This document shows, one piece after another, positions 1 through 61,136 of a stretch of 61,136 nucleotides of DNA (within the stretch, counting starts at the first letter, position 1; the number at the start of each line of letters is the position of its first letter). Location of the stretch: positions 1-61,136 of IMG/VR virus record IMGVR_UViG_3300019124_000008; one strand, given 5' to 3'. The notes under the pieces are model-generated. The model made no database searches, was not told where the DNA came from, and saw only the letters and a program-made list of their open reading frames with translations. A program made the translations under genes and the position numbers. Origin of the DNA: a virus (lineage: Duplodnaviria; Caudoviricetes).

Positions 1-336
1 CGGCTCCCCTTTTTTATTGCCGGGAATTGAATAGAGGCGCGTCTGAGCGCGTTTCTCGAAAAAAGACGACCGATTACCTTCAAACGTAATTCAAAGCAGC
101 GAGAGACGCCTTTACGCGCCAATATGAAGCCGCTACGGGTTACATTAAAGCGGGAATGCCCGGTCTCGCCAAGGAAGCTGCCGAAGCGGAGTTTTCAATT
201 TTGGGTCATCTGGGTCACGCCTATTATAAATGAACCAAATGAACCAAAGAAGAAAACTTTAGGTTTTTCTTCCAAAGGTTCTTCTTTTAAGAGAAAAGCC
301 GGGGAAGATCACCCCCCCGGCATTTTGGGTCATCTG
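1..336. repeat. Terminal direct repeat, left copy (circular assembly overlap)
   Basis: Matches 60798-61136 except T6 vs T7 and C7 vs C9 homopolymers. Confidence 0.95.
202..246. repeat. 45-bp four-box inverted-repeat element, copy 1
   Basis: TGGGTCA-TC-TGGGTCA-N13-TGAACCA-AA-TGAACCA. Confidence 0.9.
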
Positions 337-370
337 GGTCAACGCTTACCGGCGTGAACCAAGTGAACCA
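326..370. repeat. 45-bp four-box element, copy 2
   Basis: Same geometry, 13-bp core ACGCTTACCGGCG. Confidence 0.9.
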
Positions 371-429
371 AAATTTCGTTTGCCGTCACGCTTTCGAGCG
401 CGTCAACCGACCGGGTGACAAATGGGAAT

Positions 430-737
430 CTTGGACACTTTTCCAGTTGGTCAGTTGTGGAAGATCGAAAAGTTTGGACACTTTTTGGACAGTCAGGTTT
501 GAGAAGTGCAGTATTTATCGGGGTGAAAACGCATTTGGCAATATCGTTAGCTTGTATTGCCATAAAATTCTCTAAGTTACGTTATTATGTAAGTTACCTT
601 ATTTTTCAATAATTTAGTTGTTACGGTTTAATGTACCTCAATTCCCCCGACTCCATAAATTCCCCTCGCCTTGGACACTTTTTGGACACAGTGGACACTT
701 TTTTCCTTCCAAAACGGGAAGATTATGGACACTTTCT
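430..737. other. Putative attP region with TGGACAC arm-type repeats flanking an AT-rich core
   Basis: Non-coding, directly downstream of integrase; TGGACA(C) repeated at about 432, 475, 486, 672, 683, 692, 726. Confidence 0.6.
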
Positions 738-784
738 GCTTCGTTTGGTCGTCGTTTTTCCATAATCTTCCCGATCATATCCAA

Positions 785-1906
785 CTACCTTCCGTTTAAG
801 GAAAGACCGCGCACGGCATCGAGTTTCGAGTCGAAGGTCGAGTGCGCGTATTTCTTCAAAAGCGTCTCCGGCGCGTGACCCAAAAGCTCGGCGGCGGTCG
901 ATAAATCGACTCCGTTGTGGAGCATCCGGCTGGCGGCGGTATGGCGAGCCGAGTGCGGCAGAACTCCGTCAGCCAATCCCCTGCCGTATGGCACACCGGC
1001 AAACCGGCAAGCCGCTGCAAGCGACCGATAGAGCCACTTGCTTCGGGGGTCACTCTTCCAGCGCGGAAAGACAAATTCGTTTTCCCGCTTCTCGTACCGG
1101 CGGCGGAAAATCTCGAAGACCTCATCGGTCATCGGAACCTCGCGCATCCGGCGGTGATCGGAGTTCTTGCGCTTCAAAGACCGGACTCGAAGAACCCGGA
1201 AATCGAAGTAAACCTGATTCCACTCCATTGAGAGCAGTTCGGCTCGGCGCATCCCGGTCATCATCGCAATCCGCAGAAAGTCTGCCGAATCTTTCCAAGT
1301 GCGGTATCCGCGAAGCAGCAGGTTCGCTTCTCGCGGCGGGTCTTCCAGCACGGCGAGGATTTTATCAAGTTCCGACTCGGTAATCAATTTGGTGCGCGTT
1401 TTGAACGGCGTCGAGATGTAATTGAACTTCGGCACTTCCCAATCGCCGAGCAGTTCCGGGTTGCGGCGTTTAATCTCATGCAGAGCCTTCTTCAAATACC
1501 GCAGATACATATTGACCGTATCCGGCGCGATTCCCCGCTTCGTCTCGGCTTCGCGCAGAGCGTCGATATGCCGCTCGGAAAGACGAGTCAGTTGCAGATC
1601 GGCTGGCAAGCTCGCGGCAAATTCCTCTAACTTGATCGCTCGGAACCGATTCGCCGAACTCCAGAAATCGACCGCTGCCTCGCGGTGTCGAGCCGCCACC
1701 CGCTTAAGCTCGTCCGAGGCGTACAGGCGCAAGCCATCGGACTTGAACGGAATGCCGTGCTTGGTACTCATCCAGCGGCTCTTGAGAACCGTCACGGCAT
1801 TGTCGGCGTCGGATTTCGTTTTGAAGCCGCTTTTTCGGATACGCTTGCCAACCGGGTCGCGCAGATCGTAACCCCAAGTTCCATTATCGAATTTCTTTAC
1901 TCCCAT
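785..1906 (-). CDS. int: Tyrosine integrase
   Basis: N-terminal arm-binding-like segment (KSGFKTKSDA); TGMRRAEL, HSARH, LLGH and terminal Y catalytic motifs. Confidence 0.95.
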   Translation of the reverse strand: MGVKKFDNGTWGYDLRDPVGKRIRKSGFKTKSDADNAVTVLKSRWMSTKHGIPFKSDGLRLYASDELKRVAARHREAAVDFWSSANRFRAIKLEEFAASLPADLQLTRLSERHIDALREAETKRGIAPDTVNMYLRYLKKALHEIKRRNPELLGDWEVPKFNYISTPFKTRTKLITESELDKILAVLEDPPREANLLLRGYRTWKDSADFLRIAMMTGMRRAELLSMEWNQVYFDFRVLRVRSLKRKNSDHRRMREVPMTDEVFEIFRRRYEKRENEFVFPRWKSDPRSKWLYRSLAAACRFAGVPYGRGLADGVLPHSARHTAASRMLHNGVDLSTAAELLGHAPETLLKKYAHSTFDSKLDAVRGLSLNGR

Positions 1907-1938
1907 ATCCCTTGTTTCCCTCGCTTAGACAAAAAATT

Positions 1939-2172
1939 TTAGATTGCTTTTCCATAAATCGTTTCGCGCATCGACGCGGCTTCCTCGATCTGCTCGCGCT
2001 TAAATTCCTCGACTTCCGACCGGACGAGCCGGACAGACCGACCGAGGCGCACCCGGAGAAGCCGAGCGGTTCCCGCCTTTCCGTTATAGACGGTCTTCGG
2101 CGCGAGCCGGAGCATTTCTGCCGCTTCCGCGACGCTGATTAATTCCTGTTGTTGCTGTTGATGTTGTTCCAT
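1939..2172 (-). CDS. Excisionase-like HTH protein
   Basis: LISVAEAAEMLRLAPKTVY winged HTH with RLGRSVR wing; directly upstream of int. Confidence 0.8.
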   Translation of the reverse strand: MEQHQQQQQELISVAEAAEMLRLAPKTVYNGKAGTARLLRVRLGRSVRLVRSEVEEFKREQIEEAASMRETIYGKAI

Positions 2173-2210
2173 ACTTCTTACACGCTCTTACACTTCTTCT
2201 ACTTACCTTC

Positions 2211-3074
2211 TTATCCGATCAAGCCGACTTCCCGGACGCCGCTGATCTTGACTTCGATTTCCTTGTTCTTCGAGACCCGCACGATACCGCTCCACTTGAC
2301 GACGTTGCCGTCATCATCGAGAATCGGCATCGCCGACGACTTGAGCCAGAGCAAGCCGCGCTTGGTGAGCATCGGAAATTCGGCTTCATACGGGTGAAGC
2401 GTTCTGACCGAATGCGACCAAAGCTCGCGCACTTCCTCGCGCCAGTTCGGGTGTATCAGATCGAAGAACCGAAAATCCTCGACGCACGACTCGTCTTCTC
2501 CCCAGATCGACCGGAAATCCTGATGCGGCGGCAGATAGCATCGTCCGTCCGGCGTCGCCTTCCAGAACAACTGCCGCTCCGCGCCGTTCCACGCATCGAC
2601 CGAGCCGAACGTTCGCTTGTCGGCTTGCGTCACCAACCCGACGACCGAGAACCTGTCGGTCAGCGAGCAGTATTCGCGGAACAACGGGTTGTGCGGCTTG
2701 AGATGAAACGTCATTCGGTCGAACCGGACATCGCCGCCGCAGTCGCACGGCACGATCTCTCTGACGACGAGTTGCGAGTAGCCGGATTCACCTTTCGGCT
2801 TGAGAACCATCAGCCGGTTGAGAATCGGCTTTGAGTAGCGGTGCGTGATAAAAATATCACCGGGATGAAAGTCGAGTTGCGCCAGCGATTCGTCGGATAG
2901 TTCGACGGCAAAGCGTCTCTGGACACCCCGCAGCCGCTCGGCGACCGCCGGAATGCGCTTGACCCGATACCATTGCGACTCGGTGGGTTCCGTATCGTAG
3001 ATAGGACTGTTTTTCTTCTCTGAAACTCCGAAAACTGACTGATCTTCGATTTCGGTAAAAAGTGTATCGCTCAT
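2211..3074 (-). CDS. S24/LexA C-terminal-like domain fused to a C-terminal PAS (PAS_3-like) domain
   Basis: FAVELSDESL..FHPGDIFI..LKPHNPLF..VVGLV resembles peptidase S24; IHPNWREEVRELW..YEAEF..WLKSSAMPILDDDGNVVKWSG is a typical PAS/PAC signature. Confidence 0.75.
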   Translation of the reverse strand: MSDTLFTEIEDQSVFGVSEKKNSPIYDTEPTESQWYRVKRIPAVAERLRGVQRRFAVELSDESLAQLDFHPGDIFITHRYSKPILNRLMVLKPKGESGYSQLVVREIVPCDCGGDVRFDRMTFHLKPHNPLFREYCSLTDRFSVVGLVTQADKRTFGSVDAWNGAERQLFWKATPDGRCYLPPHQDFRSIWGEDESCVEDFRFFDLIHPNWREEVRELWSHSVRTLHPYEAEFPMLTKRGLLWLKSSAMPILDDDGNVVKWSGIVRVSKNKEIEVKISGVREVGLIG

Positions 3075-3144
3075 AAATTATTTATCCCTCTCAAGGTTGT
3101 AGATGTGTATAGACCCGCTTGAATAAAATTAATAATAGTAGTTG

Positions 3145-3588
3145 TTAGTCGTCTTTCAGTTCCTTCATCTCGAAAGGATGCGCTCCGAGAGTCGAATTGG
3201 GAACTTCCCGTTCTGCCTTATAAAGCGGAATAAGCTCCGTATCTTCCTCATCGGACACGCCGACCGCTTTATCTCTATGAGTTGCTTCGATTAAAGATAC
3301 ACGCAGTCGGGTTGCCGGAATTTCAATAAAGATCGCTGTGGGAATAGATGAGCTTAATTTATTTTCCGTTGTTTCCTTTTCGAGAAACATCTCCCCATCT
3401 CCAGTTAAGAGCCAGTTCAGGTTGACGTTCGTGGTTTTTCTAATCTGGACGAGAACTTCGGCACTTGGCATTCTTCCACCGACATAATTTTTAATCGTAT
3501 TATATGGAATATCCGTTAGCCTTGAAATCTCTGCCATATTGTCTGTTCCGCAAACTTCCTGAAGTCTCGTGATAAATTCAGTCGGCAT
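3145..3588 (-). CDS. CI-like repressor (N-terminal HTH only)
   Basis: MAEISRLTDIPYNTIKNY..PSAEVL..VNLNWLLTGDGEM phage CI HTH; no complete S24 domain. Confidence 0.85.
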   Translation of the reverse strand: MPTEFITRLQEVCGTDNMAEISRLTDIPYNTIKNYVGGRMPSAEVLVQIRKTTNVNLNWLLTGDGEMFLEKETTENKLSSSIPTAIFIEIPATRLRVSLIEATHRDKAVGVSDEEDTELIPLYKAEREVPNSTLGAHPFEMKELKDD

Positions 3589-3668
3589 TCTTATCTCCTT
3601 TGGTGTATGGTAGTTAGGTATTTTATTATAATTATATTGTCAAGCTGACACAAGCAGCCTGAGTGCTG

Positions 3669-3727
3669 TTGACAATCTGCTCAATATGAGCTATGATTGG
3701 TTCCGAAGTGGCAGTCAATCTGCTCAC
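3669..3727 (+). promoter_or_regulatory. Rightward sigma70 promoter with CAATCTGCTCA operator repeats
   Basis: TTGACA 3669, 17 bp, TATGAT 3692; CAATCTGCTCA at 3673 and 3717. Confidence 0.7.
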
Positions 3728-3810
3728 ATTAAGAAGATAATACAACCGATAACGCAAAAAAATCAACTAAAACAGGCAGATTTTCAGGGGGAAAATCTAA
3801 ATTAACGACT

Positions 3811-4101
3811 ATGAATAGAAATAAAATTGAAAAGAGTGAAGCAGTTACATCAGACCGTAACAGCTTTCAATTCGTAAGTGAGATTGAAGTGACGACGACG
3901 GCTCGGCAGAAGCCGGACGCGGCGGCGGCATTATTCGACGCATTCGGGGAGTTGCGCGACATTAAACTCGTCACCGGAGAAATGGAAGACACCGAACTCG
4001 CCGATGCCGTCTGGAGAGCCGCCGACCGGGTGCAGATTCTTCTGGAGAATTTCTTCGACTCGACCCAAGAGCCGACCGAAGGGGGTGAGATGGTCGAATG
4101 A
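3811..4101 (+). CDS. Hypothetical protein
   Basis: First ORF of rightward operon; ATGA overlap with next gene. Confidence 0.55.
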   Translation: MNRNKIEKSEAVTSDRNSFQFVSEIEVTTTARQKPDAAAALFDAFGELRDIKLVTGEMEDTELADAVWRAADRVQILLENFFDSTQEPTEGGEMVE

Positions 4102-4559
4102 GCGAATTGATTGCCACCGCGTATTCGTCAGACGAGGAACGCCGACGCAAGAACAACACCGAGCGCACTCATTCACGCGACCTTCATTACAGTCAATGGC
4201 ACAGGCGGGTTCACGGACTCGCCTATGTCGATATTGATTCGGTCGAATCGTGTCCGAGATGCCAGCAGCCGATCTGCTTGGTCGAGTTTGCGCGTGATGT
4301 CGGTCAGGATATTACGAAAAAGCGAGCGCACGTTACGCGCAACATCGCCAACCGGCTCGGCATCGACGCCTACGTCGTGCTGTATAAACTTGACGAGCGC
4401 GAGATCGACATTGCCGGGTTCCGCGCCATTCGCATCGCGCCGAAGCGGAGCAAGGAACACGCCTTCACGCCAGCCGGGTGGGGTGAGTATCTGAAGCGGC
4501 TCCAGAGCGAGCATCAGCTTGTCTGCAAGTTCGCCGCCGCCGAAAAAGGGGGAAATTAA
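4098..4559 (+). CDS. Hypothetical protein, possible PD-(D/E)XK-like nuclease
   Basis: DIDSVE..CxxC..LVEF pattern. Confidence 0.5.
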   Translation: MSELIATAYSSDEERRRKNNTERTHSRDLHYSQWHRRVHGLAYVDIDSVESCPRCQQPICLVEFARDVGQDITKKRAHVTRNIANRLGIDAYVVLYKLDEREIDIAGFRAIRIAPKRSKEHAFTPAGWGEYLKRLQSEHQLVCKFAAAEKGGN

Positions 4560-4631
4560 AGTTATGAAAGAATTTACGTCCAAAACTGCATTGCGATATT
4601 CGACCGGGTTCGCCGAGGGGGTGAAGTTCTG

Positions 4632-4967
4632 ATGACGCGGTATTCGGATGACGAAATTATGATCTTTGCCGGTCAGGTCGCCGACGCCGTTCTCAAGAGC
4701 CAGCGGCGTGAATACGAATACGCGCTCGACAAGCTCGACGGCTTCGAGGATATGCTTGACGAGGCGCGGAATGCGGCGGCTGACGAAGCCGAACGGGTCT
4801 TGCGCGATTACGACGGAGCGGCGACTTCCCCGCTGCCGAAAAATCTCTTGATGAAAATGGCGTCATCGGCGAGCTACGTTTTCGCCGAGCGGCTTTACCA
4901 TCTGATTCGGCAGAAGTATCCGTCAAAAAATTTTGCCGATTCGTTACGGGAGAACGTAAACGTATGA
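4632..4967 (+). CDS. Hypothetical protein
   Basis: GAGG RBS, coupled to next gene. Confidence 0.6.
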   Translation: MTRYSDDEIMIFAGQVADAVLKSQRREYEYALDKLDGFEDMLDEARNAAADEAERVLRDYDGAATSPLPKNLLMKMASSASYVFAERLYHLIRQKYPSKNFADSLRENVNV

Positions 4968-5407
4968 CGCAAGAGGAAAAAGACAGGTATTACTTGGACG
5001 AGGCTCGGCGCGTTTCGACGTTGAGCCACGACCCATCGACCCAGACCGGGTGCGTCATCGTCAGCGAGGGTATGCTTCTGACCTACGGCTGGAACCATAT
5101 CCCGCGAGGCAAAGCGGAATGGCTCGCCGACCGAGCGACGAAGCTCAAAGTCGTCACTCATGCCGAGATTCACGCGCTCGCCAGCAACGCGGGTTGGGAT
5201 TTGCGCGGTGCGACCGCCTACATTCATCCTTGGCTTCCCTGCGGGAACTGCTTTTCCGCGTTGGTCGGAGCCGGGATTGAACGGGTCGTCGCGCCGAAGA
5301 TGGATGAGGAAAGCGACCGCTACCGGCGGTGGAAGGATGACTTCGATCTCGTCCGTGAATACGCCGCTCACGCGGGTATCGGATTGGTCGAAATGGAAGT
5401 TACTTGA
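4964..5407 (+). CDS. dCMP deaminase
   Basis: SHDPSTQTGCVIV, HAE and PCGNC zinc motifs. Confidence 0.9.
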   Translation: MTQEEKDRYYLDEARRVSTLSHDPSTQTGCVIVSEGMLLTYGWNHIPRGKAEWLADRATKLKVVTHAEIHALASNAGWDLRGATAYIHPWLPCGNCFSALVGAGIERVVAPKMDEESDRYRRWKDDFDLVREYAAHAGIGLVEMEVT

Positions 5408-5423
5408 AAACGTAATTTTTCGC

Positions 5424-5453
5424 TTGACAAATGATTACGTTCTAGTGTAAATT
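5424..5453 (+). promoter_or_regulatory. Sigma70 promoter with TTACG palindrome in the spacer
   Basis: TTGACA 5424; TTACGTTCTAGTGTAA 5435-5450. Confidence 0.65.
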
Positions 5454-5579
5454 AAACAATGTCAGCCGGGGAATGCTGACGAGGGGTAAAGCGGAAAGTT
5501 CTCGCCGAGCATAGTGATCGAGATTCCGCTAACTTCGGGTCGAGTGCCTCGGTCAAAAAACTTTGCGGGAGATATGTAA

Positions 5580-5870
5580 ATGGATAAAGAAAAAGAAATT
5601 TTCGGTGCGCCTTTTAGCGGCTTCTACGATTACGACGACTTCGGTGAAATCCCGAACCCGAAGACGGTGCATAAATTTGAAAACGGAATTTTCGTGGAAA
5701 CGGAAAATACAGTCAGCTACTACGGCTTTCGGACGGACACCCTCGCCGATCTCGAAGCGCGTTGGGGAAAATACATCGGGTCGAAGGAATTTACGTCGAA
5801 CCTCGGTGCGCGGGTCTTCAGCATTGCGCCGGGAGTTGAAGTGCTGGTCATCCAGCCGGTCAAGGGGTGA
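5580..5870 (+). CDS. Hypothetical protein
   Basis: GGGAG RBS. Confidence 0.65.
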   Translation: MDKEKEIFGAPFSGFYDYDDFGEIPNPKTVHKFENGIFVETENTVSYYGFRTDTLADLEARWGKYIGSKEFTSNLGARVFSIAPGVEVLVIQPVKG

Positions 5871-5935
5871 GGTTTTGCTTTGACTGATAGTTACGTTACA
5901 AAGTAAAAAAAGTAATGAAAAAGTGAAAAAAGCAC

Positions 5936-5964
5936 TTGACAAAAGTTACGTCGTAACGTATATT
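5936..5964 (+). promoter_or_regulatory. Sigma70 promoter with TTACG palindrome
   Basis: TTGACA 5936, 17 bp, TATATT 5959; TTACGTCGTAACGTAT 5946-5961. Confidence 0.7.
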
Positions 5965-6039
5965 AGAAAATGTCAGCGGGAAACGAAACCGAAAGACAGG
6001 AATCGAAACAAAAAAAAACTTAAAAAGAGAGGAAATCGA

Positions 6040-6345
6040 ATGAACAACAACAAAAAAGAAATGCAGGAACGCTTTGAAGCGATCAAGACGGAACCGACCG
6101 CCGAAACCGCGACGGTCGTCATCACCGGCGGCAACGGAGAAGCCGTGACCTTTGAACTGGCTTACTCGAATGAGTCGAAGATGCTCGCGGTTCACGCATC
6201 CGACGCCGACGAAGTGAACCGGGTGATTCAGGAATCGGACAATCCCCCGCTGTACGCAGTCGCCGCCATGCGCTTTAATCGTTCTCTGAGTCAGCCGACT
6301 GACCCGCTGGCGCAGCTTCTCGCCGCAGTCGCCGCCGGAAGCTAA
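6040..6345 (+). CDS. Hypothetical protein
   Basis: GAGG RBS before ATG 6040. Confidence 0.65.
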   Translation: MNNNKKEMQERFEAIKTEPTAETATVVITGGNGEAVTFELAYSNESKMLAVHASDADEVNRVIQESDNPPLYAVAAMRFNRSLSQPTDPLAQLLAAVAAGS

Positions 6346-6478
6346 AGAGAAAAGGGGTAAAAAATTTTTCGCGGGGAGTTACGCTCTAACGTACAATCGG
6401 CGTGACTCCCCGAAGATAAAAGAAAATGAATGGTTGATTTTAACCGACTACTTAAAGTTTAAGGGAGAGAGAAAAGAA

Positions 6479-7165
6479 ATGAGCAACGATTTGGTAGCAC
6501 AGGCTGGCGGCGGCAAGCGTCGTCAATATTTTGTCGGAACGCCTTCGGGTATGTACAACGCGGTTTGCGTCGATGTGATCGACCTCGGATACGAAGTCGA
6601 TGAGTGGCAGGGTCAGAAAAAGGTGAAGCGCAAAGTGCAGTTCGCCTTCCAACTCGATCAGACGATTGACGAGAAGTTAATCAAGAAGGCGAAGAAACGC
6701 GCCGGTCTGCCGGAAAAGCTGGACGAAAGCGACGAGGAACTGCTCGGTAAACCGCTTCTCGTCTTCACGAAGAAGCTGCCGCTCTCGCTGTACGAAACGA
6801 GCGGATTGCGGAAGTTCCTCAATGCGTGGAACGGCGAAGATGTCGGCGACCGCGAAGTGATCGACGGCAAGGATAAAACCTACGTCGGTCGTCAGGCGAC
6901 CCTGATGATTACGGAAGTCGCCGACAAGAACAAGAAGGGTGTTTATTACTCGAACATCGTGGCGATCACGCCGCCTGACGAGGATGCCGAGCCGGTCGTG
7001 CCGAGCGAAGATTACGTTCGCCGGAAAGATCGTGACAACTATCAGGCTCCGCCGACCGAAGAGGAAGCGATGGCGAAAGCCGGTCTTCTGACGGTGGCTG
7101 CTGCGGCTGCTGCCGGAGCCGACGCGGGTGGCAGCGACGACGCGATTCCCTTCGGCGACGAATAG
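6479..7165 (+). CDS. Phage single-stranded DNA-binding-like protein
   Basis: G.Y.A.C.DVIDLG N-terminus, acidic C-tail ending DDAIPF; precedes primase. Confidence 0.65.
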   Translation: MSNDLVAQAGGGKRRQYFVGTPSGMYNAVCVDVIDLGYEVDEWQGQKKVKRKVQFAFQLDQTIDEKLIKKAKKRAGLPEKLDESDEELLGKPLLVFTKKLPLSLYETSGLRKFLNAWNGEDVGDREVIDGKDKTYVGRQATLMITEVADKNKKGVYYSNIVAITPPDEDAEPVVPSEDYVRRKDRDNYQAPPTEEEAMAKAGLLTVAAAAAAGADAGGSDDAIPFGDE

Positions 7166-7210
7166 GAAAAAATTTTCCTGAATGGTCACGTTGTAACGTA
7201 ACAAGCCGTT

Positions 7211-7255
7211 TGGGTCATCTGGGTCACCGCTATAAGGGATGAACCAAATGACCCA
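7211..7255. repeat. 45-bp four-box element, copy 3
   Basis: Core CCGCTATAAGGGA. Confidence 0.9.
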
Positions 7256-7315
7256 AACGGGATAAGTCCAGAAAAGGTTTTATGAAGATTCTACTGACGG
7301 AGAACGAAAAAGGTA

Positions 7316-9406
7316 ATGAATAAAGCAAAGGAAAAGAAAATCAATCAGGAAGCGGTCAATCACCTGAACGTGATCTTGGATTCGGTTCCGAAAGACGCTG
7401 GCTACGTCGAAATCCGAACCTTCCCCGAAACCGAGGAAGCGAAGAAGCAGAACAAATTCGGTCGCTCGTACTTTCTGCCGACCGACGCCGCGCCGGAGCA
7501 GATCGAAGCGGCGGTCAGGTGGTCGGAAATCGAATCGAAGCAGGGTCGCGGAGTCTTCGTCGGAATGAATCCCCGGAGCCGCGAGGAAGGAACCAAGAGC
7601 GCGGTCAAGACGCACTCAGCCGCCTTCCTCGACCTCGATCTGGAAAAGCGAGGCATCCGGCGCGAAGACGCGATTGCCGAGATCAAGGAAAACTCGCCGA
7701 TTCCGCCGACTTACATTTCCGAATCGGGTGGCGGTTTGCACGTTGCTTATTACTTTAAGCCGACCGACGACCCGAAGAAGTGGGAAGCTCTTCAGGAAAC
7801 GCTTTACGAGCGGTTCCAGCACATCGGAGCCGACCGCTCGGTCGTGACCGATTCGGCGCGGGTGCTTCGGTTGACCGGGTTTCCGAACTGGAAGTACGCG
7901 GAGCCTCGTCAGGCGCGAATCATCGAGTTTACGCCGATGGAAACGAAGCCGTCGTTCGGCACGGTCGCCGAGGTCTTCGACGTTCAGTTGCACAGCGCGA
8001 GCGGCGAACGCAAGCGTCACGAACTTCCTGAAGAAATCGTTGCCAGCGGCGACGGAGTGCGGTACGAGGGAAGAAACGCGCTGCTGCACAAGGAAGCGAG
8101 CCGTCTGCGCGGTTGGGGTTACGAGTTCGAGGAAATTTTTTCGGCGGTCATGGAGATCAACGAACGACGCGCCAAGCCGCCGCTCGATGAGGATGAGGTA
8201 AGAAACATCGTGCAGTCGGTCATCAAGTACACGCCGAACCACACGCTCGGCGAAGCCGGTACGAAGACGGTCGGAATGAGATTCGGCGATTTTTACAATG
8301 CCGAATACCCGGAAATGGAATACATCATTTACGGCTTATATCCGGGTGAGATCGGAATGGTTCAGGCGAAGCCGAACATCGGCAAAACGACGATGATGCT
8401 CAACGTGGCGATGGCGGCGGCGACCGGAACGGAGTATTACCCGCTGCTCGAAGCCGGACGACCGAAGAAGGTGATGTATCTCGACTTCGAGAACCGCGCC
8501 AGCTTTCTTCAGCTTGATATGAAGAAAATGGCGGCGAACTTCACCGAGGAAGAAAAACGGCTGCTCTTCGAGAACCTCTATGTGATGGTTGACGAGGAAC
8601 TGTTCGGTCAGCCGTTCAGCCTGTCGAATCCCGATCACTTCGAGATTCTGATGGATTTGGCGAAGACGTTCGGAGCCGAAATCATCATCATCGACACGCT
8701 GATTAAGGCTTTTTCGCTGGCGAACGAGAACGACAACTCGGAAGTCGAGCGGGTCGTCAACAAGCCGCTCGATGAACTGGCGAGAAAGACGCAATCGGCT
8801 GTTCTTCTCGTTCACCACATCGGGAAGGCTGGCGAGACGGCAGACAAGTCGAAATTGTACCGAGCGCGTGGCGCAAGCTCGCTCGCGGGTGCGGCACGGC
8901 TGGTTCTCGATCTCGACTCGATGAAAGACGGAAACGGTCGAGCCGTGAAAGATCACGTTGTTCTGAACGTCGCCAAGATCAAAGGCAAGCCGTTCGATGA
9001 CGTTGTGTACGTTCTCGATTTTCCGAAGCGGTGGTTTGAACCGGCTGAAGTGACGCTTCCCGATCAGACTTCGGTTCAGGAAATCGTCTGGAGCGTCGTC
9101 ACCGAGCCGATGCGCCGTGAGGAAATTGTCGAGCGCGTCGTCGCGCAGGGGGTCGATGTTTCCGAATCGACGGTTAAACGCGCTCTGAAGCTCGGAGTTT
9201 CGACCGGACGGATTCGCCGGGGAGTCAAGCAGGGTTATTACGAACCGGCTGACGCGCCGGAGACGGCTGCGGCGGTGGTGGAAGGGGAGCCTGATTCTCT
9301 TCCGCTTCCCTTCCCGGTTGATCGAGAGGCGCATTACGACCCGCAAATCGCGGCAATCGAGTTCGAGGCTTCGGAAATGAATGACGACGAGGGTGTTGAG
9401 GTATGA
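7316..9406 (+). CDS. Primase-helicase (RepB-type primase, PriCT-like, AAA_25/RecA-like helicase)
   Basis: FLDLD, SGGGLHVAY, DSARVLRLTGFPN; EGRNALL..PPLDEDEV; Walker A AKPNIGKT, IIIIDT, LLVHH. Confidence 0.85.
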   Translation: MNKAKEKKINQEAVNHLNVILDSVPKDAGYVEIRTFPETEEAKKQNKFGRSYFLPTDAAPEQIEAAVRWSEIESKQGRGVFVGMNPRSREEGTKSAVKTHSAAFLDLDLEKRGIRREDAIAEIKENSPIPPTYISESGGGLHVAYYFKPTDDPKKWEALQETLYERFQHIGADRSVVTDSARVLRLTGFPNWKYAEPRQARIIEFTPMETKPSFGTVAEVFDVQLHSASGERKRHELPEEIVASGDGVRYEGRNALLHKEASRLRGWGYEFEEIFSAVMEINERRAKPPLDEDEVRNIVQSVIKYTPNHTLGEAGTKTVGMRFGDFYNAEYPEMEYIIYGLYPGEIGMVQAKPNIGKTTMMLNVAMAAATGTEYYPLLEAGRPKKVMYLDFENRASFLQLDMKKMAANFTEEEKRLLFENLYVMVDEELFGQPFSLSNPDHFEILMDLAKTFGAEIIIIDTLIKAFSLANENDNSEVERVVNKPLDELARKTQSAVLLVHHIGKAGETADKSKLYRARGASSLAGAARLVLDLDSMKDGNGRAVKDHVVLNVAKIKGKPFDDVVYVLDFPKRWFEPAEVTLPDQTSVQEIVWSVVTEPMRREEIVERVVAQGVDVSESTVKRALKLGVSTGRIRRGVKQGYYEPADAPETAAAVVEGEPDSLPLPFPVDREAHYDPQIAAIEFEASEMNDDEGVEV

Positions 9407-10107
9407 CGACTTGGATGAATCCCAGACAGCAGATCGCTTTAAGCGAAGCGAGCGGAGCCGACGTTTTCCGTCAGAGCGTGGCTCCGAAGACTTCCGCCGA
9501 ACGAGTTTTAGCCGAACTCGAAGCGGCGGGAGTCACTCTCGCTCTTCGATTCGACGGAAAGCTCGTTCGCTTCGGCGGCGAGATTCCCGATCACTTGAAG
9601 CCGAAGGTCGCCGAGCTTCGAGCCGAACTGACGGAACTGGCGGCACGAAAACGCGAAGAGCGCGATCTGAAGCTCTCGCAGAAACTTTCGGAATGGCGTG
9701 ATTTTGCGGTCGAGCGTTGGAAATGCGATTTCAGCCGGGTCAACGGACTCGGCGATCTGCTCCGGCGCAAGCTCGAAGACGCCAAAGAGCGTTACCTGAC
9801 CGGGAGAGCCGATCTGAAGGAAGTTTACGAGTGGTTCAATCGGTACGCCAAGGCGCACAAGACGAACTACTTCAACCGCCAGCTTGACGGCGATGCGTTC
9901 CGGGTGAGCCGCCGACCGACGAGCCAGCGGAAAATTCAAGAGGCTTTCGAGGCGATCAGTTGGGATGAGGATTTTCGCGGGATGCGGCGAGTGCGAACGA
10001 CTTCGGTCACGCCGCAGGTGGAAGCTCAACTCGATCAGATCGAACGGATGAAGGTTTATTTCGGAATGAGTGCCGACGATTATATTTTGCAGCGAATTGA
10101 CGAGTAA
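9403..10107 (+). CDS. Hypothetical protein
   Basis: ATGA overlap with primase-helicase. Confidence 0.65.
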   Translation: MTTWMNPRQQIALSEASGADVFRQSVAPKTSAERVLAELEAAGVTLALRFDGKLVRFGGEIPDHLKPKVAELRAELTELAARKREERDLKLSQKLSEWRDFAVERWKCDFSRVNGLGDLLRRKLEDAKERYLTGRADLKEVYEWFNRYAKAHKTNYFNRQLDGDAFRVSRRPTSQRKIQEAFEAISWDEDFRGMRRVRTTSVTPQVEAQLDQIERMKVYFGMSADDYILQRIDE

Positions 10108-10112
10108 AAATT

Positions 10113-10691
10113 ATGAGAACGGAAACAATCTTGGGAATGCGACCCGACAATCCGGTTCTTCTGATGATCGACAGATTCGTCACCAGCCGCTCGACCGAAT
10201 ACAAAACGGTTGAACGGCTGGCGTCAAGCGGAGCCAACGCCGAGAGCGTAGCAAAGGCACTCGGAGTCAGCCGCTCGACTTTTCAGAAGAGGATGAAGCG
10301 GGATAGAGAACTGCGGCGGTCTTGGGAACGAGGCGTCGTCGCGTATGCCGAATCGGTCGGAAAAACGACCAAACGAGAAAAGAACGGAAAGCTGATCGTT
10401 TACACGCCGAAGATCAGCGGTGCAGATACGAATGAAAAACTTCAACAGGGGATGGAGAGCGTTTTACGGTATCTTCACGCTTTCGGCGAGAGGTCTTTTA
10501 GCGAAATCAAAAAGGCGGTCAAACTTTCCGCAGATGATTTGTCTGACGTTTTTCGGGAACTGATTCTCGAAACCGGAACGGTCAAGGCACGAAGAGTCGT
10601 CGGGAGCGATGAATTTAGATACTTCGTAAACCCGAAGACGAATTATGTTCAAAGACCTAACAAACGTAAGACAAGCGGATTACCTCAATGA
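10113..10691 (+). CDS. HTH DNA-binding protein
   Basis: AESVAKALGVSRSTFQK HTH plus C-terminal winged-helix-like segment. Confidence 0.7.
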   Translation: MRTETILGMRPDNPVLLMIDRFVTSRSTEYKTVERLASSGANAESVAKALGVSRSTFQKRMKRDRELRRSWERGVVAYAESVGKTTKREKNGKLIVYTPKISGADTNEKLQQGMESVLRYLHAFGERSFSEIKKAVKLSADDLSDVFRELILETGTVKARRVVGSDEFRYFVNPKTNYVQRPNKRKTSGLPQ

Positions 10692-11199
10692 AAAGTATCC
10701 AGAGCGGAAGAAGAAGTCGAAAGCTCGACTGACGGCGCGGTTTATCGTCAACGACCCGAAGCTCAAGAAAAAAGGTCGCGGCTATTACTGGCATTGCGAC
10801 TGCGACTGCGGCGGCTCGCGCTTGGTGAGCGCGAAGGATTTTTCGATGGGAAAGATCACCAAGTGCAAAATGTGCGTTTCGCCGAAGCGGGTCGAAGAGC
10901 AGAAGAAACTGCTCCAACGGCTTCGGGAGATTCGCCGCGATCTTGGCGACGATTGGTATTCGGACGAGTTCAAGCGCGAATGGCGCAACCATCTCGCCGC
11001 CTTTTCCTTCGAGCAGCGGCTTCTCTTCGAGACGATTATGGATGGCAGATCGCACTGGCATTTGCAGATGCAAGCGGTCGATATTGTGATGCGGGAGACC
11101 GACATCGAACTGGAATTGATGAATTACAGCCGTGCGAGGGTGGCTCGCGCAAGGGAGAGATTGGAAAATGAAAAACTGTACCGAAACGAAAAGAACTGA
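10645..11199 (+). CDS. Hypothetical protein with WxCxCDCG zinc motif
   Basis: YWHCDCDCG..KCKMC. Confidence 0.6.
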   Translation: MFKDLTNVRQADYLNEKYPERKKKSKARLTARFIVNDPKLKKKGRGYYWHCDCDCGGSRLVSAKDFSMGKITKCKMCVSPKRVEEQKKLLQRLREIRRDLGDDWYSDEFKREWRNHLAAFSFEQRLLFETIMDGRSHWHLQMQAVDIVMRETDIELELMNYSRARVARARERLENEKLYRNEKN

Positions 11200-11431
11200 C
11201 GGAAACTTCGAGACTCGGATTGAAGCGAGCCGGGTGATTACCGAAGAGGCGAAGGCGAAGTCAATCGCCGGTCTCGGAAAGATGTTCAGCGACCCGAACT
11301 ACGCGAAGTCGGTCAACTTCCAGCCGGATTCGCCGGTCTTCAGCGGGTTGTTCATCTTTTCCGCGACGGAAGAGGGTCGTCACTTCTGGGGTCAGATCGC
11401 CTGTGCGCTCGGCGAGACGATTTTCTGTTAG
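11168..11431 (+). CDS. Hypothetical protein
   Basis: Operon continuity. Confidence 0.55.
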   Translation: MKNCTETKRTDGNFETRIEASRVITEEAKAKSIAGLGKMFSDPNYAKSVNFQPDSPVFSGLFIFSATEEGRHFWGQIACALGETIFC

Positions 11432-11670
11432 TGAGTATGCGAGAGCGATTTTGTCTCGACGGTGAGTTGATCGGAACGGCTCTCACCGAAGCGCAGCAGT
11501 ATTTGGTCAATTATGACGTTCCGCTATCGAAGACGGTCACTTACCATTGGTCGGTTGACGAAAAGACCGTCAGAACGCCTTTAACGGTTCGGTTTCTGCG
11601 GTCGAACAGGTATTCGATAGTTCGCAACTATCTGGATTTTGTAATCCGGCATTTTTTCAGGAAAAACTAA
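11431..11670 (+). CDS. Hypothetical protein
   Basis: Operon continuity. Confidence 0.5.
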   Translation: MSMRERFCLDGELIGTALTEAQQYLVNYDVPLSKTVTYHWSVDEKTVRTPLTVRFLRSNRYSIVRNYLDFVIRHFFRKN

Positions 11671-11687
11671 AGGGAGAGGAAAATAAA

Positions 11688-11948
11688 ATGAAATTTACGA
11701 AAACTATTCGCACGTTAATTGTCGCCATTATTGGAATCGCCTTCGCGCTGTTCGCGCTGGCTTGCAACACCGGAACGAACGTCGTTCGTGAACTCGACGG
11801 CAACGGGAACGTCATCCGAACCTATCAGGTGCGCGGATTTATCGAGTACGACCGGGAAGACGGCGAAATCGAGTTTTACCACAACGGTCGTGAAATCGAG
11901 ATCGAAGACGGTCGCTATACCATTGAGTTTGTTCCCGACAACGACTAG
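11688..11948 (+). CDS. Putative lipoprotein
   Basis: Signal peptide with LAC lipobox; strong RBS. Confidence 0.7.
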   Translation: MKFTKTIRTLIVAIIGIAFALFALACNTGTNVVRELDGNGNVIRTYQVRGFIEYDREDGEIEFYHNGREIEIEDGRYTIEFVPDND

Positions 11949-11959
11949 AAAGCGCGGTT

Positions 11960-12004
11960 CGGGTCATCCGGGTCATCACTATAAGCGATGACCCAAGTGA
12001 CCCA
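11960..12004. repeat. 45-bp four-box element, copy 4
   Basis: Core TCACTATAAGCGA. Confidence 0.9.
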
Positions 12005-12024
12005 AAAAGGAAAAAGGATGAAAT

Positions 12025-12324
12025 ATGATTCAACTGTTTACAGCGGCGAGCTTCGCCTCGAAGATCAAAGTTAATTGGGATTTAGTGAAGCTCTCGGCGA
12101 CGGCGTTCGGTCAGATCGCCTTGGTGACGGCGAGCCAATGGCTCATCACGCACGGATATTTTGCGGCGGCGGTCGGGGTCGGATTTTTCATCTCGATCAT
12201 CTGGACGCTCAACATCAAGCGGGTCGCCTTCGGCTGCTGGCGCGAACGGATTGTCTATGCGGCGAGCGCGATGCTCGGAACCGTAGTCGGACTGTACGGA
12301 ACAGATTTTATTTTGGGGAGATGA
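12025..12324 (+). CDS. Small membrane protein
   Basis: About three hydrophobic helices. Confidence 0.65.
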   Translation: MIQLFTAASFASKIKVNWDLVKLSATAFGQIALVTASQWLITHGYFAAAVGVGFFISIIWTLNIKRVAFGCWRERIVYAASAMLGTVVGLYGTDFILGR

Positions 12325-12551
12325 CGATGGTGAGGAAATTTTTATTAAAAGACGTTACATCGGGTCGATACTATGAAGGCATCGACCGGACTGCTTGGAG
12401 CCACAGCTTCACGGAGAAGGTCGAGGATGCAAAGCTCTTCAACACCTACGAGAAGGTCGAACAAACAGTTCGTGACATCTTTCTCGACGGATACTCGGAC
12501 GATTGGAATAGAATGCTGGCGGTCGAAGGCGTGTTCGTGAGGGGGGAATGA
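12321..12551 (+). CDS. Hypothetical protein, tandem paralog A
   Basis: MTMVRKFLLKDV...NRMLAVEGVFVRGE. Confidence 0.7.
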   Translation: MTMVRKFLLKDVTSGRYYEGIDRTAWSHSFTEKVEDAKLFNTYEKVEQTVRDIFLDGYSDDWNRMLAVEGVFVRGE

Positions 12552-12784
12552 CGGAGATGACGATGGTGAGGAAATTTTTAGTAAAAGACGTTCGCTCCGG
12601 CGAATATTATTACGGCAAGGAAAGGGGAAACGGGTTCGAGTTTGCTCGACTGTCCGATGTGCTTACGCCGCCGCTTTATAGCAGTTATACGCACGTTGAA
12701 AGAGTGATTGAGAAGTATTTTGAAGAAAATCCAATCTCGAACCGACTGCTGGCGGTCGAAGGCGTTTTCGTGAGGGGAGAGTGA
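12548..12784 (+). CDS. Hypothetical protein, tandem paralog B
   Basis: MTMVRKFLVKDV...NRLLAVEGVFVRGE. Confidence 0.7.
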   Translation: MTEMTMVRKFLVKDVRSGEYYYGKERGNGFEFARLSDVLTPPLYSSYTHVERVIEKYFEENPISNRLLAVEGVFVRGE

Positions 12785-13200
12785 TGAATGCGATGACTGA
12801 AAAGATTAACGTCTCGACAGCGGAGCCGAAAGCGGTGATTCCAGCCGACATCGTGCGAATGAGCGACGACGAGATCAAGCGCGAGATCGAATCGCGCCTT
12901 CCGCTTCCGGCTGGATTAAACGAACGGGGGATGGTCTTCTACGCCAACCGGGTGATGAAGGAACTCGGACTCGCCGATCTGCTCTACCGTCATTACGTCG
13001 GCGTGATCTGCGGTCGAACGGTTTCGATGAGCGCGGAAGACGATATGAAGTATAAACTGAGCCTTCACGAACTGCTGGCGATCAAGTCGGCATCGCCGAG
13101 AATGAATCTGATTGCGATTCTGCTGGCAGCGCGTGAAGGCTCACGCGAGTCCAAAAATTTTTACAGATTAATTACGGGAGAACGTAACAATGAACATTAA
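12781..13200 (+). CDS. Hypothetical protein
   Basis: Overlap-coupled ORF. Confidence 0.6.
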   Translation: MMNAMTEKINVSTAEPKAVIPADIVRMSDDEIKREIESRLPLPAGLNERGMVFYANRVMKELGLADLLYRHYVGVICGRTVSMSAEDDMKYKLSLHELLAIKSASPRMNLIAILLAAREGSRESKNFYRLITGERNNEH

Positions 13201-13537
13201 CTTTGAAGAGCTTTTCAAGCAAGTTCCGGTGACGAAGAAGAGATCGGAGAAAGAGCGCAAATCCGCGCTTCATTTCGCCAGCCGGTTGATCGACCTGATC
13301 GCCGAGGCGAAGCAGAATGAAGTGAGCGATTACGAAATGGTCGAACACGCGCTGACGACGCTCCGCGCCGAGCCGAGCCTTCTTGTCGAGGAAGAGTTCA
13401 CCGCTGCGGGAAGCCGGGTAATCGAGTGGGATGACCAAGGAAAGCCGCTCGCCGCCGAGTATGAGCCGGATGAAGAAGAGGTAATCGGCGAAGCCGACGA
13501 GCCGAAAGGGGGTAAACGGAAAAATGAGCGGAAATAG
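13190..13537 (+). CDS. Hypothetical protein
   Basis: GGGAG RBS. Confidence 0.6.
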   Translation: MNINFEELFKQVPVTKKRSEKERKSALHFASRLIDLIAEAKQNEVSDYEMVEHALTTLRAEPSLLVEEEFTAAGSRVIEWDDQGKPLAAEYEPDEEEVIGEADEPKGGKRKNERK

Positions 13538-13982
13538 TCCGACCGTTTATCTTGCCGGAGCGATTACCGGCGAGCGTTACGACGGAGCGACCGATTGGCG
13601 CGAGCGCGTTGCCACCGAGCTTGATTACGTCGGGATTACCGCCTTTTCGCCGATGCGCGGCAAGGAATATCTCGACACGGAAAAGCCGATTGCGGCTGAA
13701 TACTCGGACAGGATTCTCTCGAACAGCCGAGCGATTATGACGCGGGATTTCTTCGACGTTCGCCGCGCCGATCTGCTGCTCGTCAATCTGCTCGGAACCC
13801 GCAAGGCGTCAATCGGAACGACGATGGAGATTGCGTGGGGTTATCAGTTACAGAAGCCGATTGTGCTTGTGATGGAGCCGGAGAACGTGCATAACCATCC
13901 GATGATTCGTGAAGCGGTCGGCTATTGGGTTGAGAGCTTGGACGACGCCGTGTATGTCGCCAAGAGCGTATTACTGCCGTAA
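13524..13982 (+). CDS. Nucleoside 2-deoxyribosyltransferase-like protein
   Basis: VYLAGAI, D..DVRRAD, SIGTTMEIAWGYQLQKPI. Confidence 0.85.
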   Translation: MSGNSPTVYLAGAITGERYDGATDWRERVATELDYVGITAFSPMRGKEYLDTEKPIAAEYSDRILSNSRAIMTRDFFDVRRADLLLVNLLGTRKASIGTTMEIAWGYQLQKPIVLVMEPENVHNHPMIREAVGYWVESLDDAVYVAKSVLLP

Positions 13983-14013
13983 TGTCGGCACTTTCTGAAG
14001 GGGGTAGAATTAA

Positions 14014-14469
14014 ATGAGTAGCTTATTAGATGCAATCAGACGGGAAGAACAGCAACAACAGGAAACCAAGGCGAAGGTTCTCGGATTCGATTTGGCGACC
14101 GGCAACCCGATCACCGAAGACGATCTGAAAGCCGGGTTCAAGGCTGACGCTGGCAAGGCGAGAATCGACCTCATCCCGGCAGACGTTTTGATGGAACTCG
14201 GCAAGCTGTACGCCAAGGGAGCGGAAAAGTACGCCGACAACAACTGGAAGCTCGGCATGGACTACGGTCGGGTCTATTCGGCGATGATGCGCCACGCTCT
14301 CAAGTTCTGGAGCGGCGAAGAGTTCGACCCGGACGGTCAGCATCATCTCGATTCGGTCATCTGGAACGCGATCACGCTGCGGTACTTCCAGCTTCACCGG
14401 GAAAAATACGCGCAGTTTGACGACCGCAACCGCGAGCCGGTGCGAGCCGAGGAAAAGGGTCAGAAGTAA
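14014..14469 (+). CDS. dATP/dGTP diphosphohydrolase domain protein (DUF5664-like)
   Basis: KADAGKARIDLIP, GAEKYADNNW, AMMRH, HHL..VIWN. Confidence 0.85.
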   Translation: MSSLLDAIRREEQQQQETKAKVLGFDLATGNPITEDDLKAGFKADAGKARIDLIPADVLMELGKLYAKGAEKYADNNWKLGMDYGRVYSAMMRHALKFWSGEEFDPDGQHHLDSVIWNAITLRYFQLHREKYAQFDDRNREPVRAEEKGQK

Positions 14470-14581
14470 TTAATAAAAGTAAGAATGAGAGATGCCGGGG
14501 GAAGGCATATATTTTTTGTCTTCCCCTTACGTTACAGCGTAACAACAACACCAAACTTCAGGAAGAGGAATTTTACAACCA

Positions 14582-15433
14582 ATGATTAAACGAGAGTTTT
14601 TTATTTCCGACATTCACCATCCTTACTCGAACAAAGCCGCTTGGAATGTCGTGTTGAAGGCGGCACAAATCCGCAAGCCGGACTTAATTCACATCGGCGG
14701 CGACGGAATGGATTTTCATTCGATCAGCCGCCATCCGAAGCAGCAGATCGAGAAGACGTTTCTGCGCTACGAAATTGACGAATCGAAGATCGAATGGCAG
14801 CGACTAAGAAGTGCCGCGCCGAACGCGAAGATCAATTATCAGGAAGGCAACCACGATGCTCGAATGCGGGTGTACCTGCGCGACCGCGCACCGGAGCTTG
14901 CCGATCTCGATGAACTGCGGCTCGAATCGCTGCTCGGCTTTGAAGAGCTTGGTTTCGAGTTCATCGAGGAATCGGCGAAGTACCGGGTCGGAAAGCTCTG
15001 GCATCATCACGGACATCTGCTGCCGGGTTCCGGCAAGTCGGTCGCCAAGGCGAAGTTTCTCTACACGCACCAAAATCTGATCTTCGGTCATCACCACGTT
15101 CACGATTATTACTCGGTGCGCCAGTACGGGTCGAACCGGCTTTTGCAGTCAATCGCCAACGCGATGCTCTACACCATCGAGCCGGAATACGCGCACCATA
15201 CGAATTGGAACCTCGGCTTTACCGAGATCAACTACGCGACAAACGGCGAGTTTAACGTGATGCAGTACCACATCAACTCGGAAGACGAGTTTGCCTCGGA
15301 CGACGCCGTTCACTACACGGTGATCGAAGGCGAAGTGATCGAGTCTCACGCCGAAGAAAACATCGACCTCAAGCTGCTGCGCTCGAAGCCGGTGTTCTTC
15401 TCGACGCCGAAGATCGAAGAAACCAACCACTAA
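14582..15433 (+). CDS. Calcineurin-like metallophosphoesterase
   Basis: SDIH, GD..D, GNHD, HGH, GHHH motifs. Confidence 0.85.
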   Translation: MIKREFFISDIHHPYSNKAAWNVVLKAAQIRKPDLIHIGGDGMDFHSISRHPKQQIEKTFLRYEIDESKIEWQRLRSAAPNAKINYQEGNHDARMRVYLRDRAPELADLDELRLESLLGFEELGFEFIEESAKYRVGKLWHHHGHLLPGSGKSVAKAKFLYTHQNLIFGHHHVHDYYSVRQYGSNRLLQSIANAMLYTIEPEYAHHTNWNLGFTEINYATNGEFNVMQYHINSEDEFASDDAVHYTVIEGEVIESHAEENIDLKLLRSKPVFFSTPKIEETNH

Positions 15434-15445
15434 GAAAAATCATTT

Positions 15446-15490
15446 TGGGTCATCCGGGTCATCGCTATAAGGGATGACCCAAGTGAGCCA
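15446..15490. repeat. 45-bp four-box element, copy 5
   Basis: Core TCGCTATAAGGGA. Confidence 0.9.
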
Positions 15491-15549
15491 AACTTTCTCA
15501 AATCCAGCCAATTTCTTAAACAAGAAAATAGTTCATTTGAGGAAAATTT

Positions 15550-15750
15550 ATGTCACTCAACATCACGCAATATCAAATTAAAAATCTGCTCGATGACCTC
15601 GCCAATCGGTACGAGGTTGACGTTGAAGAATGTCAGGTCATCATCCGAAACGACGGTTGCATCCAGCTTGAAGCCGGAACCGACATTGACGAGGTATTTC
15701 TCACCTGGTCGGATTTCACGGAATTTCTTACCAATCATTATGACTACTAA
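15550..15750 (+). CDS. Hypothetical acidic protein
   Basis: GAGG RBS. Confidence 0.6.
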   Translation: MSLNITQYQIKNLLDDLANRYEVDVEECQVIIRNDGCIQLEAGTDIDEVFLTWSDFTEFLTNHYDY

Positions 15751-16276
15751 ACCGAAGACAGTTAAAAAGAAACCGAGACAAGTCAACTCGGAGCATTTGG
15801 AGCAGTCGCTCTTTATCAATTGGAAAGCTGAGGCGATGGAGATGCAGACCGACGTTCGCAAGCGGCTCGCCTTGAAATGGACTCACGCCGTTCCGAACGG
15901 GTTCTACCGGAGCGTTCCGGCACGAATGAAAGCCAAGCGCGAAGGCGTCACCAGCGGGATTCTCGATCTCTGCGTTCCCGCGCCGGAGCTTGCCAAAGGC
16001 GCACGAAATTCGACCGCCTATCACGGCTTGTACATCGAGATGAAGAAGCCGGGGAACAAGGCGTCGGACAATCAGCGCGAGTTTATGGATTACCTCGACT
16101 TGGTTCATTACCGGAACGCCGTCTGCTACACTTGGCAATGCGCGGCTCGGCTCGTTGTCGAGCATCTCGGCTTGACCGAGTACCCGGAAATTCCCGAACC
16201 GGACATCGAGCGCGTCGCTCGGCTCAAGGAACAACTCAAGAAAACCAAGGCGAAAGCCAAAGGAAAAAGCCACTAG
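15740..16276 (+). CDS. VRR-NUC domain nuclease
   Basis: SEHLEQ, HAVPNG, GVTSGILDL, GLYIEMK, S..Q. Confidence 0.85.
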   Translation: MTTKPKTVKKKPRQVNSEHLEQSLFINWKAEAMEMQTDVRKRLALKWTHAVPNGFYRSVPARMKAKREGVTSGILDLCVPAPELAKGARNSTAYHGLYIEMKKPGNKASDNQREFMDYLDLVHYRNAVCYTWQCAARLVVEHLGLTEYPEIPEPDIERVARLKEQLKKTKAKAKGKSH

Positions 16277-16303
16277 AAGTTTCACGCTTCCGGTGGCTTT
16301 TTT
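16264..16303. terminator. Bidirectional intrinsic terminator
   Basis: AAAAAGCCAC..GTGGCTTTTTT between convergent genes. Confidence 0.75.
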
Positions 16304-16336
16304 CACTTAAAGGGGATTTTTAAGGCTCTTTTCATT

Positions 16337-16624
16337 TTATTTTTGCTCCGAGTTGCCGTCGTGTTCGACCTTCTCGAAAAGCTCAAACGGCGTGATGCCG
16401 AGAGTTTCGTCCAAGCGGTCGAACGTTTCCAAGCGAACCATCGTCACCTTTCCGTTGAAGAGGTCGCTGGCGGTCTGCTTCGACCCGCCGATCTTCTGCC
16501 ACAGAGCGAAGGCGTGGTCGATTCCCCGCTTCCGTAATGCTTCCTTCAGATTCAGCCGCCACTTGGTGTCGGTCTTGATCTGCCGCCGTTTTTCCACAAT
16601 TTCCCGCACATTTCTCGTAGTCAT
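16337..16624 (-). CDS. Cro/C1-type HTH regulator
   Basis: LKEALRKRGI..SKQTASDLFNGK..LETFDRL..LGITPFELF; divergent AT-rich promoter region. Confidence 0.8.
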   Translation of the reverse strand: MTTRNVREIVEKRRQIKTDTKWRLNLKEALRKRGIDHAFALWQKIGGSKQTASDLFNGKVTMVRLETFDRLDETLGITPFELFEKVEHDGNSEQK

Positions 16625-16721
16625 ATATCCTTTAGTTTCTGCTCCTTCCCTACTACATATTAAAAATATGCTTAAAAATTAAAACAATACTTTAAGCATT
16701 ATTGGTTAGAATATAACATAA

Positions 16722-16892
16722 GAACGGTTTAATGTAAATGTTTTTCGGTAAAAGTTACGTTAAAAATTCAACATTTTCCCCGTTCTTGCTGCATAGACGC
16801 AAATCTTTTACGTTTTTGCGTAAAAATTTTTTCAAAAAAGTTACGTTTTGACGAAAAAAGTTCTTGACAAAAGTTACGTCCTGATGTAACTT
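16722..16892 (+). promoter_or_regulatory. Cluster of TTACG palindromes and sigma70 promoter
   Basis: Copies at 16722, 16808, 16841, 16874; TTGACA 16864, 17 bp, TAACTT. Confidence 0.7.
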
Positions 16893-16945
16893 AATAATTG
16901 TCAAGACGACATATCAAAATCTAAATGAAAGGGAGAGAAGAAAGA

Positions 16946-17356
16946 ATGAAAATCAAAGACACGAAAATCAACGGAATCGACATCGCCTTCGGACTAAAGT
17001 ACGGCATCGGCGCGGCGAACCTTCGCAAAGCGGTCGAAGCGAAAAAAGCCGAACGCGACAGCGCGGAAAAAGATGTGGTCGTCATCCCGCAGGGAGCGGT
17101 TCGCCAAGGCAAAGGAACGGTCGAGCATTCGATTGTCCGGTACAAAGGCGAGCAGATCGGAATTATCCAGACGCGCACGACCGATGGCAACCCGCACGTT
17201 GATGTGTTGACGGTCTCGCCGGAATCGGGAGCAAGGCGCGGTCGCCAAATCCGGTGGCTGATCGAACTCGCCGAGCGCGGCAACTGGCTCGAAGAAAACA
17301 AGCGGCTGCAAGAGCGTCAGGCGCGGCTTAGAGCGAGAAAAAATTTTAATCAGTAA
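16946..17356 (+). CDS. Hypothetical protein
   Basis: GGGAGAG RBS. Confidence 0.65.
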   Translation: MKIKDTKINGIDIAFGLKYGIGAANLRKAVEAKKAERDSAEKDVVVIPQGAVRQGKGTVEHSIVRYKGEQIGIIQTRTTDGNPHVDVLTVSPESGARRGRQIRWLIELAERGNWLEENKRLQERQARLRARKNFNQ

Positions 17357-17392
17357 TAACGGTTTAACGTAACAAGCAAGGGAGAACGAGCG

Positions 17393-17614
17393 ATGAAGAA
17401 AAAGACGGGTACGGTTGACGGACTGCTTCGAGAGGTCGGAGCAGTCTTAATCAGACAGAAAAATCACCGGGTGTACCGACTGCCGAACGGAAGAAATTTC
17501 GTGATCGCAAAATCGGCTTCGGACAAACGAGCGGAGAGGAACAACTTGGCGACCTTGAGAAAGTTAATCGGTCAGCCGCAGACGAAGGGGGTGAGCGCGA
17601 ATGCCGCATTATGA
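17393..17614 (+). CDS. HicA-like dsRBD-fold protein
   Basis: LLREVGAVLIRQKNHRVYRLPNG..SASDKR pattern. Confidence 0.6.
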   Translation: MKKKTGTVDGLLREVGAVLIRQKNHRVYRLPNGRNFVIAKSASDKRAERNNLATLRKLIGQPQTKGVSANAAL

Positions 17615-17798
17615 TTCGGTGACGCAAGCCGAGCGGCTGGCTCGGCAGAAAGCGGGAGCGGTACGGATGAGTCGGCTCGAATACGTCGAGACGGAATTGA
17701 GGAAACTTTTGAACGTGGCGACCGGAACCGAAATCAAGGGATTGGTTGACCGGATTGTTCACGAAAGATTGGAAAAACGAGTTGGGGGAAATAACTGA
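17601..17798 (+). CDS. Hypothetical protein
   Basis: Overlap-coupled ORF. Confidence 0.5.
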   Translation: MPHYDSVTQAERLARQKAGAVRMSRLEYVETELRKLLNVATGTEIKGLVDRIVHERLEKRVGGNN

Positions 17799-18073
17799 TG
17801 AGCGATTACGGAACATTTCAGCACAGCTTCGGTGAGGAACGGCTCGGTGTCGTGCCGAGCTTTGAAGGCAGAACGGACGGTCTCGAAACGCGGGAAGTCG
17901 GAGACGCGAGACTCGAAATTACGGGTGACGGCTACGGGTTCACCTACATTTACTGCCGCGAGTGCGGGTGCTTCGACATTAACGGAAGCGACAAAAAGCC
18001 GCTGCACTCAGCCGGGTGCAACGTCGGCGAGCGGGAAAGCGCAGTCGGAACGAAGTTTTTAACACATAAGTAA
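17798..18073 (+). CDS. Hypothetical protein with CxxC..HxxxC motif
   Basis: TGATG coupling. Confidence 0.55.
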   Translation: MSDYGTFQHSFGEERLGVVPSFEGRTDGLETREVGDARLEITGDGYGFTYIYCRECGCFDINGSDKKPLHSAGCNVGERESAVGTKFLTHK

Positions 18074-18085
18074 GAGGGAGAGTGA

Positions 18086-18601
18086 ATGAAGATGAAGACC
18101 AACGAACAACTGAAGAGAGAATTTTTTGAAGCGTATTTTGCGGGTTTTGCGCGGCGGGAAATCAGACAACTGCTCGACGTTACAGACGAGACGATCTGTG
18201 AGCTTTCAGGCGAGAAGTCGCTGCCGAGCGCGAGCCGGGTTCTTGAAGTTATCGACTTCATCGGCTCGAAGAAGACGATGACGACGGCGCAGCTTCGGAA
18301 GAAGTTCCTTCCGAGGTACTCGTCGGCAAGTCTCGAAAGCATTCTGAGAATTGGTCTCAGGTCGGGTCGGTTAAAGCGAATCGCTCACGGAGTCTATTCG
18401 ACCGACAAGCGACGGAAATCGCTCCCGGTTAAGACGCGGAAGAAGCCGGTCGAACCGGCGGTCGAGCCGCAGCCGATCACGACGACCGGGGAGATTTACC
18501 TGAACTCGATCAGGGAGCAGAGGAAACAGTTTTTTAACCGGATTTTCGGTTGGGTCGGTCTGAGCCGCCAGCCGAGCAGTCAGGGAGCGAGTTTACGATG
18601 A
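18086..18601 (+). CDS. Winged-helix DNA-binding protein
   Basis: MTTAQLRK..GRLKRIAHGVY. Confidence 0.55.
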   Translation: MKMKTNEQLKREFFEAYFAGFARREIRQLLDVTDETICELSGEKSLPSASRVLEVIDFIGSKKTMTTAQLRKKFLPRYSSASLESILRIGLRSGRLKRIAHGVYSTDKRRKSLPVKTRKKPVEPAVEPQPITTTGEIYLNSIREQRKQFFNRIFGWVGLSRQPSSQGASLR

Positions 18602-20583
18602 TTCAAACTGATTACACTTACATTTCGACGCGAACGCATTTGAAACGCTACGCGCCGAAGATCATCGGCAAGCGGGTCATCGGCATCGACATCGAGACGA
18701 AGCCGGACGGAACCGAAAAAGGCGATGCGCGAGACCCGCTTCGCGGCTTCATCCGGCTCATTCAGGTCAACAACGGCGAGGAAAACTTTCTCTTCGATAT
18801 GGATTATCTCTCGAAGGAAGACATCGGCTTTCTCGTCGGGATTATCAACGACGGAAGCGTTTTGAAGATCGCGCATAACGCGAAATTCGAGATCAAGTGG
18901 TTCATGCACCATCTCGGAGCCGAGCCGCGAGCGTTTTTCGATACGATGCTCGCCAGCCAGTTGATCGCCGCCGGAATGCCGGACGAAAACTTCGCGCAGG
19001 TGCGGCACGATCTTGCGGAAGTCGCCTTCGTCTTCGCGGGGATTACGATGGACAAGTCCGAGCAGAAGAGCGATTGGAGCCAGCCGGAATTGTCCGAGAG
19101 TCAACTGCGGTACGCCGCGCACGACATCGAGGTACTTATTCCGATCTGGCGCAATCAGGTCGAGCGATTGAAAGCCGACGATCTCGTCCGGGTGGCGACC
19201 ATCGAGTTCGACGCGATCAAGCCGATTGCTCGGATGGAACTCAACGGCTTTTATCTCGACGCCGAACGCTGGCGCGAGCTTCTCGTCAAGAAGAAGGCAG
19301 ACCTCGCTCGCGTTGAAGCCGAGATGCTCGACATCTTCCAGCCGGGGGTCGATTGGACGATGCCGAACCCGGAAAAGCGCGGCAAGCGACCCGTTAAGCC
19401 GAAAAAGCCGGTCAATCCGCGCCGAGCCAAGGCGAACAAAGACCGGCACGTTGACGCCGGGGAGATGGTCGATTATTCGGTGGCTCTTGAGCATTACGAA
19501 AAGGTCGCGCTTCCCCGCTGGCAAGAGGCTTTCGAGCGGTGGGAAGCGTTGCCTGACGAAGTGACAGCCGTTTTGAACCCGGCTTCGCCAGATCAGATGA
19601 AGCGGGTTCTCAAGAACGTACTCGGCATCGAGTTTGAGTCAACGAAAGAGCAGTTTCTTCTCGAATACGAGCATCTGCCGGAGATTAAGAAGTTGCTCGA
19701 ATTTCGCGGAGCCGAAAAGTCGGTCACTTCCTACGGCGACAACATTCTCGAACTGCTGTATGAAGACAGTCGCCTTCGGTCGGATTTCCGGCAAATCGGC
19801 GCACCTACGGGGAGAATGGCGAGTAAGAACCCGAACATTCAGCAAGTGCCGGGAGACGAAGCGCACCGGCGGTGCTTTCGCGCACCAGCGGGTCGCAAGC
19901 TGATTATCGCCGACTACTCGCAGATCGAGCTTCGGATTCTCGCCGAGTTTGCGCGGGATGCGAATTTTGTCGGCGACTTTAATTCCGGTCTCGACTTGCA
20001 TACGAAGGGTGCGAGCCGGTTTATGTCGATTCCGTATGAGGAAGTCAAGAAAGAGCAGCGCGGCTATGCCAAGCGCATCAACTTCGGCGTCGTGTACGGG
20101 ATTATGAAGCGGCGGCTGGCAGCGCAGCTTGGCATCACGGAAGACGAAGCCGAGCGGCTGATGCGAGCTTACTTCCGCACCTATCCGGGGAACGAGCAGT
20201 ATCTCGAACGCGCTCGCCGTCAGGCGATGGAGCGGCTGTTCGCTCGGACTTCGAGCGGTCGCATTCAGCGGTTCCATCACGACGGAACCCGGAAAGGAAC
20301 CGTCGCGGCAATCGGTCGCAACGGAATGAATATGCCGATTCAGGGAACGGCAGCGGATATGTTCAAACGCGCTTTGTTCCTTCTCGATGAGGCACTCGTC
20401 GGAACAAGCGGCAAGATCGTCAACGTCGTTCACGACGAGATCATTGTCGAGGTTGACGAAGGCGAAGCCGAAGCGGTCGCTCGGTTGGTCGAAGAGGCGA
20501 TGGCGCAAGCGGGTGTCGAATACATTTCGACGGTCGAAGTCAAGGCTGACGCGCTGATTGCCGACGAATGGATTAAGGATTAA
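18598..20583 (+). CDS. polA: DNA polymerase family A with 3'-5' exonuclease
   Basis: DIET, HNAKFE, YAAHD exo motifs; TGRMAS, DYSQIELR, AKRINFGVVYG, VHDE. Confidence 0.95.
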   Translation: MIQTDYTYISTRTHLKRYAPKIIGKRVIGIDIETKPDGTEKGDARDPLRGFIRLIQVNNGEENFLFDMDYLSKEDIGFLVGIINDGSVLKIAHNAKFEIKWFMHHLGAEPRAFFDTMLASQLIAAGMPDENFAQVRHDLAEVAFVFAGITMDKSEQKSDWSQPELSESQLRYAAHDIEVLIPIWRNQVERLKADDLVRVATIEFDAIKPIARMELNGFYLDAERWRELLVKKKADLARVEAEMLDIFQPGVDWTMPNPEKRGKRPVKPKKPVNPRRAKANKDRHVDAGEMVDYSVALEHYEKVALPRWQEAFERWEALPDEVTAVLNPASPDQMKRVLKNVLGIEFESTKEQFLLEYEHLPEIKKLLEFRGAEKSVTSYGDNILELLYEDSRLRSDFRQIGAPTGRMASKNPNIQQVPGDEAHRRCFRAPAGRKLIIADYSQIELRILAEFARDANFVGDFNSGLDLHTKGASRFMSIPYEEVKKEQRGYAKRINFGVVYGIMKRRLAAQLGITEDEAERLMRAYFRTYPGNEQYLERARRQAMERLFARTSSGRIQRFHHDGTRKGTVAAIGRNGMNMPIQGTAADMFKRALFLLDEALVGTSGKIVNVVHDEIIVEVDEGEAEAVARLVEEAMAQAGVEYISTVEVKADALIADEWIKD

Positions 20584-20588
20584 CGGTT

Positions 20589-20633
20589 TGGTTCATCTGG
20601 GTCACGGCTATAAGCGATGACCCGGATGACCCA
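20589..20633. repeat. 45-bp four-box element, copy 6
   Basis: Core CGGCTATAAGCGA. Confidence 0.9.
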
Positions 20634-20663
20634 AAATCGAAACGAAAGGGAGAGGAAGAAGAG

Positions 20664-20915
20664 ATGATCGAATTTTTAACTGGATTTTTGACGTTTTTCG
20701 CCGCTTGGTACGCCATCGGCATCATTTCGTACCTGACCGGCGAAGCCATTTTCAGCGACGACGGAATCACCTGCCAGTCATTCAGGTCGGCGAGGGTGTA
20801 CGGGTTGTTCGGAGCAGTGGTCACGTTCGTCTTGTTGGCGGCGGCGATCAACCGGCTTGTTTTTTGGGTCAGGCTGCGGCTGCTGACGCGAGGAAGGGGG
20901 AGAAGCATTAAATGA
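20664..20915 (+). CDS. Two-TM membrane protein
   Basis: Strong RBS, two hydrophobic segments. Confidence 0.6.
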   Translation: MIEFLTGFLTFFAAWYAIGIISYLTGEAIFSDDGITCQSFRSARVYGLFGAVVTFVLLAAAINRLVFWVRLRLLTRGRGRSIK

Positions 20916-21175
20916 GAAGATTTGCAGCAAGAAAATCGAAACAAGCGGAAACCGCTCCGATCACCGGAGACGGCTTGGTCGTGGCTCATTCCGAGTCGGT
21001 CAAATGCGACATCTGCGGCGAGCCGAAGGGAACGCTCTACCGGCACGACGGCAAGCTCGTCTGCTTTCGTGAGCTTCCCTTCAATCTGCGGAGCAATACG
21101 ACCGGAAGGCTCTTAAGATATGCCGTCAGCGGCGTCAAGGCGATCAAAGCGGCGAGAGCCGCCTTAAATCACTAA
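20912..21175 (+). CDS. Small zinc-finger-like protein
   Basis: KCDICG..VC. Confidence 0.55.
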   Translation: MRRFAARKSKQAETAPITGDGLVVAHSESVKCDICGEPKGTLYRHDGKLVCFRELPFNLRSNTTGRLLRYAVSGVKAIKAARAALNH

Positions 21176-21183
21176 AGCGGGGG

Positions 21184-21507
21184 GTGTCTATGAAAGATGG
21201 AGAAAAGAATTACTCGCCGCTGGCGATCAACGAATGCGGCGATCTCGGAGTCGCCGTCGAAATCTACCCGGTCAAGCGGCAGAGCGGGTGGGTGATGGTC
21301 TATAACGGGTTCCGCTTCGATGACCCGGAGATGCGCTGGCAGTCGATCAAGCCGGAGATCGTCGGGTGGTACATTGAGGAATCGTGCATCAATCCGCACC
21401 AGCTTGCATTGTGTCCGTGCGACGAAGAGCGGAACGCGCCGAGATGTGCGTATGACCGGGATTGGGATGCGATCTGCGACCGCGAGGAAGAAGCGGGGAG
21501 AGTCTGA
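21184..21507 (+). CDS. Hypothetical protein
   Basis: Operon continuity. Confidence 0.5.
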   Translation: MSMKDGEKNYSPLAINECGDLGVAVEIYPVKRQSGWVMVYNGFRFDDPEMRWQSIKPEIVGWYIEESCINPHQLALCPCDEERNAPRCAYDRDWDAICDREEEAGRV

Positions 21508-21510
21508 CGG

Positions 21511-21903
21511 CTACTCCCCCCAGACATAAATCCGGTAGGTTCCGGGGTTTTCGGCAAACAGGCTGATCTTCGCCGGAACCGCATCGACCACCAAGCTGCC
21601 GTGCCGAGCTTCGTTCAGGATGGAGACCTTGCCGAAGTAGAGCAGGTCGGTTCCTTCGACCGCTTTGACGGCGATGTGCGACCAAGCGGAGAGTCCTTTT
21701 TCCTTTACCGGAGTGGTGGTTTCCAGCAAAGCGTAAATGCGGATTTTACTCAGCTTGGTCGTGTCGATGGTCGCCAAGTGCGAGGGATTTGTCTCGCTCG
21801 CCGATTCGACCTTGACGGCGGCTGACTTGAAAACGAGCGGCATTGCCGACAGTTGGAGCGAAAAAAGAGCAATAGCGATAAACGAAAAAAGCGTTCTTCT
21901 CAT
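21511..21903 (-). CDS. Secreted protein, moron-like
   Basis: MRRTLFSFIAIALFSLQLSA signal peptide; opposite strand. Confidence 0.65.
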   Translation of the reverse strand: MRRTLFSFIAIALFSLQLSAMPLVFKSAAVKVESASETNPSHLATIDTTKLSKIRIYALLETTTPVKEKGLSAWSHIAVKAVEGTDLLYFGKVSILNEARHGSLVVDAVPAKISLFAENPGTYRIYVWGE

Positions 21904-21961
21904 AGCGGAAGAAATTATACTCAAACGAGCGGAAGGTTTTCAAGAAAATGCCGTCGCCTTG

Positions 21962-21990
21962 TTGACTTATCAAATAGATTTTGATATATT
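21962..21990 (+). promoter_or_regulatory. Sigma70 promoter with TATCAAAT palindrome
   Basis: TTGACT, 17 bp, TATATT with TATCAAATAGATTTTGATA. Confidence 0.7.
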
Positions 21991-22031
21991 TTCTTCTGCT
22001 TTTAATTTTAAGGGAGACGAAAAAATAGACT

Positions 22032-22295
22032 ATGTGGATGATTACGAAAAATTACATTGACGAACCGGAAAGCGTCTTTTGCCGCATCGAATCGTCGGAT
22101 TTTGTGGAAGGCACGAAGCTGACCGAGCAGTTCCGATTGTACGACGACGACGGAAATCTCTACTACGAGGGAGTGTCGAGCGACTCGACTTCGGAACGAG
22201 CCTTCGACCCGCTCGATGACTTCGGAACGCCGAACGCCGGATGCACGACAATCAGATATTACCGAAAGGATAAGGGAGAGTGGGAAATTTTATGA
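22032..22295 (+). CDS. Hypothetical phage protein
   Basis: FRLYDDDGNLYYEG..PLDDFG..AGCT motif; RBS. Confidence 0.7.
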   Translation: MWMITKNYIDEPESVFCRIESSDFVEGTKLTEQFRLYDDDGNLYYEGVSSDSTSERAFDPLDDFGTPNAGCTTIRYYRKDKGEWEIL

Positions 22296-22693
22296 TGATG
22301 AGAGAAACTTTTGAAATGTTTTTAAGTACAATCGACGCCAAGGTTCCGAAAAAGACGGTCGGCGACGACGTTTACGTCGCCTTCAGCCAGCCGGAACTCG
22401 ACAATATCCATCAGGTCGCCAATACGCTGCGCGATCAGGTCAGCGGTTGGAGTCGATCTGGCAGACCGAAGGATGAGGAAAATCCGAGCCGCGACAAGCT
22501 CTATCTGCGGAAGTACCGCGCCGACAAGCGCGTTGCCGAGCTTAAAGATCAGATCGCGGCGGTCGAATCCGACCCGAACCGGAAAGACGAATACCGGCTG
22601 CTTGATAAAAAACTCCGCGCTGCCGAGGTCAAGGCGCGGGAAGCGACCAAGGAATTTGAAGACTTTATGGAGACGCTCAAAGAGGAAAGGTGA
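22292..22693 (+). CDS. Coiled-coil hypothetical protein
   Basis: ATGA overlap. Confidence 0.6.
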   Translation: MMMRETFEMFLSTIDAKVPKKTVGDDVYVAFSQPELDNIHQVANTLRDQVSGWSRSGRPKDEENPSRDKLYLRKYRADKRVAELKDQIAAVESDPNRKDEYRLLDKKLRAAEVKAREATKEFEDFMETLKEER

Positions 22694-22703
22694 AACTTTC
22701 CTC

Positions 22704-22767
22704 TTGACATATCAAATACATTTTGCTATATTAATAATCAAGCGGTCGGAAGGAAGATAACCGACCG
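22704..22767 (+). promoter_or_regulatory. Sigma70 promoter, operator and short leader hairpin
   Basis: TTGACA 22704, TATATT 22727; CGGTCGG/CCGACCG stem. Confidence 0.7.
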
Positions 22768-22837
22768 AGGGGAAAACAAACTTCCGAAAATTTTTTGTCA
22801 AGTGGTTACATTACAACGTAAAGGGAGATAGACGAAT

Positions 22838-23047
22838 ATGCCGAAAAAACTTGAATATGCAGTGACACCGACCGCGAATAGCGACGCGGAATATTACCGG
22901 AACAAAGAGAAAGCGATAAAGGCGGCGAAAGCGTATGCCAAGCAGACGAAGGAAACCTGCTACATCGACGTAAACGACCTGACGCTTGACGACAGACTCG
23001 ACTATTGGTACACGGTTTCGCCGGAAGGTGTGGTTAAGAAACACTAA
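22838..23047 (+). CDS. Hypothetical protein
   Basis: TTACATTACAACGTAA-AGGGAG RBS. Confidence 0.65.
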   Translation: MPKKLEYAVTPTANSDAEYYRNKEKAIKAAKAYAKQTKETCYIDVNDLTLDDRLDYWYTVSPEGVVKKH

Positions 23048-23101
23048 AGATTTTGGTAAGAGATTACATTACAACGTAAAGGGAGATAGAGAGGAAAAAT
23101 T

Positions 23102-23296
23102 ATGGACACCGTAAAAACGACCAATACTAGCAATCGCACATCGCAGACGCAGCGCGGCAGCGCGGCAGGTTCAACCGCCGGATTCCGGTTCTGGGGTTTC
23201 TACTCAAACAACAAGCCGAACCCGGAAGCCGAGGCAAAAGCTCGGTCGATTCGAGAGAGTCTCGAAGCGATCAACAGAAGGAACCGAGGCAACTGA
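23102..23296 (+). CDS. Hypothetical protein
   Basis: Same operator-RBS block. Confidence 0.6.
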   Translation: MDTVKTTNTSNRTSQTQRGSAAGSTAGFRFWGFYSNNKPNPEAEAKARSIRESLEAINRRNRGN

Positions 23297-23343
23297 TCGA
23301 GCGGGGGATGACTTCCCCGCTCACCAAAGGAAAAGGGGTGATA

Positions 23344-23568
23344 ATGCCGATGATTAGAATTAACAATAACTATTCGATTGACGTTCATTACGACGGCGAG
23401 GAAGTCGTTTACGAGCTTTACGATTCAGCCGATGACTTGGTTTACGAGACCGACGCCTACGGGTCTGCGTGGACGATCACCGAAGACAGTATGCGCGAAC
23501 TCGGCTACAAGCTGATCGGCGAATACGAAGATATCCTTTCAAGCGAGGCAGATAGATATGGCAATTAA
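23344..23568 (+). CDS. Small acidic protein
   Basis: RBS, D/E-rich. Confidence 0.6.
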   Translation: MPMIRINNNYSIDVHYDGEEVVYELYDSADDLVYETDAYGSAWTITEDSMRELGYKLIGEYEDILSSEADRYGN

Positions 23569-23758
23569 CAACAATGAAATGAACCGGGTGATGGTCGCCA
23601 ACTGCGACGGATACGACCACATTCACTGGGTCGCCGAGACGGAACGAGACGCCGAGCGTTACGCCGAGCGATACCGCAAGCGCGGCTGCAAGGCAGAGAT
23701 TCTGACGAAAAAGGAATACTACGCCAAATACAGAAACGGACTGAAGAGGGGTGATTAG
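23558..23758 (+). CDS. Hypothetical protein
   Basis: GAGG RBS. Confidence 0.55.
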   Translation: MAINNNEMNRVMVANCDGYDHIHWVAETERDAERYAERYRKRGCKAEILTKKEYYAKYRNGLKRGD

Positions 23759-24059
23759 AAACGATATGAGCAAGATGAATTTTGACAGCAGAATCGAATG
23801 GCTCAGAAGCCGCAACGGAAGCGTCGAGTTCTTCCCGGTCGAAGCGCACGGCGTCAAGCTCGTCCGGGTCGAGGTCAAGATCAGACGCCGGGGAGCCGAA
23901 GAGACGTTCGCCTACGACTTCGCACAGGAATACTTCTACGACGGTATGAGTATGAACATTTCCTACGCCATCCAGAGTGCTTACTGGCAACTCGAAGGGT
24001 CGCAGAAGACGGCTCCCGGCGACGGAGAAAAAATCGCCGCCGAAGTAGAAAGTGCTTGA
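23751..24059 (+). CDS. Hypothetical protein
   Basis: Operon continuity. Confidence 0.55.
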   Translation: MIRNDMSKMNFDSRIEWLRSRNGSVEFFPVEAHGVKLVRVEVKIRRRGAEETFAYDFAQEYFYDGMSMNISYAIQSAYWQLEGSQKTAPGDGEKIAAEVESA

Positions 24060-24095
24060 CAATTAGTTACGTTATGATGTAATATGGTTTCATCA

Positions 24096-24155
24096 ATCGG
24101 GAACGGCTGAACGCGCTAGAGAAAGCCAAAAGACAGTATCGCCAGCCGTTCCGAT
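24096..24155 (+). ncRNA. 33-nt-loop leader RNA motif, copy A
   Basis: Stem ATCGG(G)AACGGCTG/CAGCCGTTCCGAT around loop 24110-24142; follows TTGACA 24056. Confidence 0.7.
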
Positions 24156-24192
24156 CAAAAAATCAAATTACGTTAAACGAGGAAAAATAAAA

Positions 24193-24426
24193 ATGGAAAA
24201 CATACTGCAAATTGATTCGCCGGAAAAGTTCCTGTTACTTGATCTTCTGAAAACCGAAAAAGCCAAGATCGGCAAATACCTGAACGACAGCGCAGCCAAG
24301 ATCGCCTCGGCGAAGCTCAAGGGAAAAGCGACCCATCAGCTTTGGGAAAACCGCTTCGAGAAGGAACGCCAACTGAAGGTCATCGACAATCTGATCGAAA
24401 AGACAAGCAAGTTGCAGACGAGATAA
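24193..24426 (+). CDS. Hypothetical protein
   Basis: GAGG RBS. Confidence 0.65.
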   Translation: MENILQIDSPEKFLLLDLLKTEKAKIGKYLNDSAAKIASAKLKGKATHQLWENRFEKERQLKVIDNLIEKTSKLQTR

Positions 24427-24495
24427 AAAATTTCAAAAAAAGTTCGAGCAGGGGATTGACATTTCAAATAGTATTTGATAGTATTAAGAATGTAA

Positions 24496-24550
24496 GCGGT
24501 GATCGACCCGCGCTAGAGAAAGCCAAAAGATAAATTCACTCGATCACCGC
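24496..24550 (+). ncRNA. 33-nt-loop leader RNA motif, copy B
   Basis: Stem GCGGTGATCGA/TCGATCACCGC; follows TTGACA 24456. Confidence 0.7.
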
Positions 24551-24604
24551 CATTTTTAACCAAAGCAGTTACATTACAACGTAAATCTTGAGAGGAAAAA
24601 CGAA

Positions 24605-25153
24605 ATGAAAAACAACGTCGCTATTTTTGAAATTGAAGGTGTGGGTCGGGTGATCGGGGATTTGTCGAACAGCAAGCTGGTTCCGATAGTTCAGTACGAA
24701 GACGGAAATGCCTGTCTCGCCTTGCAGCGGAACGAGTCCGAAGCGGCACAGGTCGGCTACGAATCGGTCGCCATCGCCAACTTTGTCCACGAAGCGGTTC
24801 ACCTGTTCATCGCGCACAAGGTCGGCTTCATCGAAACGTCGGTCGCCTACCGCGAAGGTCTGAAGGCTGATTTCAACGACCCGGAAATTCTCGAAGACGC
24901 CAAATACGAAGAGCAGATCGTTCTCGGCTTTCAAGCCTTCATCAACGACGCGCTCGGCGAGTTTCTCGAAAAGCCGAAGGTCAAGGGGTTCAGCTTCCAC
25001 GTTGTAACTTCGGCGGTCAAGTGGAGCGAGCATCTGCTGGCGGAAAGAGGCTTCAATCAGAAGGAACTGGCTTTCGAGTTCATCAGCCTCTTCCACGATC
25101 AGGTCAAGGCAGACTGCGGAGTCCGGCACAAGATCAGGCTCTCGGAAGATTAA
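24605..25153 (+). CDS. Putative zinc metalloprotein (HExxH)
   Basis: VHEAVH plus downstream EE. Confidence 0.55.
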   Translation: MKNNVAIFEIEGVGRVIGDLSNSKLVPIVQYEDGNACLALQRNESEAAQVGYESVAIANFVHEAVHLFIAHKVGFIETSVAYREGLKADFNDPEILEDAKYEEQIVLGFQAFINDALGEFLEKPKVKGFSFHVVTSAVKWSEHLLAERGFNQKELAFEFISLFHDQVKADCGVRHKIRLSED

Positions 25154-25159
25154 GGAAAA

Positions 25160-25204
25160 CGGGTCATCTGGGTCATCGCTATAAGGGATGACCCAAGTGA
25201 CCCA
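25160..25204. repeat. 45-bp four-box element, copy 7
   Basis: Core TCGCTATAAGGGA. Confidence 0.9.
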
Positions 25205-25238
25205 AAAAGAGAAAACAAAACGAAGGGAGAAAGGAAAA

Positions 25239-25412
25239 ATGAACATATTCGATGCGCTTGCAATCATCATCACCGTCGTCGTCGGCACAGGAATCATCGG
25301 TCTGCTCTTCTGCTGGCTGATCGAGTGGAAGGAACCGAAGCCGATCTACCCGGCTCGCCGGTTCGAGACGGTCGAAGAGGAACTTGAGTTCGAGGCACAG
25401 TTTTACTTTTAA
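25239..25412 (+). CDS. Small single-TM protein
   Basis: RBS, hydrophobic N-terminus. Confidence 0.6.
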   Translation: MNIFDALAIIITVVVGTGIIGLLFCWLIEWKEPKPIYPARRFETVEEELEFEAQFYF

Positions 25413-25428
25413 GAGGGAGAGAAAAGAG

Positions 25429-25788
25429 ATGAAAAAACTAACGAAGGAAAGAGCGGCAATCAACTTGGCATCGGAGTTACTGTCGAAGATGGATGGAGAC
25501 GAAATAACAATCAGCGAATATGACCTTGAGGTTTTCGAGTCAATCTGTCTGCTGTCATACGTCGGAAATAAGACGTATGTCGGAATCATCAAACAGGTCA
25601 TTCAAAAGTTGGATGATGCCGAGGCTCGATGGCAAAGGGAAATCGAAGAAGATCAAGTCAGTTATGTTTATTGGGATGACGAGAAAGTGCGCCGAGCGGC
25701 ATTGAAGCTGGCGAGAGCGCAGAAGGAAAAGGTCAATCGGTATCTCAAACCTGAAGACCGATACGAAATCAAGCCGGAATTGACTTGA
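25429..25788 (+). CDS. Hypothetical protein
   Basis: GGGAG RBS. Confidence 0.65.
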   Translation: MKKLTKERAAINLASELLSKMDGDEITISEYDLEVFESICLLSYVGNKTYVGIIKQVIQKLDDAEARWQREIEEDQVSYVYWDDEKVRRAALKLARAQKEKVNRYLKPEDRYEIKPELT

Positions 25789-25826
25789 CATATCAAATAG
25801 TATTTGATATATTAGTAATCAAGTTA

Positions 25827-25885
25827 GGGGAACGAACCGAACGCGCTAGAGAAAGCCGAAAGACAAAATCACCGGACGGTTCCCC
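25827..25885 (+). ncRNA. 33-nt-loop leader RNA motif, copy C
   Basis: Stem GGGGAAC..CCG/CGG..GTTCCCC; follows TTGACA 25785. Confidence 0.7.
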
Positions 25886-25916
25886 GAAAGAAAATCGAAG
25901 CGAGGAAAAACGGAAA

Positions 25917-26225
25917 ATGGCGATAGAAACGAAGGTCAGTCACAGTTACAGAGATTATTCATCGGTTTACATCAAGTGCGACATCTGCGGCGACAAGCAG
26001 AAACTTTACAGCTACGGCAATCCAGCGGGTGCGAGATACGGAAGGTTTTTCACCGAGCAGACGAGAAACGAATTTCACCGGAACCATCCAGAAACGCCGC
26101 ACGAATCGGTCAAGCAAGCCGAGGCAAGCCGGAAGGCAGAGGAAAGGAACAAAAAGGCGGCAGAGCGCGAGGAACGACGCAAGGCGAAGGAAGCCGCGAA
26201 GAGCATTCAGCCGAGCTTATTTTAA
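25917..26225 (+). CDS. Zinc-finger-like protein with basic C-terminal helix
   Basis: KCDICG..HRNH; C-terminus QPSLF resembles a beta-clamp-binding motif. Confidence 0.6.
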   Translation: MAIETKVSHSYRDYSSVYIKCDICGDKQKLYSYGNPAGARYGRFFTEQTRNEFHRNHPETPHESVKQAEASRKAEERNKKAAEREERRKAKEAAKSIQPSLF

Positions 26226-26247
26226 TCGAAGGGAGAGGAAAAACGAG

Positions 26248-26565
26248 ATGAAAAAGAACAACGTCAAAGCAACGATAACAACCGCGCCGTACTACTTCGG
26301 GAGCCACACTTGGACGCTCGAACTGACGAAAGACGGACAAACGAAAAGCTACTATCTTGGACAAGATGGAAAGGTCGTCACGCGGCTGCTCGGATTGACA
26401 ATCAATCGGTTCTCGAACCTTATCCGAAACCACGCGAAGCTCGGAGTGAACGCGCCGATTGACTTCAGAAAGCAGAAGGTTCGTGATGCGGTCGGAGCCT
26501 TAATCGTCAAGAGCCTCGGCATCGCCGACTTCCCCGAAAATTCTTGGGATTTGGCGGCAGACTAA
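26248..26565 (+). CDS. Hypothetical protein
   Basis: GGGAGAGG RBS. Confidence 0.65.
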   Translation: MKKNNVKATITTAPYYFGSHTWTLELTKDGQTKSYYLGQDGKVVTRLLGLTINRFSNLIRNHAKLGVNAPIDFRKQKVRDAVGALIVKSLGIADFPENSWDLAAD

Positions 26566-26608
26566 AGATCGGAACTTTGAAAATATGGTATATGGAGCGG
26601 GGGTCGGC

Positions 26609-26686
26609 ACTAGCAATCGCGCCTTCGACAGCCGCTCCAATACTAGCAATCGCGGGGTCGAAAAGGCATCAGCACTAGCAATCGCG
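26609..26686. repeat. Three spaced copies of ACTAGCAATCGCG
   Basis: 26609, 26642, 26674; period 33 and 32. Confidence 0.85.
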
Positions 26687-26726
26687 GGTTTGGAAGCCGC
26701 GAACGAATTGAGGGAGATGAGCAGCA

Positions 26727-26915
26727 ATGGAAAAGGAAATCAGAGAACTAATCGAACAGATCGAACGGCGGCGAAAGGAAATCGAGGGAACAGAGCCGGA
26801 GAGCGTTTCGCAAGCCTCGCGCCTTCGGGGAGAAGCCGAGGCTTACATTCAGATCAGCTACCGGCTGAAGGCGATCTTGGTAAAGGCGCGGTGCGCCGGG
26901 AAGAGCGGAAAATGA
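26727..26915 (+). CDS. Hypothetical protein
   Basis: RBS, coupled to next ORF. Confidence 0.5.
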   Translation: MEKEIRELIEQIERRRKEIEGTEPESVSQASRLRGEAEAYIQISYRLKAILVKARCAGKSGK

Positions 26916-27070
26916 AAGCAGTCGAACAGATCAGAGCGACGACCAGCAACTTCAGCCGAGCCGTGCGGGTCAATACGAAAGACGACCTGCACATTCAGCC
27001 GCGACAGAAGCGCGTCAAGGCACTCCGGCGGTTTCTCAAGCTCGCCGACCGGCTCCAGATCGAAGCCTAG
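26912..27070 (+). CDS. Small basic protein
   Basis: ATGA overlap. Confidence 0.45.
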   Translation: MKAVEQIRATTSNFSRAVRVNTKDDLHIQPRQKRVKALRRFLKLADRLQIEA

Positions 27071-27242
27071 ATCGTCTATACGGTCTATCGTGAGCATTTC
27101 TGGGTTTCGATGAGCCAGCTAACTTTTTACCGGCTTGCTCTTCGAGGCGACATCTCGAAAGCCGAAATTCTCGACCTCTACCGGGAGACCGCCGGGTAAG
27201 CCGGAAGCCGCCGAGACCTTCGCGCAGCCGGGAGAGCGGTTT

Positions 27243-27287
27243 TGGGTCATCTGGGTCACCGCCATTAGTGCTGACCCAAGTGACCCG
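27243..27287. repeat. 45-bp four-box element, copy 8
   Basis: Core CCGCCATTAGTGC. Confidence 0.9.
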
Positions 27288-27600
27288 TTTTTCGTTTCCG
27301 AACCGGAAAACTTCCCCGCTCGCCGCCGGGTGGATGCCGACCCGCACACCAAGCCGGAAGCCGGTAAACGCGCCTGTCGCACGTTGGAAGCCGCCGGGTG
27401 CAGCCACCGCCTACGACGCACGACAAAAAGCCGCCAAACGCGCTCGCAGCCGCCTATGCGATCAGCCGCCGGAATCGCCGCCGCCTTCCCCGGCTCGGCA
27501 ATCCGGGGAAGATCAGCCGGGAAAACTTTTTTTTTCGGTATGACGTAATTTTTTTGTTGACATATCAAATAGTATTTGATACGATTATGACAGTTGATAA

Positions 27601-27649
27601 CTGATCGGAATGCGGTAGAGAAACCCAAAAGAAAATTTCACTCGGTTAG
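27601..27649 (+). ncRNA. 33-nt-loop leader RNA motif, copy D
   Basis: Stem CTGATCGG/TCGGTTAG with three G-U pairs; follows TTGACA 27557. Confidence 0.65.
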
Positions 27650-27703
27650 AGATCGGCGAAAAGAAAAAAAAATCAACTTGAAAAGGAAGGTAAAAACTAA
27701 ATT

Positions 27704-27844
27704 ATGGATTATTTAACAATTGCTTGCTTGTTTGTCATATTCGCTTTGTTTGTCGTCGCCGCTTGGTGCGATTTTGAGACCGAACAAATTATTGATCGGC
27801 AAAAAAGATCGGCGGCTGTTTTGGAAGGAAAAAATTTTGATTGA
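27704..27844 (+). CDS. 46-aa single-TM protein (absent from ORF track)
   Basis: MDYLTIACLFVIFALFVVAAWCDF..; AAGGAAGG upstream. Confidence 0.55.
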   Translation: MDYLTIACLFVIFALFVVAAWCDFETEQIIDRQKRSAAVLEGKNFD

Positions 27845-27899
27845 AAAATATTGCAAAAAGTATTTGACATAGTGTTACGTTATGATGTAAGATGTATTT

Positions 27900-27960
27900 C
27901 AGTTAGCAAGCCGAACGCGGTAGAGAAACCCAAAAGATAAATTCCCCGGCTTGCAAACTG
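27900..27960 (+). ncRNA. 33-nt-loop leader RNA motif, copy E
   Basis: Stem CAGTT-A-GCAAGCCG/CGGCTTGC-A-AACTG; follows TTGACA 27864. Confidence 0.7.
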
Positions 27961-28016
27961 AAAAAATTTTAACCGTAAAACATATCAAATACATTTTGAA
28001 AGAGAGGAAAAAAGAG

Positions 28017-28640
28017 ATGCCAAGAACGAAAAAAACAATTCATACGATTGCCGAATTTAACGGATTTACGAATTTTAAGACACATTGCGGATTGGATATA
28101 ACCGGCAATGAAATTGACAAAGGCGAAAAATTCGCCGAAGTAATCGAAGCGGGAGCCACGAAAAGAGAGATCAGCCGGATTAATTGTCTCGAATGCGTCA
28201 AAAAATATCACGCGCTTTTGCAAGACGAATTTTACAAGCGACATTGGAAGGATTACAGCAAAATCGAAAAAGTTTTTGCCGAAAAGATCGAGAAAGCGGC
28301 GGCTGAAGAGCCGCCAAAATCAGCCGCCGAAAAGATACAGGCGGCGGCTGAAAAATTCGAAGGTTTTACGGCTGATAGTAACGGAAACATTCTGGACATC
28401 AAAAGCGGCTTCGCTGTCTCGGTAAAAGATTTTGGGGAAGACCTCGGCGGCTTGCTCGAATATGTCAAGAAAAACAACCTTTTCATTGGATTTTGGAAGG
28501 ATGCCAAGACGGGAAAAAGATATTTTGACGCGGTTGACATCGTAGAAAAAAGAGAGACGGCAATCGAGATCGGCAAACAAACAAACCAAATTGCAATTTG
28601 GGATTTTGCGCGGTTTGAAGAGATTAGGATTGCATACTAA
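28017..28640 (+). CDS. Hypothetical two-domain protein
   Basis: THCG..CLEC N-domain; GFW.D..G.RYFD..AIEIG..NQIAIWD C-domain. Confidence 0.65.
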   Translation: MPRTKKTIHTIAEFNGFTNFKTHCGLDITGNEIDKGEKFAEVIEAGATKREISRINCLECVKKYHALLQDEFYKRHWKDYSKIEKVFAEKIEKAAAEEPPKSAAEKIQAAAEKFEGFTADSNGNILDIKSGFAVSVKDFGEDLGGLLEYVKKNNLFIGFWKDAKTGKRYFDAVDIVEKRETAIEIGKQTNQIAIWDFARFEEIRIAY

Positions 28641-28710
28641 AAGATTTTCGGTTTGACGTAACTTTTTAGTTGACATATTAAATAGTATTTGATACTCTTA
28701 TATCAGTTAA

Positions 28711-28761
28711 GGCGGTTTGAACGTGCTAGGGAAAGCCAAAAGACAAAATCACCAAGCCGCC
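28711..28761 (+). ncRNA. 33-nt-loop leader RNA motif, copy F
   Basis: Stem GGCGGTTTG/CAAGCCGCC; follows TTGACA 28670. Confidence 0.7.
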
Positions 28762-28824
28762 GACAGCTAAAAAATTTTGAAGTTAGATCATATCAAATAC
28801 ATTTTGAAAGAGAGGAAAGAAAAA

Positions 28825-29466
28825 ATGAATTTACCGAATTTCGATACTTTAGTTGAAAACATCTTGGCGGTTTATAACCAAGCGGCTGAAATAGAAAAAA
28901 CCGAGTCAATCCAATGGTACGACAGTGCATTTATCGAATGCACCAAGATCGGCGAATTGTTCGGAGTTGACAGCAAAGCGGCAATCGCGGTTTGCGCGGT
29001 TCTCTCGCCAAACAACAATTGGAACCGCAACTTGATTGACCTTATGACGGTTTTACGCGCTTTTGAGAGCGGCAAACTTGAAAAGCTATATAACGAATAC
29101 AAAGCCGGAAAAAAGACGGCATTTCACGCGCTCGGCATTGCAACTTACTCGCCTAATATTGCCAAGGCATTCGAGATTCTAACCGGCAACTTCGATTCTC
29201 TCAAAGGTCAAAAAGTAACGGCTTTCTTTCATAACATCTACTATCCGAATAGCGAGCTTGTAACGATTGATTTTCACGCCTATTCAATAGCGGTCAACTT
29301 TCGTCATACCGCCAAGACTTGTCCGAATATATCGGCGGCTGAAAACCGGATTTTACAGGATGCATACAAGACGGCGGCTGAAAAGATCGGCTTGCTTCCG
29401 AAGCAACTTCAAGCGGTAACTTGGGTAGTATGGCGTCGGCTGCACAATATCAGATTCGCGGGATAA
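28825..29466 (+). CDS. Phage protein with HhH-GPD glycosylase-like motifs
   Basis: WY, AVLSPNNNW, GQKVTAF, VTIDFH, LQAVTW. Confidence 0.6.
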   Translation: MNLPNFDTLVENILAVYNQAAEIEKTESIQWYDSAFIECTKIGELFGVDSKAAIAVCAVLSPNNNWNRNLIDLMTVLRAFESGKLEKLYNEYKAGKKTAFHALGIATYSPNIAKAFEILTGNFDSLKGQKVTAFFHNIYYPNSELVTIDFHAYSIAVNFRHTAKTCPNISAAENRILQDAYKTAAEKIGLLPKQLQAVTWVVWRRLHNIRFAG

Positions 29467-29526
29467 AAAAAAATTTACTCGGCATTCATATCAAAATCAT
29501 TTTGAAAGAGAGGAAAAATAATCATT

Positions 29527-29631
29527 ATGTTTAGAAAAATTGACAGCGGAAGAGTAACGGCAATCTTGGTTTCTTGGTTTATCTTGTTTCTCATCTATCA
29601 GACTTTCTTGCTTTTGGTCAAATTGGTTTAA
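29527..29631 (+). CDS. 34-aa TM peptide (absent from ORF track)
   Basis: MFRKIDSGRVTAILVSWFILFLIYQTFLLLVKLV after the operator-GAGAGG block. Confidence 0.5.
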   Translation: MFRKIDSGRVTAILVSWFILFLIYQTFLLLVKLV

Positions 29632-30204
29632 TCCGATTGACCTTTGAAGGGAAGCAAGACAATAGCAACTTGCTTCCCCGGATGAGTGAAGTTTTTTGGT
29701 TTATCGTTTGGTTTATCGTTTTCTTATTGTTTCTTATCGTTTGGTTTATCGTTTTCTTATTCGGACAATCCGCGTACCAAACTCGGTTATTTGATAAAAA
29801 TTTTTCCCCGGATGCTTCCCCGGCTTTGATCGGCTAAGCGAATAAAGGCGTTTTAAGCGCGTTTTATCTTTCAAGGCATACCAAAGTAAGGCTTTGACGG
29901 TCAAACAGCCGAGAGAGCCGTTTCTGCTCAAATGTGAAGGCATTCCATCAAGGTCAATCGGCGGCTGATCGGCATTGCTTCCCCGGATTGACCAGCCGCG
30001 TTAAACCAAGTTGTTAAACATTTTGAGCCGATTGTTTAACATCGAGGTATAAGCAAAAATTTATCATCCATCAATAAAAATTATAGTTATCCAAGCCGGG
30101 GATGACCTTAAATTTTGCCGGGGGTACACCGACCGATGTGCGAGCTTGCGCGTATGATTTTTGGTTTTCGATAAAATTCCAGCCGCGAGGAAAAAACCGT
30201 ATAT

Positions 30205-30300
30205 ACTAACGGATTTACTAACGGATTTACTAACGGATTTACTAACGGATTTACTAACGGATTTACTAACGGATTTACTAACGGACATACCAACGGGTCA
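30205..30300. repeat. 12-bp tandem repeat ACTAACGGATTT, 6 perfect and 2 degenerate units
   Basis: Read directly. Confidence 0.95.
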
Positions 30301-30538
30301 TAAATCAAAGATCGCCACTCACCGACAACCCGAATTTTACCAAAAATCGCCTCGAAATTCAGCGTTTATCGAGCCGCCAAGTCGAATATCGGAACTTCAC
30401 ATCGGGGTTTAACATAATAAGTAACAAATAAGGGTGATACTTGGGGAGAGTATATTATTTAATAAGAGATCAATAAGAGATTACCATAATTTATACTCAT
30501 AAGAGCTACCATAACTTCTCTTTATGGGTAATAAAATC

Positions 30539-30563
30539 GGAACTTCTCCCTCTTTGGCATAAT
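30539..30563 (+). promoter_or_regulatory. Candidate late promoter GGAAC-N14-CATAAT
   Basis: Same spacing at 30391, 33182, 36975, 43812. Confidence 0.55.
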
Positions 30564-30821
30564 GGAATTGTCCTCGCGGGAATGATTCAAGAGATTCCCC
30601 GATTGAAAACTCCACACCAAGCAAATGTGGTCTCGAATTGGAGATCACTTCCCCTCACCCATAGCACATCTACTCCTTAACCCACCTTCAACCGGGTCAA
30701 GTTACCTTGCTGGCGAATCGAGCAATTCAACCCCCTCAAACCAAAGAAAGGGTGATTCCCAAAAGGCGGCTTGACCCCTTTTTTTATCCGATTTTCAACC
30801 ACCGCCAATTTTTCAACTGCC

Positions 30822-31967
30822 ATGATGAAATTCAACCGAAAAAAATTCTTCAAACTCGCCACTCCGATCATCGAGCGAAGCCGGGGAGCCGGACTGCTTC
30901 AATCTCAGGTTGACAATCTCAACCGGCTGCTCGACTTCATCGAACGCGATTCGCGCTTTGCCAAGTTCAGCAAGCGGGTCGCCGTTCGCATCATCGCCTA
31001 TTTTCTCGCTACCGTTCAGCTTGAAGCGAAGACGAAAATGACGATCAACGGAAAGCGCGTCTTCGTCTCGAACTTCGCGCCAATCCGCGAGATGGGTGGC
31101 GACGGCTACCTCAACCGAATGTACGATACGGGTCGCAAGGCGCGGATTCTCGGCAATACGCTCGACGCCGATGGAGACGGAGCAAGATTCGCCGGAGCCG
31201 GGTACGTTCAGGATACGGGTCGCGCCAACGCGATCAAGCTCGGCAAACGCCTCAAGGGAAGGAAGATTCGCCGGAGCGACGTTCAAGGCGACTCGCTCAA
31301 TGATCTGAAGGTCATTGAGGCGTTCAATCGGCTGTCGAAAGGCGCGGATTCCGTTTCGATTGACGAGAACACGTTCGTCGCGGAGCCGGACTTGCGGCTC
31401 GTTCCTTGGGTCAGTTATGAATCGGCAATCGACGGGATGCTCACCGGAAGATTTACCGGACGCAAAATTACCGACTACGTTTCCGAGTCGAGGAACGACT
31501 ACTACAACGCTCGGCGCGTCATCAACGGCGTCGTTCCCGCAGTCGCCGAGGAAATCGCCGAGAACGCACGGAAATTCGAGACCGCGCTGATCGAGTCAGC
31601 CGAGGAAATGGTCTCGGTCAACCCGAAAGAACCGGATTCGATCAGGGTTCCCGCTCCCGCGAGCGATCTGCCGCCGGTCGTCGCCGCGTCGGAGCCGAAA
31701 AAGAACGACGACGATTTTTTCGGGTCGTACATCGACAAGCGAGTCACACCGGAAAACGCCGAGGAAGTCGCCAAGACGGTCGGCAAACCGCTCTGGAGCC
31801 GCATTCTCACTTGGCTCGGCGTTCTCTACGCCGCGCTCGAAGCCGGAAACGTCTATGCGTGGCTCGGCGCAGCGGTTCTCGTCGTCGGTCTCGTCCTGTT
31901 CATCTACCTGATGCGCGAGCCGATCAAGCGGGTTCTCTCCCGCGTCAAGACGAAGATCGTCGGCTGA
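30822..31967 (+). CDS. Endolysin, GH19/lysozyme-like, with C-terminal TM segments
   Basis: AYFLATV..E, PIRE.G, LGNT..GDGARF.G.GYVQ.TGR.N, NARRVING. Confidence 0.8.
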   Translation: MMKFNRKKFFKLATPIIERSRGAGLLQSQVDNLNRLLDFIERDSRFAKFSKRVAVRIIAYFLATVQLEAKTKMTINGKRVFVSNFAPIREMGGDGYLNRMYDTGRKARILGNTLDADGDGARFAGAGYVQDTGRANAIKLGKRLKGRKIRRSDVQGDSLNDLKVIEAFNRLSKGADSVSIDENTFVAEPDLRLVPWVSYESAIDGMLTGRFTGRKITDYVSESRNDYYNARRVINGVVPAVAEEIAENARKFETALIESAEEMVSVNPKEPDSIRVPAPASDLPPVVAASEPKKNDDDFFGSYIDKRVTPENAEEVAKTVGKPLWSRILTWLGVLYAALEAGNVYAWLGAAVLVVGLVLFIYLMREPIKRVLSRVKTKIVG

Positions 31968-31987
31968 TGCGCTCCGCATTTCATTTT

Positions 31988-32032
31988 TGGGTCATCTGGG
32001 TCACCGCTTATAGCGATGAACCAAGTGACCCA
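31988..32032. repeat. 45-bp four-box element, copy 9
   Basis: Core CCGCTTATAGCGA (reverse orientation). Confidence 0.9.
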
Positions 32033-32079
32033 AAATTTTTCCATCAACCAATTCAACTGTCAAGGGAGACGTTACCGCC

Positions 32080-32817
32080 ATGTTTTGGATTATCGCTTCA
32101 ATCGCCTTTGTCATCGCTCTTTTCCTCGCCGCTCGCCACTTCAAAATGAAGAGAGCTGAAAAGAAAGCTCGCCGCCGACTTCCCTTTTACGGAGACCCCG
32201 ATCTGTCTGAGCTTTTCGGGTACGACACGCCGAAGGGAGCTTGGGTCGGAGCGCAGCGACCGCTTACCGCCGAGGAAAAGAACTTCATCTTCCCCCGCAT
32301 CGACGCGGGAATCGACATCTTTCTCGAATCGACCGCAAAGCTCGGCTACACCGCCTATCGGTCGCACCGCGACTTCCAGTTCGTTCTGCTCTCGGACATC
32401 GACCGCGACTCGGAAGGCAACCCGGCGATCAAGCTCCGGCTCGACCCCGGCAATCCTTGGATTGGAACCGAGTACGACAAAGGCGGCTATATGACGGTCG
32501 CCGGACTCGTTCTCGGACTCGGAGACCGGATTCTCACCGACCCGATGACGTTCCTTCCCCTGAACGCCGAGCGCGGAGCCTATTTGGTCGAGTCGGTCGC
32601 CAACGAATGCGAACACATCGGCGCGTTTTTCAACGACCGCGCTCTTTACGAGGAAACTTCAAGAGTTCACTCGCACCCGATCTACGACCGCACCGGCATT
32701 TCTCACCCGTACCTGCGGATTGTCGATACTCTTCGCGGTCTTATCGGACGCAAACGCCAGCCGATCACCTGCGGCTGCGCCGTCTTGGAGCAAAACAATG
32801 GAAAAAATCAGCTTTAA
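32080..32817 (+). CDS. Membrane-anchored hypothetical protein
   Basis: N-terminal TM; GGGAG RBS. Confidence 0.65.
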   Translation: MFWIIASIAFVIALFLAARHFKMKRAEKKARRRLPFYGDPDLSELFGYDTPKGAWVGAQRPLTAEEKNFIFPRIDAGIDIFLESTAKLGYTAYRSHRDFQFVLLSDIDRDSEGNPAIKLRLDPGNPWIGTEYDKGGYMTVAGLVLGLGDRILTDPMTFLPLNAERGAYLVESVANECEHIGAFFNDRALYEETSRVHSHPIYDRTGISHPYLRIVDTLRGLIGRKRQPITCGCAVLEQNNGKNQL

Positions 32818-33130
32818 CATTCCGCACATCGTCATTAATTCGCCGCTTCCCGACGACTTGCCGGACGGAGCCTTGGTGCGAATCGGAGACCGGCTTTTCC
32901 TCGCGGTCAGTTCCGGTCAGGTCGCGTCGCCGGAGCCGCCGCCGGTCGAAGAGCCGGTTCTTTTCGCTCTCGCGCTCGACGGAATCGGCTCGCAGATCGT
33001 CTTCGACCGCATTCCGACGCTCTACGACGCGAATTGCTGGACGATTGACGCGGTTGTTCAGTTTACCGAAAACGCCGACACCGGGTACATTGTCGGAAAC
33101 TTCGGCATCTTTTTGGTCGTAAGTGGTTGA
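32798..33130 (+). CDS. Hypothetical protein
   Basis: GGAG RBS. Confidence 0.55.
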   Translation: MEKISFNIPHIVINSPLPDDLPDGALVRIGDRLFLAVSSGQVASPEPPPVEEPVLFALALDGIGSQIVFDRIPTLYDANCWTIDAVVQFTENADTGYIVGNFGIFLVVSG

Positions 33131-33146
33131 AAGTTAAGTGAATAAC

Positions 33147-33178
33147 AAAAGGGAGACCTCGATGGGTCTCCCTTTTTT
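33147..33178 (+). terminator. Intrinsic terminator
   Basis: AAAAGGGAGACC-TCGATG-GGTCTCCCTTTTTT. Confidence 0.85.
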
Positions 33179-33266
33179 ATTGGAACACACATAGGTTTGT
33201 TAGAATTTTTTCAACTGCTAGAAATTTTCTTACCAATTTTCTCCACAAGGAAGGTTTACTGCCTCA

Positions 33267-34463
33267 ATGATCTATCAAACAACTACCAATTTACAGCAAT
33301 TTTCGTCGGGTTTCCGGCTCATTCTCCCGTTCGATTATCCACTCGCTGGCGGCGTGACCGCCGTCAACGAAACCGGAGACACTTGGGAAATCCGCATCGT
33401 CAAGCCGGACGGCAGTCAGATTCTCGTCAACGACTACGAATTTCCCGACAACTCAAAAGCCGAGATCGCCTGTCTGATCGAACCGCTCAACCTCGACCGC
33501 AAGGGAACCTACTACTATCAGGTCTCGAAGACGACCGGCAGCGCGGTTTTGAAGACTCCGGTACGTTCGTTTGAAGTCAACGCCTCGCTGCCGAACGGAG
33601 TCGTCGCGCCGGTCGAAAGCGGTCTCGCCGATTATTTTCCGATTTACGACTCGACCGGAGTGCTGACGCAATCGACGCTTCGCATCAACGAAAGTGGCGC
33701 ACTCGAACTTGACGGCACGTTGGTCGGCGGAGTCGCGCCAACGGCGTCGAGTGTATTCGGCTTTCCGGTCTTCCCCGACATCGGTCAGCGCGTTTATCAG
33801 TTCGCCACGAACATCCCGGCGGGTCACACCGACGCCTACCTCGTTCCGGCTGGCAAACGCCTCTTCGTGCGCGGCTATCAGGTGAGAAATCTTACTGGCA
33901 CGGCTGGCGCGGCATCGCTTCACATCAAGGACTCAGGCGGCACATACCGCCGGTTCAACCAGCAGAACACGGTCAACGGCAACTCGCATCGAGCCGACAT
34001 CAACCCGTTCATCGTTGAAGCCGGAGAGACGCTTGCCTTTTACTCATCGACCGGAAGCATGAATTACTATGCTCACGGCATTTTAATGGATAACACTTCG
34101 CGCATTAAGCGAGCGGTGGTCGAGCTTGTCAACGGAGATAACACGGTTTATACGGTTCCGTCCGGCAAGCGAGCCTTTCTCAGTTCGCTTACGCTCGGCG
34201 TGTTCGTCAACGTCACGACTCCGCACATCAACGTCATCAACGATTCGGGTTCGACCATCAGCCTGATTCCCTACTTCATTCCGAACGGTGCGACAAAAGC
34301 CTCAATCGGAGCGTGGGGAAGCGGCGTGGCGGTCGGCAACCTCGGAAGCAATACGGCGGCTGCGCCGGAATTGATGAACGCCGGAGACTCGCTCGTCGTT
34401 GAGGCGTCAGTCGGCGCGTCCGGCGCACGGTGCTATATCCTCTACATGGAACTCGACGCCTGA
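33267..34463 (+). CDS. Putative virion fibre/receptor-binding protein
   Basis: Beta-rich with two YxVP.GKR repeats. Confidence 0.6.
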   Translation: MIYQTTTNLQQFSSGFRLILPFDYPLAGGVTAVNETGDTWEIRIVKPDGSQILVNDYEFPDNSKAEIACLIEPLNLDRKGTYYYQVSKTTGSAVLKTPVRSFEVNASLPNGVVAPVESGLADYFPIYDSTGVLTQSTLRINESGALELDGTLVGGVAPTASSVFGFPVFPDIGQRVYQFATNIPAGHTDAYLVPAGKRLFVRGYQVRNLTGTAGAASLHIKDSGGTYRRFNQQNTVNGNSHRADINPFIVEAGETLAFYSSTGSMNYYAHGILMDNTSRIKRAVVELVNGDNTVYTVPSGKRAFLSSLTLGVFVNVTTPHINVINDSGSTISLIPYFIPNGATKASIGAWGSGVAVGNLGSNTAAAPELMNAGDSLVVEASVGASGARCYILYMELDA

Positions 34464-34508
34464 TTTTGGGTCATTTAACCATCGCTCAAGGAACAATCAA
34501 CATTCATT

Positions 34509-35399
34509 ATGAAGAAGTTATTTTTAATCACACTCTTGGCGGCGACCGCGTTCGTGGCGACCGCCTTTTCACAAAAGCAGAACTCGGACTCGCTGGCAAT
34601 GAGCGATTCGTTCGCACTGATCGACTCAAGTAGCCGAATCGTCTCGCGCTGGTCTTGGCGGCAGTACGACCCAGACCCGGCTTTAGTTGACTTCGGAACC
34701 ATCCACATCGGACTCGCCAAACGCGAACTTTCCGGCGGTCTGAACACGATTTTCGGCAATCAGACGAGCAGCGTCGCCAAGCTGACCGGAGTCAGCAATT
34801 CGCTTTTCGGTTACAACGCCGGGGGAAGCCTCACGACCGGATTCAGCAACGCGCTTTTCGGTCAGTCGGCTGGCGGCTTGACTTCAACCGGCTACCGCAA
34901 CACGATGGTCGGCTTTCTCGCTGGCGGCTGGAATGTTCACGCCGCCGATAACGTCTATGTCGGCTTCCGCGCCGGAACGCAGCAGTCGGCTCGCGGAGCT
35001 TGCGAAGCGAACTTCAACGTCATGGTCGGCATGGAGAGCGGCTATCAGTCGCAGTGCGGCTCGCAGAACACTTTTATCGGACATTTCGCCGGACGCAGCG
35101 CGAACGGCAGCCGCAACGTCTTCATCGGCAAGGACGCCGGACGATTTTTCCAAGGCGACGACCGGCTGCAAATCGCCAACAACTCGGCTCGACCGCCGCT
35201 CATCGACGGATTTTTCGGAAACGAAACCGGCAGTCACGCTTGGCTCAAGATCAACGGCTTGCTCGTTCTCTCGCCGATGACGGTCGCCGCAGGATGCGAA
35301 CTCGGTTCCGTCTCGTTCGATGACTCGTATCTATACATCTGCGTTTCCGGCTCGCAATGGAAGCGACTGCCGCTTGAAGACTTCAAATTTGGGGGATAA
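34509..35399 (+). CDS. Signal-peptide protein with N..G..AG beta-helix repeats
   Basis: MKKLFLITLLAATAFVATAFS; fibre-type C-terminus YLYICV..WKR. Confidence 0.65.
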   Translation: MKKLFLITLLAATAFVATAFSQKQNSDSLAMSDSFALIDSSSRIVSRWSWRQYDPDPALVDFGTIHIGLAKRELSGGLNTIFGNQTSSVAKLTGVSNSLFGYNAGGSLTTGFSNALFGQSAGGLTSTGYRNTMVGFLAGGWNVHAADNVYVGFRAGTQQSARGACEANFNVMVGMESGYQSQCGSQNTFIGHFAGRSANGSRNVFIGKDAGRFFQGDDRLQIANNSARPPLIDGFFGNETGSHAWLKINGLLVLSPMTVAAGCELGSVSFDDSYLYICVSGSQWKRLPLEDFKFGG

Positions 35400-35401
35400 C
35401 T

Positions 35402-35773
35402 ATGCCAACTTACACGACTTTACCGCCGGGTGCGGATTTGATGCAGAACAAAACTCACGCCTTTGTCATTGTCTCGGTCTCAGGCGACGTTGACCTCGGC
35501 TATTGGTGGCAGAAGACCGGCGGCTCGGCAAGCGAAAAGCTCAAGGTGACGCTTCTCAAGCCGAACGGCACGACGGTCGAAAAACTCGCCGAAAGCGGCG
35601 AAGTCGATCTTGTCAATACGAACCCGCCGTCGATCAAGGTGCTGATCGCGCCTTCCGACATTAATTTTGTCGGAAATCTGCGGATTTTCGCCGAGTTCAA
35701 AATTGACGACAGTTGGATTCAGTCCGATGTCGTCACGATGTCGGTGACCGACGACCCGATTCCCGAAGCATGA
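35402..35773 (+). CDS. Putative virion structural Ig-like protein
   Basis: Beta-rich; resembles N-terminus of 33267 protein. Confidence 0.5.
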   Translation: MPTYTTLPPGADLMQNKTHAFVIVSVSGDVDLGYWWQKTGGSASEKLKVTLLKPNGTTVEKLAESGEVDLVNTNPPSIKVLIAPSDINFVGNLRIFAEFKIDDSWIQSDVVTMSVTDDPIPEA

Positions 35774-36237
35774 GGAAATTTATGAAAAATCTCTGGACGA
35801 AAATTCAACTGGCGTTCTACGCCAACCCGACAATGTGGATTTTCGCCGCCGGATGCCTCTTGGTCGCCTTGTGGATTTATCTGCCACAGGCGACCGACTC
35901 TTTCAGTAAGCGGCGATACGAGCGGAAGATCGAGCGGCTCGATAGAGAAATCGAACAGCTTGACCGCGAGATCGACCAAAAGAAAGATGACGGCATCCGA
36001 AGCGAAGCGAAAGCGGAAGCCTACCGTGAAGCGGCTGAAATCGAATCAGCCGAAACGGGTGCGATCAAACGACAAATCGAAAGGAAGAAACAAAATGTCA
36101 GGAAAATCGAAAACAAAACTGCTGATGACGCTTCTCGCGTTATTGCTGACGATGCTGTTCCAAGCGCAGACGAGCTTTGCTCAAGAGCGAACCGGCTCGG
36201 AGTCCGGTGCGACCTCGACAAAATCCGAAGACGTTGA
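35770..36237 (+). CDS. TM plus coiled-coil protein (i-spanin-like)
   Basis: N-terminal TM, coiled coil, overlapped by next gene. Confidence 0.5.
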   Translation: MRKFMKNLWTKIQLAFYANPTMWIFAAGCLLVALWIYLPQATDSFSKRRYERKIERLDREIEQLDREIDQKKDDGIRSEAKAEAYREAAEIESAETGAIKRQIERKKQNVRKIENKTADDASRVIADDAVPSADELCSRANRLGVRCDLDKIRRR

Positions 36238-36577
36238 GCTTCGTAAGACGTTAAGCCGCGCTCTCGATGTGATCGAAGGCAAGAACCGGGAAATTGCCGA
36301 GCTTAAATCCGTTCAGGCAGACACCGAAGCGGCACTCGCGTCAACCGAGCGGGTCGCCGAATGGCGCAAAAAAGAAGCCGACGCCTACCGAGCGGCAATG
36401 GAAGCCGAGCGCGAGGCGCGTCGAGCGACCGAAGCGAAGGCAGAGCTTACCGAACAGAAATTCCAGAAAGCGGAAGAACGCATCGCAGACCTCGAAAAGA
36501 AACTCAAAAAATCCAATAAAAGGAGTAAAATCCTCGGCGTAGTGGCGGCTGTTGCAGTCAGCTTGCTCGTCTTCTAA
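36095..36577 (+). CDS. Signal peptide, coiled coil and C-terminal TM protein (spanin-like)
   Basis: Overlaps previous ORF by about 140 nt. Confidence 0.5.
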   Translation: MSGKSKTKLLMTLLALLLTMLFQAQTSFAQERTGSESGATSTKSEDVELRKTLSRALDVIEGKNREIAELKSVQADTEAALASTERVAEWRKKEADAYRAAMEAEREARRATEAKAELTEQKFQKAEERIADLEKKLKKSNKRSKILGVVAAVAVSLLVF

Positions 36578-36598
36578 GAGGATTGGAAAGAACGACCA

Positions 36599-36964
36599 AT
36601 GACCAACGACCCGACAATTACTTCACAACCGACCGAAACCGGCTTCCTCGCCGGTCTTTTGAAATATCTCCCGATCATTCAATGGGTCTTGACCATTATC
36701 TGCGCCGTGTCGATTTATGCCTTGGCGCAGCGGGAGTCACAGACGATTCAGGCACAGGAAATGCGGCAGACGACCGAGCGCGTCAAAACGCTCGAAGGCA
36801 AGTTCCAGCAGTCGGAAATCGACACCGAACGGCGTTTCAGCGAGCTTAAACGCGAAATGATGACCAAGGAACTGTTCGAGGAATTTCGGCGCGGCGACAC
36901 GGAAACCAAACAGCGCATCGAGAAGACCTTGCAGATCATCCTCGAAAAGCAGTCGAGACGGTAA
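36599..36964 (+). CDS. Single-TM coiled-coil protein (holin-like)
   Basis: One TM then charged helix. Confidence 0.45.
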   Translation: MTNDPTITSQPTETGFLAGLLKYLPIIQWVLTIICAVSIYALAQRESQTIQAQEMRQTTERVKTLEGKFQQSEIDTERRFSELKREMMTKELFEEFRRGDTETKQRIEKTLQIILEKQSRR

Positions 36965-37008
36965 CGGGAACCTCGGAACCTCATAGGTTACTGTATAGTG
37001 TAATTATT

Positions 37009-37590
37009 ATGAAAAAGATTACGAAAGTCACCGACCTCGACCTCGACCGGCGCAACGCCAATCGCGGTTCGGTGCGCGGAACTGCCGCTTTGGAAGAATC
37101 AATTACCCGGTATGGTGCGGGTCGTTCGGTTCTCGCCGACAAACACGGACGAATCATCGCCGGAAACACGACGACCGAAGTGTATGTCGGGATGGGAATG
37201 GAAGATGTCATCGTCGTTCCGACTGACGGGTCGAAACTCGTCGTCGTCCAGCGCACCGATCTCGATTTAGAGCGCGACAAAGCAGCCAGAGAACTCGCTC
37301 ACGCCGACAACCGCATCAATCAGATCGGCTACACGCCGGACGTTAATATGATCGAAGCGGATATGGTCGCCGGAGCCGATCTCGGCTGGTTGTGGCGCAA
37401 CGACGAGATCGAGGCGATGAAAGGCGTTGCACCGCCGCTCGAAGGCTCGGAGATCGACGCGATTCAGAACATGGACAAACTTCCCCGCTCCGACCGCAGC
37501 GAATACGAATTGACGGTCGTTTGCGAGTCTCAGGCGAGGCTCGATGAGGCGCGTCGGCTGCTTCAGGACAACGGATTCTACACCAAATAA
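37009..37590 (+). CDS. ParB/Srx-like N-terminal domain protein
   Basis: NAN.G, SITRYG, IIAGN, LAHADNR. Confidence 0.7.
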   Translation: MKKITKVTDLDLDRRNANRGSVRGTAALEESITRYGAGRSVLADKHGRIIAGNTTTEVYVGMGMEDVIVVPTDGSKLVVVQRTDLDLERDKAARELAHADNRINQIGYTPDVNMIEADMVAGADLGWLWRNDEIEAMKGVAPPLEGSEIDAIQNMDKLPRSDRSEYELTVVCESQARLDEARRLLQDNGFYTK

Positions 37591-37592
37591 CG

Positions 37593-37778
37593 ATGAACAA
37601 ACAAAACTCCTGTCAAATCCTCAAAAAACAAAGACCGGAGTTGGAGACGGTTCCCTGCTGCCGGAAATGCCACAAACTGCTCGAAAAAACTGAAGAGTAC
37701 GGCTTCTGCTGTACGCTTGACGAGCATTTGAGCCTCTACAAGCCGACAGCGCGGAAACCGAATCCGCTCCGCAGTTAA
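37593..37778 (+). CDS. Small Cys-rich protein
   Basis: CCRKCH..CC. Confidence 0.45.
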   Translation: MNKQNSCQILKKQRPELETVPCCRKCHKLLEKTEEYGFCCTLDEHLSLYKPTARKPNPLRS

Positions 37779-37798
37779 ATTCAACACCACGCGAATTT

Positions 37799-37843
37799 TG
37801 GTTCATTTGGGTCATCGCTTATAGCGGTGACCCGGATGAACCA
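37799..37843. repeat. 45-bp four-box element, copy 10
   Basis: Core TCGCTTATAGCGG. Confidence 0.9.
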
Positions 37844-37866
37844 ATTTTTCAATTAGGACTAATCCG

Positions 37867-38661
37867 ATGAAAAACGACCAAATCACCAAGACGGACGATC
37901 AAATCATTTTACAGCAGAACGGGAAGACGTTCTACGGGGTGCGAAACCCGAATAAACTCAGCAAGGTTCCCGTTATTTACTCGGACGAAAACGGAAGGCA
38001 GATTTGTTCGGCGCACCGCGCCAACGGTCAGTCGATCTGCACTTCGACGTTTTTGATGAGCAACGGTCGCTGTAAGAAGCACGGCGGGATGACGCCTTCG
38101 GGAGTCGCTTCGCCGCATTTTAAGACCGGAAGGCATTCTCGGAACCTTCCGACCCGGCTGCTGGAGCGGTACGAAGAAGCTCTCGCCGACCCCGAAATGC
38201 ACAGTTTGGAAGCGGAAATCGCGCTCGTTGACGCTCGCATTGACGATCTGCTGCGGCAGACCGACGAAGGCGGTGGCGGCGACATCTTCCTCGAAATCGA
38301 AGACGCATACAAGGCGTTTAATTACGCCTCGCAAGACGGCGACAAAAAGGCGATGCGCGAAAACCTTCGCCGACTCGATGACGCCATCCGGCGCGGTCGC
38401 TCGGAAAGCTACGTCTGGGAAGAAATCCGCAGCCTTCAGGAACAACGCCGGAAGCTCGTTCTCGCCGAAGCCAAGCGACTGCAAATGACCGGACAGACGG
38501 TGACCGTCAAGAACGTCAATCTGCTGATCTCCGCTCTGCTCGATGCCGTGCGTCAGGAAGTCAAGGACACTCGCGTTCTCGCTCGCATCTCGGACGAGTT
38601 CTTCCGCATCGCGCAAGGCTCTTCCGTGCAGCGACAGATCGAGGCAAATTCAAGGGGGTGA
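37867..38661 (+). CDS. Putative terminase small subunit (HGGxSTG-like)
   Basis: C..NGRCKKHGG motif; directly upstream of terL. Confidence 0.65.
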   Translation: MKNDQITKTDDQIILQQNGKTFYGVRNPNKLSKVPVIYSDENGRQICSAHRANGQSICTSTFLMSNGRCKKHGGMTPSGVASPHFKTGRHSRNLPTRLLERYEEALADPEMHSLEAEIALVDARIDDLLRQTDEGGGGDIFLEIEDAYKAFNYASQDGDKKAMRENLRRLDDAIRRGRSESYVWEEIRSLQEQRRKLVLAEAKRLQMTGQTVTVKNVNLLISALLDAVRQEVKDTRVLARISDEFFRIAQGSSVQRQIEANSRG

Positions 38662-38664
38662 CGA

Positions 38665-40332
38665 TTGATGCAGTTTGTCAAAGCTGGCGTGACGCCGCTT
38701 TTCGACTTGATGAAAATGCAGATCGCCGAAGGTCTGCGGCAAAAGAACACCGCCTACGATTGGGAATCCTACCAAGACGACCCGGTTCGCTTCGGTGAGG
38801 AAGTCTTAGGCGAGACGTACACCGACGACGTTAAAAAGCTGATGTGGTCGGTACGAGACAACCGCGACACGCTCGCAAAGTCGGCGAACGCGACCGGCAA
38901 ATCGCACGCGGCGGCTCGCATTGCGTTGTGGTTTTTCCGTTGTTTTCCCGAATCCCAAGTCTATACCGCAGCCGCACCGCCGGAAGACAACCTGCGGAAG
39001 ATTCTCTGGGCTGAAATCGGTTTGATCGTGGAAAAGCACCCGCACGTTTTCGCCGATCTCAAGGTCAACGATCTGCACATCGTCCGGCGCGACAACCCGA
39101 AGTCGTTCCTGACCGGCGTGACGATTCCGACGCAGGGTACGGAAGCGCAGCGCGAAGGTCGCTTTTCGGGAAAACACGCTCCCTATTTGATGTTCATTTT
39201 TGACGAGGCTGACGCCATTCCGAACGAATGCTACAAGGGAGCCGAATCGTGTATGTCCGGCGGTCACGCTCGATTCCTCGCCATGTTCAACCCGCGCCAC
39301 GAATCGGGGATTCTCTACCAAAAAGAGAAAAAGCGCGTCATTAACGTCGTTCAGCTTTCCGCTTTTCGACACCCGAACGTCGTAACCGGCGAAGACCGCA
39401 TTCCCGGCGCGGTGACCCGCGACAAGACCATCCAGCGTATCAACGAATGGAGCGAGCCGGTGCTGCCGGAAGACCTCGACGCCGATGGCGAGCCGAAAGC
39501 CGGTATCCGCGCCGAGTGCTACATGGTTCCCGACTTTCTCGTCGGCACGACGGCTGAAACTCAGGTCAAGGGAGAGTTTTACCCGCCAATTCCGGCTGGC
39601 TGGCGGCGAATCACCGAACCGTCGTTTTCCTACATGGTCTTGGGTGAATACGCGGCAAGCTCGGAAGGTCAGCTTATCTCCCGCGCTTGGATTAACAAGG
39701 CTCGCGCTCGGTACGATGCCTACGTTTCGACGCACGGCAGAAGACCGCCGAAAGGCATCAAGCCGGTTCTCGGTCTCGACGTTGCCGAAATGGGTGTCGA
39801 TACGAACGTATTGACGGCTCGCTACGGCGGCTACGTCGCCGACAGCTTCACTTGGGGTGACGTTGACGTTGTAAAAACGAGCGAATACGCGGCTGATTAC
39901 TACTTCAACCTGAAAGCCGAATACATGGCGATTGACGGAACCGGCGTCGGCGCGGGTGTCGCTCCGATTCTCGAAAAGGATTGGGGTCGTGAGATCAACG
40001 TCTATTCGGTCAAGATGAACTCACGACCGGAGTTCGAGGTCGAAGAAGGCGAGTTCACGCATATCCGCGATCAGTTGTGGTGGATGGTGCGCGAATGGCT
40101 CCGCACCGATTCCGGCGCGATGCTCCCGCCGGACGAGCGGCTGATCGAAGAACTCACGACGCCGACGTACTCGATTCAAAACGGCAAAATCAAAATCATG
40201 AAGAAGGATGAGATGAAGGAACTCTTGAGCCGCTCACCTGACCGAGCCGAATCGCTCGCTCTGACCTTCTTTAACGAAGTTGTCGAAACTCAATCAGCAG
40301 ACTCGCTGCTTGGAAAAGCACTCAGAGGTTAA
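38665..40332 (+). CDS. terL: Terminase large subunit
   Basis: SANATGKS Walker A, FIFDEA Walker B, GLDVA, IDGTGVGAGV, RSPDRAESL. Confidence 0.9.
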   Translation: MMQFVKAGVTPLFDLMKMQIAEGLRQKNTAYDWESYQDDPVRFGEEVLGETYTDDVKKLMWSVRDNRDTLAKSANATGKSHAAARIALWFFRCFPESQVYTAAAPPEDNLRKILWAEIGLIVEKHPHVFADLKVNDLHIVRRDNPKSFLTGVTIPTQGTEAQREGRFSGKHAPYLMFIFDEADAIPNECYKGAESCMSGGHARFLAMFNPRHESGILYQKEKKRVINVVQLSAFRHPNVVTGEDRIPGAVTRDKTIQRINEWSEPVLPEDLDADGEPKAGIRAECYMVPDFLVGTTAETQVKGEFYPPIPAGWRRITEPSFSYMVLGEYAASSEGQLISRAWINKARARYDAYVSTHGRRPPKGIKPVLGLDVAEMGVDTNVLTARYGGYVADSFTWGDVDVVKTSEYAADYYFNLKAEYMAIDGTGVGAGVAPILEKDWGREINVYSVKMNSRPEFEVEEGEFTHIRDQLWWMVREWLRTDSGAMLPPDERLIEELTTPTYSIQNGKIKIMKKDEMKELLSRSPDRAESLALTFFNEVVETQSADSLLGKALRG

Positions 40333-40346
40333 TCACACACACAACT

Positions 40347-41990
40347 ATGAAACGACTAATTTCCCTTTCCTCGCTCAATTCACCGTTGACGGTCGTCTCG
40401 GCTGGCGACCGTCGTGATGTCTATGCGAATCCGGCAAATCACGCGCCGGATTCGCTCGAAGCCGACCATGCTCACTACAATCAGATGTTCGCCTACTACT
40501 CGAACACGGCGTTCGATGAAGTGGCGAAATGGTCGCGTTACCGGCACAACTACAATCTCTACCGCCACACTCGACCGATCTTCAACCCGGTGACGCGGGT
40601 CATCGACTTTTACGCCGATCATATCTACCCCGGACTGCTCTCGGAAAAAGAGCGCACGGCAGACGGCAAACAAAGCGCGATTCCGTTCGATTTCGACACT
40701 CCGCAGGAAATCCGCTCGGCGGTCGCACAGGCGTGGCAATGGTCGAACTGGCAAACGGGTCAATCGCTGATGGTCAGCTACGCGGCGATGACCGGAGTCG
40801 CGCTCATCGAGGTCGTTGACGACTTCGAGCGCGGTAAGGTGCGCTTTCAGGTGCGCTTTCCGTCTCAGGTGAAATTCGTCCGGCTCGACGCCTACGGCAA
40901 CGTCAAGGCATACGTTCTCGAATACATGACGAGCGACCCGCGTATTGATAACGGTCGGTTTTTCACCTACGCCAAGGAAGTTCAGGAAGACTTCATCGCC
41001 TACTACAAAAACGGTCAGCCGTTCGATTACGGTCAAGGCGCAGTGATCGAGAACCCTTACGGCTTTGCTCCGGCGGTCTGGGTCAAGCATCTCGACATCG
41101 GCACTCCGAAAGGCATTTCGGCAATCCGGTCGTCGCTGGCGAAGATTGATGAAGTCAATTCGATTGTCTCGCACACGGCAGACCACATTCACAAGCAGAT
41201 CAACTCGCCGCGCATCCTGTGGTCGAAGTCAACGATCACGCCACTTTTTTCCGATCAATCGGTCGATTCGTCGGATTTCGACGCTCGGCAAGATCAACTG
41301 CTTTTGAAGGGTCACGAAGGCGGCACGACCGACACGCTCGTCGGCAATCTCGACCCGCAGACGATTATCCCGATTGTTCAGGAAATCCTCGCCGAGATCG
41401 AAAAGGATTACCCGGAAATTACGATGTACGAAAAATTACGCGATCAGAACATCGTCACCGCGCCGGGAGCCGCTCGACTGATGGGAGACGTTGAGCGTAA
41501 GATGAGCCGACCCGCAGCCAATTACGATCTGGCGAACGTCAAGCTCGCGCAGATGGCAATGGCAATCGGCGGCTGGCGAGTGCAGAAAGGCGATTGGGGA
41601 GCGAAAAATAGGTTGACAAGACAGCAGCAAAAATTTCTGCCTTTCGATCTGACGAGCTATAATAAAGGCGAACTCGACTTTTCGATTCAACGCCGCTCAT
41701 TGATCGAGCCGAGTTCGCGGGAAATTGCCGAGGAATTTCAGGTTCGTGCGAACGCTCTCGCCTCGATTTCCGACGTTCTTCCGGTTGAGGAAAAACTTCG
41801 GAAGCTCGGATACCGGGAAGAGGAAATTCCGGCAATCGTGGAAAAACTCAGGCAAGAACAAAACGAGCGCGAAGCGCGGGAAGAACGGCGATTCCAGCGC
41901 GAGGCGAAGTTGAAAGAAAAGCAGAAAAAAGATGGTGAAGGTAACGAATCGAACGATCAGAAAGAAAGCGGAGAAGGTACGAACGGGTAA
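40347..41990 (+). CDS. Portal protein
   Basis: Position after terL, size, helical content. Confidence 0.75.
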   Translation: MKRLISLSSLNSPLTVVSAGDRRDVYANPANHAPDSLEADHAHYNQMFAYYSNTAFDEVAKWSRYRHNYNLYRHTRPIFNPVTRVIDFYADHIYPGLLSEKERTADGKQSAIPFDFDTPQEIRSAVAQAWQWSNWQTGQSLMVSYAAMTGVALIEVVDDFERGKVRFQVRFPSQVKFVRLDAYGNVKAYVLEYMTSDPRIDNGRFFTYAKEVQEDFIAYYKNGQPFDYGQGAVIENPYGFAPAVWVKHLDIGTPKGISAIRSSLAKIDEVNSIVSHTADHIHKQINSPRILWSKSTITPLFSDQSVDSSDFDARQDQLLLKGHEGGTTDTLVGNLDPQTIIPIVQEILAEIEKDYPEITMYEKLRDQNIVTAPGAARLMGDVERKMSRPAANYDLANVKLAQMAMAIGGWRVQKGDWGAKNRLTRQQQKFLPFDLTSYNKGELDFSIQRRSLIEPSSREIAEEFQVRANALASISDVLPVEEKLRKLGYREEEIPAIVEKLRQEQNEREAREERRFQREAKLKEKQKKDGEGNESNDQKESGEGTNG

Positions 41991-42160
41991 TACGCTGTGC
42001 ATGGTGAATGTTGCGGCAGAATCGGTTCCTGATGCGGTCTCGGTGCGAGTCGCGGCTGGATTAGCTGATTCTGCCGTCTTTATGGATGGAAGGTGGATTT
42101 TAGCCGCCAAGTGGAACACTTTGAGCCGAGGGGGATTAGCAACGACGAAGATCGAATGAT

Positions 42161-42940
42161 ATGAACGAACGAAAACTGATTTGGACTGAAGAAGAATTGC
42201 CGCAGGGGTCGGCTGAATGGCTCCGCTGGCGCGAAGGCGGCAACGAACAAAACATCTTCACGCTTGGGGGGAGCGAGGTCGCTCCCCTGATGTATATGTC
42301 GCCTTTCACGCTGCCGATTGACGTTTACAATCAAAAGAAAGGCATCGAGAAAAAGGAATTTTCCGACGCGCAGATGGAAATTATGAACCGGGGGAGTCGT
42401 CTGGAACCGCTGGCGCGTCGGCATTACGAGAACAAGTACGGGGTCAAGGTCGAACAGCTTTGCGCGATTCACCCGGATTATCCTTGGATGCGAACGAGTC
42501 TCGACGGCATTACCGAAGACCGCCGGGTGATTCTCGAAATCAAGTCGCCGAAGAACCTCGCCAACCACGAAAAGCAGACGCGCAAGAACCGGGAAACGAA
42601 GGAACGCGAAGTCGTCGCGTACCGCTACCCGCAGATGCAGTGGCAGATCGCGGTGATGCGCGAACACTTCCCGCAGGTCGAGCGCGTCGATTACGTCTCG
42701 TTCTACGCCGAGGAAAACCCGGACGGAGAACTCATCAACACCGAGATCGTCGTCATTCCGATTCTGCCGGATGAAGGATTTATCCGTGAGATGATTCGAC
42801 GCGCTAAAACCTTCGTATGGCACTTGGAAAACGACGTTCCGCCGCCGCCGACGCTTTTTCTCGAAGACGCGGAGCTTGTCGCCGTCAATCCCCGGACGAT
42901 CAAGCCGGAGAAGCGGTATATGCCGGGTGTGTTTTTTTAA
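42161..42940 (+). CDS. YqaJ/lambda-exonuclease family nuclease
   Basis: QGSAEWLRWR, GGSE, G..LEP.AR, SLDG, LEIK, QMQWQ. Confidence 0.9.
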   Translation: MNERKLIWTEEELPQGSAEWLRWREGGNEQNIFTLGGSEVAPLMYMSPFTLPIDVYNQKKGIEKKEFSDAQMEIMNRGSRLEPLARRHYENKYGVKVEQLCAIHPDYPWMRTSLDGITEDRRVILEIKSPKNLANHEKQTRKNRETKEREVVAYRYPQMQWQIAVMREHFPQVERVDYVSFYAEENPDGELINTEIVVIPILPDEGFIREMIRRAKTFVWHLENDVPPPPTLFLEDAELVAVNPRTIKPEKRYMPGVFF

Positions 42941-43047
42941 CAACCTGTTACGTTAGAGCGTAAAATTCGGTACACAAGAGACCGAAAATTTTTTGACTTC
43001 TTATTACGCTCTAACGTAACATAGTCTTTGTCAGGGGGAAATGATTT

Positions 43048-43266
43048 ATGCAAGAGACAACGAACGAAACCTTGAAAATGACCGAACCGGAACGAGCCGT
43101 GCGGGTTCACCGGAGCTACAAGACGGTTCCAGCGGGGAACGTCTTCGCCTTTGCGATGAGCGGCACTCGCTACCTGAAGATGGCAGACGGTTCCATCCGT
43201 CGCGTTGACAAGCCGCTCTCGAAGAAAAAGCGGCAGAAACTTTTAAGAGAGGGGAAAGGAAATTGA
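43048..43266 (+). CDS. Small basic protein
   Basis: Own promoter TTGACT at about 42993. Confidence 0.55.
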   Translation: MQETTNETLKMTEPERAVRVHRSYKTVPAGNVFAFAMSGTRYLKMADGSIRRVDKPLSKKKRQKLLREGKGN

Positions 43267-43649
43267 TGATTTTACTGACTGTTTTGAAATTTTACTTATT
43301 GTTTCTCGGTACACTTGCCTTTATCCGGCAGATCGCGCTTCTCGCGCACAAGGTCAGCGAGTTTCGCGTCAGGCGCAAAATGCTTTCTCTTTCTTCGCCG
43401 AAAGAGCGGTTGACGTTCCTGATCGAACTGATGAACAAGCGGCGAGCGCAGTGGCAGCGGGTGGCGAACTTCGTCGGCAGCCTCGGCTTGATGAATACGA
43501 AAGCCTACTTCGATCAGCGAATCGCTTCACTCAACATTGTCATTGCCTACGCCGAGGCGATGCTCGCCGTCGCCGAAAAAAGCGATGAGCGGCAGTCGAA
43601 GAACGTGATCGACTTTACCGGGATTCTCCGCAGCAACTCGGTTCACTAA
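43263..43649 (+). CDS. Membrane-anchored hypothetical protein
   Basis: N-terminal TM. Confidence 0.55.
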   Translation: MMILLTVLKFYLLFLGTLAFIRQIALLAHKVSEFRVRRKMLSLSSPKERLTFLIELMNKRRAQWQRVANFVGSLGLMNTKAYFDQRIASLNIVIAYAEAMLAVAEKSDERQSKNVIDFTGILRSNSVH

Positions 43650-43739
43650 AAGAAAACCTGCCTCGAACCGAGCTTCTCGATCAACCTGCCAAACACTTCC
43701 CGCATTTTATCCCGCCGTAAAAATCCCGCCTTTTGATTT

Positions 43740-43784
43740 TGGGTCATTTGGTTCATCACTATAACGGGTGAACCAAGTGACCCA
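43740..43784. repeat. 45-bp four-box element, copy 11
   Basis: Core TCACTATAACGGG. Confidence 0.9.
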
Positions 43785-43896
43785 AATTTCTTTCGAGAGA
43801 GGTAGAAAATCGGAACTTCTCGCTTCGTGATAAATTACATTCTAACGTAACACTTCAAAAACCAATTCAAGGAAGGAACTTACAAACCGAATTTTT

Positions 43897-44565
43897 ATGG
43901 ACAAGAACAAAGACCAAAAGACCGATGGCAAGGGAACTGCGGCTGACGAGATCGTAGTCGATACGACCGACGCCGCCAATGCTGGTCAGACCTCGGATAC
44001 TTCGACCGATGAATCGAAGGCAGACGAAACGAAGACTCAGCTTTCCGACGAACCGGCGGCAGACGCCGCTGACGGAGAAGACGACGACGATGAGGAAGAG
44101 GATGAAATCCTCGGCGACGACGGTGAAAAGAAATTCACCCAGACCGACCTCAACAAGATCGTCAAGGAACGGCTGAAGAAGGAAAAAGCCAAGAGCAAGC
44201 AGAAACTTGACGCTCTCGCACAGCAAGTCGAACAGCTTAACACCGAACTGTCCGGTTATCGACAGGAAGCGCAAGCCGCTCTCAAAGCCGAATTTGACTC
44301 GCTGGCAGACGATGTGAAGGCACTCGCGCCGGGAGACATCTCCAAGGTCGAGGATGCCGCAACGCTCCGAGCGTGGCTTCCGAAGGCGAAGCAGCTTTCG
44401 GCGAAACTTGTCGGTGAAACGAAACCGAGCGAGTCGAAGCCGGAAGAAAAGAAAAAGGTCGGCAACGTCGAAGACCCCGCGCCTTTAGGCAACGAGCAGA
44501 AAGTCAAGGATGAGAAAGACCTGATCGCTCACGCTCGCAAACACAGTATCTACTCATCATTCTAA
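43897..44565 (+). CDS. Capsid scaffolding protein
   Basis: Acidic N-terminus, KFTQTDLNKIVKERL motif, coiled coil. Confidence 0.8.
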   Translation: MDKNKDQKTDGKGTAADEIVVDTTDAANAGQTSDTSTDESKADETKTQLSDEPAADAADGEDDDDEEEDEILGDDGEKKFTQTDLNKIVKERLKKEKAKSKQKLDALAQQVEQLNTELSGYRQEAQAALKAEFDSLADDVKALAPGDISKVEDAATLRAWLPKAKQLSAKLVGETKPSESKPEEKKKVGNVEDPAPLGNEQKVKDEKDLIAHARKHSIYSSF

Positions 44566-44602
44566 ACCACACAAAAAAAAAATTTCAGGAGACTTATTAA
44601 AA

Positions 44603-45040
44603 ATGGCAGACATCGCTCTTTTAGCTTCAACCGCCAGCAATAAAGCTGGCAATTCCAACGTAAGCCTGAATGTCGAAGAATCCTTTGAACAGATGACCCT
44701 CATCGCGGCGGCTGATCTTAATGCCGGAACCCCGGTCTATGTCGATAGCAACGGCAAGTTCGCCGAGGCTGACGCTTCTGCGGCTGGAACCGCCGATGTG
44801 TACGGAATTACCGTTCGCAAGGTGAAGGCTGGTCAGGCGGTCACCGCCGTCGCTCGCGGAGTTCTGTCTGGATTCGACTTTTCGGCGCAGTCTTTCGGCG
44901 CACAGATTTTCCTGTCGGACACGGCTGGTAAAGTCGCTGACGCCGCCGGAACCGTTTCCAAGCGAGTTGGTCGGGTTATCCCCGCTCACGGACAGCCTCG
45001 CGGCTCGTCTCTCGCTAAATTGCTTCAGGTTCAATGCTAA
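44603..45040 (+). CDS. Head decoration/cement protein
   Basis: Small Ala/Gly-rich protein between scaffold and capsid. Confidence 0.65.
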   Translation: MADIALLASTASNKAGNSNVSLNVEESFEQMTLIAAADLNAGTPVYVDSNGKFAEADASAAGTADVYGITVRKVKAGQAVTAVARGVLSGFDFSAQSFGAQIFLSDTAGKVADAAGTVSKRVGRVIPAHGQPRGSSLAKLLQVQC

Positions 45041-45134
45041 TCATTGCTTGAAGTTTTTTACCTAATACTTACGTTTTAACGTAAATAGACTCACACAAAA
45101 ACCTTTGACTTTAGGGGGATAACTAAAAACTATT

Positions 45135-46196
45135 ATGGCAGACTTACTTTACGGTTTTACCGGACTTAAAGATGTTGTCAACGAGCGCGTGACCGGCGAT
45201 TTGATCGTTCCGGTGACCGAAGCGATTGATCGCACCATCGAAGTCCACAATAAGGTGACGGAAGATATGCTCCGTCTTTTCACGCAGCCGACGACGCAGT
45301 ACAAAGTGCGTTACAAATCGCCTTTCGCCGCCAAGTTGCAGCCGCTCGATGAATACGGTCGTGCGAGAAAGGTTCGTCAGGCTGGCTACTACGACGTTGC
45401 CTTCCCGATCAAATCAGCGGGAACGGCTCTCGGCGAAACTCGCCTCGCTCTGGCGAAAATGACAATCGGACAGGTCAACGAGCGCATCGCTCTGATCTTG
45501 GACGCCGACAAGCGTTGGCTGCGCGACGAAATCCTCTCCGCATTGTTCGGCAACACCGAATATACGTTTATGGACGAGGAACACGGCGATCTGACGATCA
45601 AGCCGATTGCCAACGGCGACGACACCCGCTACTTGCTTCGGATGGGAGCCGAGCAGGGTGAAACGGCTGACCACTTCCTCTCGATTCCGTCGATGGACGA
45701 CGCGAACAACAACTTCTCGGCTATCCATCAACTGCTGACGAAGAGACCGGAAAACGCTGGCGACGGCAAGGTTATTACCTTCATCCCGACGAACTTGCGC
45801 GACGATGTGGAAAACCTCGCTGCGTTCAAGGAAGCCTCTGACCCGGACATCACCGAAGGCATCGGCAAAGATCGCCTGACCGGAACGCTCAACGCTTCGG
45901 TTCCCGGTGAAGTTCTCGGCAAGGTTTCGCGGAACTGGATTGTCGAGTGGGGTGCGATGCCGAGCGATTATATGATCTCGGTCATCACCAGCGGCGACCG
46001 CGCTCTGGCGATGCGTCAGCACCCGGAAGCCGAACTGCAAGGCTTCTACCGCTCGGCTGACCGCGTTGACTCGCCGTTCTTCGAGTCGCAGTACGAGCGT
46101 CACGCCGGATTCGGCGGCTGGAACCGCGTCAACGTCGTCGTGACGAAAGTCGGTGGCGCGTATTCGGTTCCGAGCGGATTCGAGAGAGTCGGCTAA
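45135..46196 (+). CDS. Major capsid protein
   Basis: 353 aa, position, followed by terminator. Confidence 0.75.
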   Translation: MADLLYGFTGLKDVVNERVTGDLIVPVTEAIDRTIEVHNKVTEDMLRLFTQPTTQYKVRYKSPFAAKLQPLDEYGRARKVRQAGYYDVAFPIKSAGTALGETRLALAKMTIGQVNERIALILDADKRWLRDEILSALFGNTEYTFMDEEHGDLTIKPIANGDDTRYLLRMGAEQGETADHFLSIPSMDDANNNFSAIHQLLTKRPENAGDGKVITFIPTNLRDDVENLAAFKEASDPDITEGIGKDRLTGTLNASVPGEVLGKVSRNWIVEWGAMPSDYMISVITSGDRALAMRQHPEAELQGFYRSADRVDSPFFESQYERHAGFGGWNRVNVVVTKVGGAYSVPSGFERVG

Positions 46197-46224
46197 TCCG
46201 CGAACCGGATGAAGTGAATTAACG

Positions 46225-46268
46225 AAAAGAGGCAGCAGTTTGAAAAGGCTGGCTGTCTCTTTTCTTTT
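46225..46268 (+). terminator. Intrinsic terminator
   Basis: AAAAGAGGCAGC..GCTGTCTCTTTTCTTTT. Confidence 0.65.
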
Positions 46269-46287
46269 ACAAAAAGGGAGACAAATT

Positions 46288-46557
46288 ATGCCAAGTTTTG
46301 AAAAGATTGCTGCTCGCCGCTTTGTGGCAATGAAGCGGCTTGAAGACGCGAGAAAGAAACTCAGCGAAAAGACCGGAGTCGAAGTCGCCGCGCCGAAGCC
46401 GGTGAAGACGACCGACCCGGAATTTCGTCAGGTCGTGCAGCTTGAATCGTTCGCCGATACGCTCGAAGCGTTGATCGCCAAGTACGACGAGATGTTCGGC
46501 AAGCTGGCTGCGGCGGCTCCGGCGAAACGCAGCACGAAAACAAAATCACAGGATTAA
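46288..46557 (+). CDS. Hypothetical protein
   Basis: GGGAG RBS. Confidence 0.6.
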   Translation: MPSFEKIAARRFVAMKRLEDARKKLSEKTGVEVAAPKPVKTTDPEFRQVVQLESFADTLEALIAKYDEMFGKLAAAAPAKRSTKTKSQD

Positions 46558-46576
46558 CCGAGGATAGACACCGCTT

Positions 46577-46951
46577 ATGCCGCAATCAATCAACTTCACT
46601 GACGACGATTTCGAGTATATCCGCGAGATTTGTCAGGTTCCGAACAAGTCCGACTTGATTGTCGATCTCATTACGAGATGCAATGCGCTGAACCCGGCAC
46701 AGGTCACGGCTTGCCAGCGCGACATCGAAAAATACAAGGCGACCGAGTACGGAACCGAAAAATCGAAAGGTGGCATCAAGGGAACGGATTACGACGCCGA
46801 ACGCAACCGCTGTCAGATCACCGCCAAGATGCGCCAGCGGCTCGGCTTCGGCAAAATCCCCTGCGAGTCGCTGCTCGACCCGTTTGCCTTTGCGTCAGCC
46901 ACGCTGCGGATTTACAACCTCTCTTCCGAGGAAGACGAGTACAGCAAGTAA
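46577..46951 (+). CDS. Putative head-tail adaptor
   Basis: Synteny. Confidence 0.5.
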   Translation: MPQSINFTDDDFEYIREICQVPNKSDLIVDLITRCNALNPAQVTACQRDIEKYKATEYGTEKSKGGIKGTDYDAERNRCQITAKMRQRLGFGKIPCESLLDPFAFASATLRIYNLSSEEDEYSK

Positions 46952-46967
46952 AGGGGGAACAAGGTAA

Positions 46968-47336
46968 ATGGCAATGGATTTAAGTGCCGTGACGCAAGCC
47001 GAAATGCTGATCGAGCGGCTGACCCAACCGGATAACGTCTCAATCGACTTTATCCAGATCGACCCGGAGACCGGCAACCGGGTGACGCTTCTGTCTTTGA
47101 CGAAATCGAGCGGTCATCATTGGGATTTGACCGAGGTCAATAACATTTACGTCAACGTCGAATTTCTTCGCCTTCGGGTGAAGGATTTTGCCGGGTTCTC
47201 CGATACGCTCGCGGCGACCGAGTTTCTGCGCTATCAGGGATTCGACTACCGCATCCGGCGACAGACGCCGCCGTTTGGAACAGACCGGAACTGGCTTTTC
47301 CGGCTCGAACGGACTTCCGATTTCGAGCGCGATTAA
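46968..47336 (+). CDS. Putative head closure protein
   Basis: Synteny, beta-rich. Confidence 0.5.
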   Translation: MAMDLSAVTQAEMLIERLTQPDNVSIDFIQIDPETGNRVTLLSLTKSSGHHWDLTEVNNIYVNVEFLRLRVKDFAGFSDTLAATEFLRYQGFDYRIRRQTPPFGTDRNWLFRLERTSDFERD

Positions 47337-47349
47337 CGATTAACGAGCA

Positions 47350-47898
47350 ATGAAAATCACCTTAAACGCAGTCATCCCGAAGAACTTCGAGTGGATTGCT
47401 CGCATTGCGCGAGACGAGTACTCGAAGACGCTCGCTTCGGCGGCAGAAGGTCAGTACCGGGAAATCGGTCGGCAGTTCGCCGTCGAGGATGCACTCGCTT
47501 CCGGCGAGACTTGGAAATCGTTTCAAACCTCGCCGATTGAAGTGCGCGGCGACCGGATGCAGGTTTCGCTATATCCGACCGGCGACCGAGCCAAGGTGAT
47601 GGCGTTCATCGAGTTCGGTCGGCGACCCGGAAAGATGCCGCCGCCAGCGGCAATCCGCGAATGGCTCGAAGCGAAAGGCTGGATTGGCAAAGGCGAGGAA
47701 GGCACACACGTTGACGCGATCATTTGGTCGGTCGCCAGAGGCATCGGCGAGTACGGCATCGAACCGAAACATCTGCTTGAAAAGGCAGAGAACCGCTACA
47801 AGCCGAACATCGTCCGAATGTTTGAAGCGGCAACTCGCCGCATCGCTCGGCGCGTCAACAGCCGACTCAAAACAAAGTCAACGATCAGGAAGGGTTAA
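47350..47898 (+). CDS. Tail completion protein (HK97 gp10-like)
   Basis: FIEFGRRPG, G..PKH motifs. Confidence 0.7.
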   Translation: MKITLNAVIPKNFEWIARIARDEYSKTLASAAEGQYREIGRQFAVEDALASGETWKSFQTSPIEVRGDRMQVSLYPTGDRAKVMAFIEFGRRPGKMPPPAAIREWLEAKGWIGKGEEGTHVDAIIWSVARGIGEYGIEPKHLLEKAENRYKPNIVRMFEAATRRIARRVNSRLKTKSTIRKG

Positions 47899-47907
47899 AA
47901 GACATTT

Positions 47908-48387
47908 ATGGCAATTCGAGACAAAGACGTTAAAGACGCCATCGGCGCGATTCTGCAAGCGGGTTCCGGCGCATCGACCCGCATCGTCAAGCGTTGGAAG
48001 CTCGCGCTTTCGGCGCGTGACTGGATGGCGGTGCTTCGTTCGGTGCAGAACGACAAAACGGTTGACGGCTGGTACGTCACCCGCGTCAAGCGGCGGTCGA
48101 AGAAAAAGGGAGCAAATCATTTTGAGTATAATTGGACGTATGCCTTGTGGTACTTCCGCTCTTACTCGGAAGGCAACGCCGCGACCAACTCGGAAGACGA
48201 ACTGAACGAGCTTCTGGAGCGGGTCGCCGAGGAACTCGAAAACGCTCCGAAGCTGAACATCGACGGCAGCGCGGAAATGCAAATTGACGACCACAGCGAG
48301 CTTCAGGTCGAGAACATCGACTTGATCGACAGCAAGGTTCACGTTGCTCAATGCTTCCTGACGGTCAACCTGACCAAGCAGGGGTGA
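47908..48387 (+). CDS. Putative tail terminator
   Basis: Synteny. Confidence 0.55.
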   Translation: MAIRDKDVKDAIGAILQAGSGASTRIVKRWKLALSARDWMAVLRSVQNDKTVDGWYVTRVKRRSKKKGANHFEYNWTYALWYFRSYSEGNAATNSEDELNELLERVAEELENAPKLNIDGSAEMQIDDHSELQVENIDLIDSKVHVAQCFLTVNLTKQG

Positions 48388-48473
48388 CCGATCACGCAAA
48401 AAATTTTTACCTACCTCTTACGTTATAACGTAATACTCACAACCATTCACACAGACGACTCCAAGGAGAAAAT

Positions 48474-49535
48474 ATGGCAGACAAACTCATTCTGAACAGC
48501 GTCATCGGGGTATCCGCTGAACCCGAAACTACGCTCAACGACATCAAGACAGCGGCGGCTGAGTTTATCGGCGCGAAGACTTCGGCTCTCGACATTCAAA
48601 TTCCGAACATCTCGCAGATTCTCGACGCCGGTTTGATCGGCTCCGGCGACGAGTTCGCGCAGAGCTTCACGCCGGATTACATCGAGCATACGGGAATCAC
48701 CTTCAGCGACCGCCTGAATACGTCGCTGTTCGCCATGCTCATCAAACGCCTGATGAGCGGCATGGTCACGACGACCGAAGTCGATACGGGAGTTTACGAC
48801 CACGTTATCGAAATGAAGGCGTCGAACCTCGACCCGCAGCTTGAAAGCTCTTCCATCGCGTTCGAGCTTGGCGGCTTGGATTTGATCTTAGGCGGAATGG
48901 TCGGCGACAACTGGACGATTCAGGCGTCTTCGGGTTCGGCTCCGACATTCTCGGTTCGCAAGACCGGAACCGGCTATTTCGAGTATATGTCGGCGCAGAC
49001 CCCGGCTTTGGTCGTACCGGCGGCGACCGCTCAGAACTATGTCGGTCAGGCGGCTCAGACGTTCGTACAGTTTAACGACGGAACCGTCTTCGATCTGACC
49101 TCGCTCGGTCGTGTCGAATCGGTCAATCTGCAAGGCTCGAACAATCTTCAGACGAACGACCGGCGTCTCGGCGACAGCCTGAGAGCTTCCGGCGACAACA
49201 AATCCGGCGCGTATGTCCGGCGTCTGGAACGCGGAGAAAGAACGATGAGCGCGTCGCTCGGCGTGTATGTTTCGACCGACCGCAGAGGCTACGCCGCGCA
49301 TTTAGCCGGAACCGAGATCACCAACTTCTCATACAAATCGGTCGGCAACAAGATCGGCGCGACTGCTTACTTCCACGAAGTCGAGTTCACGATGCCGCGC
49401 TCGGTCATCACGACCCCGGCTCTCGGCGGCGACCGCAAAGGCATCCTGACCTTGAACTTCGAGCCGATGATCGCTCCCGGCGAAGACGGAGTTTACAAAT
49501 TCCGCATTCGCAACACTTCGGCGACGCTCGAATAA
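48474..49535 (+). CDS. Major tail tube protein
   Basis: Position, size, Y.H motif. Confidence 0.7.
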   Translation: MADKLILNSVIGVSAEPETTLNDIKTAAAEFIGAKTSALDIQIPNISQILDAGLIGSGDEFAQSFTPDYIEHTGITFSDRLNTSLFAMLIKRLMSGMVTTTEVDTGVYDHVIEMKASNLDPQLESSSIAFELGGLDLILGGMVGDNWTIQASSGSAPTFSVRKTGTGYFEYMSAQTPALVVPAATAQNYVGQAAQTFVQFNDGTVFDLTSLGRVESVNLQGSNNLQTNDRRLGDSLRASGDNKSGAYVRRLERGERTMSASLGVYVSTDRRGYAAHLAGTEITNFSYKSVGNKIGATAYFHEVEFTMPRSVITTPALGGDRKGILTLNFEPMIAPGEDGVYKFRIRNTSATLE

Positions 49536-49559
49536 ACCAACCAACATTCAATTCGATTT

Positions 49560-49604
49560 TGGGTCATTTGGTTCACCGCTATATGCGATGACCCAGATGA
49601 CCCA
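49560..49604. repeat. 45-bp four-box element, copy 12
   Basis: Core CCGCTATATGCGA. Confidence 0.9.
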
Positions 49605-49654
49605 AATTTCAAACGACTTTCAAAAAGGGGAAAACCAAATAGGACTCAAACTTT

Positions 49655-50509
49655 ATGGAACACATTCAAAACGACCAAACGACCAACAACACGGAATTTA
49701 ACACGACATCCGCAGAAAACCCGAAGTTCAAATTCGACTTCGCCAACTTCGAGTCGAGCATCAACGTCTCGACCGACCCGACCAAGCCGAAGATCGGTTC
49801 CGCGAGAATGCGTAAGCCTTCGCTCGCCGAACTGATTACCCGCGAGGAAAAATCCACGACCGAGATCGTTGAGGTCAACAACACCGAAGACAAGATCAAC
49901 GTCGAGGAAGATCGCGGCAACGCTTGGCTCTTCCGGCAGATCGCCACGCACCTGAAAGGCTTTCGCTTGAAAGGCGAGCCGAAGGAAGCGGCGAACGAAT
50001 GGCGCGAAGTGAGCGAGGAATTGCTGGCTCAGATTCCCGCACCCTACGCTTCGGCTTTCATTCGCGGCATTTACCGGGTGACCGCCAAATTCGTTGAAGA
50101 CGAAGACGAAGGCATCGTGCTTGGCGGCACGGAAACGCTGCCGGTCGATCTGATTGTCGGCAGCGAGGAAGACCCGATGTTCGTCATCCGGTTCGACATT
50201 CCGGCTCCCTCGGAATCGGAACTGGCTGAATATGCGGCATTGACCGAGCTTCGCCAGCCGAAGACCGGCTCGAAGAACAAATCGCGCATCGTCGTTGATC
50301 TTAAGCAAGCGGCTCGCTTCTTTGATCGGATGATGGAAAAGGCAGACGCGATGATCTCCGACAACGCGACCGTGCAGGGTAAGACGTTCGCGGAAGTCAA
50401 GGCGAACCCGCTGTCACGCGCCACGTTCCTCGAAGCCGTTGACGCGAACTACAAGCGCAAGGTTCTCGCGGCGGCGATGAGCAAATACTCGGCGAAAGTA
50501 CAGGACTGA
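49655..50509 (+). CDS. Tail assembly chaperone
   Basis: Between tail tube and tape measure. Confidence 0.65.
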   Translation: MEHIQNDQTTNNTEFNTTSAENPKFKFDFANFESSINVSTDPTKPKIGSARMRKPSLAELITREEKSTTEIVEVNNTEDKINVEEDRGNAWLFRQIATHLKGFRLKGEPKEAANEWREVSEELLAQIPAPYASAFIRGIYRVTAKFVEDEDEGIVLGGTETLPVDLIVGSEEDPMFVIRFDIPAPSESELAEYAALTELRQPKTGSKNKSRIVVDLKQAARFFDRMMEKADAMISDNATVQGKTFAEVKANPLSRATFLEAVDANYKRKVLAAAMSKYSAKVQD

Positions 50510-50934
50510 GACAGGCGGTAAGTGACCACGTTTTCAACTATCTCGTCGCAGTTGAAGAAAGCGGCGGCTTCCGCTGTCCGGGTGAGATCGCGTGTCGCAA
50601 GGGAGAGGGTCGCTACCCGCTTCTTTCCCGCGAATCAGACGGTGAGGTAGATGAGAGGACAGGCGAGGCAGACGCATCAATGGTCTGTCCTCAATGTCCT
50701 CTTTTTCGTACCAAGCCGGGAACCGAGCCGCCACACATTACCGCTTCTGTTGCCTACGCGATGAACCACGAAGCCAAGGTGCAGATGGGTTATCGCTTGA
50801 GCGACGAAGATCGGCTGACGCCGATTCAATGGAGTGCCTGTCACGGTTTGATCGCCGGTCGCGCTCGGTTCGATGAGTGGCGCGATGCGGAGAACCGTGA
50901 GGAAATCCAGAAGAACCAAGGCAACAGGCAATAA
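50443..50934 (+). CDS. Tail chaperone extension (gpT-like, probably reached by -1 frameshift)
   Basis: -1 frame open 50443-50934; first ATG only at 50680. Confidence 0.5.
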   Translation, partial: RELQAQGSRGGDEQILGESTGLRQAVSDHVFNYLVAVEESGGFRCPGEIACRKGEGRYPLLSRESDGEVDERTGEADASMVCPQCPLFRTKPGTEPPHITASVAYAMNHEAKVQMGYRLSDEDRLTPIQWSACHGLIAGRARFDEWRDAENREEIQKNQGNRQ

Positions 50935-51006
50935 TTTCCTCACCCCAAGGAATCTCCCCTCACTCTCCCACATCACTCACCGACAAGGAACTCACCAACA
51001 GCAACT

Positions 51007-54000
51007 ATGGAAGAAAACACCCTACAATTTACGATTGCGATTGAAGGCACGGAAAAGGTTCAGTCCGACCTCAAGACCGCTTTTGGCGGGATTGACAAAG
51101 CGGTCAAAGACCTTTCCCGTAAATCGGTCGGCGACCTTCAGACCATCGGCATCGAGTTGATGGAAGTCGTTGACAAATTCAACCAGCTTTCAAAGGCGGT
51201 CGGCGTTGACCCGAAGTTTCTTCGTCAGATGATTTCCTATATGCGCGAGCTTGAGCGCGAGGAAAACCGCATTCAGGATGCGAGAGCGAAAGCCGCTTCT
51301 CGGTCGAATCAGGCGGAACTGGCGAGAATCAGGGAACGCAAAGCGAATCTCGAAGCGGAGCGAAGAGCCAAGGAAAAGCTGACGCAAGAAGAGATTGCGA
51401 CCGAACGGAAACTGGCGCAGATCAAGATTCAGTCGATGAATCGGTTGAGCCGCATCCGGCAACAGGCTCATACGGAATTTATCAATCAAATCAACCAGCA
51501 GAACAGAAAGATCAAGGAACAGGCAGACAAGCAGATCAAGGAACTCGAACGGATTCTCAACGTCAAGAGCGGCGGCTTCGGCAGCGGCTTTTCGCAAGGC
51601 GCGGCGAACGTCTTCACCGGGAAGAATCACGGACACTTCTCGAACATTTTAGGCGGCTTCGGCGGCGGCGGTCGCATCGGCGGCACACTCGCGGCGGCAA
51701 TGGACGGAGCTTTCTCCGGGTCAGGCGGCGGGATGGCTGGAATGGCTGGCGGTTTAGCAGCCGGAGCCGGTGTCGGCGCGATGATTGCTCTTCTGACTGC
51801 ATACGTTGCGGCAGTCAAAGCGGCTGTCTCGGCGACTTGGGAATTTTCCAAGGCGGCGGTGCAGATGGCGGCTGATTTCGAGCAGACGCTCAACTCGGTC
51901 GCGGTATTTGCTGGCGGCGTCAACGCGGCGAGCGTCGAGCTTGAAAAACTTCACGAAACCGTCTCGAACTCTCCGGGTCTTTCGATTGAAGGCGCGGAAG
52001 AAGGCTACCGGCAGCTTCGCGCTCTCGGATTCGAGGCTGACAACGCTCGGAAATTGATCGAGGGTCTCGGCAACATTCGCATCACTTCCGGCGCGAGCGA
52101 GCAGTCAATCGAGCGCGTGATCGTCAACCTGACGCAGTTACAGGCTTCGACCGCGAGAGCCGGTCAGGATATTAAGGAAATCATTCACGCTTTACCGGCA
52201 ATGCGCGGCATCTTCCGCGAGGCGTTCGGTTCGGCTGACGCCGGTACAATCAAGGCGGCAATCGAGCGCGACGGCGAAGCGGCGTTCAAGAAACTCGCCG
52301 ACGCGATGGCGAATGCCGAAAAAGCGGCTCCCGGCTTGAATACGGCGTTCACCGCGCTTCGCAACGAGTGGATTTTAGCCTCGCGTGAGTTCGGCAAACC
52401 GATCTTGCCGGTCTTGACTCAGGCGGTCATGGATTTGACCGGATGGCTCAAGTCGAACAAGAGCGAGTTCCGCGAATGGGGAATGGTCGCCGCCGAAGTT
52501 CTCCGCGATACGGTCGATCTCGGCAAATGGGTCGTGGAGAACATCGACTACTTTACGCCGGTCTTCCAGATGGCGAAGTCCGTCAAGGGATGGTTCGGCG
52601 TCAAGGATAATTCCGAAGAGGAAAAGCGGATTCGCAATCTGAAGGCGGCTGAAGAAGAACGGCTTCAGGCAATTGAAGACGCGAAAACGAGAGCGACCAT
52701 CGAAGAGGAAAAGCGTCGGCAGAAGGAAATCAAGTCAATCGAGCAGTACTCGAAGCTGCGTCAGCAGACGCTTGAAAACGCCTTCAAGCTCGAAGAAGCT
52801 CGCGTTTCCGGTCTGTCGGCTTATACGGTCGAACAGGAAATCGAGAAGACCCGCTTGCTGTCGGACGTTCGCGCTCGGCGCATCAAGGCGCAGATGGCGT
52901 CGGAGACCGACACCTTCAACAAGCTGATCGCCTTGAACAAAGGCAACAACGAAAAGATTCTCGAACTTGAGATCGAAAAGTCCGAGACGCTCAACAACCT
53001 CAGAACCGAATTGCAGTTGAATGAAATCAACACGATGCAAGCGATTCGTGAGGGAGAGCGTCGAATCCGCGAACAGCGGCGGCAAGACGAAATCGAGTTC
53101 AAGAACTTCCAGTTGAGCGCAGCCAAGTTCAATTACGAACGGGTGGTTGCGGAAGTCGAGCGCGGGTTGAGCAAGCAGGTCATCAGCACGACCTCTGCTT
53201 ATGCGACCTTGCGCGATGTGACCGAGCGTTACTACGACGACGCGATTCGCATTCATCGGGAACAGATGATGCTTCAGCTTGAAGATTTGTCGCTGACCGA
53301 GGCGCAGCGGCGAAACATTCTGGAGCGCGGGTTCCTCGAAGAGCGGCAGTTAGCCGAGCAGAAGAAGAACGCGCTGCTGAAGATTCAGGACGACCAACTG
53401 GCGGCTGAAGAGCAACGGCGCGAGCGCAGTCTCCAGCGGCTCAAGGCGTACTACCAATCGCTCGGCGAAATGGCGAGTGCGGCGGCTGGATTCTTCAACC
53501 CCGAAGGATTCAGTTCGCGGCGGCTCGGAGATTTCCGAGATCAGATTCTCGGCAACGCTCTTCGGCGCGAATCGAACCGTCTGACCGACAATTACGTTTC
53601 GGCTGAAAATGCGTTTCAGACGATGGACAGAGCCTTCTACGGCACGGAACTCGGCGAGCAGCAGCAGAAGGCGTTGGACAAGGCGAAGGAAGCCTCAAAG
53701 CAAGCCTACGCCGAGATGAGCCGCGTCAACCAGCAGCTTGTCGAACTGGAGCGCAACCTGTCACCGGCTTACTCGGAAATGGATAAGCTCGGCGAATCGG
53801 TCAGCAAGGCGGCTGGCAACTTCAAGGCGTTCGATGAAATCCTCAAAGTTTCCATTCGGGAACGTCACCGGCTCGAAACCGAGTCGATGACCAAGGAAAT
53901 CGAGAACATCGAGAAGCGGCTCGCACAGGCTCGGCGCGATTATCAGGAACGGCTCAAGGAAAGAAATGCCGATATGGGTCGCAGCATCGAATCGGTCAAG

Positions 54001-56034
54001 AAAGACTTCGGCTTGACGGAAGACTCGGAGATGGTGAAAACCTACCGCAGCCTTATCAAGCTCAACGAAGACTTTCTCTCGATGTCGAACGCGCCGGACT
54101 TCATCCCGCCGACAGATCGAGCCATTGAACTGAACGGCGAGCTTGAGCAGATGAGGATGAACCTCTTCAACCTCGGACTCAAGCAGCGAGCCGAAGAAGC
54201 CGACGCCTACGCCAACTCGCTTGACGGATTGGCAGAGCGGCTTCAGATGCTCCAAAGCGGCGATGCCGGTGCGGTCAACTCGGTTCTCAATGCGGTCGGG
54301 AAAGACATTCTGCGCGAGCGGATTGCTCTTCTCGAAGAAAACATCGAGCTTGAAGCGCGGATTGCGACGGTCGGCGACGACTCGGCAACCCGCTACCGCA
54401 ATGCGTGGCTTCGTGCGATCTACGACGTTAAATCGGCTTCCGAGCAAGCGCGTGAATCGCAAATCCGCTCGCAGGTCGAGATTGCCGATCAAACGGTCTT
54501 CAACGCCGACCGAGCAAGAGCCGGAATCATGGAAGCGATGGCTGGAGCCAAAGGCTACACCGAAATCTTCCAAGACGCCTTCCTCTCGGTCAACGACGCG
54601 ATTGCCGATGGACTTTCCGCGTTGACCGGCAAGGCGACCGAAGGCTTGGGTGCGTTCGGTCGGGTGCTGTCGGACATTGCGAGCCAGCTTCTTCGGATGA
54701 TTACCAATCGCCTGATGATGCGGGTTCTCGATATGATGCTTCCCCCGACAGCGGGTGTCGCCGGAGCCGGTTCAGGCGGCTTCAAGATCGGAAATATCTT
54801 CCGGGGTATTTTCGGCGGCGGCTCACCGCTCGGCATCAATCTCGGCGGCGGTGCTTCTTCGGGTACTTCAGGCGGCGGTGGTGCGTCGGCTCTCGCGCAA
54901 GCGGCGGCTGGCTGGATTACCGGCGGCTTTAACCCGAACGCCTCGCTCGCCTCGGCGGGAACGGCTGGAGTCGGCAGCGCGTTTGGGTCAATCTCGTCGC
55001 TCGGTAAAAGCGATCTGCTCAGTACAATCGCCGGTCTCAACAGCCGGACTCCCGATTCCGTTCAGGCTCCCGGCGGCGACATCATGCGAACCGCCTTCGG
55101 TCGCAACGGCGCGTTGCTCGGCTCGTCAGGCGGTTGGGGTAATCTGCTCAAATCGTTCGGCGCGATGGCTCCGATGCTCGGTCTTTCGCTCGGCGCGGGT
55201 ATTGGCGGCACATCGGTCGGGGGTCAAATCCTCGGCGGCATCGGCGGTCTTGCCGGTGGTCTCGCGCTCGGCATCGGAACCGGAGCCATCGGAACCGGCG
55301 GCGGCATGATCGGCGGTCTCGTCGGTGCGCTCGGCGGCACGATGGCGGCAACCGGAATCCTCGCGGCGGTCGCGGCTCCGCTGCTGATCGGCGGCTGGCT
55401 TCTGGGAAGAAACAAACGCCGTCGTCAGGAAGAGCAGATCAGAACCGCTCATATTCAGGACGCTCTGACGCAGCTTGAAGACATTCTCAAGCGTGTCCGT
55501 CGTCACGATATGAACGGCGATGAAGCGGTCTCGGCGGCTGAACAGGTGCGCGAAACGTACCGCCAGAACGTCTCTCAACTGAAAGACAAAAAGACGCGCA
55601 ACATCGCTCTGAAAGAGATTAATGACCGCATTAATCCGAAGATCGAGCAAATTCGTGCGGCGGCTCGCGTTGCCGACGAAAATCGGAAGCGGTTTGACGA
55701 CCGCATCCCAGAGTTCGCCACAGGCGGCATCGTTCCCGGTCGTTTCGGTGAGCCTCGCTTAGTCCTAGCGCACGGTGGCGAAATCATTGCGAATCCCTCA
55801 CAGCAGACTCCGGCGTTTCTCCAAGCGGCGGCTGAAGCTGGCATCCCCGGCGTGAAGGGATTCGCGCAAAACGGCGGCGGCAGCAATGCTCCGCAGAGCA
55901 TCAACGTCGAGCTTGTAATCGGAACCGACGCGCAGAACCAACTGTTCGTCAACGGCGCGAAAAGCACCAAGGGTTACAACCTGACGATTGAGCAAACCAA
56001 GAAGGCACAGAAATTCCGAGATGTGACCTTCTAA
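51007..56034 (+). CDS. Tape measure protein
   Basis: 1675 aa, helical, Gly/Ala-rich segments, FATGGIVPG..AHGGE C-terminus. Confidence 0.9.
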   Translation: MEENTLQFTIAIEGTEKVQSDLKTAFGGIDKAVKDLSRKSVGDLQTIGIELMEVVDKFNQLSKAVGVDPKFLRQMISYMRELEREENRIQDARAKAASRSNQAELARIRERKANLEAERRAKEKLTQEEIATERKLAQIKIQSMNRLSRIRQQAHTEFINQINQQNRKIKEQADKQIKELERILNVKSGGFGSGFSQGAANVFTGKNHGHFSNILGGFGGGGRIGGTLAAAMDGAFSGSGGGMAGMAGGLAAGAGVGAMIALLTAYVAAVKAAVSATWEFSKAAVQMAADFEQTLNSVAVFAGGVNAASVELEKLHETVSNSPGLSIEGAEEGYRQLRALGFEADNARKLIEGLGNIRITSGASEQSIERVIVNLTQLQASTARAGQDIKEIIHALPAMRGIFREAFGSADAGTIKAAIERDGEAAFKKLADAMANAEKAAPGLNTAFTALRNEWILASREFGKPILPVLTQAVMDLTGWLKSNKSEFREWGMVAAEVLRDTVDLGKWVVENIDYFTPVFQMAKSVKGWFGVKDNSEEEKRIRNLKAAEEERLQAIEDAKTRATIEEEKRRQKEIKSIEQYSKLRQQTLENAFKLEEARVSGLSAYTVEQEIEKTRLLSDVRARRIKAQMASETDTFNKLIALNKGNNEKILELEIEKSETLNNLRTELQLNEINTMQAIREGERRIREQRRQDEIEFKNFQLSAAKFNYERVVAEVERGLSKQVISTTSAYATLRDVTERYYDDAIRIHREQMMLQLEDLSLTEAQRRNILERGFLEERQLAEQKKNALLKIQDDQLAAEEQRRERSLQRLKAYYQSLGEMASAAAGFFNPEGFSSRRLGDFRDQILGNALRRESNRLTDNYVSAENAFQTMDRAFYGTELGEQQQKALDKAKEASKQAYAEMSRVNQQLVELERNLSPAYSEMDKLGESVSKAAGNFKAFDEILKVSIRERHRLETESMTKEIENIEKRLAQARRDYQERLKERNADMGRSIESVKKDFGLTEDSEMVKTYRSLIKLNEDFLSMSNAPDFIPPTDRAIELNGELEQMRMNLFNLGLKQRAEEADAYANSLDGLAERLQMLQSGDAGAVNSVLNAVGKDILRERIALLEENIELEARIATVGDDSATRYRNAWLRAIYDVKSASEQARESQIRSQVEIADQTVFNADRARAGIMEAMAGAKGYTEIFQDAFLSVNDAIADGLSALTGKATEGLGAFGRVLSDIASQLLRMITNRLMMRVLDMMLPPTAGVAGAGSGGFKIGNIFRGIFGGGSPLGINLGGGASSGTSGGGGASALAQAAAGWITGGFNPNASLASAGTAGVGSAFGSISSLGKSDLLSTIAGLNSRTPDSVQAPGGDIMRTAFGRNGALLGSSGGWGNLLKSFGAMAPMLGLSLGAGIGGTSVGGQILGGIGGLAGGLALGIGTGAIGTGGGMIGGLVGALGGTMAATGILAAVAAPLLIGGWLLGRNKRRRQEEQIRTAHIQDALTQLEDILKRVRRHDMNGDEAVSAAEQVRETYRQNVSQLKDKKTRNIALKEINDRINPKIEQIRAAARVADENRKRFDDRIPEFATGGIVPGRFGEPRLVLAHGGEIIANPSQQTPAFLQAAAEAGIPGVKGFAQNGGGSNAPQSINVELVIGTDAQNQLFVNGAKSTKGYNLTIEQTKKAQKFRDVTF

Positions 56035-56052
56035 ACGCGAGAAAACGACGAA

Positions 56053-56097
56053 TGGCTCACTTGGTTCATCACTATAACGGGTGAGCCAAATGAGCCA
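56053..56097. repeat. 45-bp four-box element, copy 13 (arms extended to 56043-56107)
   Basis: AAACGACGAATGGCTCA..TGAGCCATTCGTCGTTT. Confidence 0.9.
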
Positions 56098-56154
56098 TTC
56101 GTCGTTTGATACAATAAATATACTTACCGAAAACACCTACCTACCGGAGACATT

Positions 56155-57297
56155 ATGCCAATTGAAAACTTTCCTTCCAGACTTAAAACTCTGCTCGACC
56201 TCGGCTGGATTCACACCTACCCGGCAATCGACATCACGCTCTCGGACGGAACCGAGCTTCATTACTCGACCGTTGACATCGAGTTCGACGGAACTGTTTA
56301 CGAATCGAGACTGAAGTCGGTCGGCGCGATCAAAACGACCTTAAACTCGGCGGTCAACCGCTGCGAGATGAAATTCGACAACTCGGATTTGGCGGTCGGC
56401 GATGCGCTCGACGGCGGCGACATTGACGATCTGCTCGACAACGCCAAGGCGATTGTTTACCGCATTTATGTGAACATCGACAACCATGACGAAAAGTGGC
56501 GCATCGAGCGGATTTCAGGTATCGTTCAGGCGAGTGTCGAAGACGAGTCCGACGAAGTGAATTTGACGGTCGTCGGTCACGCTTATGCCGGTGGCGGCGT
56601 GGCGAAATATACGGTCAAGCGCAACTGCGTCTGGGATTACAAAGATGGCGTCAACTGCCGCTACTCCGGTGCGCTCGCAACGTGCGATCTGTCGTTCGAC
56701 GGAGTGAACGGGTGCGTCGTGCATTTCGGCTCGACCGAAGAGGCGAAGGCGAACTTCGGCGGCGGTGCGCGTGATCTCGATGAGGAAACCCGACAGGCGC
56801 ATCAGTCGAATACGGGGAGCGGCGGCGGAACCGTCATTATCGCTCCCGGCGGCAATTGCTTCATTGCCGGAACGCGAGTCGATCTCTCGAAGAGGCTTTC
56901 GCTTCCGATTGAATTGATCGAGCCGCGCATGACCATCGAATCGGTCAACCGCACGACGTTCTCGACCCGGCGCGATACGGTCGTGGATACGTTCGAGGCT
57001 GACGCCGAGCGCATCGTCATGCTTCAGTTCAAAAGCGGCGTGGAGATTGGCGTCGTGCCGACGCATCCGTTTCTCGTCGCGCCGGACGAGTTCGAGACGG
57101 CAGACGAGCTTTATATCGGCGCGGAACTTCCCCGCGAAATCGAAGGCAGATGGACGACCGACCGATTGATTGGAAAGACGTACCTCGAAGGAAAGTTTCG
57201 GGTCTATAACCTTCACGCGCTTTATAACAACACCTACAAGGTCTTCGGCTTTCCGGTCAAAAACAATAAGTCACCTTACGAAATCAACACTTACTAA
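56155..57297 (+). CDS. Minor tail protein (gpL-like Cys cluster) with C-terminal Hint domain
   Basis: C.W.Y..C.Y.G..CD..C..H; CFIAGT..THPF..VYNL..VKN. Confidence 0.75.
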   Translation: MPIENFPSRLKTLLDLGWIHTYPAIDITLSDGTELHYSTVDIEFDGTVYESRLKSVGAIKTTLNSAVNRCEMKFDNSDLAVGDALDGGDIDDLLDNAKAIVYRIYVNIDNHDEKWRIERISGIVQASVEDESDEVNLTVVGHAYAGGGVAKYTVKRNCVWDYKDGVNCRYSGALATCDLSFDGVNGCVVHFGSTEEAKANFGGGARDLDEETRQAHQSNTGSGGGTVIIAPGGNCFIAGTRVDLSKRLSLPIELIEPRMTIESVNRTTFSTRRDTVVDTFEADAERIVMLQFKSGVEIGVVPTHPFLVAPDEFETADELYIGAELPREIEGRWTTDRLIGKTYLEGKFRVYNLHALYNNTYKVFGFPVKNNKSPYEINTY

Positions 57298-57309
57298 AAA
57301 GGGGAAAAT

Positions 57310-59298
57310 ATGGCAACACTTGAAACCTTTCAGGTCGGCGAGGGTCACTATGCTCTCGCCTACGGCAAGCACATCGTCAAAGGCATTCTCGCCGGGTTGA
57401 ATCAGACCGACCCGAACAACGTCAAGATCAAAATATTGATGGGATTAGGCGAATGGGATGCGATTGAGGAACTCACCTACGAAGGCGCGATCATTAGTCC
57501 GTCGAACTTCACTTTTCACCCCGGCACGGCTTCGACCGGAAAGACCGACCCGCTGCAAGGCGAAGACACGCGCTTTCCGAGCGGCATCTACCATCACCGG
57601 ATTGCCTATTACTCGGCGACACTCCCCGATGGATTAGGCTCGGACGGAACGCCGGACGCGCAACGTGCCATCGCTCGATGCCTTAAAATCAATAACTACG
57701 ACGCAAGCGGAAACCTCGTCAGCTACGGCTACTCGGTCAACCCGGCAGACGTATTCGCCGATCTTGTCAGGCGCAACGCCGAGCGTCTCGGCTACGATTT
57801 TGCGTCGGCGATGGATTGGCAAGCCTACCACGACGCGAGGGTTTACTACGCGCAGACGTTCGCCGTTGACGACGGAAAGTACACGCCGAAGGAAATTCAG
57901 ATCACGCGAGGCTCGACCGGCTCGCTTTCAGCCGGGTTCAGATACTACCGCGTCTCCGCGCTTAAGAACTCCCCTGCCAGCGAATCGGCGGCGTCAGCCG
58001 TCAAGCTCGTTGACACGCTCGCCTCTGGAGCCAATACAATCACTTGGAAGTCGGTCGATGGAGCCGACAAGTATCGCGTGTATTTCGGCTCTTCGCCGTC
58101 GAGCCTTTCGAGTTACTTCGAGACGACCTCGACCGCCTTCACACACTCGACCGATACGGGTGCTTCGTCAGGCACTCCGCTCGATCTGCCTTCGGGTGAT
58201 TGGTCGGTCTCGGCTCCGCGATTCGAGTCGCATCGAGCGTTCACGACGACCGACATTCTGACGGCTGACGCGCTGACTGCCGTGATGTTCGACGCGGCGA
58301 GCGAGTGGACGATGGACGGCGGTAAGTTCCGCATCATCACGCCGGAGACCCGCACAGCACAGCACCGCTTTACTGTCGATAATACGCTTCCGGGTTCGTT
58401 TTCCTACTGGAAAATCCCGCCACGCGAGCGCGTCAATCAGGTCAGCACGGTCTTCCGGCAGCTTGACGACTGGATGAAACCCGGCGAGGATTCCCCGGCG
58501 AACGACTTCGAGGCGCAGTCGAAGTTCGGCATCATCGAAGAACAGCTTGTCTTGGGAAGCAAACGGCGCAACGAGCAACGCCGGATTGCCTTCTGGCGGC
58601 TTGCCGATATGCACCAGCGACCGAGAAGAGTCAGACTCGTCGGCGATTTAAGCAGCCAACATCTTTTGACGACCGATGTCGTGACGGTCGCCGACCGGCA
58701 AGCCGGAGTGCGCGAGCAAAGCACAATGCGAATTTTCTCCAGCCTCTCGGCTGTTTCGGGTCTCGCTCCCGGCGCAGTCGAATGGGTTCTCGAAGACCCG
58801 CACCCGCACGGAAGTTCCGCTTCTCTTAAGGTGACGGCGACTGCCTCGAACGCGAGCTTTTCGGCGAACTTTTCCGCGCCGGTCGTCTTGACGGACGACT
58901 CGATCTTCGAGACGAGCATTTTCGTTGACCCGGAAAACGTACCGACCGAGATTGCCTTCGAGTTCGGGTCGGATAAATCGGTCGTTTCAGCCAGTTTGCG
59001 GGTTCCGCAGATCGTCTCGCAAGCAACAGGCGACGTTATGCGAATCGGCGTCGTTCCCCCGGCTGGCGCGTGGATTCCGGTCAAGTTCGCGCTCAAGGAC
59101 ATCGGCTTGTCGTCCGGCGATGAGATCGGCGAGATCACCGGACGAGTCATCGGCGGCATCGCCGCGTTCACCGAAATGTTCGTGCGCGAGGAAGCCGGAC
59201 GCGATTACAAGATCGTGGAAATCGAAGACAGCGGCGACGAAGCGACCTTCACGCTCTACGAATACAATCCGAACGCCTATTCGGACAACCCAAGTTAA
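57310..59298 (+). CDS. Tail tip/central fibre (gpJ-like) protein
   Basis: YG.H, GLGE, NPA..DL, FN3-like insert. Confidence 0.7.
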   Translation: MATLETFQVGEGHYALAYGKHIVKGILAGLNQTDPNNVKIKILMGLGEWDAIEELTYEGAIISPSNFTFHPGTASTGKTDPLQGEDTRFPSGIYHHRIAYYSATLPDGLGSDGTPDAQRAIARCLKINNYDASGNLVSYGYSVNPADVFADLVRRNAERLGYDFASAMDWQAYHDARVYYAQTFAVDDGKYTPKEIQITRGSTGSLSAGFRYYRVSALKNSPASESAASAVKLVDTLASGANTITWKSVDGADKYRVYFGSSPSSLSSYFETTSTAFTHSTDTGASSGTPLDLPSGDWSVSAPRFESHRAFTTTDILTADALTAVMFDAASEWTMDGGKFRIITPETRTAQHRFTVDNTLPGSFSYWKIPPRERVNQVSTVFRQLDDWMKPGEDSPANDFEAQSKFGIIEEQLVLGSKRRNEQRRIAFWRLADMHQRPRRVRLVGDLSSQHLLTTDVVTVADRQAGVREQSTMRIFSSLSAVSGLAPGAVEWVLEDPHPHGSSASLKVTATASNASFSANFSAPVVLTDDSIFETSIFVDPENVPTEIAFEFGSDKSVVSASLRVPQIVSQATGDVMRIGVVPPAGAWIPVKFALKDIGLSSGDEIGEITGRVIGGIAAFTEMFVREEAGRDYKIVEIEDSGDEATFTLYEYNPNAYSDNPS

Positions 59299-59316
59299 TC
59301 AGTATAAGGAAAAACT

Positions 59317-60780
59317 ATGGCAACCATCACACCAAATTCGATCATTCTCGACGGCGACTCGATCATTCAGCTTACGGGTTCGCAAGCCGGAGTCTGGACT
59401 TCGGACGTTGGCGCGTTCTTTACCGACTCACAGGCGACGATTCCTTACGACGGTACGAGCGCAGTCTCATCCATTTACTTCAAACCGATCAACCGTACCG
59501 TCTCCGGGTCGATCAATATGACGCCGGACGCAACCGCTTCGGTTTCGGTCATCGGCATCTTCCCTGCCGTACCGCATTACCCGCTCGATTGGGAAGGCGA
59601 CAAGCGCGGCGTCGTTCTTTCCCTGACGCGAAGCGGCAAGCCTCGCGGAAGAATCGAAGGAACCGGCGAGTATATGCGCGATTACAAGCTCGTTTTCCAG
59701 AACCGTAAGCCTTGGGAAATTGACGAGATTGAAGCGTTTCACGCCTTCCATCACCCGCACCGGGTCTTCAAGTACCGGAACAAATGGAACAACGTCGAAG
59801 GATTTTTCCGGTTCGATTCGCGTCTTAAGGCGAAAGCCGAATCGCTCGTCAAGGGAAACTTCGAGGTCGCCATCAGTCAGGTTCCCTACGAACTGGCTCC
59901 GACCATCGAATCGGTTGCAACCGACAACACGCCGCCATCGACTCCGGCAAACTTTCAGGCGACTTCGCCGACACCGACGAGCGTCGTCTGTTCGTGGAAC
60001 GCATCGAGCGACAACATTGCCGTCAAGGGGTACAAGCTGGAGATCGACGGAGTTGAATACGATGTCGGCAATTTAACCGTAGTCGGAACGACCGTCGCCG
60101 CCGGAAGCAGTCACCGCTACCGGGTCAAGGCATACGACGCGGCTGGCAACGAATCAGCTTGGTCGGTGATGCACCGGATTACCACAGCCAATACCGATTC
60201 GTTCGCTCCGAGAATCGAGATTACGTCTCCGGCTGGCGGTGAGCGGTACTACGGCGAATCGGTTCCGCTTTCGGTCTCGGTCAGCGACCCGAACCTCGTC
60301 GGAGTCCAATGGATGATCGGCGGCGACAGTTGGGGAGCGGAAAAGACAATCGCTCCGTACTCAGGCGATGCGATTGACACGACCTCGCTTCCGGCTGGCG
60401 AATATACGATCACCGCCATTGCGCGGGATTCAGCCGGAAACAAGGCATCTCATTCGGTGCGGGTCTATTTCAATCCGAACCCGGATACGGAAAACCCGAC
60501 CGTCTCTTGGCACTACCCGGTTCCGAGTCAGGTCGTCTCGGATACGATTCAGCTTCAGGCGGTCGCCGACGACAACGACAAGGTACAGAAGATCGACTAC
60601 TTCTACTACGACGGAAGCGGCTTTCCGTATATCGGGTCGAGCTTTACCGCTCCGTACTACCCGGTCAACTTCGATACGACCGGAGTGCCGAACGGAACGC
60701 TCACGCTCTCGGCAATCGCCTTCGATCAGGCGGGAAATCCATCGACGGCTGACTTCGTGACGGTCGTCGTCAATAATTAA
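59317..60780 (+). CDS. Tail protein with FN3 and Ig-like domains
   Basis: DNTPPSTP..WNASSDN..YRVKAYDAAGN; two D..P.V..A.A.D.AGN repeats. Confidence 0.8.
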   Translation: MATITPNSIILDGDSIIQLTGSQAGVWTSDVGAFFTDSQATIPYDGTSAVSSIYFKPINRTVSGSINMTPDATASVSVIGIFPAVPHYPLDWEGDKRGVVLSLTRSGKPRGRIEGTGEYMRDYKLVFQNRKPWEIDEIEAFHAFHHPHRVFKYRNKWNNVEGFFRFDSRLKAKAESLVKGNFEVAISQVPYELAPTIESVATDNTPPSTPANFQATSPTPTSVVCSWNASSDNIAVKGYKLEIDGVEYDVGNLTVVGTTVAAGSSHRYRVKAYDAAGNESAWSVMHRITTANTDSFAPRIEITSPAGGERYYGESVPLSVSVSDPNLVGVQWMIGGDSWGAEKTIAPYSGDAIDTTSLPAGEYTITAIARDSAGNKASHSVRVYFNPNPDTENPTVSWHYPVPSQVVSDTIQLQAVADDNDKVQKIDYFYYDGSGFPYIGSSFTAPYYPVNFDTTGVPNGTLTLSAIAFDQAGNPSTADFVTVVVNN

Positions 60781-60786
60781 CGTTTC

Positions 60787-60813
60787 GGGGAGTCGTTCGG
60801 CTCCCCTTTTTTT
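60787..60813 (+). terminator. Intrinsic terminator
   Basis: GGGGAGTCG-TT-CGGCTCCCC-T7. Confidence 0.85.
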
Positions 60814-61136
60814 ATTGCCGGGAATTGAATAGAGGCGCGTCTGAGCGCGTTTCTCGAAAAAAGACGACCGATTACCTTCAAACGTAATTCAAAGCAGCGA
60901 GAGACGCCTTTACGCGCCAATATGAAGCCGCTACGGGTTACATTAAAGCGGGAATGCCCGGTCTCGCCAAGGAAGCTGCCGAAGCGGAGTTTTCAATTTT
61001 GGGTCATCTGGGTCACGCCTATTATAAATGAACCAAATGAACCAAAGAAGAAAACTTTAGGTTTTTCTTCCAAAGGTTCTTCTTTTAAGAGAAAAGCCGG
61101 GGAAGATCACCCCCCCCCGGCATTTTGGGTCATCTG
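60798..61136. repeat. Terminal direct repeat, right copy
   Basis: Matches 1-336. Confidence 0.95.

Follow-up and report, generated by a model that had tools for sequence, protein, structure and literature searches.

An HTH-only CI repressor beside an orphan S24-like/PAS protein in a 186-like phage immunity module: a possible signal-dependent partnership

Immunity and integration genes of a temperate tailed phage form a module, arranged as in coliphage 186, at the start of the window (the whole stretch of DNA that was analysed, 61,136 nucleotides, positions 1 to 61,136 of IMG/VR record IMGVR_UViG_3300019124_000008). Newly seen here are a CI repressor homologous to fused HTH-S24 repressors up to their Ala-Gly site, the 186-like gene order, and a low-GC cassette that carries cI. 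The gene after cI encodes ORF287, a one-of-a-kind protein joining an S24-like domain to a PAS sensor domain, which, judging from its sequence and from structure models, may be a signal-dependent partner of CI. The reading that we put forward, tentatively and with somewhat less than even confidence in it as a whole, is that of a 186-like operon in which an HTH-only CI is paired with a non-proteolytic S24-like/PAS protein whose binding would depend on a signal. The ligand-gated switch is offered as a hypothesis, the only pointer to an action of ORF287 on CI, LexA or RecA* being a weak complex prediction for CI. To our knowledge, explanations of prophage induction nearly always invoke either the RecA-driven self-cleavage of a one-piece repressor or antirepressors under SOS control, and we know of few phage-encoded sensors of other signals. 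If true, the proposed arrangement would represent a new wiring of environmental input into the lysis-lysogeny decision and the reuse of a peptidase fold as a regulatory adaptor, with S24 set apart from the HTH, catalysis apparently lost and a PAS domain joined. Generality cannot be claimed, since this is a single metagenomic instance for which no relatives were found.

The genes cI (3145-3588, 147 aa) and ORF287 (2211-3074 in the list of open reading frames, 287 aa) are both read from the minus strand and are separated by 70 nt; their coordinates and strands had been given correctly in the original prediction. Leftward they are followed by a gene for a 77-aa excisionase-family HTH protein (1939-2172, minus strand; PF12728 HTH_17, E 3.1e-7; phrog_66 excisionase/regulator, E 2.2e-7) and by that of a 373-aa tyrosine integrase (785-1906, minus strand; PF00589, E 1.7e-26; phrog_1 integrase, E 2.9e-47), giving the order cI-ORF287-xis-int and then attP. 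The attP-like region to the left of int (1-784) contains repeat arrays, with TGGACACTTT-type repeats at 424-444, 467-487, 684-704 and 718-738, two copies of an exact 18-nt repeat (474-491 and 671-688) and a 52-nt inverted repeat (197-248/324-375); it contains no tRNA and no Rfam match. Upstream of cI, a putative pR-like lytic promoter on the plus strand (TTGACA-17-TATGAT, 3669-3697, 11 of 12 consensus positions) is faced by a putative pL-like lysogenic promoter on the minus strand (TTGATT-18-TATTAT, 3737-3766, 9 of 12), both proposed from the consensus match alone. Putative operator-like repeats extend over 3673-3786: CAATCTGCTCA occurs as direct copies at 3673-3683 and 3716-3726, 43 bp apart, and a third copy, partial and inverted, lies at 3776-3786. 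The first of these copies overlaps the -35 element of the plus-strand promoter. The first early gene (3811-4101, plus strand, 96 aa) matches no family. Phage 186 is arranged alike, its cI-int-orf69 transcript being read from pL, which faces pR, and here too cI is followed by int beside attP. Phage 186 is induced via the Tum antirepressor; none was recognised in the window (PHROGs, best 25 of 35 families). Relatives of the phage were found neither via CI or the primase-helicase in viral contigs nor via the integrase in genome contigs.

The repressor is made of an HTH domain (PF07022 Phage_CI_repr, E 4.4e-10, 40.2 bits against a cut-off of 22; residues 5-68, nt 3385-3576), a linker, a strand (residues 86-98, nt 3295-3333) and an acidic 49-aa tail after which the chain stops. 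The prediction of an HTH-only CI was borne out: a six-frame search of the whole window with PF00717 gave no match at E<=10, the C-terminal part of CI reached only P 0.43 against an S24 profile, and CI has neither an S24 core nor a cleavable Ala-Gly linker. It matches the HTH-S24 repressor of a Vibrio phage (BLASTP E 5e-13, residues 3-98 to 25-121). The last matched pair is S98 with S121, followed by L99-I100 opposite A122-G123, and the homology thus ends one residue short of the Ala-Gly site of the Vibrio phage protein. Both of the best cultured-phage relatives inspected (2/2; 19 records matched) are fused HTH+S24 repressors; such proteins align with CI across the HTH, the linker and the strand that precedes their cleavage site, of which residues 86-98 are the counterpart. 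CI derives from repressors of the HTH-S24 class and has retained these three elements. Its HTH is also homologous to that of phage 186 CI, which belongs to the same PF07022 family (BLASTP E 1e-7 over the N-terminal domain; phmmer against 2fjr, E 0.0036). However, 186 CI carries a C-terminal domain in cis (PF16452, E 7.2e-22), whereas CI here has just its 49-aa tail, which gave P 0.31 against that domain; PF16452 (Phage_CI_C) was absent at E<=1 from both CI and ORF287.

The two genes had been described as a split repressor. CI does lack the domain that its fused kin carry, but a simple split of one gene does not fit the composition of the locus: cI together with its operators makes up a low-GC cassette (43.7%; ORF287, 56.9%), which argues against in-place fission, and such a sharp difference also argues against a long shared history of the two genes. 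The low-GC block runs from about 3000 to 3870 (GC 34-47%; flanks 52-64%), with shifts within roughly the first 25 codons of ORF287 and the first 20 or so of the gene at 3811. A search for an S24 remnant between cI and ORF287 (2900-3330, three frames) found none, the two genes are not joined by any open frame, and an in-frame stop lies two codons upstream of the ORF287 ATG. Nor does ORF287 particularly resemble the S24 domains found in the relatives of CI (P 0.27 and 0.19). The shift inside ORF287 is what would be seen if ORF287 were what is left of an older HTH-S24-like-PAS repressor whose DNA-binding end was replaced by the cassette, giving a product that is inert, dominant-negative or directed against immunity; an S24-like domain followed by PAS and lacking an HTH is also the leftover expected after loss of an N-terminal HTH. 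We nevertheless regard this history as unlikely: no fused HTH-S24-PAS protein was found in the protein searches made, blastn of the cassette against phages gave no match and no donor, and AT-rich gene starts also come from translation-initiation constraints. Moreover, ORF287 is an intact reading frame that starts with ATG, has a purine-rich GAGAGGG 12 nt upstream (located by eye) and encodes a PAS domain above the Pfam cut-off.

A survey of 80 viral loci with relatives of the CI HTH showed S24 in cis at 24 of them and short PF07022 repressors devoid of S24 at 32; the latter also form Atlas clusters of 131, 238 and 78 members. Such short repressors being common and evidently working alone, CI need not have a partner. 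Downstream of the S24-less relatives, 44 of 45 distinct ORFs had no S24. The two-gene form was recovered at a single locus (L208, 1/80), with a canonical S24 protein. As in our phage, L208 has an HTH-only PF07022 CI (170 aa) followed, after a gap of 44 nt, by a co-oriented gene. Its stand-alone S24 protein (144 aa) nevertheless differs from ORF287 in having an Ala-Gly site, a GDSL motif, the lysine, a clear Pfam match (E 1.2e-21) and no PAS domain; BLASTP between the two gave E 0.063.

In ORF287, PAS_3 (PF08447) covers residues 187-265 (nt 2280-2516, minus strand; E 1.2e-8, 35.5 bits against a cut-off of 25.6) and no HTH family was matched at E<=1, in agreement with the prediction of a co-oriented PAS gene lacking an HTH. 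Sequence matches of ORF287 in the PDB are PAS sensor domains only (3mr0, E 0.024; 3eeh, E 0.1; 3ewk), and a search of the PDB by sequence for relatives of the protein returned none of relevance. Inspection of the PAS domain by eye for LOV- or FixL-type cofactor motifs gave none. A word-indexed protein search returned ORF287 itself alone among 387 candidates, 13 pattern stretches in viral contigs yielded no confirmed relative, and neither PHROGs nor the PADLOC defence families gave a match. Nor did tblastn against 50,697 phage records at E<=0.01; VP882 VqmA, cited in the original prediction, showed no likeness either. HMMER with residues 1-175 against 1.84 billion representative proteins (E<=0.001) retrieved the protein itself and three repeat proteins (NHL-like and helical-repeat), which were judged spurious, their E-values coming from 6-8 repeated stretches each. 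With no relatives found, neither conservation nor co-occurrence nor covariation can serve as evidence. In the literature covered, no report linked peptidase S24, a PAS domain and a prophage, and papers on S24, PAS, LexA-like or sensor domains were not relevant by title or abstract. The composition of ORF287 (GC 56.9%, GC3 72.9%) resembles that of int, primase and polA; it is native to the phage backbone and not foreign.

The N-terminal domain (nt 2619-2990, minus strand; residues 29-152 by hhalign, 10-157 by structural alignment of the Atlas model) appears S24/LexA-like at a remote level only, as seen from profile comparison and predicted structure. The predicted S24 membership thus stood at that level and failed at that of curated families: PF00717 was not matched at E<=1, the domain lies below every curated S24 family threshold and BLASTP against LexA finds nothing. 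The nearest approach was the NCBIfam UmuD model (E 0.14, residues 52-150 to 27-112/115). These missing family matches leave room for a likeness arisen by chance, in which case the N-terminal 160 residues would have an unrelated or new fold. Profile-profile alignment with hhalign gave probabilities of just 70.5%, 83.9% (P 7.8e-6) and 75.1%, the S24 profiles of the last two being built from 8 and then 10 sequences (named records and viral loci), and residues 71-105 also resemble one NHL repeat unit. The models are of low confidence (ESM Atlas, pLDDT 0.59; AF2, pLDDT 33 from the single sequence and 51 with an S24 alignment). We consider a chance likeness quite improbable, as independent methods give the same register and none of 200 shuffled sequences reached the real hhalign score (best shuffle 22.7 against 37.6); moreover, a lone NHL blade cannot form a domain. 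A 10-sequence S24 HMM built in-house gave 12.0 bits (E 6.7e-6 for one sequence), and all ten structural rows of the Atlas model were S24 (TM 0.55-0.61). The S24 core of LexA, UmuD and the fused repressors (PF00717) aligns with residues 29-152, with Ser63 at the nucleophile position; the hallmarks S63, G72, D73, N129 and G146 fall in invariant columns, and the GD and P-x-N motifs are kept. In Foldseek, the AF2 model guided by the S24 alignment matches LexA, UmuD' and the lambda CI C-terminal domain and, more weakly, that of 186 CI (2fkd, E 0.11), but this result is not independent support for the fold because the input alignment was itself of S24 proteins. Searches for diverse S24 sequences yielded nothing but close copies of E. 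coli UmuD or proteins resembling the LexA DNA-binding domain.

The catalytic positions of the domain were then compared with those of LexA. S63 (codon 2886-2888, minus strand) falls in the invariant Ser column that holds the LexA nucleophile S119, and the Ser-to-Gly-Asp spacing, counted on the sequences, is that of LexA; the Ser motif is kept, as had been proposed. The general-base position (LexA K156) corresponds to S100, R105, G114 or D119, depending on the alignment. R105 ('LVVREI') was placed there by the original prediction and by strand-by-strand mapping, the three other residues by other alignments. The claimed Lys-to-Arg replacement therefore holds for the absence of the lysine, on which all four alignments agree, residues 95-125 being devoid of lysine, and not for the arginine, which only one of them supports. 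We found nothing in the literature on a LexA K156R enzyme. Residues 1-65 contain no AG or CG dipeptide, and thus no Ala-Gly or Cys-Gly self-cleavage site. Because of these two absences, the S24-like domain of ORF287 is probably a pseudo-peptidase, most likely a non-proteolytic module for interaction or oligomerisation, comparable to the C-terminal domain of 186 CI. The monomer of that domain is said, after Pinkett et al. 2006, to have a lambda-CI-like fold. The passages of PMC3675496 consulted contain no description of this fold. The repressor system of 186 would likewise include an S24-shaped, non-catalytic domain, to which the fold match mentioned above points, although ORF287 has no sequence likeness to it and its S24-like domain is encoded by a separate gene and fused to PAS. 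Compared with the fused HTH-S24 repressors, the functions lie here on two polypeptides, and ORF287 has neither the Lys base nor the Ala-Gly site and bears an additional PAS domain.

These residues also bear on whether ORF287 could be a PAS-gated S24-type serine protease that cleaves CI in trans, a signal taking the place of RecA*. Neighbouring genes encode an HTH repressor and its inactivating partner in ImmR/ImmA, and the same is reported for DdrO/IrrE. Ser63 in the nucleophile column, the strand of CI whose counterpart in fused relatives leads to the cleavage site and the stand-alone canonical S24 neighbour at L208 would all suit this logic. S24 enzymes prefer small residues at the cleavage site, however, and CI, with Leu-Ile opposite the Ala-Gly of its relative, fits this preference poorly. 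Together with the lack of a lysine and of AG or CG in the two stretches given above, this makes cleavage of CI by ORF287 very improbable in our view, even more so than a chance likeness of the fold. ImmA and IrrE, moreover, are COG2856 zinc metalloproteases, whereas ORF287 has neither that family nor the S24 catalytic lysine.

The association of CI with ORF287 was modelled as a complex. The score was 0.55 (0.55, 0.01 and 0.57 in the individual runs), against 0.00 for the best of three controls; at least 15% of contacts are common to the runs and the pLDDT of the partner is at least 53. Of 78 solved complexes, 51 attained the mark used, as did 2 of 108 mismatched pairs; with scores of 0.60 or below, only 5 of these 78 complexes attained it, together with all 4 passing mismatches (of 180). 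The method rates a pass of this kind as wrong in most cases where the guess was not already likely. The modelling lends weak support to a possible CI-ORF287 complex, with one run near zero, and the pass may stem from single-chain HTH-S24 repressors of solved structure that the model remembers. Accessory genes downstream of cI that are unrelated to the switch are well known from lambda rexAB and often occur in other phages. ORF287 could be one of these, expressed in the lysogen and acting not on CI but on host factors by which S24 domains are recognised (RecA filaments, LexA, UmuD/UmuC) or in an unrelated PAS signalling pathway. Its place downstream of cI in the lysogenic operon would be the expected one, its S24-like domain has no DNA-binding or catalytic residues, the fold matches of the S24-guided model include RecA-filament-bound LexA, UmuD and lambda CI (8gms, 8gmt, 8gmu), and CI relatives devoid of S24 seldom lie next to an S24 gene, as seen in the survey. 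The weak complex pass against null controls, a composition like that of the phage backbone and the lack of any defence-family match or effector domain speak against it, and we hold an accessory role to be possible but doubtful.

For the partnership with CI that we tentatively favour, the following mechanism can be envisaged. A single leftward lysogenic transcript would carry cI, ORF287, the excisionase-family gene and int, and ORF287 would be made together with CI in the lysogen. ORF287 would bind CI, whose cleavage-site-like strand or tail could plausibly dock on the S24-like core, and would thereby act in trans as the domain for dimerisation or cooperativity that is part of the same chain in related repressors. 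Through the PAS domain, this association would depend on a ligand, on redox state or on a partner, resulting in an induction input with no need for RecA-driven cleavage. ORF287 might either help or relieve repression, the sequence being compatible with both. A more specific form of the model strikes us as unlikely in all its details: CI and ORF287 would be the two subunits of a signal-gated repressor in which the pseudo-peptidase/PAS subunit docks on the CI strand and lends dimerisation or cooperativity in only one state of its PAS domain, the trigger being a small molecule, redox or light, and L208 would represent the SOS-sensing form of the same split design. The VqmA(Phage)-Qtip quorum-sensing switch of VP882 provides an analogy only: there too a phage PAS protein is proposed to bring a non-SOS signal to the lysis-lysogeny decision. 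VqmA carries a DNA-binding domain along with PAS and works through the transcription of an antirepressor gene; ORF287 is unlike it in having no HTH. The system is compact, with two genes and a 220-bp control region, and lends itself to reconstruction in a laboratory host by means of reporter fusions. Against a single transcript speaks a promoter-like site at 3159-3132, from which ORF287 might be transcribed separately.

The repressor gene cI (3588..3145, minus strand) encodes a 147-aa protein, CI, whose HTH domain matches PF07022 (E = 4.4e-10, residues 5-68). Among solved structures, CI is closest in sequence to 186 CI (2fjr, E = 0.0036, HTH only), followed by P2 C (E = 0.56), and BLASTP aligned CI with 186 CI across residues 3-77 (E = 1e-7). 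As originally predicted, CI has no C-terminal S24 domain: a six-frame search with PF00717 (Peptidase_S24) gave no match at E ≤ 10 in CI or anywhere else in the window, and the CI tail matched neither the S24 profile (P = 0.43) nor the 186 C-terminal domain (P = 0.31). Nineteen of the 50,697 phage records searched by tblastn matched CI. The best two of these 19, the immunity repressor of Rhodobacter phage RcWaterboi (239 aa) and a Vibrio phage protein (247 aa), were examined for domains, and both carry PF07022/HTH_3 and the PF00717 S24 domain on a single chain (S24 E-values of 7.5e-18 and 1.8e-25, respectively). The alignment with the Vibrio phage protein (BLASTP, E = 5e-13) spans CI residues 3-98 and stops at Vibrio S121, just before A122-G123; the next CI residues are L99-I100, followed by an acidic tail that is unrelated. 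Because of where this alignment ends, CI looks like an HTH-S24 repressor that kept the HTH, the linker and the pre-site strand and is devoid of the cleavage site and core.

The next co-oriented gene (3074..2211, minus strand) encodes a 287-aa protein, ORF287. The PAS domain proposed for it was confirmed: PAS_3 (PF08447) matched residues 187-265 with 35.5 bits for a cut-off of 25.6, and the PDB sequence matches of this C-terminal half were PAS sensor domains only. No cofactor signature was evident in it by inspection. The S24-like domain proposed for the N-terminal half found no curated family at threshold and BLASTP to LexA was empty, but independent remote-homology tests agree on an S24-like half at a remote level. 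The NCBIfam UmuD model aligned in register (E = 0.14, residues 52-150 to 27-112 of 115), and hhalign against S24 alignments built here gave 70.5%, 83.9% (P = 7.8e-6) and 75.1% (P = 2.5e-5, residues 29-152). None of 200 shuffled ORF287 queries reached the real score (37.6 vs 22.7 for the best shuffle), the reversed sequence gave 0.2% against the S24 profile, and an HMM of 10 S24 domains scored 12.0 bits (E = 6.7e-6 for a single target). All 10 structural rows obtained with the ESM Atlas model (pLDDT 0.59) were S24, with a TM by query of 0.55-0.61 over residues ~10-157. A spurious S24 likeness, to which the silence of the curated families would correspond, appears improbable. AF2 without alignment gave a pLDDT of 33. 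With the S24 alignment it reached 51 and Foldseek matched LexA, UmuD', the lambda CI C-terminal domain and, more weakly, that of 186 CI; as this model was guided by the alignment supplied, we did not count it toward the fold. The monomers of the 186 and lambda repressors reportedly have a common fold. Residues 71-105 (2760-2864) also resemble one NHL-type repeat unit, GD[IV]FI..N.[LV].V.KP.G.SGY[ST]Q.VV. Hits to repeat proteins, in which 6-8 stretches match, had their E-values (3.5e-11) inflated by this resemblance, which we put down to chance similarity with the consensus of a repeat.

The serine motif is kept, as proposed: MAFFT placed Ser63 in the invariant Ser column, and likewise G72, D73, N129 and G146 in invariant columns, and FAVELSDESLAQLDFHPGD of ORF287 aligned without gap to LexA FLLRVSGMSMKDIGIMDGD. 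The proposed replacement of the general-base lysine by arginine (LVVREI) stood as to the loss of lysine, none being present in residues 95-125, but R105 is only one of four candidate positions, the others being S100 (MAFFT), D119 (hhalign) and G114 (BLASTP to the stand-alone S24 protein of another viral contig, L208). R105 was also favoured by a one-to-one match of the four strands following Gly-Asp with those of LexA, the ORF287 strands coming from low-confidence models (pLDDT 33 and 51). A weak alignment (P = 0.043) of the 186 CI C-terminal domain to the S24 profile puts 'ISIREL' opposite LexA 'VTVKRL', an anecdotal echo of 'LVVREI'. Given the missing lysine and the absence of Ala-Gly or Cys-Gly in residues 1-65, canonical Ser-Lys self-cleavage by ORF287 is unlikely. 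A PAS-gated protease acting in trans, for which the retained Ser63 might speak, is very improbable.

Downstream of ORF287 lie an HTH_17 excisionase-family gene (2172..1939) and a tyrosine integrase gene (1906..785), both on the minus strand; gaps from cI onward are 70, 38 and 32 nt. Consensus and repeat matches delineated a putative control region: a strong rightward promoter-like site (TTGACA-17-TATGAT, 3669-3697, plus strand) faces TTGATT-18-TATTAT (3766-3737, minus strand), with start points estimated ~25-30 bp apart in the interval between cI and the first rightward gene (3811). Two perfect direct repeats of CAATCTGCTCA (3673 and 3716, 43 bp apart), the first overlapping the rightward -35, and an inverted partial copy (3776-3786) are operator-like. 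This geometry resembles the convergent promoters and direct-repeat operators of 186 and P2, and the layout follows the logic of coliphage 186, annotated with cI-int-orf69 leftward from pL, opposite pR, by attP. A further site at the 3' end of cI (CTGAAA-16-TATTAT, 9/12, 3132-3159, minus strand) could allow separate transcription of ORF287. Left of int, region 1-784 is dense in direct and inverted repeats, as at attP arm sites: at least four TGGACACTTT-type copies, two exact 18-nt copies (474 and 671), two copies of ATTTTGGGTCATCTGGGTCA (198 and 322), a 52-nt inverted repeat of TGAACCAA(A/G)TGAACCAAA units (197-248 / 324-375) and a perfect 15-nt inverted repeat (715-729 / 759-773). These repeats probably serve as attP arm-type sites for Int/Xis; region 1-784 had no tRNA and no Rfam match.

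The split repressor of the original prediction held only in part. S24 occurs in cis in the relatives of CI and an S24-like domain in the gene right after cI, but composition and kinship argue against simple fission. A low-GC block (~3000-3870, 34-47% GC, flanks 52-64%) contains cI (GC 43.7%, GC3 42.6%), the control region (36.5%) and the first ~20 codons of the 3811 gene, whereas ORF287 (GC 56.9%, GC3 72.9%) is on par with int, primase and polymerase; the shift sits inside its first ~25 codons. The block has the look of an immunity cassette acquired by exchange, the joints falling within the flanking genes, and no donor was matched in phage records. Such a swap might have left ORF287 as a beheaded remnant, which we consider unlikely. 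A stop closes its frame two codons upstream of its ATG, and no S24 remnant was found in any frame between CI residue 85 and the ORF287 start. Nor is the S24-like domain specially like the S24 of CI's relatives.

We surveyed 80 viral loci bearing CI-HTH relatives: 24 had S24 in the same ORF, 32 had short relatives (<190 aa) without S24 (5 clipped by the locus end) and 24 had longer ones without recognisable S24. In favour of a split repressor, the two-gene form recurred in one of the 80, L208 (3495-5209), where a 170-aa PF07022 CI without S24 is followed after 44 nt by a stand-alone 144-aa S24 protein (PF00717, E = 1.2e-21). Next comes an SNase nuclease of secreted type, and the opposite strand carries an HTH_17 gene (5868-6206). 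With its Ala-Gly site, GDSL and Lys, this S24 protein is apparently catalytically complete, and the pair may form a two-gene repressor system that senses SOS. This was the only S24 in 45 distinct ORFs downstream of S24-less CI genes, which again speaks against simple fission. Of the 28 families in these ORFs, the 25 listed include no PAS family; a lax HMM search of the loci added nothing, and phmmer found no ORF287 relative among their 2,055 ORFs. The N-terminal domain had no sequence relative, and ORF287 no full-length match, in the protein libraries searched; we found no published report of S24 joined with PAS in such a setting. The parts are of known kinds; their combination and two-gene form are new, from a single metagenomic instance.

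Complex prediction gave weak support to CI-ORF287 binding, with a score of 0.55 (runs 0.55, 0.01 and 0.57; best of three controls 0.00). Of 78 solved complexes, 51 attained the mark, as did 2 of 108 mismatched pairs; with scores of 0.60 or less, just 5 of the 78 did so, alongside all 4 of the mismatches (of 180) that passed. The runs shared at least 15% of contacts, with partner pLDDT of at least 53. Because the solved LexA and lambda CI are single chains that combine an HTH and an S24 domain, likeness to them rather than real binding may explain the pass. Alternatively, ORF287 may be an accessory gene whose target is host RecA, LexA, UmuD or something else, a possible but doubtful reading. 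Most likely, though tentatively, ORF287 would be produced together with CI in the lysogen and act on it as a non-proteolytic S24-like adaptor bearing a PAS sensor.

The window is an IMG/VR virus record in its full length of 61,136 bases (linear class, CheckV completeness 80%), assigned to a tailed phage by its terminase large subunit, major head protein, tail tube, tape measure and endolysin families; its other genes include those for a family A DNA polymerase and a primase-helicase. Pfam coverage is sparse (16 families over 54 ORFs, most proteins without family), and no close relatives were found via CI or primase-helicase in viral contigs or via integrase in genome contigs. The adenylosuccinate-synthetase-like (PurZ) family is absent from the 16. 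Genes of nucleotide metabolism code for dCMP deaminase (4964-5407), the N-terminal domain of a dATP/dGTP diphosphohydrolase, a nucleoside 2-deoxyribosyltransferase, metallophosphoesterases and a DNA methyltransferase, a set that gives a hint of base modification in the DNA of this phage.

What the first reader, a model, noticed from the sequence alone, without database searches (positions are those of the whole stretch)
24056..28761. Six promoter-proximal RNAs present an invariant-length 33-nt loop on unrelated stems: candidate new structured RNA system
Seen: just after six sigma70 promoters (TTGACA at 24056, 24456, 25785, 27557, 27864, 28670) lies a stem with a different sequence in each copy, yet complementary, with G-U pairs in copies D and F that favour the + strand RNA. 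Each stem closes a loop of exactly 33 nt: A aacgcgctagagaaagccaaaagacagtatcgc; B cccgcgctagagaaagccaaaagataaattcac; C aacgcgctagagaaagccgaaagacaaaatcac; D aatgcggtagagaaacccaaaagaaaatttcac; E aacgcggtagagaaacccaaaagataaattccc; F aacgtgctagggaaagccaaaagacaaaatcac. An inner hairpin covaries (GCT-AGAGAA-AGC vs GGT-AGAGAA-ACC) and is followed by C(A/G)AAA and GA-N5-TC, suggesting a three-way junction. Knowledge: the inner hairpin resembles lambdoid boxB (P22 GCGCUGACAAAGCGC), and promoter-plus-stem-loop cassettes are known in T4-type phages. Inference: these are 5' leader ligands for an antiterminator or RNA polymerase, or highly expressed decoy RNAs that titrate a host defence protein.
Basis: partly seen in the sequence, partly recalled or inferred. 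Interest (0 to 1): 0.88.

Follow-up and report, generated by a model that had tools for sequence, protein, structure and literature searches.

The report
Six conserved-loop phage leader RNA hairpins
An orphan temperate phage from a soil-crust metagenome begins six of its transcription units with the same 33-base RNA module, held each time in a stem of different sequence; this looks like a new regulatory leader RNA, but its job is unknown.

Summary
Six + strand copies of a 33-nt module (20 of 33 positions invariant, no length change) lie 0-8 nt after the predicted starts of six sigma70-type promoters. Each is closed by a 9-15 bp helix whose arms are about as unlike as random sequence yet stay complementary (11 of 11 core pairs changed on both sides; 0 of 500 shuffles reach this). 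G-U pairs in copies D and F favour the + strand. No Rfam family matches.

No copy was found outside this 61-kb virus record, in IMG/VR, JGI metagenomes, 185,579 species genomes or GenBank phages. The phage has no close relatives in these collections, so phylogenetic covariation and expression could not be tested.

Inside the loop only one pair covaries (7:16). The proposed three-way junction is one of three models that fit equally well.

Best reading: a 5'-terminal leader RNA. The helix caps the mRNA 5' end, and the purine-rich module is a common docking site that puts six ORFan cassettes under joint post-initiation control. Rival readings remain open: nut/put-like antitermination, decoy RNA, ribozyme, or a DNA-level cassette boundary.

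It is a new RNA motif of a known general kind, known from one genome only. Interest is moderate.

The parts
24056..24085 (+). Promoter A: TTGACA, 18 nt, TAATAT. The spacer holds a TTAC-N8-GTAA operator-like repeat.
24096..24155 (+). Element A: closing helix P1 24096-24109 / 24143-24155 (one bulged G), 33-nt module 24110-24142. Precedes a 77-aa ORFan (24193-24426).
   Evidence: (71.8 bits)
24456..24484 (+). Promoter B: TTGACA, 17 nt, TAGTAT with TG extension. A palindromic operator (TCAAATA-N-TATTTGA type) lies in the spacer.
24496..24550 (+). Element B: P1 of 11 bp (24496-24506 / 24540-24550), module 24507-24539. Precedes a 182-aa ORFan and two small genes.
   Evidence: 75.5 bits; z -5.28
25785..25813 (+). 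Promoter C: TTGACA, 17 nt, TATATT, same palindromic operator. It overlaps the end of the preceding gene.
25827..25885 (+). Element C: P1 of 7 + 3 bp around a 3x3 internal loop, module 25840-25872. Precedes a 102-aa zinc-ribbon-like ORFan (25917-26225).
   Evidence: (72.5 bits)
27557..27585 (+). Promoter D: TTGACA, 17 nt, TACGAT with TG extension and the palindromic operator. The upstream 64 nt are 88% identical to those of F.
27593..27657 (+). Element D: P1 of 6 + 8 bp with three G-U pairs in the core helix, module 27609-27641. Precedes a 46-aa hydrophobic peptide gene (27704-27844).
   Evidence: 69.1 bits; + strand -14.6, - strand -8.7 kcal/mol
27864..27893 (+). Promoter E: TTGACA, 18 nt, TAAGAT, with a TTAC-N8-GTAA operator-like repeat identical to that of A.
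27899..27961 (+). Element E: P1 of 6 + 8 bp with one A.A mismatch, module 27914-27946. Precedes a 207-aa ORFan (28017-28640) that has no relative among 5.8 billion proteins.
   Evidence: 77.8 bits; z -5.73
28670..28698 (+). Promoter F: TTGACA, 17 nt, TACTCT (weak -10 with TG extension) and the palindromic operator.
   Evidence: not listed by the stricter scan
28706..28764 (+). Element F: core P1 of 9 bp (28711-28719 / 28753-28761, one U-G pair), module 28720-28752. Precedes a DUF7178 gene (28825-29466).
   Evidence: 74.4 bits; + strand -16.7, - strand -13.3 kcal/mol
22743..22767 (+). Related feature, not a copy: a plain 7-bp hairpin with an 11-nt purine-rich loop. It sits at the same distance after a seventh promoter of the same operator type (22704-22732).
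   Evidence: not matched by model R1

Best explanation
The six elements are cis-encoded 5'-terminal leader RNAs of six phage transcription units. Each near-consensus sigma70 promoter yields a transcript whose first 60-70 nt fold into a long closing helix, P1. P1 has 9-15 pairs and a different sequence in every copy. It presents a fixed 33-nt module that is about 70% purine. The module contains a short hairpin (pairs 6:17, 7:16 and 8:15) with an AGRGAA loop that can be read as a GNRA tetraloop closed by A.A. An A-rich tail follows.

The proposed mechanism has two parts. First, P1 begins 0-8 nt from the predicted start, so it buries the 5' end and protects the mRNA from 5'-end-dependent decay. 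Second, the conserved module is a docking site for one common trans-acting factor: a phage or host protein, or the ribosome or polymerase itself. That would place the six ORFan cassettes under joint control after initiation. Having a unique P1 sequence in each copy would keep each element folding locally in read-through transcripts and would limit recombination between copies.

Shown here: copy number, strand, promoter linkage, P1 covariation, conservation of the module, and absence from Rfam. Inferred: transcription, the exact 5' ends, 5'-end protection, and the existence and identity of the factor.
For: Six copies on one strand against 0 expected. P1 covariation is strong: 11 of 11 pairs changed on both sides and 0 of 500 shuffles reach it. 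The arms are 32-36% identical while the loop is 82% identical with no indel. This means selection on the loop sequence and on pairing, not recent duplication.

The gap between the -10 hexamer and the first P1 pair is 5-13 nt in all six copies, which leaves 0-8 unpaired 5' nt. A seventh promoter of the same type (22704) has a plain hairpin at the same place, and the promoter at 5424 has a 6-bp one. A 5' hairpin is therefore a recurring feature here, and the 33-nt module is an addition to it.

No U-tract follows P1 on either strand, so these are not terminators. The Shine-Dalgarno sites lie 20-45 nt further on and are not paired with the element. G-U pairs in D and F fit the transcribed strand.

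From the literature: the B. subtilis RNA pyrophosphohydrolase needs at least two unpaired 5' nucleotides (passage of PMC3997798). That review's reference list also includes titles on 5' stem-loop and polypurine stabilisers.
Against: No transcription data exist. The only public run that holds the sequence is the probable source DNA metagenome. A simple tetraloop would be enough for 5' protection, so that role does not explain the module. No RNA-binding protein family was recognised among 77 ORFs scanned with Pfam, 20 of them also with PHROGs. No homologues exist to show that the module is conserved beyond one genome. The host is unknown, so its decay machinery is unknown.
Confidence: 0.42

Rival explanations
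1. Processive antitermination signal, nut-like (bound by a phage N-type protein) or put-like (the RNA itself binds RNA polymerase). The nascent element would modify the polymerase that made it, so that it reads through terminators into downstream genes and perhaps into the 30-kb co-directional late region.
For: The element is about 60-70 nt and lies next to the promoter, like putL, which starts at nucleotide 3 of its transcript (passages of PMC9378689). It has a small purine-loop hairpin with a covarying stem. All six units point toward the structural genes beyond 30 kb. A hairpin plus T-run lies inside the cluster at 27244-27300, and another lies before promoter D. Loop positions 25-30 always read N-A-N-N-N-T, a -10-like pattern; a -10-like hexamer is proposed to aid putL folding (passage).
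Against: put has two long stem-loops in a V shape and occurs twice per genome. Here there is one closing helix with a 33-nt loop, in six copies, and each unit has its own strong promoter. No boxA-like motif lies in any leader: 24 matches in the window against 26.4 expected, none in a leader. No N-like protein was recognised. There are few convincing + strand terminators between units D, E and F.
Confidence: 0.18
2. The element is only a generic 5' stabiliser hairpin. On this view the loop is alike in the six copies because of gene conversion or cassette shuffling, not because it binds a specific ligand.
For: The cassettes are mosaic. A and E share a promoter type and B, C, D and F share another. 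D and E share the inner hairpin type. B and E share the loop 3' part. E and F share 85% of 59 nt of downstream leader. D and F share 88% of 64 nt upstream. Plain 5' hairpins follow other promoters.
Against: Conversion tracts would need to stop exactly at the loop ends six times while both arms drifted to near-random identity and stayed complementary. The 13 variable loop positions are scattered among 20 invariant ones and there is no indel, which is the pattern of purifying selection.
Confidence: 0.12
3. Decoy or sponge RNA. The abundant 5' modules would mimic a host RNA, such as a CRISPR repeat or a type III antitoxin repeat, and so titrate a defence protein.
For: There are six copies behind strong promoters. 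The 33-nt unit is in the size range I recall for CRISPR repeats and ToxI-like repeats. One cargo gene gives a weak structural lead to a Lar-type restriction-alleviation protein (TM 0.47, below the usual 0.5).
Against: The relaxed 30-nt pattern has 0 matches in one genome from each of 185,579 species, so no sequenced host array or RNA of this sequence exists there. The copies are dispersed (spacing 305-1769 nt), not tandem. Each is fused to an mRNA with no terminator that would release a small RNA.
Confidence: 0.08
4. DNA-level element: a single-strand DNA hairpin, or a boundary sequence used for recombinational shuffling of promoter-ORFan cassettes, as proposed for PeSLs.
For: The element is associated with ORFan cassettes, and the modules around it are mosaic. 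PeSLs mediate such shuffling in T4-type phages (abstract and passages of PMC2839356).
Against: Recombination needs shared sequence, but the arms are unrelated. A 33-nt loop disfavours cruciform extrusion. Three G-T pairs in the core helix of D, and one in F, would be A.C mismatches on the other strand. The element sits inside the transcribed leader, not at a terminator.
Confidence: 0.07
5. A new small self-cleaving ribozyme, or a nuclease processing site, that trims the leader and resets the mRNA 5' end.
For: The architecture is like that of small ribozymes: a variable closing helix around a fixed-length core of about 33 nt with 20 invariant positions. From recall, phages often carry small ribozymes.
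Against: There is no match to any Rfam ribozyme even at E up to 10 on 80-nt queries. No supported pseudoknot or second helix exists.
Confidence: 0.05

Closest known systems
HK022 put RNAs (putL, putR)
   Same: A cis-acting leader RNA of about 70 nt directly after an early phage promoter (putL). Stems are kept by pairing, and conserved unpaired bases make the contacts (passages of PMC9378689).
   Different: put has two long stem-loops forming a V with a minor-groove triplex, and two copies per genome. Here there is one closing helix, a 33-nt loop and six copies. Binding to polymerase is untested.
Lambdoid nut sites (boxA + boxB)
   Same: A small promoter-distal hairpin with a purine-rich, GNRA-like loop in early leaders. 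This description of nut is recalled knowledge.
   Different: As I recall it, boxB is a free 15-nt hairpin (5-bp stem, 5-nt loop) preceded by boxA, in two copies. Here the stem is 3 bp, the loop is 6 nt, the hairpin lies inside a long closing helix, no leader has a boxA-like motif, and there are six copies.
T4-type PeSL cassettes (promoter-early stem-loop)
   Same: Near-consensus sigma70 promoters with an adjacent stem-loop, repeated many times next to ORFans in a plastic genome region. Mosaic cassettes (PMC2839356 and PMC4122927, abstracts and passages).
   Different: The PeSL stem-loop is a terminator for upstream transcription, with a conserved G-run/C-run stem and an unremarkable loop. Here the stems are unrelated, the loop is conserved, there is no U-tract, and the hairpin lies in the transcript downstream of the promoter.
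5'-terminal stabiliser stem-loops and polypurine 5' stabilisers (ompA, papA, aprE, SP82 leader)
   Same: A stable hairpin within a few nucleotides of the mRNA 5' end, with purine-rich leader sequence. These are seen as titles in the reference list of PMC3997798, plus a passage of that review on the need for unpaired 5' nucleotides.
   Different: Those elements have no shared 33-nt loop module and are not a multi-copy family within one genome.
conAn2 RNA of Gram-positive conjugative plasmids
   Same: A leader RNA with essential stem-loop and sequence features that acts in cis on elongation, helped by a small partner protein (passages of PMC8191782).
   Different: conAn2 regions are 260-600 bp, single-copy, and lie beside conAn1. 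No such partner was recognised here.

Membership tests
Any Rfam 15 family | Covariance-model score at or above the family's gathering threshold | tested here: not met
   0 matches at gathering score in the whole window. At E up to 10 there is nothing on the elements in a 5.1-kb query. In 80-nt queries only weak fragments appear: 7.8-18.2 bits against thresholds of 37-75 bits.
Lambdoid nut (boxA/boxB) | boxB: a free hairpin with a 5-bp stem and a GNRA-like pentaloop (feature recalled) | tested here: not met
   The inner hairpin has 3 invariant or covarying pairs and a 6-nt loop, and it is enclosed by a 9-15 bp helix.
Lambdoid nut (boxA/boxB) | A boxA motif a few nucleotides upstream of boxB (short consensus recalled) | tested here: not met
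   24 matches with up to 1 mismatch in the window against 26.4 expected. None lies on the + strand inside the six leaders.
Lambdoid nut (boxA/boxB) | A phage N-type arginine-rich antiterminator protein | tested here: inconclusive
   No such Pfam or PHROG hit. A crude arginine-window scan found several basic small ORFs but nothing diagnostic.
HK022 put | Two adjacent long stem-loops, about 70 nt in all | tested here: not met
   There is a single closing helix with a 33-nt loop. The put features come from passages of PMC9378689.
HK022 put | Lies just downstream of an early promoter | tested here: met
   P1 begins 5-13 nt after the -10 hexamer in all six copies.
HK022 put | Binds the beta-prime zinc-binding domain and suppresses termination without a protein factor | not testable with these tools
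   This needs transcription assays.
T4-type PeSL | A sigma70-like early promoter beside ORFans in a plastic region | tested here: met
   There are six promoters. 9 of the 10 cluster genes scanned have no Pfam or PHROG family; the exception is the DUF7178 gene after F.
T4-type PeSL | The stem-loop acts as a terminator and has a conserved G-run/C-run stem | tested here: not met
   The arms are 32-36% identical, no U-tract follows, and the hairpin is downstream of the promoter.
5'-terminal stabiliser hairpin | A stable helix within a few nucleotides of the true 5' end | tested here: inconclusive
   Met with predicted starts, leaving 0-8 unpaired nt. No 5' ends are mapped and no RNA run is listed.
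RNA anti-CRISPR / solitary repeat mimic | The sequence matches a host CRISPR repeat | tested here: not met
   The relaxed 30-nt pattern has 0 matches in 185,579 species genomes. The host is unknown, so this is not exhaustive.
Type III antitoxin (ToxI-like) or phage pseudo-antitoxin | Tandem direct repeats of about 35 nt next to an endoribonuclease toxin gene (feature recalled) | tested here: not met
   The copies are dispersed at 305-1769 nt. No ToxN/AbiQ-type family appears in the Pfam scans.

The most novel reading that the evidence does not exclude
The 33-nt module is an autonomous functional RNA that needs no dedicated protein. It could be a put-like element that binds and reprograms the RNA polymerase that has just made it, helped by the conserved -10-like N-A-N-N-N-T at loop positions 25-30. 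Or it could be a new miniature self-cleaving ribozyme. Either way it would form a previously unseen class of compact phage RNA that marks every transcript of an accessory-gene region.
Probability: 0.15. Interest if true: 0.8.

Novelty: new variant of a known kind. Interest (0 to 1): 0.5.

Why it matters
Cis-acting leader RNAs known in phages (nut, put, stabiliser hairpins) are few and come from model phages. This element shows within-genome compensatory evolution as clear as a cross-species alignment usually gives: six closing helices of unrelated sequence around one fixed module. That points to an unrecognised RNA-factor pair controlling ORFan cassettes, the least understood part of phage genomes.

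If the factor is found, it would give a handle on how a temperate phage co-regulates accessory genes after initiation. The element could also serve as a natural promoter-to-RBS insulator for synthetic biology.

Two limits apply. It is known from one metagenomic contig with an unknown host, and nothing about its function has been measured.

Tried and rejected
Rfam: no family at gathering score or at E up to 10. The atpB, MIR6143 and SR6 fragments score far below threshold and were rejected.

Copies elsewhere:
- The 19-nt core pattern in IMG/VR gave 9 loci. None has flanking complementarity. Model R1 gives only local fragments of 21.8 bits or less, covering model positions 20-47. The best of these (L009) lies in frame inside an ORF, and none of the nine loci shares a protein with the window.
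- A relaxed 30-nt pattern gave 0 hits in IMG/VR, 0 in metagenome contigs and 0 in genome contigs.
- blastn of 7 kb against GenBank phages found no match. A 37-nt query gave only weak hits; all 25 listed rows but one lie under annotated genes, and the best one, in Bacillus phage Nachito, lies inside a CDS.

Relatives found through proteins:
- DUF7178 gave 65 IMG/VR loci at 26-41% identity, with 0 R1 hits.
- DNA polymerase gave 4 IMG/VR loci at 30% or less and 9 metagenome loci, the best at 48-54% on short contigs. These 13 loci gave one R1 hit, a 10.3-bit fragment. There were no similar promoter cassettes and no synteny beyond the polymerase.
- Integrase in genome contigs gave none.
- The gene after element E has only itself among 5.8 billion proteins.
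- The promoter-operator pattern gave 2 unrelated IMG/VR loci. The nested-hairpin pattern gave 0.

Antisense partner: no complement of 12 nt or more to any loop lies elsewhere in the window. The 9-11-mers found lie at scattered positions away from the elements and were not tested against a chance expectation.

tRNA-like reading: ARAGORN found 0 genes.

Additional copies in the window: with filters off, the best hit after the six scores 12.7 bits. The leader of the promoter at 5936 shares a 10-mer with the loop and, by eye, about 14 nt with one gap. R1 does not hit it, and I do not count it as a copy.

RNA-binding or antiterminator proteins: none was recognised by PHROGs or Pfam. The arginine scan was inconclusive. 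The Atlas look-alikes of two cargo proteins are below useful scores.

Expression: no RNA holder is listed. The only holder is a DNA run that may be the source sample.

Tools not used: structure prediction, fold search, complex prediction, the search of protein representatives and the listing of cluster members. No paper supplements were requested.

Full report
CONTEXT. The window is an entire IMG/VR virus record of 61,136 bases. It is linear and estimated to be 80% complete. The phage is temperate. It carries a tyrosine integrase (785-1906, - strand), a CI-type repressor (3148-3588, - strand), a primase-helicase and a family A DNA polymerase. From about 30 kb onward, all on the + strand, it carries tail, tape-measure and other structural genes. 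The only public run that holds the region is a biocrust metagenome DNA run that may be its source.

The phage has no close relatives in these collections:
- One local protein has only itself among 5.8 billion sequences.
- The polymerase reaches at most 54% identity, on short metagenome contigs that share no other gene.
- No relative of the integrase was found in 185,579 species genomes.
The host is unknown. Its promoters and strong Shine-Dalgarno sites are of the classical bacterial type.

- The 21-nt core pattern occurs six times, always on the + strand, against 0.00 expected.
20 of 33 columns are invariant and mean pairwise identity is 82%, with a range of 76-91%.
- The 11 nt on either side are 36% and 32% identical, close to random. 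They nevertheless pair: 11 of 11 core pairs show changes on both sides and 86% of cells are paired. 0 of 500 column shuffles reach the covariation score. Sliding the partners by 1-3 columns drops pairing to 19-51%.
- A covariance model built from the six copies (R1) scores them at 69-78 bits. With filters off, nothing else in the window exceeds 12.7 bits.
- Four of the six copies fold with z-scores between -2.4 and -5.7; A gives -3.3 and D only -1.3.

STRAND AND TRANSCRIPTION.
- Each element follows TTGACA, 17-18 nt, TAnnnT. Five of the six promoters pass the stricter consensus scan. F has a weak -10 with a TG extension and does not.
- The gap from the -10 hexamer to the first P1 pair is 5-13 nt. 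With a start 6-8 nt after the -10, the RNA would carry only 0-8 unpaired 5' nucleotides.
- Four G-U pairs lie in the core helices, three in D and one in F. D and F fold clearly better as + strand RNA. A, B and E fold as well or better on the - strand and C about equally. Strand preference therefore rests on D, F and the promoters.
- No U-run follows P1 on either strand, so these are not intrinsic terminators.
- Transcription itself is not shown.

INSIDE THE LOOP. Only pair 7:16 covaries (C-G in four copies, G-C in D and E), and this may be a single evolutionary event. With 6:17 and 8:15 it makes a 3-bp hairpin whose AGRGAA loop can be read as A.A closing a GNRA tetraloop. The single change, in F, falls on the N position.

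Two further candidate pairs show the same pattern: a C.A mismatch in most copies, replaced once by C-G and once by U-A. These are 3:19 and 5:32, and they belong to mutually exclusive models.

Three models fit equally well and none is proven:
- an extension of P1 by 4:33, 5:32 and 6:31;
- a pseudoknot 12-14:29-31.

Loop positions 25-30 always read N-A-N-N-N-T and are A/T-rich, which is a -10-like pattern. This is a lead, not a finding.

GENOMIC SETTING. A regular expression for strong promoters finds 13 on the + strand, and 6 of them carry the element.
- B, C, D and F share a palindromic operator between -35 and -10. So do the promoters at 21962 and 22704. There are 8 distinct sites in all, 13 matches against 0.07 expected.
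- A and E carry a TTAC-N8-GTAA repeat. It also occurs in the CI-cro intergenic region and in other promoters, 13 matches against 0.04 expected.
- The promoter at 22704 is followed, at the same distance, by a plain 7-bp hairpin with an 11-nt purine-rich loop. The promoter at 5424 is followed by a 6-bp hairpin.
- The cassettes are mosaic. Promoter type, inner-hairpin type, loop 3' part, upstream region and downstream leader group the six copies differently.
- The genes served are ORFans, apart from a DUF7178 protein after F.

WHAT IT IS NOT.
- It matches no Rfam family.
- It is not a tRNA-like gene.
- It is not a terminator.
- It is not a PeSL, whose stem-loop is a terminator with a conserved G/C stem.
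- It is not put, which has two long stem-loops.
- It is not a typical nut site: there is no boxA-like motif in any leader, the hairpin format is different, and there are six copies.
- No antisense partner of 12 nt or more exists in the record.
- No sequenced genome carries the pattern, which argues against mimicry of a conserved host RNA or CRISPR repeat.

MECHANISM. Near-random arms that still pair, a length-invariant and sequence-conserved loop, and a position at the very 5' end of six mRNAs together point to a leader RNA with two jobs. P1 caps the 5' end; 5' stem-loops and polypurine leaders are known stabilisers, and the B. subtilis pyrophosphohydrolase needs at least two unpaired 5' nucleotides (passage and reference titles of PMC3997798). 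The module would be recognised by one shared factor.

I hold this at 0.42. The rivals are antitermination at 0.18, a stabiliser with no specific ligand at 0.12, a decoy at 0.08, a DNA-level boundary at 0.07 and a ribozyme at 0.05. Everything beyond the structure itself is inference.

NOVELTY AND SCORE. This is a new RNA motif with convincing within-genome covariation. It belongs to a known general kind, the phage leader RNA elements. It is known from one contig, has no expression data and no identified partner. Interest is 0.5. It would rise sharply if the module proved to act on RNA polymerase or to be catalytic.

Pattern scans find only exact matches to the pattern, so diverged homologues may exist.

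Noticed in passing
window 21969-21985, 22711-22727, 24463-24479, 25792-25808, 27564-27580, 28677-28693; also 27984-28000 and 28792-28808: A 17-bp palindromic operator-like site (TCAAATA-N-TATTTGA type) sits between -35 and -10 of six promoters. It recurs just upstream of the ribosome-binding sites of the genes after elements E and F. There are 13 matches against 0.07 expected. It probably binds a second repressor distinct from CI.
   Followed up: partly
window 576, 3845, 5890, 16840, 16873, 22806, 23064, 24066, 24569, 27874, 43835, 48417: A TTAC-N8-GTAA repeat family, 13 matches against 0.04 expected. It occurs in the CI-cro intergenic region, in the spacers of promoters A and E, in similar form in the promoters at 5424, 5936, 16864 and 42993, and directly before three ribosome-binding sites. 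It is a candidate CI/Cro operator set.
   Followed up: partly
window 20590-20636, 25161-25207, 27244-27290: Three copies of a nested double hairpin (two GGGTCA arms, then two TGACCC arms). Only the third is followed by a T-run, so it is a likely terminator. No match in IMG/VR.
   Followed up: partly
window 30186-30305, and 29689-29761: A 12-nt unit is repeated head to tail about eight times, with a nearby pair of 28-nt direct repeats. They lie between the cassette cluster and the structural genes and look like iterons (an origin or a protein-binding array).
   Followed up: no
window 4964-5404, 13524-13979, 14014-14466: A dCMP deaminase, a nucleoside 2-deoxyribosyltransferase-like protein and a dATP/dGTP diphosphohydrolase N-terminal domain protein. 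This nucleotide-pool toolkit hints at modified DNA bases.
   Followed up: no
window 2214-3074 (- strand): A PAS-domain protein is encoded next to the CI-type repressor and the integrase. It could provide a sensory input to the lysis-lysogeny decision.
   Followed up: no
window 5965-6010: The leader after the promoter at 5936 shares a 10-mer with the 33-nt module and, by eye, about 14 nt with one gap plus a following AAUC. It lacks a closing helix and model R1 does not hit it. It may be a decayed relative.
   Followed up: partly
window 27300-27545: A GC-rich stretch of about 240 nt has no convincing gene. It lies between the terminator-like hairpin and promoter D, and it ends in a 7-bp hairpin followed by a run of nine T.
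   Followed up: no
window 26604-26700, and 23125-23137: A 13-nt motif (ACTAGCAATCGCG) occurs three times within 100 nt, in the gap between two genes of unit C, and once more at 23125.
   Followed up: no
L095 (IMG/VR contig, 5.7 kb held): An unrelated phage fragment carries 12 consensus promoters of TTGAC-N17-TATACT type in 5 kb, most of them directly before a ribosome-binding site and short ORF, with no 5' hairpin module. The cassette architecture is comparable but lacks the RNA element.
   Followed up: no
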